Origin: a virus
Taxonomy: Duplodnaviria > Heunggongvirae > Uroviricota > Caudoviricetes
Length of the DNA stretch: 12,058 bases
Strand: one strand, 5' to 3'
IMG/VR virus record: IMGVR_UViG_2698536418_000030
Shown here: positions 1 through 12,058 of the stretch, in pieces
Position numbering within the stretch: the first letter of the stretch is position 1
How the letters are laid out: each line of letters opens with the position of its first letter
Translations under genes and position numbers: made by a program
Notes under the pieces: generated by a model
What the model was told of the DNA's origin: nothing
The model's input: only the letters and a program-made list of their open reading frames with translations
Database searches by the model: none

Positions 1-1248
1 ATGCAGGAAACGGTAAATCAGGCTTCTGGCGCATTACAGAAAAACCAGAACGGCGCGGATATTCCTGATAAGGATCGCTTCCTGAGTAACATTAATGTTT
101 ACAGCAAAGGCGAGGTGGATAAGAAAAAAGGAATGCGGCAGTACGCATTTAATGCGCCGTCTAATGCAATTGGTGGAAAGTGGTATCCAGTTATTTTCCG
201 GCGTTCCACAGGCGGCACTGGCGAGCTGGCTTCCAGAGTGATTATAACGACCACATGTGCCAGTAGTGATTACGCAATGAATAACTGCGAATTCAATGGA
301 ATGGTAATGCCTGGTGGCTGGACTGATCGTGGTTCATATGCGGCAGGTTATTTTTCGACGTATCAGACTAATGAGCGCGCAATCCATTCCATTGTAACAA
401 GCCTTAAAGAAGATGATGTATGCAGCGTTTTTTACGTTGAAGGCAGGGCTTTTCCTGTGCGGGTTTCTGCTGAAGAAGGGCTAACGGTTATTGTTCCAAC
501 TCAGGATTATACTGTCGGTCAAACAACATATAAGTGGGGAGCAACTAATCCCGCGACAGAAAGCACGAACGCACAAGCCATTCTGGATTTTAACAATGGG
601 CGAGGGTTTTATTGTTCTCACTCAATACTCGGTATTAATGCCATTTTTAGCGGAAATCTGGGGATTGGAACGGCTAATGCCCTGGGTGGAAATTCAATAG
701 TTTTAGGAGATAACGATACCGGGTTTAAACAAAATGGTGATGGGGTGCTGGATGCTTATGCTAATGGTGTGCATGTATTCCGCTTTATAAATGGTTCAGC
801 AAGATCATTAAAGGGTATTCAGGCTGGGGAAAGTAAGTTCTTCACACTTTCAAGTGCAAATACCGCTGCCCGTAATGCATCATTTAGCTTGTGGGGAAAT
901 TCGTCAAGACCAACTGTTGCAGAGCTTGGTGATGATTCAGGCTGGCATTTCTATAGTCAGCGAAATACAGATAACTCGGTGATATTTGCTGTTAACGGTC
1001 AGATACAACCCAGCAACTGGGGGAATTTTGATTCCCGCTATGTGAAAGATGTTCGTCTTGGTTCACAGCAATATCATGGTGTGAACAACTGGCAAACATG
1101 GAATTTCCAGTGCCCGTCAGGTCATGTATTGTCTGGTATTAATGTTCAGGATACAGGGTCCAACTCTGCCGATAATATAGCGGGCGTTTATTACAGACCC
1201 GTTCAAAAGTATATAAATGGCACCTGGTATAATGTAGCGAGCGTTTAA
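1..1248 (+). CDS. Tail fibre protein, alternative variable C-terminal segment (Mu S'/Sv'-like). Probably start-less and expressed only after fusion to the constant 5' part of the tail-fibre gene by inversion; the ATG at position 1 lies inside the crossover site.
   Basis: 415-codon ORF running to the window edge. Shares motifs with the C-terminal part of the 2341-3696 tail-fibre protein ([22 protein letters not shown]; C-terminal ..GT.YNV.S.). Nucleotides 2-24 match, in inverted orientation, the inner end of the crossover site plus flank at 3160-3199 (20 of 23). Followed 1 nt later by a tail-fibre assembly gene. Confidence 0.75.
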   Translation: MQETVNQASGALQKNQNGADIPDKDRFLSNINVYSKGEVDKKKGMRQYAFNAPSNAIGGKWYPVIFRRSTGGTGELASRVIITTTCASSDYAMNNCEFNGMVMPGGWTDRGSYAAGYFSTYQTNERAIHSIVTSLKEDDVCSVFYVEGRAFPVRVSAEEGLTVIVPTQDYTVGQTTYKWGATNPATESTNAQAILDFNNGRGFYCSHSILGINAIFSGNLGIGTANALGGNSIVLGDNDTGFKQNGDGVLDAYANGVHVFRFINGSARSLKGIQAGESKFFTLSSANTAARNASFSLWGNSSRPTVAELGDDSGWHFYSQRNTDNSVIFAVNGQIQPSNWGNFDSRYVKDVRLGSQQYHGVNNWQTWNFQCPSGHVLSGINVQDTGSNSADNIAGVYYRPVQKYINGTWYNVASV

Positions 1249-1249
1249 T

Positions 1250-1783
1250 ATGATGCACTTAAAGAACATAAAAGCGGGTAACGCTAAAACACTGGAACAG
1301 TATGAGTTAACAAAGAAACACGGAGTTATCTGGCTTTACGCTGAAGATGGTAAGAACTGGTATGAGGCACAAAAAGCCTTTCAGGCAGACACACTAAAAA
1401 TCGCTTACGATGACAGAGGTATCATTCGCTATATTGAAAAAGATGTGTCGTCTATTAACCCGGAAGGAATGAGCGTTGTCGAATTACCCGACACGACAGC
1501 GAATCGCCGGGCCGATATTCTCGGTGACTGGGTGTTTCAGGATGGCAAGGTCATGAAACGCCCCCGGACTGATGAAGAACTACGTCAACTGGCTGAAATT
1601 CAGAAACAGATTTTGCTGCGACAGGCCAGAGAGGAAACGCAGTGCTGGCAAACACAGCTTGCGCTGGGAATTATCAGCGATTCAGACAGGCAAAGACTCA
1701 TTAACTGGATGTTATACATGCAGCAGGTTGATGCCACAGATACCTCTGTTCTTCCTGTAACATTCCCGGAACAACCAGAATGA
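1250..1783 (+). CDS. Tail fibre assembly protein (chaperone), alternative copy (Mu U'-like)
   Basis: 177-aa ORF. N-terminal 50 residues are near-identical to the 1812-2339 product ([33 protein letters not shown]), with a divergent C-terminus. Start ATGATG is 1 nt after the stop of the upstream fibre segment. Confidence 0.85.
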   Translation: MMHLKNIKAGNAKTLEQYELTKKHGVIWLYAEDGKNWYEAQKAFQADTLKIAYDDRGIIRYIEKDVSSINPEGMSVVELPDTTANRRADILGDWVFQDGKVMKRPRTDEELRQLAEIQKQILLRQAREETQCWQTQLALGIISDSDRQRLINWMLYMQQVDATDTSVLPVTFPEQPE

Positions 1784-1786
1784 GAC

Positions 1787-1816
1787 AAGGCCCGCTATCG
1801 GGCCTTAATTTTTATT
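1787..1816. terminator. Hairpin between the convergent tail-fibre assembly genes; likely intrinsic terminator, mainly for the + strand gene
   Basis: AAGGCCCG / CGGGCCTT 8-bp perfect stem (1787-1794 and 1799-1806) with loop CTAT, followed by AATTTTTATT on the + strand. Lies in the 28-bp gap between the stops at 1783 and 1812. Confidence 0.5.
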
Positions 1817-2339
1817 CAGGCTTTTGTGGCCATTCAGGATTTGCCGTATCCACACGGCTGACCAGAACACTGTAGCGTTCCCATGACTCCAGTCGTGCGC
1901 GTTCCTCATTAGTTGCCATATTCAGCCTGACAGCACGTTCCAGCGGTTGAATCACAGACTCCGCTTCGGAAAGCAAAGCGGCTTTTTGTAACTCTGCCTG
2001 CTGTTGCAGCTCCTGTTTTGTATATTCCCGCTTTACTACTTTACCATCCAGAAACATCCAGTTTCCGTTATTGTCTGCGCGACGATTTGCCGTAATATCG
2101 GATACTTCAACAACACTTAAACCTTCCGGGTTAATAGTTGAAACATCTTTGCTTACGGTAACAATCACATTATTTTTATCGTATGCAATTTTTATAGTAT
2201 CTGGTTGAAAGTTTTTTTGTTCTTCGTACCAGTTTTTACCATCTTCAGTATAAAGCCAGACCACTCCAGCTTTTTTGGTTAACTGGTATTGTTCAGGTGT
2301 TTTGGGGTTCCCTGCTTTAATGTTTTTTAAATGCATCAT
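1812..2339 (-). CDS. U: Tail fibre assembly protein (chaperone), Mu U-like
   Basis: 175-aa ORF. Start ATGATG is 1 nt after the stop of the tail-fibre gene. N-terminus conserved with the 1250-1783 product. Size and position match Mu U. Confidence 0.85.
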
Positions 2340-2340
2340 G

Positions 2341-3696
2341 TCAAATACTCACAACGTTATAATATGTCCCACCAATCAACTTCTGAATAGGCCTTCTGGT
2401 TAATGTATCAATAAATTCATCGGTGTTGCTGTTTCCGGCTGCGGTCAGAACATATCCAGAAGTATCCCAGTAACCAGGGCCTCGCCATGCTGATATTGAT
2501 TCTGCGCTACCAAGTCGAATGTCTCTTACATATGTGCTATTGAGATAATCAGCTAAATTTGAACCCCAACACCCGCCAAATATATTTCCATCGGTGTTAT
2601 AAATGATGCCACCCGCAACAAGAGCACCCGGTGAAATAAAAGATTTATCGTTCGGGTTAAACTGCCATAAAGCATCATTACCGCCATCGCCACGCATATG
2701 AATACATGGAACCGGAAATCCATACTGTTCTGTCAGCAAATAACCAAAGCTGACCGCGCCGGGATAGCCCTGTCCATTGCGAATGGACAAGCCCTTAACT
2801 ATCGGCACGTAATGACCACCAGGAGTGGGATTCCAGGCAAACTGCGTCTGAACAAAAGGCGCGGTGGCATTATTCAACTGGTCTGCAAATGCGCCACTTC
2901 CATCAGGAATTATTCCCTGAGGAATGTATGCAACCCGCTTATAAAAATCAGCAGATGCGGGTTGAAGCCCAAATGCCAGTTGTCCATTTGAATAGAATAA
3001 AAGGACACCGTCTCCGCCCTGTTTAATACCAGTGTCGTTATCTCCGAGAGTAATGGAATTACCACCCAGTGCATTATCGGTATCAACGCCGAATGCAGAT
3101 GTCTGTGGTAGATTCAGTTTTCCGGTCATTGTATCGCCAGAACGCTGAACAGCGTTACCAGCCTTGTTTACCGTTTCCTGTAAACCGAGGTTTTGGATAA
3201 ACAGCGGCTTATTGGGAATATCTGCTCCGTTCCGGTCTTTTGCCAGACGGGCACTGGCATTATCCATCGCAATTTTCACCGCTTTTGCGGTGGCTGCCAG
3301 CGTTTCACTGGGGCTGTCAGTGGCACTGGTTAGCTGAACGAGTCCTTTTTTGTTCAGGCTGGCATCATAAATATCCAGATTTTCACGTGCTGTACGCTGT
3401 GCTGATGCCCCGGCAGTTTTAATTTCGCTGAGGTTATTTTTTATCAGCAGTGCGTTATTGCTCATAATGGCTTTAATGGATAGTGCAAGCTGGTTTAATT
3501 TTGTTTTATCCGGTTGAATACCGGCTTCTTCCAGCGTGTTTAATAACTCCGCCTGCACAATATTAAACCAGTCCATGCCGGGCCATGTGATAACATTATT
3601 CCCGTCACCTTCTGAAAACCAGCGAACGATAGCACTACGCTGGGCGGATACGGGCGGCATGACGGTTACGCCGCTGTCGTTATCAATATAAAACAT
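2341..3696 (-). CDS. S: Tail fibre protein (Mu S-like): constant N-terminal part (about 3201-3696) fused to a variable C-terminal part (2341-3174) through the in-frame crossover site
   Basis: 451-aa ORF. The 26-bp gix-type site at 3175-3200 is read in frame as IQNLGLQET. Start ATG overlaps the stop of the upstream gene (TAATG). C-terminal region has fibre-like Gly/Asn/Thr-rich repeats shared with the 1-1248 segment. Confidence 0.85.
3175..3200. other. gix-type site-specific recombination (crossover) site of the tail-fibre cassette: TTCCTGTAAACC-GA-GGTTTTGGATAA
   Basis: Two 12-bp imperfect inverted half-sites around a 2-bp core (GA at 3187-3188). Matches the Gin/Hin/Cin/Pin (Din family) crossover-site pattern as I recall it. 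Located exactly at the constant/variable junction of the tail-fibre gene. Confidence 0.8.
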
Positions 3697-4238
3697 TAGT
3701 TATCTCCGTCATGGTAAACAAATTTATAAATCTGATGCGCGGGTTTATATTTCTCCAGTAAACATTCCAGCGCACCCGATTCATAAACACGTAACGGCGT
3801 CAGAACATTATCCAGCACCGTTGCGTTGCGATAATTTTTAATACCGTAAATATTGACCTGCGTAACCCACTGGCCTTCTGTGGAATCCGTCAGCCTGACG
3901 GTAAAACCGTACTGCGCAGCCAGCCATTCATAAAAGCGCCGACTCAGATTGCCGGTCATACGCATTTTATTCGCGGCAGCCCGCTGGCGTTCGGACAGGG
4001 TGCCGTTTTCGCTGGTACAGTCCGGCAACCCCAGAAATGATTCCCACCCCCCCAGATACCAGCGGGATGTGGACGGGAAACGCTCCCGCAGCATTTGCCG
4101 CGCATCATCCGCCGCAGTGGCAATCACGTCGCTGATGGCCTGCGCCAGCGCAGATAATTTGCTGTCGGGGCTTTTATTCCAGGCAAGCCCTGACGGCAGT
4201 AATTGCAGAAAGGCCGTCTGATAGGGTGTTACAGCCAT
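3696..4238 (-). CDS. Phage tail/baseplate protein (Mu gp48/R-like; DUF2313/YmfQ-like, P2 gpI-like)
   Basis: 180-aa ORF. Start overlaps the stop of the next gene by 10 nt. Position immediately upstream of the tail-fibre gene and size match Mu R. Family assignment is from memory of gene order, not from a search. Confidence 0.75.
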   Translation of the reverse strand: MAVTPYQTAFLQLLPSGLAWNKSPDSKLSALAQAISDVIATAADDARQMLRERFPSTSRWYLGGWESFLGLPDCTSENGTLSERQRAAANKMRMTGNLSRRFYEWLAAQYGFTVRLTDSTEGQWVTQVNIYGIKNYRNATVLDNVLTPLRVYESGALECLLEKYKPAHQIYKFVYHDGDN

Positions 4239-5311
4239 TCAATTGTCCCCGGTGTTAACAGTTCCGTATTCTCCGAACGCTGGATCTCTGTCGGGAAACG
4301 CACTTCAAAATCATCCAGACCGGTAACACCTGCCACCGCACGGATAATACGGGAGGGGGCAAGTGCGCCGCCCGGCGTCACCTCATTAAAAAACATGGTA
4401 TTAATGGCGTGGGTAATAGCCTGTTTCAGTTCGGCTGTCTTCGGTGATATATAAATCCGTGGATTTACCGGCTTTGCCTTTGGCGCAAATACAGTGACAT
4501 TTACACCGTCAGGCTGTCCGACAATCAGACCGGTGATCGGGTCAGTATGACCGGCGATATAATCCGCCACGCGTTCCACGTCTGCCGGTTGTGGAAAAAT
4601 ATTGCTCCGGTTATCCATAACAAACGTCACCCCGACTGTGCCACCGCCTTTCCATGTCGGAAAACACCAGGCACGGGTAACGCCGCTGACTTCACGCGCC
4701 CAGCGAACATAATCAAACTGATTACCGCCGAACGGAGGATACTGGACACGATATTCCAGCCGTGACAGCAGCTCCGCTGCACTCTCAATATCAGCCCCAC
4801 CGGAAAACCCTTTTACAGTGATGGCATCGGAAACAACACAGGCAACCGGGGTGATCAACGTTAAAAGGGTATTCTCACCGGTATTTCCTGCTTCACCGGC
4901 AGCCAGTGCGGTAACGGTAATTTCCGTCGTTCCTGCACGGTCAATCACAATGGCATCAGCCAGGCTGTAAACCACACCATCAGCACGCTGCCAGCGTGTA
5001 CCGGCAGGAATGGTGGTCGCTGCCGATGTGGTGACAGTCAGCGGGCCGCTGGCGGCTGTCGCCTGTTTGCGGCGCACGCCCCAGAACCGGCAGTGCTCCA
5101 GCAACTCATCTTCATCTGCTGTCGACGGGATAATCTGCCGTCCAACCCATGAAATATGCTCGTGACAACCGGCAGCAAGGCCCGCCTGAGCATAAGCAAT
5201 GGCACTCAGCGTTTTTTCACGGGCCTGAGGCCAGCTACCCGGCAGGCGCTGTTCAATATTCTGTTCTGTACGGGCAATCAGCGATGATAATGTCGGTGGT
5301 GAATAAGCCAT
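4229..5311 (-). CDS. Baseplate J-like protein (Mu gp47/W-like)
   Basis: 360-aa ORF tightly packed in the tail operon. Size and order match Mu W / P2 gpJ-type baseplate wedge protein. Confidence 0.75.
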   Translation of the reverse strand: MAYSPPTLSSLIARTEQNIEQRLPGSWPQAREKTLSAIAYAQAGLAAGCHEHISWVGRQIIPSTADEDELLEHCRFWGVRRKQATAASGPLTVTTSAATTIPAGTRWQRADGVVYSLADAIVIDRAGTTEITVTALAAGEAGNTGENTLLTLITPVACVVSDAITVKGFSGGADIESAAELLSRLEYRVQYPPFGGNQFDYVRWAREVSGVTRAWCFPTWKGGGTVGVTFVMDNRSNIFPQPADVERVADYIAGHTDPITGLIVGQPDGVNVTVFAPKAKPVNPRIYISPKTAELKQAITHAINTMFFNEVTPGGALAPSRIIRAVAGVTGLDDFEVRFPTEIQRSENTELLTPGTIEWL

Positions 5312-5749
5312 TTAAACCCCGTTAAATGCTGCTTTAAACTCATAAGGAATAACGGAACCATCCGGTAATGTCAGTGCAATGTAGAGGTATAACCAGCCCT
5401 GATGTAACTGTTCCGCTCTGACGTTAATCGCACTTACCCGGCCCGCTGTTTTCAGCCATTCCAGCGCCTCTTCGGCATACCCTCTGGCGCGTTCCAGCGT
5501 ATCCGGTGTGGCTTTTTCACGTGATAACAGCCACAACCGCGAACCGATGGGGCGGTCGCGGTAACTGTCACCCCACCATCCACGGCGATCATCTGAACCA
5601 TCCGGCAGCGTGTCAGAATCCAGCGCGCGCCGGTCTGTAAACAGGGAGATTGTCACATCGGTTGTCAGGCTGTCGTCGGTCAGCATATCAATGCCATCCT
5701 GTGCAATATCGCCGCGTCCGTTCGTCCAGATAATGGCTAAATCGGTCAT
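5312..5749 (-). CDS. Baseplate wedge protein, GP46/gp25-like (Mu gp46/V-like)
   Basis: 145-aa ORF directly abutting neighbours. Size and order match Mu V. Confidence 0.75.
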   Translation of the reverse strand: MTDLAIIWTNGRGDIAQDGIDMLTDDSLTTDVTISLFTDRRALDSDTLPDGSDDRRGWWGDSYRDRPIGSRLWLLSREKATPDTLERARGYAEEALEWLKTAGRVSAINVRAEQLHQGWLYLYIALTLPDGSVIPYEFKAAFNGV

Positions 5750-6339
5750 TGCATTGGCCCCGTGGTTCCGCCGCTGTCGCCACGGTGGATATGCTTATCC
5801 GTCGATTTGCCATTGATGATGGCATCCGGGGCAGTAATATTGCTGTCGAACTGGCTTTTACCTTTAACGCCCAGACCTTTCTGGATCTCAACGTCGCCGG
5901 TAAACGTGGTTCTGGGTGTGTCAACGGTCATACTTTCATCAGCGTAAACCTCAACCGTTTTACAGGTAATGATGCAGCGTCCGTCCTTTGTCAGCCTGAT
6001 ACGATGCCCCTCGTGGTGGTAAATGCCTGCATCACCCGGTTCAAGATTTGTCGGGCGGTAGCGGCGGTCTTCCACCACAACGGCAATCCCCTGATCACGT
6101 TGTGCGCCTACACAGGCAATCAGCGCCTCTGCTCCCGGCAGGGGAACGCTGAAATGCCCGTAATTTTGCAGGCGCTCCACTTCATCAGATTCCTCATCAT
6201 CCAGCAGGCCGACCTGCAGGTTCTGAACCTTTCGCCCGTCGTTAATCACGTTAACAACAGCGCGCGCAAGCATCAGGCGCACACGACGCATCAGCGGCGT
6301 CAGCAGGCGGTTCAGGGCGAAATCATTTACTCTTTCCAC
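5746..6339 (-). CDS. Baseplate assembly/central spike protein (Mu gp45/Q-like, P2 gpV-like)
   Basis: 197-aa ORF with 4-nt overlap to the downstream gene. C-terminal glycine-rich segment (..KGLGVKGKSQFDSNITAP..GDSGGTTGPMQ) is typical of spike proteins. Confidence 0.75.
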   Translation of the reverse strand: MERVNDFALNRLLTPLMRRVRLMLARAVVNVINDGRKVQNLQVGLLDDEESDEVERLQNYGHFSVPLPGAEALIACVGAQRDQGIAVVVEDRRYRPTNLEPGDAGIYHHEGHRIRLTKDGRCIITCKTVEVYADESMTVDTPRTTFTGDVEIQKGLGVKGKSQFDSNITAPDAIINGKSTDKHIHRGDSGGTTGPMQ

Positions 6340-7466
6340 GGCGGCGTTTTCTCCGGGTGTCTGCGATAATAATCTTCAACCAGCGCATCAATACCGCCGT
6401 TACTGTCGCCGCCTTTCCTGTTTTTACGGTCGCTTTCAACCGGCACCAGAAAGCCTTCGCGTGGTGCAAGGCTGACGCGGGTTTTCAGCCCGTCCTGGTC
6501 ATTCAGTATCAGGGTGACTTTGCTGACCAGTAATTCCGTGGTTTTGATGGCATATTTCGAGGCATCAATAGTGACCAGCAGGTTCGGCATCCAGAGTTGC
6601 CCGTCCTTGCGAGTCCATCCGTCAATTTCAGCCTCAAAGGTGATGGATTTTGCCAGTCTGCGGCGTTGCTCACGCAGGGCGCGGGCCTGTGCATCCTTCG
6701 CCGTAATTTTGCTGTCAGCAATGATGATCATCGGTCTGTAACGGGTTACATCACTGTCAGTGGCGGTCCCTTTCCGGGAGACGATACTTTTCGCATCAAT
6801 ATCATCACCCTCAGCACCGTTTGCGCGGGCATACCCCTTGACGGTGTATTCGCTGAACCGGTCGCGGAAGTCTTCCTCAAAATCCAGTGTCAGCAGATTT
6901 TCTCCGAGAACCAGCTCATCAGTGGCTGTGCTGGCAGCCCGGCTGAATACCAGCTCTCCTGCGGCATTGCTGGTCATCAGTACACCGCGTGCGCGGGAGG
7001 CACGCACCAGCGCCTCATAAACGGTTTCTGAATGGTCCAGCGTGAAGCCGGGAAAAGCTGCCGAACTTTCCTTATCGGAAAGCTCCCAGCGAACGGTAAC
7101 GCCATAAGGAGCGCACAGGTCACGCGCAATCTGCTCCAGTGTGCGGTTTTTCCACTGTCCGCCACTGTAAACGGCAGCACAGTCAATCAGGTCAGCCGTT
7201 TTGTCACGTCCGGCGATAGTGATTTTCATGCTGTCAGCGGTCATCTGGCGTCGCCGCGAATCGATATAACCGGTGCAGACAATCTGCCCGTCGATTTCCA
7301 GCGTGAACGCCTTCCCCGGTGCCAGCCCGGATAAATCTGTACCCGGTGGCACATTCACCCCCAGCTCAAAATATCCGGCTACGGATTCAATGGAGCGGGT
7401 GACAGAGACTGACGTCCAGCCGGTAAAAAGCCTGCCATCCGTTCGCAGCGTGACGGTATTACTCAT
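6327..7466 (-). CDS. Baseplate hub / tail protein (Mu gp44/P-like, P2 gpD-like)
   Basis: 379-aa ORF. Overlapping start/stop with neighbours. Size and order match Mu P. Confidence 0.75.
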
Positions 7467-8946
7467 TAATCACCTCAATACTGACACCACCGGGAACAAA
7501 CAACGGGTTGCTGATACCGTTCCTGCGGGCCAGCCGTTGCCAGTTCCGGCTGTTTCCTGTGTAACGGTACAGAGCCACCATTGCAGGCATCGTCTCCGGC
7601 AGGCGGTGCGTTTCACTGCCTGCCAGTTGCAGCCCGCGTTTTTCCAGGTCGGCAACAACCAGCAGACGCAGTTGCGTAAGCTGAACGCTGTCTGTCGAAA
7701 AGCCCTGCTCAGATGCCGTCAGAATGACGGTATCCAGCGCTGCCCCCAGCATGGCGGCTGTTTTTCCGATATCGGACACACTTTCAAATACCGGGGGCGT
7801 GGCTGTACCACTGTCTGAAAAGGATACCTGTGAAAAGCCGCCGTCCGGGGTTATGGCAGTTAACTGTAACTGTCCCTGTGTGACGGTAGCGGATGTGCTG
7901 CTGGCCCCGCTGGCTGTGCCGGTTGTGGTGGACGGGGCATCCAGTACAGGTGCACGGGCGGCATTATCCATCCGGCGACTGAAATCCAGTGCCGCAGTCA
8001 GTGCCTGGCTTGCTGCCTCCGCCCGGTATGTCTGTGCTGCTGCCAGCATGACGTAGTTCAGTGTGGCAATATTTTTTTCTGCAACCGGACTGTTGTACGA
8101 GGTTGTGATTGTCCCCTGTCTGCCTGCGGTGGCGGCATGGCGACGTTCGAATCGCTGCGCCAGACGGTTCCATGTGGAAAATGCTGTCCGGGTATCGCAT
8201 AACGATGAAACGCCGGACAGCGCCCCCATCAGCGAGGAGGCCAGCATGGCAGGCTGGTTAATCAGGCTGGTCACAGAGCCTTTCATCGCAGAAAGCGATC
8301 CCATCAGACCGCTGACAGTCTGCGTAACCCCCAGATTGTCCACCGCATCACTGATATCATCGATGACACCGGTTACAGCTTCCATCACGGCGGTTGCCGC
8401 CGCAGTGCCATCTTTTACGGTCTGCCAGACAGAGGACAGCGTATCTCCCAGAGAACCGGTTACAGCAACGGCCTGTGCCGGTACGGCTGCACTGGTGTCT
8501 GTCTCTGAGTCCGGGGCAGTATCCTGCAACGACGGATAAACGGTAACGGTGAACGCGTAATAATTCAGTTCATCCGCTTTAGTGCGGCATTCCCATGAAT
8601 CCACCATGACGTCCACAGTGCCGAAATCAGGATGTACCAGCTCACCGCTACCCGGAGCATCAAGAGCATCCATCAGCGCACCCGCTTCATCTCTGGCTGT
8701 TTCTGCGTTGCTGTTCAGAATGCAGGCGCTGAATGTACGGGAGCGAAGCTTTTTCCCCAGGTCATTGACGCCGCCGGTATCACGTAACGGGTACTCGCGT
8801 TTAACCAGGCGACGTCCGCCAGCCTGTTTTTGCTCCTCGATGACGAGAAACGGCACGTTACGAAACGTGCCTTTGCCGGTTGTTTTCTTACCACCGCTGA
8901 TTTTATCCCGGACAGCATTAACGGCATTTAAAGCATCTTCAAACAT
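7459..8946 (-). CDS. Mu N-like tail protein (DNA circularization protein family)
   Basis: 495-aa ORF immediately downstream of the tape-measure-like ORF and upstream of the baseplate hub gene. Size and order match Mu N (gp43). Confidence 0.7.
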
Positions 8947-8950
8947 GGTT

Positions 8951-10279
8951 TTACCAGCCTGTAATGTAGTTATCGCCCGCGTAAATATTCAGCCCCATAC
9001 CGTCCTCGGTGACGCGGGAACTGGTCAGACGTAACCCCTCGGCAAGTTCGACGCGCAGCGAGGCTTCCGCATTCACTTTTTGTTCCTGCGGTTCCTTATC
9101 CGGGGCCGTCCATTTCTGATACAGGTCGGTTACAAAACCGCCCAGATACTCCCCGGCGACACTGCCCAGCGTGGCACCGGCAACCGTACCCAGCGGTCCG
9201 GCAAGGCTGCCAACGGCACCGCCGAGCCATGCACCGGCTGTACTGCCAATTGCGCCTGCTTTTTCATGGGTTGACGCCTGCTCATCCATCAGGACGGGGG
9301 CAAGCTGGAGTGCCCCCATTACTGGGCCACCCAGACGTGACAACACACGACCGGCACCTTTCCCCATCCAGCCCAGCGCCCCGGCACCTTTTGTCACAAC
9401 CCGACCGATCGCACTGCCTGCAAGTTTGTTTCCGATACCGGAAAACCACCCGCCAACAGCACGCCCGGCATCAGCCAGCTTTCCGACCGTTCCCGTAACC
9501 AGTTGCCCGGCAGCACTGCCTGCAAGCCTGCTCAGAAGACCGGATTTACCGGGTAAAGGTAATGGTGCAGGCCGTGCTGTTACCGGTACGCCGGGTGGGG
9601 GTAATGCCAGTACAGGGCGTGGTGCAGGTAATGCCAGCGGCTGTGGCCCGGACAGCAATAACGGCTGGCGGGGTAACAGCGGGGCCATTCTTCCGCCGCT
9701 CCGTCCGCGACGACCGCCGCCACTCCCGTAGCCACCAAATCCACGGGGCCAGTTGATGACAAACACACGCTGAATGCCGATACCCTGCAACAGCGTCTCA
9801 GACGTCATGGCATCCGGGACCGGCAGACCTGCCTGCCCACGTTTGCGGTTTCGCATCCAGCGCCACATACGACGCCCGGTTTTAAACGGATAACTGGCAA
9901 CCTGCCATGAGGGTTTTGCCACGGCCCAGCCTGCTCTCAGGGCTTTATTGGCAAGCCAGACAGACACCAGAACAGCAGCCAGTTTTTTCAGGCTGACAAT
10001 ATTCTGGTCAACCCATGCCAGCGCATCTTTACCCGGTTTCAGCCAGCGCCATAATTCCTGCGCCGCGATTTTTACCGTTCTGAACGTGGTCAGAAATTTC
10101 TGACCAATGTTTTCTGCCAGTGCGTCAAGTTCCCCGGATTTATCCGCCATGTCGTGCCAGTTAAGCACCCGGCGCATCTCGTTCTTGATTTCTTCAAAGG
10201 GGCCGCTGTTTGCCACCTTTATGCGAAATTCAAGCAGGTTAGCTTCCATCTGGGCGAACATCCCGTCCCAGGAGTTCAT
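8951..10279 (-). CDS. Phage tail tape measure protein, C-terminal portion. Likely 5'-truncated: the frame stays open upstream of the first ATG to 10471 and ends at a TAA inside the gix-like site.
   Basis: 442 aa from the first ATG. Contains a hydrophobic segment, a Pro-rich linker ([34 protein letters not shown]) and long glycine-zipper repeats ([20 protein letters not shown].., GxxxG pattern) typical of tape-measure C-terminal halves. Position upstream of the N-like gene. Hand translation of 10280-10471 gives 64 further sense codons with no start codon. Confidence 0.65.
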
Positions 10280-10467
10280 CGCACTGGCCTGTGCACCTTT
10301 TGACTGTTCTGACAGCGTTCTGAATACCGTCAGAATGGATTTCAGACCCAGCTTGCCTTTTTCACCTTGTTTGCGGATATCCTTAACGTCTTCTTTACCC
10401 AGTGCATCCGCCAGCGTCTGGTAAACGTTAATACCGTAACCGGTCAGCAGGTTGGCATCCGCCGCCG

Positions 10468-10493
10468 TGATTTAAAACCGAGGTTTTAGATAA
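10468..10493. other. Second gix-like recombination site, immediately upstream of the invertase gene: TGATTTAAAACC-GA-GGTTTTAGATAA
   Basis: 20 of 26 identical to the site at 3175-3200 in direct orientation, with the same GA core (10480-10481). The gin-proximal half GGTTTTAGATAA differs from the 3175-3200 outer half by 1 nt; the distal half is more diverged. Lies 55 bp upstream of the invertase GTG start. Confidence 0.7.
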
Positions 10494-10547
10494 TGGCTGT
10501 TTCCGGCCTGCATGGCATGATTTGCGCTTTTAAACGGGAGATCCAGA
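10494..10547 (+). promoter_or_regulatory. Invertase 5' leader with ribosome-binding site; the promoter probably overlaps the adjacent crossover site
   Basis: GGGAG at 10536-10540, 7 nt before the GTG start at 10548. In Mu the gin promoter is said to overlap the adjacent gix site (from memory). No clear -35/-10 pair identified by eye. Confidence 0.3.
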
Positions 10548-11141
10548 GTGCTGATTGGCTATGTAAGGGTATCAACAAATGACCAGAATACAGACCTGCA
10601 ACGAAACGCTCTTGTTTGTGCAGGATGTGAACAAATATTTGAAGATAAATTAAGCGGAACAAGGACAGACAGACCTGGATTAAAACGCGCTTTAAAGCGC
10701 CTTCAAAAAGGTGACACACTTGTTGTCTGGAAACTGGATCGCCTCGGGCGAAGCATGAAACATTTGATTTCTCTCGTAGGGGAATTACGAGAGCGAGGGA
10801 TTAATTTTCGCAGTCTTACTGACAGTATTGATACGTCATCTCCAATGGGGCGTTTTTTCTTCCACGTTATGGGTGCCCTGGCTGAGATGGAACGAGAACT
10901 AATCATCGAGCGAACGATGGCTGGACTTGCTGCCGCCAGAAATAAAGGCCGTATTGGTGGGCGACCACCTAAACTAACCAAAGCGGAATGGGAGCAGGCC
11001 GGGCGTTTATTAGCACAAGGAATCCCCCGCAAGCAGGTTGCATTGATCTACGATGTGGCCCTGTCAACTCTGTATAAAAAACACCCCGCGAAACGAACGC
11101 ATATAGAAAACGACGATCGAATCAATCAAATCGATCGGTAA
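10548..11141 (+). CDS. gin: Serine recombinase DNA invertase (Gin of phage Mu; Hin/Cin/Pin family), GTG start
   Basis: 197-aa product MLIGYVRVSTNDQNTDLQRNALVCAGCEQIFEDKLSGTRTDRPGLKRALKRLQKGDTLVVWKLDRLGRS.. carries the resolvase/invertase catalytic N-terminal domain (serine in VRVST) and a C-terminal helix-turn-helix (GRPPKLTKAEWEQAGRLLAQGIPRKQVALIYDVALSTLYKK). Essentially the Gin/Pin sequence as I recall it. Followed by com and mom. Confidence 0.95.
   Translation: MLIGYVRVSTNDQNTDLQRNALVCAGCEQIFEDKLSGTRTDRPGLKRALKRLQKGDTLVVWKLDRLGRSMKHLISLVGELRERGINFRSLTDSIDTSSPMGRFFFHVMGALAEMERELIIERTMAGLAAARNKGRIGGRPPKLTKAEWEQAGRLLAQGIPRKQVALIYDVALSTLYKKHPAKRTHIENDDRINQIDR
10566..10635. promoter_or_regulatory. 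Probable Fis-dependent recombinational enhancer (sis-like) inside the 5' part of the invertase coding sequence
   Basis: GGTATCAACAAATGACC (10568-10584) resembles the Hin enhancer proximal Fis site GGTGTCAACAATTGACC (recalled). A second G..N13..C candidate lies about 48 bp downstream (10618-10632). Both sit about 95-150 bp from the centre of the 10468-10493 site, as in the Hin/Gin systems. Confidence 0.4.
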
Positions 11142-11223
11142 TACAGATCGATTATGTCTCAATAACCACACTCAACCCATGATGTTTTTTAAGATAGTGG
11201 CGAATTGATGCAAAGGAGGTGAG
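11105..11223 (+). promoter_or_regulatory. mom operon control region: Dam-methylation (GATC) cluster, T6 tract and weak promoter, then the com ribosome-binding site
   Basis: Three GATC sites within 35 bp (11115-11118, 11133-11136, 11146-11149). TTTTTT at 11185-11190 followed by TAAGAT. AGGAGG at 11213-11218 before the com ATG. Matches the known Dam/OxyR- and C-dependent organisation of Mu Pmom. Confidence 0.55.
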
Positions 11224-11412
11224 ATGAAATCAATTCGCTGTAAAAACTGCAACAAACTGTTATTTAAGGCGGATTCCTTTGATCACATTGAAATCAGGTG
11301 TCCGCGTTGCAAACGTCACATCATAATGCTGAATGCCTGCGAGCATCCCATGGAGAAACATTGTGGGAAAAGAGAAAAAATCACGCATTCTGACGAAACC
11401 GTGCGTTATTGA
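11224..11412 (+). CDS. com: Com, zinc-finger translational activator of mom
   Basis: 62-aa product [41 protein letters not shown].. with a C-x2-C..C-x2-C zinc finger. Matches Mu Com as recalled. Strong ribosome-binding site. Overlaps the mom start. Confidence 0.95.
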
Positions 11413-12058
11413 GTATGAAGGCCAGATTGTTGGCTATGGTTCAAAGGAGCTGCGCGTTGAAACCATATCTTGCTGGCTGGCCCGCACAATTATTCAGACA
11501 AAGCACTATTCCCGCCGTTTTGTGAATAACTCTTACCTCCACCTGGGAGTATTCAGCGGACGCGATCTGGTTGGCGTTCTCCAGTGGGGATATGCCCTTA
11601 ACCCCAACTCAGGTCGTCGTGTCGTGCTTGAAACGGATAACCGGGGCTATATGGAGTTGAACCGCATGTGGCTACACGACGACATGCCCCGCAACTCTGA
11701 ATCACGGGCCATCAGTTATGCACTGAAAACCATAAGGTTACTGTATCCGTCAGTGGAGTGGGTTCAGTCTTTTGCAGACGAACGCTGCGGACGTGCTGGC
11801 GTTGTGTATCAGGCGTCAAATTTTGATTTTATTGGCAGCCATGAAAGCACGTTCTACGAGCTGGATGGTGAGTGGTATCACGAGATAACGATGAACGCGA
11901 TTAAACGCGGTGGACAACGAGGCGTGTATTTACGGGCTAATAAAGAGCGTGCCGTGGTGCACAAATTTAATCAGTATCGCTACATCAGGTTCCTGAACAA
12001 GCGAGCAAGGAAGCGACTAAATACCAAGCTATTCAAGGTTCAGCCATACCCTAAGTGA
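11363..12058 (+). CDS. mom: Mom, DNA adenine-modification protein (anti-restriction). Start assigned to GTG at 11363; the frame is open from ATG 11333.
   Basis: ORF in the +2 frame overlapping the 3' end of com. GGAG at 11352-11355 lies 7 nt before GTG 11363, giving a 231-aa product, the Mu Mom length as I recall it. No ribosome-binding site precedes ATG 11333. Ends at TGA 12056-12058, the window end. Confidence 0.85.

Follow-up and report, generated by a model that had tools for sequence, protein, structure and literature searches.

Programmed DNA inversion has a textbook example in the G segment of phage Mu, which has been described since the late 1970s and 1980s. The C segment of phages P1 and P7, served by the invertase Cin, is similarly built, with a serine invertase, inverted sites in the fibre gene and two tips with their chaperones, and the P segment of e14 (Pin) and the B segment of Shigella boydii (PinB) are defective-prophage versions of the switch, with cross-complementing invertases. 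In the Min multiple-inversion system of plasmid p15B and the R64 shufflon, the latter driven by a tyrosine recombinase, site-specific inversion likewise alters the C-terminus of a surface-recognition protein. In Mu, as in D108, SfMu and the Mu-like Yersinia phages, the gene order is Sc, then Sv and U, then U′ and S′v, then gin, com and mom. Gin inverts the 3-kb G segment and thereby selects S/U or S′/U′, uses Ser9 and needs Fis (PMC3575834; PMC10434027).

Here we describe a window of 12,058 nucleotides, which is the whole stretch of DNA that was analysed and corresponds to bases 79-12136 of the source contig L003 (GCA_001283405.1 CYCB01000036.1). It was compared with five further assemblies of this prophage from E. 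coli, two of them (L001 and L002) in the window orientation and three (L005-L007) flipped. Positions 1-3200 of the window are almost certainly the invertible G segment of an E. coli prophage of the phage Mu family, constituting a two-state host-range switch. The switch is an already known one of ordinary architecture, with the same recombinase and site as Mu.

Fibre genes, cassettes and chaperones

The features of the segment and of its recombination apparatus are as follows.

3189..3696, minus strand: Sc, the fibre's constant N-terminus (~170 aa), which carries the only start codon and is not part of the invertible segment
2341..3186, minus strand: Sv, variable C-terminal part of the fibre, fused to Sc in the window orientation (open reading frame)
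1812..2339, minus strand: U, tail-fibre assembly chaperone paired with Sv (PF02413 Caudo_TAP, E 7.5e-37)
1787..1806, plus strand: terminator-like hairpin between the convergent chaperone genes (8-bp stem, 6 GC pairs, then a T-run)
1250..1783, plus strand: U′, tail-fibre assembly chaperone paired with S′v (PF02413 Caudo_TAP, E 2.9e-28)
1..1248, plus strand: S′v, alternative variable C-terminal cassette, 415 codons, startless (open reading frame)
3175..3200: gixL, crossover site of 26 bp, in frame within S, central dinucleotide 3187-3188
1..9: inner 9 bp of gixR, the gin-proximal crossover site (site positions 18-26), as defined from sister assemblies
10474..10493: reverse complement of the outer 20 bp of gixR, put there by a scaffold join; 10474 is N in the public record
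10548..11141, plus strand in the window: gin, serine DNA invertase with catalytic Ser9 (PF00239 and PF02796)
10548..10720: 5′ part of gin, matching Mu but for 2 differences in the first 170 nt

The prophage is a member of Muvirus in which both the Mu-type tail and baseplate module and the gin-com-mom right end are present: over 3160-10473, the DNA of the tail and baseplate genes shares 96-97% identity with Mu and D108, and Com and Mom were identified by PF10122 and PF25680. The constant part of the fibre carries PF03406 at residues 113-153, and identity to Mu S is 93.5% over residues 1-200 of S. Sv is unlike Mu S or S′; it shares 94.6% identity with the fibre of Tongde, a Mu-like phage of Yersinia, and has relatives at about 80% in the Mu-like Yersinia phages vB_YpM_3/23. 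The segment thus differs from that of Mu in both variable tips, and it also differs in the length of S (451 aa here, 504 aa in Mu), of S′ (586 aa here against roughly 490 aa in Mu, an estimate from Sc plus the 958-nt S′ C-terminal feature) and of the DNA between the crossover points (3,189 bp here, about 3.06 kb in Mu).

A first-pass annotation of this DNA had paired each cassette with its own assembly chaperone, and the matches of both 1250-1783 and 1812-2339 to PF02413 bear this out; U is 81% identical to Mu U, and U′ is 67% identical to Mu U′. The two fibre tips share 31% identity with each other over their C-terminal halves. Pfam scores on S′v were all below threshold (Gp34_trimer, 17.9 bits against a cut-off of 27), and no domain was therefore assigned to it. 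The hairpin at 1787-1806, with a fold energy of -20.9 kcal/mol (z -4.8) and a T-run on the plus strand only, is a putative terminator. A promoter scan of positions 1-3800 yielded 7 sites, as compared to 7.6 in shuffled sequences, and hence no evidence of an internal promoter for the silent cassette.

Crossover sites

The sequence of gixL, TTCCTGTAAACCGAGGTTTTGGATAA, is identical to that of both gix sites of phage Mu, and the reading frame through it is the same as in Mu. On the minus strand it is read as (TT)T ATC CAA AAC CTC GGT TTA CAG GAA, that is, F-I-Q-N-L-G-L-Q-E, which are residues 166-174 of the 451-aa open reading frame at 2341-3696 (minus strand), and its central dinucleotide falls within the Leu170 codon. 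The first-pass reading of the site as IQNLGLQET was right as far as IQNLGLQE, which is in frame, but the T (ACG) lies just outside the site. At up to 3 mismatches gixL had no second match in the window, and there were 0 matches in 200 shuffles.

Extension of the sequence upstream, which the same annotation had advised, recovered the full partner site gixR, TTATCTAAAACCTCGGTTTGCAGGAA, in five sister E. coli assemblies of the prophage, L001 and L002 among them. Of its 26 positions, 24 agree with the inverted 3175-3200 site, and it is the inverted partner on which the proposed switch depended. Within the window itself, 9 bp of this site are found at the start and its outer 20 bp have been relocated to 10474-10493. 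The inverted recurrence that had been placed at 2-24 is real but shorter than claimed, as it is exact only over 4-17 (CAGGAAACGGTAAA), which is exactly complementary to 3167-3180; the longer inverted arms, 4-39 and 3145-3180, match at 75%. While both sites are identical in Mu, here gixR and gixL are distinguished by 2 positions, and one of these changes makes an in-frame TAA.

Only two AAACCNNGGTTT cores occur in the window, which indicates that there are no extra sites and that the switch has two states. The presence of two sites and two states distinguishes it from p15B Min and the R64 shufflon, in which several crossover sites generate many isoforms. A multi-state, Min-like switch operating through further crossover sites inside the segment was considered and rejected, none having been found in the window.

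The silent cassette lacks a start of its own

The open reading frame at 1-1248 might also be read as a free-standing fibre gene with its own ATG, its likeness to 3175-3200 then reflecting shared coding sequence (QETVN...). Its first codon at window base 1 is written ATG, gene callers predict a protein of 415 aa from it, and 12 nt upstream the gin-proximal half-site of sister assemblies contains an in-frame TAA. However, base 1 is A in the source contig only, where it is the last base of an 8-A filler over the gixR core, and is T in the five other assemblies, so that the apparent ATG is a TTG, the Leu172 codon of the fused fibre. This TTG is not preceded by a Shine-Dalgarno sequence and lies inside the site that matches gix at 24/26, the unfused copy of S′v (P0002) is annotated 'partial' by NCBI, and three assemblies encode the exact cassette joined to Sc in a protein of 586 aa. 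We consider a free-standing 415-aa gene extremely improbable, and the reading is refuted in practice.

The same evidence upholds the earlier claim that S′v has no start of its own. That the ATG at position 1 is part of the site was correct insofar as it is not a real start, but the A is an assembly artefact. An upstream in-frame stop together with a ribosome-binding site and an independent start had been named as grounds for abandoning the Mu G reading; the TAA is there, but neither a ribosome-binding site nor an independent start was found, and the Mu G reading therefore stands.

Both orientations exist among E. coli isolates

When a synthetic flipped junction (Sc, site and S′v) was compared with complete E. 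coli genomes, matches ended at 439-492 of 817, leaving the S′v-specific part uncovered. Because no complete genome covered this junction, the flipped state was sought via the protein collection, and it was found there as a 586-aa fusion (P0001) of Sc residues 1-171 with S′v at 100% identity, the very product that the Mu G reading predicts for the opposite orientation of the same prophage. This fibre is encoded by L005, L006 and L007, whose flanks show 0 mismatches over 6,508 bp (left) and 1,577 bp (right) and whose inner 3,189-bp segment is the exact inverse of that in the window, window base 1 being the sole difference. The prophage of L006 resides at the same chromosomal site as those of L001 and L002, adjoining pqiC, and the identical prophage was found at two different chromosomal sites.

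The two half-site SNPs record the exchange. In the window orientation the Sc-side site reads ..ATCC..TTTA.. and the gin-side site ..ATCT..TTTG.., while in the flipped loci (L005-L007) the sites read ..ATCC..TTTG.. and ..ATCT..TTTA.., a reciprocal re-assortment that fits crossover between site positions 6 and 20. Both orientations thus exist, with reciprocal exchange of the half-site SNPs, across isolates rather than within one culture.

Opposite orientations could also be produced by assembler errors at inverted repeats, without biological inversion, and mis-scaffolding around the G segment is evident in three assemblies of this prophage. Yet the flipped state occurs in three independent assemblies from separate WGS record sets (JAAPUD, JHSN, JICA), its junctions contain no N's and carry the reciprocally exchanged SNPs at both ends, and the exact repeat is only 13-14 bp, far below read length. 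In addition, long reads have confirmed inversion of the Mu-type fibre gene in the E. coli prophage CP066032.1 (PMC9881135). Assembler error is thus a very unlikely source of the two orientations, which we attribute to inversion of the segment.

Assembly artefacts in the source contig

In the window, gin stands 10.5 kb away, past the tail genes. It really lies on the minus strand, ~70 bp to the left of window base 1, as its adjacency in L001, L005 and L006 shows. A comparison of the whole window with complete E. coli genomes and phages returned no record with the window's arrangement; the matches all ended at 10473, and gin-com-mom matched as a separate place, which points to a scaffold join. 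The placement of gin-com-mom beside a truncated tape-measure gene is such a join, position 10474 being N in the public record. On extension upstream, the source contig reads TTATCTAAAA-AAAAAAAA-TGCAGGAA, with the core CCTCGGTT replaced by eight A's. These oddities at the edges of the window were introduced by assembly.

If the eight A's in the gixR core and the joining of the tape-measure gene to outer gixR were instead real, an inversion of 10.5 kb, with gixR at one end and a secondary site within the tape-measure gene at the other, together with a genuine 8-A core substitution, would have produced a locked, defective prophage, its host-range switch fixed and its tail module split by an aberrant event at a recombination site. 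The truncated tape-measure open reading frame does abut AAACCGAGGTTTTAGATAA-gin at 10473/10474 in the window and source contig, and the contig opens with gin-upstream DNA followed by the damaged site. Nevertheless, the public record gives N at the junction, and single-N joins also occur, at unrelated places, in sister assemblies of the same series. The intact tape-measure gene runs from GTGATTT, across the point of the join, into GCTGGCGGGC, with no gix-like half-site, and, although exchange by Gin takes place at the central dinucleotide, the join is 6-7 bp away from the centre of the site; on these grounds a Gin-mediated large inversion into the tape-measure gene was rejected. Furthermore, the scaffold contains two copies of the ~70 bp of gin-upstream DNA plus gixR, one with the core intact and the other with the A's, which is contradictory for a single gin locus, and the window departs from the intact prophage at bases 1 and 10474 alone. 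It is therefore highly improbable that the anomalies, or the rearrangement that they would imply, are real.

Proposed mechanism of the switch

The anatomy and gene order of the segment are those of Mu G, as proposed in the first-pass annotation: gixL is in frame, its partner is inverted, Sc lies outside, two cassettes with their chaperones lie inside, and Gin is 99% identical to that of Mu. Gin matches the Mu protein at 192 of 193 residues, starting MLIGYVRVS with Ser9 present, and the region from gixR to the gin 5′ end is about 97% identical to Mu. Positions 10548..10720 make up the 5′ part of gin, in which the Fis-dependent recombinational enhancer of Mu is reported to lie (Kahmann et al. 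1985). As just 2 of the first 170 nt of gin differ from those of Mu, this enhancer has very probably been retained.

By analogy with Mu, Gin dimers would attach to both inverted gix sites, forming a synapse with the enhancer that Fis occupies within gin, after which Gin would cut both sites at the central 2 bp via Ser9, rotate the ends by 180 degrees and religate them. Catalysis by Gin and its dependence on Fis are accordingly expected from the Mu system. The cassettes Sv plus U and S′v plus U′ face each other in the 3.19-kb segment, and inversion would set either Sv-U or S′v-U′ in frame behind Sc and the late promoter. The expressed state in the window is Sc-Sv-U. The gin-facing cassette would be silent because it has no start codon, and in this phage its frame is also closed by the TAA in the gin-proximal half-site. 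We infer that inversion changes receptor specificity; for the Yersinia phages vB_YpM_3, 5, 6 and 23, the LPS core is needed for infection (PMC10434027).

Discussion

The tips carried by this switch have relatives in several kinds of phage. A P1-type phage fibre matches S′v residues 30-415 at 60%, although P1 and P7, which resemble the present system in general logic, belong to a different phage family (Punavirus) and use cix sites and Cin. The 'bcv protein' (its source's name; P0042) is 94% identical to S′v; the e14 and S. boydii elements are remnants without a full Mu-type genome, whereas the sister prophage here appears complete through the tail region. The S′v tip module is also common to P2-like gpH proteins, with 57% identity over the full length to fibres of Peduovirus P22H4 and phage 9W. 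Identity reaches 93-96% in 655-699-aa E. coli prophage fibres with PF12571 N-termini, and residues 1-230 are 56-71% identical to lambdoid side tail fibres. The P2-like and side tail fibres are fixed genes without an inversion switch and have the receptor-binding module alone in common with S′v. Both tips are mosaic, S′v included, as is usual for fibre tips.

For annotation, a 'startless' fibre open reading frame to which gene finders have given an ATG or TTG is to be recognized as a silent cassette, and the gene order and first base of the window are scaffolding artefacts that could mislead downstream analyses. For the phage family, the cassette pair is unlike that of Mu, and the S′v tip occurs almost unchanged in the fibres of P2-like prophages. 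It serves as an example of a receptor-binding module moving between fixed and invertible fibre genes.

Identity of the element and organization of the locus

The element is an actual G segment of a Mu-family prophage, not merely a Mu-like one, and all testable defining features of the Mu-type architecture proposed in the first-pass annotation were present; an invertible segment of this kind is already known. The window (12,058 nt) coincides with bases 79–12136 of NCBI contig CYCB01000036.1 (GCA_001283405.1; L003) and differs from them at one base only: 10474, an A here, is given as N in the public record. Across the tail and baseplate genes, DNA identity with phages Mu and D108 is 96–97%. Below, Sc denotes the constant N-terminal part of the fibre, Sv and S'v its variable C-terminal cassettes, and U and U' their respective chaperones.

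Genes in the window (coordinates, strand, identity)
1–1248, plus: S'v
1250–1783, plus: U'
1812–2339, minus: U
2341–3696, minus: S, the 451-aa fibre
up to ~10473, minus: homologues of Mu gp48 to gp43 and a truncated tape-measure gene
10548–11141, plus: gin
11224–11412, plus: com (62 aa, zinc-ribbon)
11333–12058, plus: mom (241-aa ORF)

The 80-nt overlap of com and mom is likewise present in Mu. Because the window runs from a called ORF start precisely to the stop codon of mom, its edges were set by gene calls and not by biology. In its C-terminal part, the tape-measure protein has a proline/alanine/glycine-rich low-complexity stretch (9400–9760, minus strand).

Crossover sites and the false start of S'v

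The Sc-side crossover site, gixL (3175–3200; TTCCTGTAAACCGAGGTTTTGGATAA), has the same sequence as the two gix sites of Mu; it occurs once in the window with up to three mismatches allowed, and no match to it arose in 200 shuffles. As had been claimed, this 26-bp site lies in frame within the fibre: on the minus strand, (TT)T-ATC-CAA-AAC-CTC-GGT-TTA-CAG-GAA reads F-IQNLGLQE, residues 166–174 of the 451-aa protein, with the central dinucleotide falling in the Leu170 codon. The inverted recurrence noted at the window start is also real, positions 4–17 being exactly complementary to 3167–3180 with arms that continue at 75% across 36 nt, but the window takes in no more than the final 9 bp of the partner site. 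The AAACCNNGGTTT core is found only at 3182 and 10475, so the switch has two states and is unlike multi-site systems.

Extension upstream of base 1, the check originally suggested, recovered the full gin-proximal partner site, gixR. In two sister assemblies with the window orientation (L001 and L002), the upstream sequence reads ...CCATTATCTAAAACCTCGGTTTGCAGGAAACGG, and gixR is TTATCTAAAACCTCGGTTTGCAGGAA, a 24/26 match to the inverted gixL. In these assemblies gin begins ~70 bp to the left of gixR on the opposite strand, the same placement as in Mu. In the source contig, at L003 70–79 and immediately ahead of the window, the eight-base core of gixR, CCTCGGTT, is swapped for AAAAAAAA, and the final A of this filler is window base 1. 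Since base 1 is T in all five other assemblies, where the gixR core is intact, the apparent ATG is really TTG and encodes Leu172 in the fused fibre. The first reading, that this ATG is no real start, thus holds, although its A derives from filler and the ATG itself is false. An in-frame TAA lies 12 nt upstream of the TTG, within the gin-proximal half-site, and the upstream sequence contains no Shine-Dalgarno motif; the silent S'v frame is therefore closed and lacks initiation signals of its own. A stop, ribosome-binding site and independent start together were to count against a startless cassette; only the stop was found. The 415-aa S'v ORF is present on three NCBI contigs, and its unfused copy (P0002) is labelled 'phage tail protein, partial', in keeping with a cassette that has no start.

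Both orientations of the segment

A search with S'v retrieved a 586-aa E. coli 'tail fiber protein' (P0001) consisting of Sc residues 1–171 joined to the entire S'v at 100% identity. It is encoded on three contigs (L005–L007), where Sc-S'v and U' are followed by U and Sv in the opposite strand and these by gin, com and mom; the two predicted orientations of the cassettes therefore both occur across assemblies (L001, L002 and the window versus L005–L007). Base-by-base comparison of the window with the flipped loci gave 0 mismatches in 6,508 bp of left flank and 0 in 1,577 bp of right flank, and the 3,189 bp between the central dinucleotides of the flipped loci are the exact inverse of window 1–3186, base 1 alone differing. 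L006 shares with L001 and L002 a chromosomal insertion point by pqiC, at a spacing of 271 bp in each. Site positions 6 (C/T) and 20 (A/G) distinguish the two gix sites. The window arrangement has C...A on the Sc side and T...G on the gin side; the flipped loci have C...G and T...A, respectively. This reciprocal pattern is expected for exchange between positions 6 and 20, and is consistent with crossover by the serine invertase Gin at the central dinucleotide.

Two E. coli W assemblies, NC_017635.1 and NC_017664.1, match a synthetic flipped-junction query to 482 and 439, respectively, which suggests that the Mu-like prophage of this strain was sequenced in opposite G orientations. The prophage right end is identical (0 mismatches) in L005 (11434–13761) and L006 (11549–13761), but one genome has a PBP1-type gene beside it and others pqiC, consistent with Mu-type transposition to different chromosomal sites.

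Recombination machinery and chaperones

Gin is identical to Mu Gin at 192/193 residues, with Ser9 present, and the region from gixR into the 5′ part of gin is ~97% identical to that of Mu; within the first 170 nt of gin, two positions differ. In Mu, the 5′ region of gin reportedly contains the Fis-dependent enhancer. In the published mechanism, Gin dimers bind gix and, upon Fis activation, make Ser9-linked double-strand breaks followed by 180-degree rotation, thereby selecting S/U or S'/U' (PMC3575834; PMC10434027); long reads have confirmed Mu-type fibre-gene inversion in an E. coli prophage (PMC9881135). Both U and U' match PF02413 (tail-fibre assembly proteins), so that each variable C-terminus is indeed paired with its own chaperone. 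Between the convergent U' and U genes lies a strong hairpin with a T-run after it (1787–1806), a plausible end point for late transcription in at least the S'v-U' orientation.

Scaffold artefacts

A scaffold join puts gin-com-mom past the end of a truncated tape-measure gene, and the order of genes over the rightmost third of the window is consequently an artefact. At 10473–10493 (L003 10546–10571), the tape-measure gene is cut at 10473 and is followed by the outer 20 bp of gixR and then gin. Taken at face value, this break and the damaged gixR core would describe a locked, defective prophage, a reading we regard as highly improbable. The junction base, 10474, is the public N; the intact L001 gene continues as GTGATTT followed by GCTGGCGGGC, with no gix-like sequence in this continuation; and the join lies 6–7 bp off the site centre. 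Moreover, 10474–12058 is the reverse complement of the L001 gixR-gin-com-mom region directly left of S'v, identical save for the N, so that ~70 bp of gin-upstream DNA stands twice in the scaffold, once with the intact core and once with the A-filler.

Besides this scaffold join, the two sister assemblies of the same series carry single-N joins of their own, located in L001 at a conserved fibre repeat (9091) and in L002 within gixL (13196). One of these makes a duplicated gin/partial S'v block; in the other, gixL is linked to a truncated pqiA and the prophage end is duplicated. The short-read contigs thus break at gix and at this fibre repeat, a pattern that suggests a mixture of the two G orientations in the cultures from which they came.

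Fibre tips

Sc is 93.5% identical to that of Mu over the first 200 residues, and U and U' are 81% and 67% identical to their Mu counterparts, but both variable tips are unlike those of Mu. The fibre of Tongde, a Mu-like Yersinia phage, shares 94.6% identity with Sv, and that of vB_YpM_3/23 ~80%; infection by vB_YpM_3, 5, 6 and 23 has been shown to need the LPS core (PMC10434027). S'v is a mosaic, with residues 1–230 resembling lambdoid and 9g-type side tail fibres (56–71%) and residues 212–415 resembling P2/Wphi gpH (~63%); its top full-length phage match is to the fibres of phage 9W and Peduovirus P22H4 (57%).

Long, imperfect inverted repeats lie inside the segment (665–749 versus 3002–3086, 85 nt, 72%; 1195–1411 versus 2178–2394, 217 nt, 75%). 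They arise from a conserved motif common to both tips, ALGGNSI.LGDNDTG.KQ.GDGVL, and from homology between U and U' at the 5′ ends of these genes, and are possible substrates for homologous recombination between the cassettes.

The S'v tip also occurs at 93–96% identity on fixed P2-like prophage fibres of 655–699 aa with PF12571 N-termini (P0019, P0038–P0052); P0042, which likewise carries it, bears the source name 'bcv protein'. This distribution points to a receptor-binding module recently exchanged between invertible and fixed fibre genes. Such modular tip exchange is usual for fibre genes and leaves the kind of system unchanged.

Follow-up and report, generated by a model that had tools for sequence, protein, structure and literature searches.

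A tape-measure-like gene without a start codon, whose reading frame is closed by a stop codon inside a DNA-inversion site, could belong to a defective prophage, could result from recombination at that site, or could owe its shape to the way in which the sequence was assembled. Such a gene lies at positions 8951-10474 of a 12,058-nucleotide stretch of Caudoviricetes DNA (IMG/VR record IMGVR_UViG_2698536418_000030), hereafter the window. Our analysis indicates, with a probability of about 0.92, that the start-less tape measure protein (TMP) gene is a scaffolding artefact of a short-read draft assembly, and neither a defective prophage nor a recombination product.

According to the ORF listing and translations, the genes of the window form the right-hand part of a Mu-like prophage (Table 1). 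The minus strand carries a TAA at 10474-10472, followed in translation by 64 codons that include no ATG, GTG or TTG. The open frame from 10471 downward, ITAADANLLTGYGINVYQTLADALGKEDVKDIRKQGEKGKLGLKSILTVFRTLSEQSKGAQASA, begins with ITAADANLL, runs to AQASA and meets its first ATG at 10279, which is codon 65 after the TAA; its stop ends at 8951, giving a product of 442 aa from this Met or of 506 aa for the whole open frame. The invertase matches genes annotated gin or DNA invertase in phages D108 and Mu, and com and mom overlap by 80 nt, as they do in Mu. Two gix cores (AAACCGAGGTTT) are found in the window, one at 3182-3193 inside S, where the site encodes IQNLGLQE of the fibre protein, and the other at 10475-10486 just upstream of the invertase gene. 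As written, the gin-com-mom block adjoins the tape measure fragment and not S'. The first-pass annotation of the locus had described the TAA, the 64 start-free codons, the Met at 10279 and the 442-506 aa product, and all of these literal statements hold for the window as written.

Table 1. Features of the window discussed in the text, with strand and basis of assignment.
Feature	Position	Strand	Basis
S' variable part, alternative tail fibre, without its own start	2..1248	+	Identity to L002 and L006 from window 2
U'	1250-1783	+	ORF listing and translation
Fibre assembly gene U	2339-1812	-	ORF listing and translation
Tail-fibre gene S, 451 aa	2341-3696	-	ORF listing and translation
Left gix site TTCCTGTAAACCGAGGTTTTGGATAA, inside S; inner boundary of the invertible G-like segment	3175..3200	+	
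Baseplate genes	7466-3696	-	ORF listing and translation
DNA-circularization-type gene	8946-7459	-	ORF listing and translation
C-terminal 506 codons (residues 186-691) and stop of the 691-aa TMP gene	8951..10473	-	100% identity to L002 18951-20473
Tape-measure-like ORF	10279-8951	-	ORF listing and translation
Scaffold-join placeholder	10474..10474	.	N in the L004 record, A in the window
Right gix part: gin-proximal half-site, 2-bp core and 5 bp of the distal half, AAACCGAGGTTTTAGATAA	10475..10493	+	
gin-type serine DNA invertase, 197 aa	10548..11141	+	ORF; Pfam Resolvase and HTH_7 on the identical L004 gene
com, zinc-ribbon translational activator of mom	11224..11412	+	PF10122 Zn_ribbon_Com on the identical gene; Com family in A20
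mom, DNA modification gene	11333..12058	+	PF25680 Mom; A20 annotation 'protein mom'

The complete form of the tape measure gene is available from other genomes. With window 8951-10474 as the query, genes annotated 'tape measure protein' were found in 44 complete E. coli genomes at 97-99% identity, and the full-length homologues, which are 690-691 aa long, reach 185 codons further upstream. In the sibling assembly GCA_001285765.1 (L002), positions 10002-20473 are 100% identical to window 2-10473, and the tape-measure frame runs on upstream to 21026, giving a protein of 691 aa. The 506-aa translation matches this protein from residue 186 with zero mismatches, and the window fragment also retains the final two bases of codon 185. 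Where the window shows TAA, the intact gene has CAA, encoding Gln185. All that is lacking relative to L002 is codons 1-185, since the contig stops at that point. The description of the ORF as a 5'-truncated tape measure gene is therefore borne out by homologues that extend 185 codons upstream, and the alignment proposed by the first-pass annotation equates the 506-aa translation with residues 186-691 of the full-length protein. The TMP of the Mu-like prophage in E. coli strain A20 (WP_021548366.1) has about 99% nucleotide identity to the window fragment; its gene, of 2073 bp (690 aa), reads ...ATGTTTGCCCGCCAGCAAATCACAGCGGCGGATGCC... across the point at which the window departs. The TMP genes of E. 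coli Mu-like prophages have the same downstream neighbours as that of the window, namely the DNA circularization protein, the baseplate genes and the S/U module. A20 has KDVKD (GKDVKD) where the window has KEDVKD (GKEDVKD), with one extra Glu codon in the window; this one-codon indel, at about 10389-10391 of the window and about 5175 of the A20 sequence L001, accounts for the lengths of 691 and 690 aa.

The assignment as a tape measure protein is supported by profile, position and length. The 691-aa L002 protein matches PF20155 (TMP_3) over residues 106-267 with 54.4 bits (cut-off 41), whereas the match of the window fragment by itself, to profile positions 120-186, reaches 28.2 bits, since the TMP_3 domain is severed at the join. 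The gene order in A20 is sheath, tube, tail assembly protein, TMP, DNA circularization protein and baseplate genes; in L002 a Gp41_Mu gene lies upstream of TMP, and the window keeps the downstream half of this tail-module order. The gene thus occupies the place of a tape measure in a contractile-tail module, with the tail assembly chaperone gene on one side and the baseplate hub or DNA circularization genes on the other. Tape measure proteins contribute, as a rule of thumb, about 1.5 Angstrom of tail length per residue, and at this value 691 aa correspond to about 104 nm. The earlier remark that 442-506 residues would be short for a Mu-type tail fits this figure. The real TMP gene would be intact and 691 aa long, and nothing suggests that the strain itself has a tail defect. 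Residues of about 430-490 of the full protein (window 9550-9740, minus strand) comprise a Gly/Arg-rich stretch followed by a Pro/Leu-rich stretch of low complexity, and towards the C-terminus residues 593-630 give a weak glycine-zipper match of 18 bits, which does not reach the cut-off.

The origin of the stop codon became apparent from the deposited record. An exact-protein look-up with the S' ORF led to three NCBI draft assemblies. Scaffold CYCB01000036.1 of the draft E. coli assembly GCA_001283405.1 (L004) has the arrangement of the window, window position 1 being L004 position 79, and 11247 of the 11248 bases compared are identical. The sole difference is window 10474, which is A in the window and N at L004 position 10552, so that the deposited record has an uncalled base exactly at the junction. 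This base, an A on the plus strand, is the T of the minus-strand TAA, the first base of that stop. Since it is N in the deposited scaffold, neither the TAA nor the adjacency of the tape measure gene and gix is observed sequence; the claim of a TAA-closed frame is right for the window as written, but the stop and the contact with gix depend on a T that was deposited as N. The gene call in L004 reads through the N as a chimeric ORF of 520 aa (L004 9029-10591, window 8951-10513) that starts at an ATG in the gix-gin spacer and reads MQAGNSHYLKPRFX-ITAAD..., which is why an exact look-up with the 442-aa product retrieved no record. Searches for the missing part gave no counterpart in GCA_001283405.1: a homology search with the N-terminal 185 aa, corresponding to codons 1-185, found only partial or variant proteins of other assemblies, and the cluster listing for the N-terminal part contained none assignable to GCA_001283405.1.

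The left end of the window is unusual as well. The 78 scaffold bases upstream of window 1 are gin-proximal sequence in normal orientation, and L004 68-79 is a run of 12 A where L002 has AAAACCTCGGTT, so that the A-run stands in place of the gix core. Window 1 is the last A of this run. At the same point the sibling assemblies read TTG CAG GAA, part of the gix site; judged from these sequences, the ATG at window 1-3 that opens a 415-aa S' ORF is spurious, its A coming from the 12-A run, which gap filling probably produced as an artefact. S' lacks a start of its own, and its expression depends on an inversion that joins it to the constant part of S.

Both flanks of the junction are found, in another order, in intact prophages. 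In A20 the order is that of canonical Mu (TMP, ..., S, U, U', S', gix, gin, com, mom). Window 10475-12058, with gix, gin, com and mom, is 100% identical to the block that adjoins window 2 in L002 and in L006 (GCA_001265535.1), an N-free independent assembly that is also 100% identical to window 2-10473 and in which the two alignments meet at base 9143. Each flank thus keeps the order of an intact reference, and the junction occurs in this record alone. It is absent from 5426 complete E. coli genomes, among which 44 carry this TMP and 783 this gin, and from 50,697 phage records, and a 28-base junction pattern with N at the join had no match in the genome_contigs or metagenome_contigs sets. Three metagenome contigs carry the intact TMP sequence across the same point and run beyond window 10473. 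The window shares with the Gin/gix system of the Mu G-segment the gin gene, a pair of gix sites, S/U and S'/U' cassettes that oppose each other, and com-mom further downstream, and once the misjoin is undone its order and orientation are those of Mu. In Mu gin lies beside S', whereas in the scaffold it lies beside the TMP fragment, a difference that comes from the assembly and not from the phage. Read from its sequence, the gene is a standard TMP of an E. coli Mu-like prophage, and the locus consists of a standard Gin/gix G-segment with com and mom after it.

The position of the break bears directly on the mechanism. A gin-side query (window 9900-11200) gave matches in 783 of the 5426 complete E. 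coli genomes, all of which start at query base 576, or window 10475, as do the matches in phage records (Mu, D108 and Yersinia Mu-like phages). TMP-side matches start at query base 2, or window 10473, in every record listed. Base 10474 alone falls outside both homologies, and the break, at 10473/10475, is 5-6 bp away from the central dinucleotide of gix, on the outer side. A right gix in its normal form reads TTATCTAAAACCTCGGTTT(A/G)CAGGAAACGG and the window TTATCTAAAACCTCGGTTT-T-AAATCACGGCGG; the bases that follow the GGTTT-side end of gix in L002, L006 and A20 are (G/A)CAGGAAACGG, which belong to the S' variable part.

Recombination by Gin between the right gix and a pseudo-gix in the TMP gene, which would have inverted the whole tail module and cut the gene, is the reading suggested by the location of the junction within a gix-like sequence of 26 bp that immediately precedes gin; we nevertheless find it scarcely credible. 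Gin/Hin-family serine invertases exchange strands at the central 2 bp. Exchange at the central 2 bp of the 26-bp site is not what the window displays, as homology to the gix locus runs 5 bp past the core. The distal GGTTTN of the hybrid site would have to come from TMP, but the intact gene has GCCAGC at that place, with no resemblance to gix (GTTTGCCCGCCAGCAAATCAC). With the break 5-6 bp outside the core and no gix-like sequence in the intact TMP gene, a Gin-catalysed crossover is excluded; in addition, the in-frame TAA depends on the N. Nor is the reciprocal product seen: the TMP N-terminal part is not at the S' end, which is occupied by gin-proximal sequence. The first-pass annotation had attributed the truncation to recombination at the site, and this does not survive a break off the core, a joining N and flanks 100% identical to an intact prophage, although its own caveat, that a crossover at the core would place the TAA inside the original gene, was a correct warning. 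Two candidate traces of recombination were rejected. The ATG at window 1-3 was considered as the ATG of a TMP 'CAG ATG' located 13 bp upstream of the break, which would make a reciprocal junction, but the 78 bases before it are gin-proximal sequence and the run of 12 A. A new distal half-site, TGATTT(N)AAACC, resembles the proximal half TTATCTAAAACC at 10 of 12 positions; this likeness is meaningless, because AAACC is gix itself, one base is N, and only 4 of the 6 remaining, TMP-derived bases match.

A genuine large rearrangement of another kind, in which an illegitimate, non-Gin inversion or inverted duplication from the outer edge of the right gix to the TMP gene would have left a defective prophage that retains a TMP fragment without a start, appears improbable; on this reading the N would be no more than a base left uncalled. 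It would agree with the continuity of the window as given and with the fact that the scaffolder joined these ends at all, which we take as normally requiring several linking read pairs. The other end of the 10.47-kb block nevertheless joins gin-proximal sequence in the normal way, so that two inverted copies of gin would be needed; a true inversion would place the TMP N-terminal part upstream of window 1, where gin-proximal sequence is found instead. A clonal junction would moreover have been assembled through and not left as N, the junction occurs in no other genome, and N-joins that are plainly spurious affect sites of this kind in sibling assemblies. More doubtful still is a variant in which the link would stem from genuine read pairs of a cell subpopulation where a 10.5-kb block, from the right gix to the middle of TMP, had been inverted, or copied in inverse orientation, beside gin; if true, the rearrangement would be associated with the invertase, would extend well outside the G segment and would have its break at the border of the site, not at its core. 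We likewise give almost no weight to the 442-aa ORF as a genuine shorter TMP or an internally initiated product. There is indeed an ATG at 10279 and the frame is open to 8951, but this Met is residue 251 of the 691-aa protein, a start there would cut the TMP_3 domain, and the homologues observed in N-free contexts are all 676-691 aa long, P0017 being a 676-aa full-length variant. L002 has the 64 codons that precede the Met with 100% identity, and they are also conserved in A20 and in the homologues P0001 and P0017. The first-pass annotation had named, as evidence against a truncation, homologues that begin at the Met corresponding to 10279 with the upstream codons unconserved; these codons are conserved coding sequence, and among the homologues found no full-length TMP starts at that Met.

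The scaffolding misjoin can be pictured as the union of two contigs. The first (contig X, window 2-10473) would begin at the S' end of the G-like segment, take in the tail-fibre and baseplate genes and stop at TMP codon 185/186. The second (contig Y, window 10475 onward) would start at the right gix branch point and include gin, com, mom and flanking host sequence. It would properly belong next to window 2, where the S' end is already in its normal adjacency, given the gin-proximal sequence upstream of window 1; the scaffold would instead have placed contig Y, flipped, at the TMP end across a single N, and the showing of this N as a base in the window would turn Gln185 (CAA) into TAA. Contig Y would end after GGTTT, the point at which the two orientations of the G segment diverge into GGTTTG (S' side) and GGTTTA (S side). 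The assembly graph likely forks there because a Gin-expressing culture holds both orientations. The N, the complete match of each flank to a prophage in normal order and the lack of this junction in the other sequences searched are direct observations, whereas the cause of the contig ends, and whatever led the scaffolder to link them, are matters of inference. Pipelines of the SSPACE/GapFiller type leave one N where adjacent contig ends show no overlap, and here too a single N stands at the very point where the scaffold ceases to be collinear with all other genomes.

All three assemblies retrieved with S' contain single-N misjoins within or beside the invertible segment. L002 has a single N at 9091, where S' (window 710) is joined to an internal com/mom point (window 11385), creating a 1.6-kb tandem duplication (com'-gin-gix-S'). 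In GCA_001285845.1 (L003), the left gix, …AAACCGAGGTTTT, is joined by a single N at 13195 (position 14070 of L009) to a point in the middle of pqiA, and a tandem duplication of 8.1 kb (pqiA'-pqiB-pqiC-mom-com-gin-G segment) results. Both are spurious and impossible tandem duplications. Invertible segments, being mixed within a culture, break short-read assembly graphs at the recombination sites, and the loose ends can be misjoined. When the placeholder N is then replaced by a base, the result resembles the fusion of a truncated gene with a recombination site and even contains a false stop codon. Scans for degraded prophages or for off-target invertase events should therefore mask junctions that coincide with N.

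The TMP gene appears to break elsewhere as well. Queries with its first 185 aa returned mostly 'partial' proteins from the contig ends of draft E. coli and Salmonella assemblies, among them a 60-member cluster of fragments (68-143 aa among those listed) and others of 145-290 aa. This suggests that the N-terminal third of TMP is a recurrent assembly breakpoint in drafts, possibly owing to sequence shared between co-resident Mu-like prophages.

At the opposite end, window 1-3200 forms a complete invertible G-like segment, in which S is fused across the left gix and followed by U, with U' and S' on the opposite strand. The two variable parts, like the two assembly proteins, are diverged paralogues, and U' has about 74% nucleotide identity to the tail fibre assembly region of A20. 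The identical mom/gin right end adjoins different host genes among assemblies L005-L013, as is expected of near-random Mu-type transposition: its neighbours are pqiC, rsmI/lpoA, a hyf-type hydrogenase operon, an aldehyde dehydrogenase gene and a dosC-like gene. The same right end also occurs in the 168-kb record CP024297.1, together with IS66 and the plasmid genes ParM/StbA.
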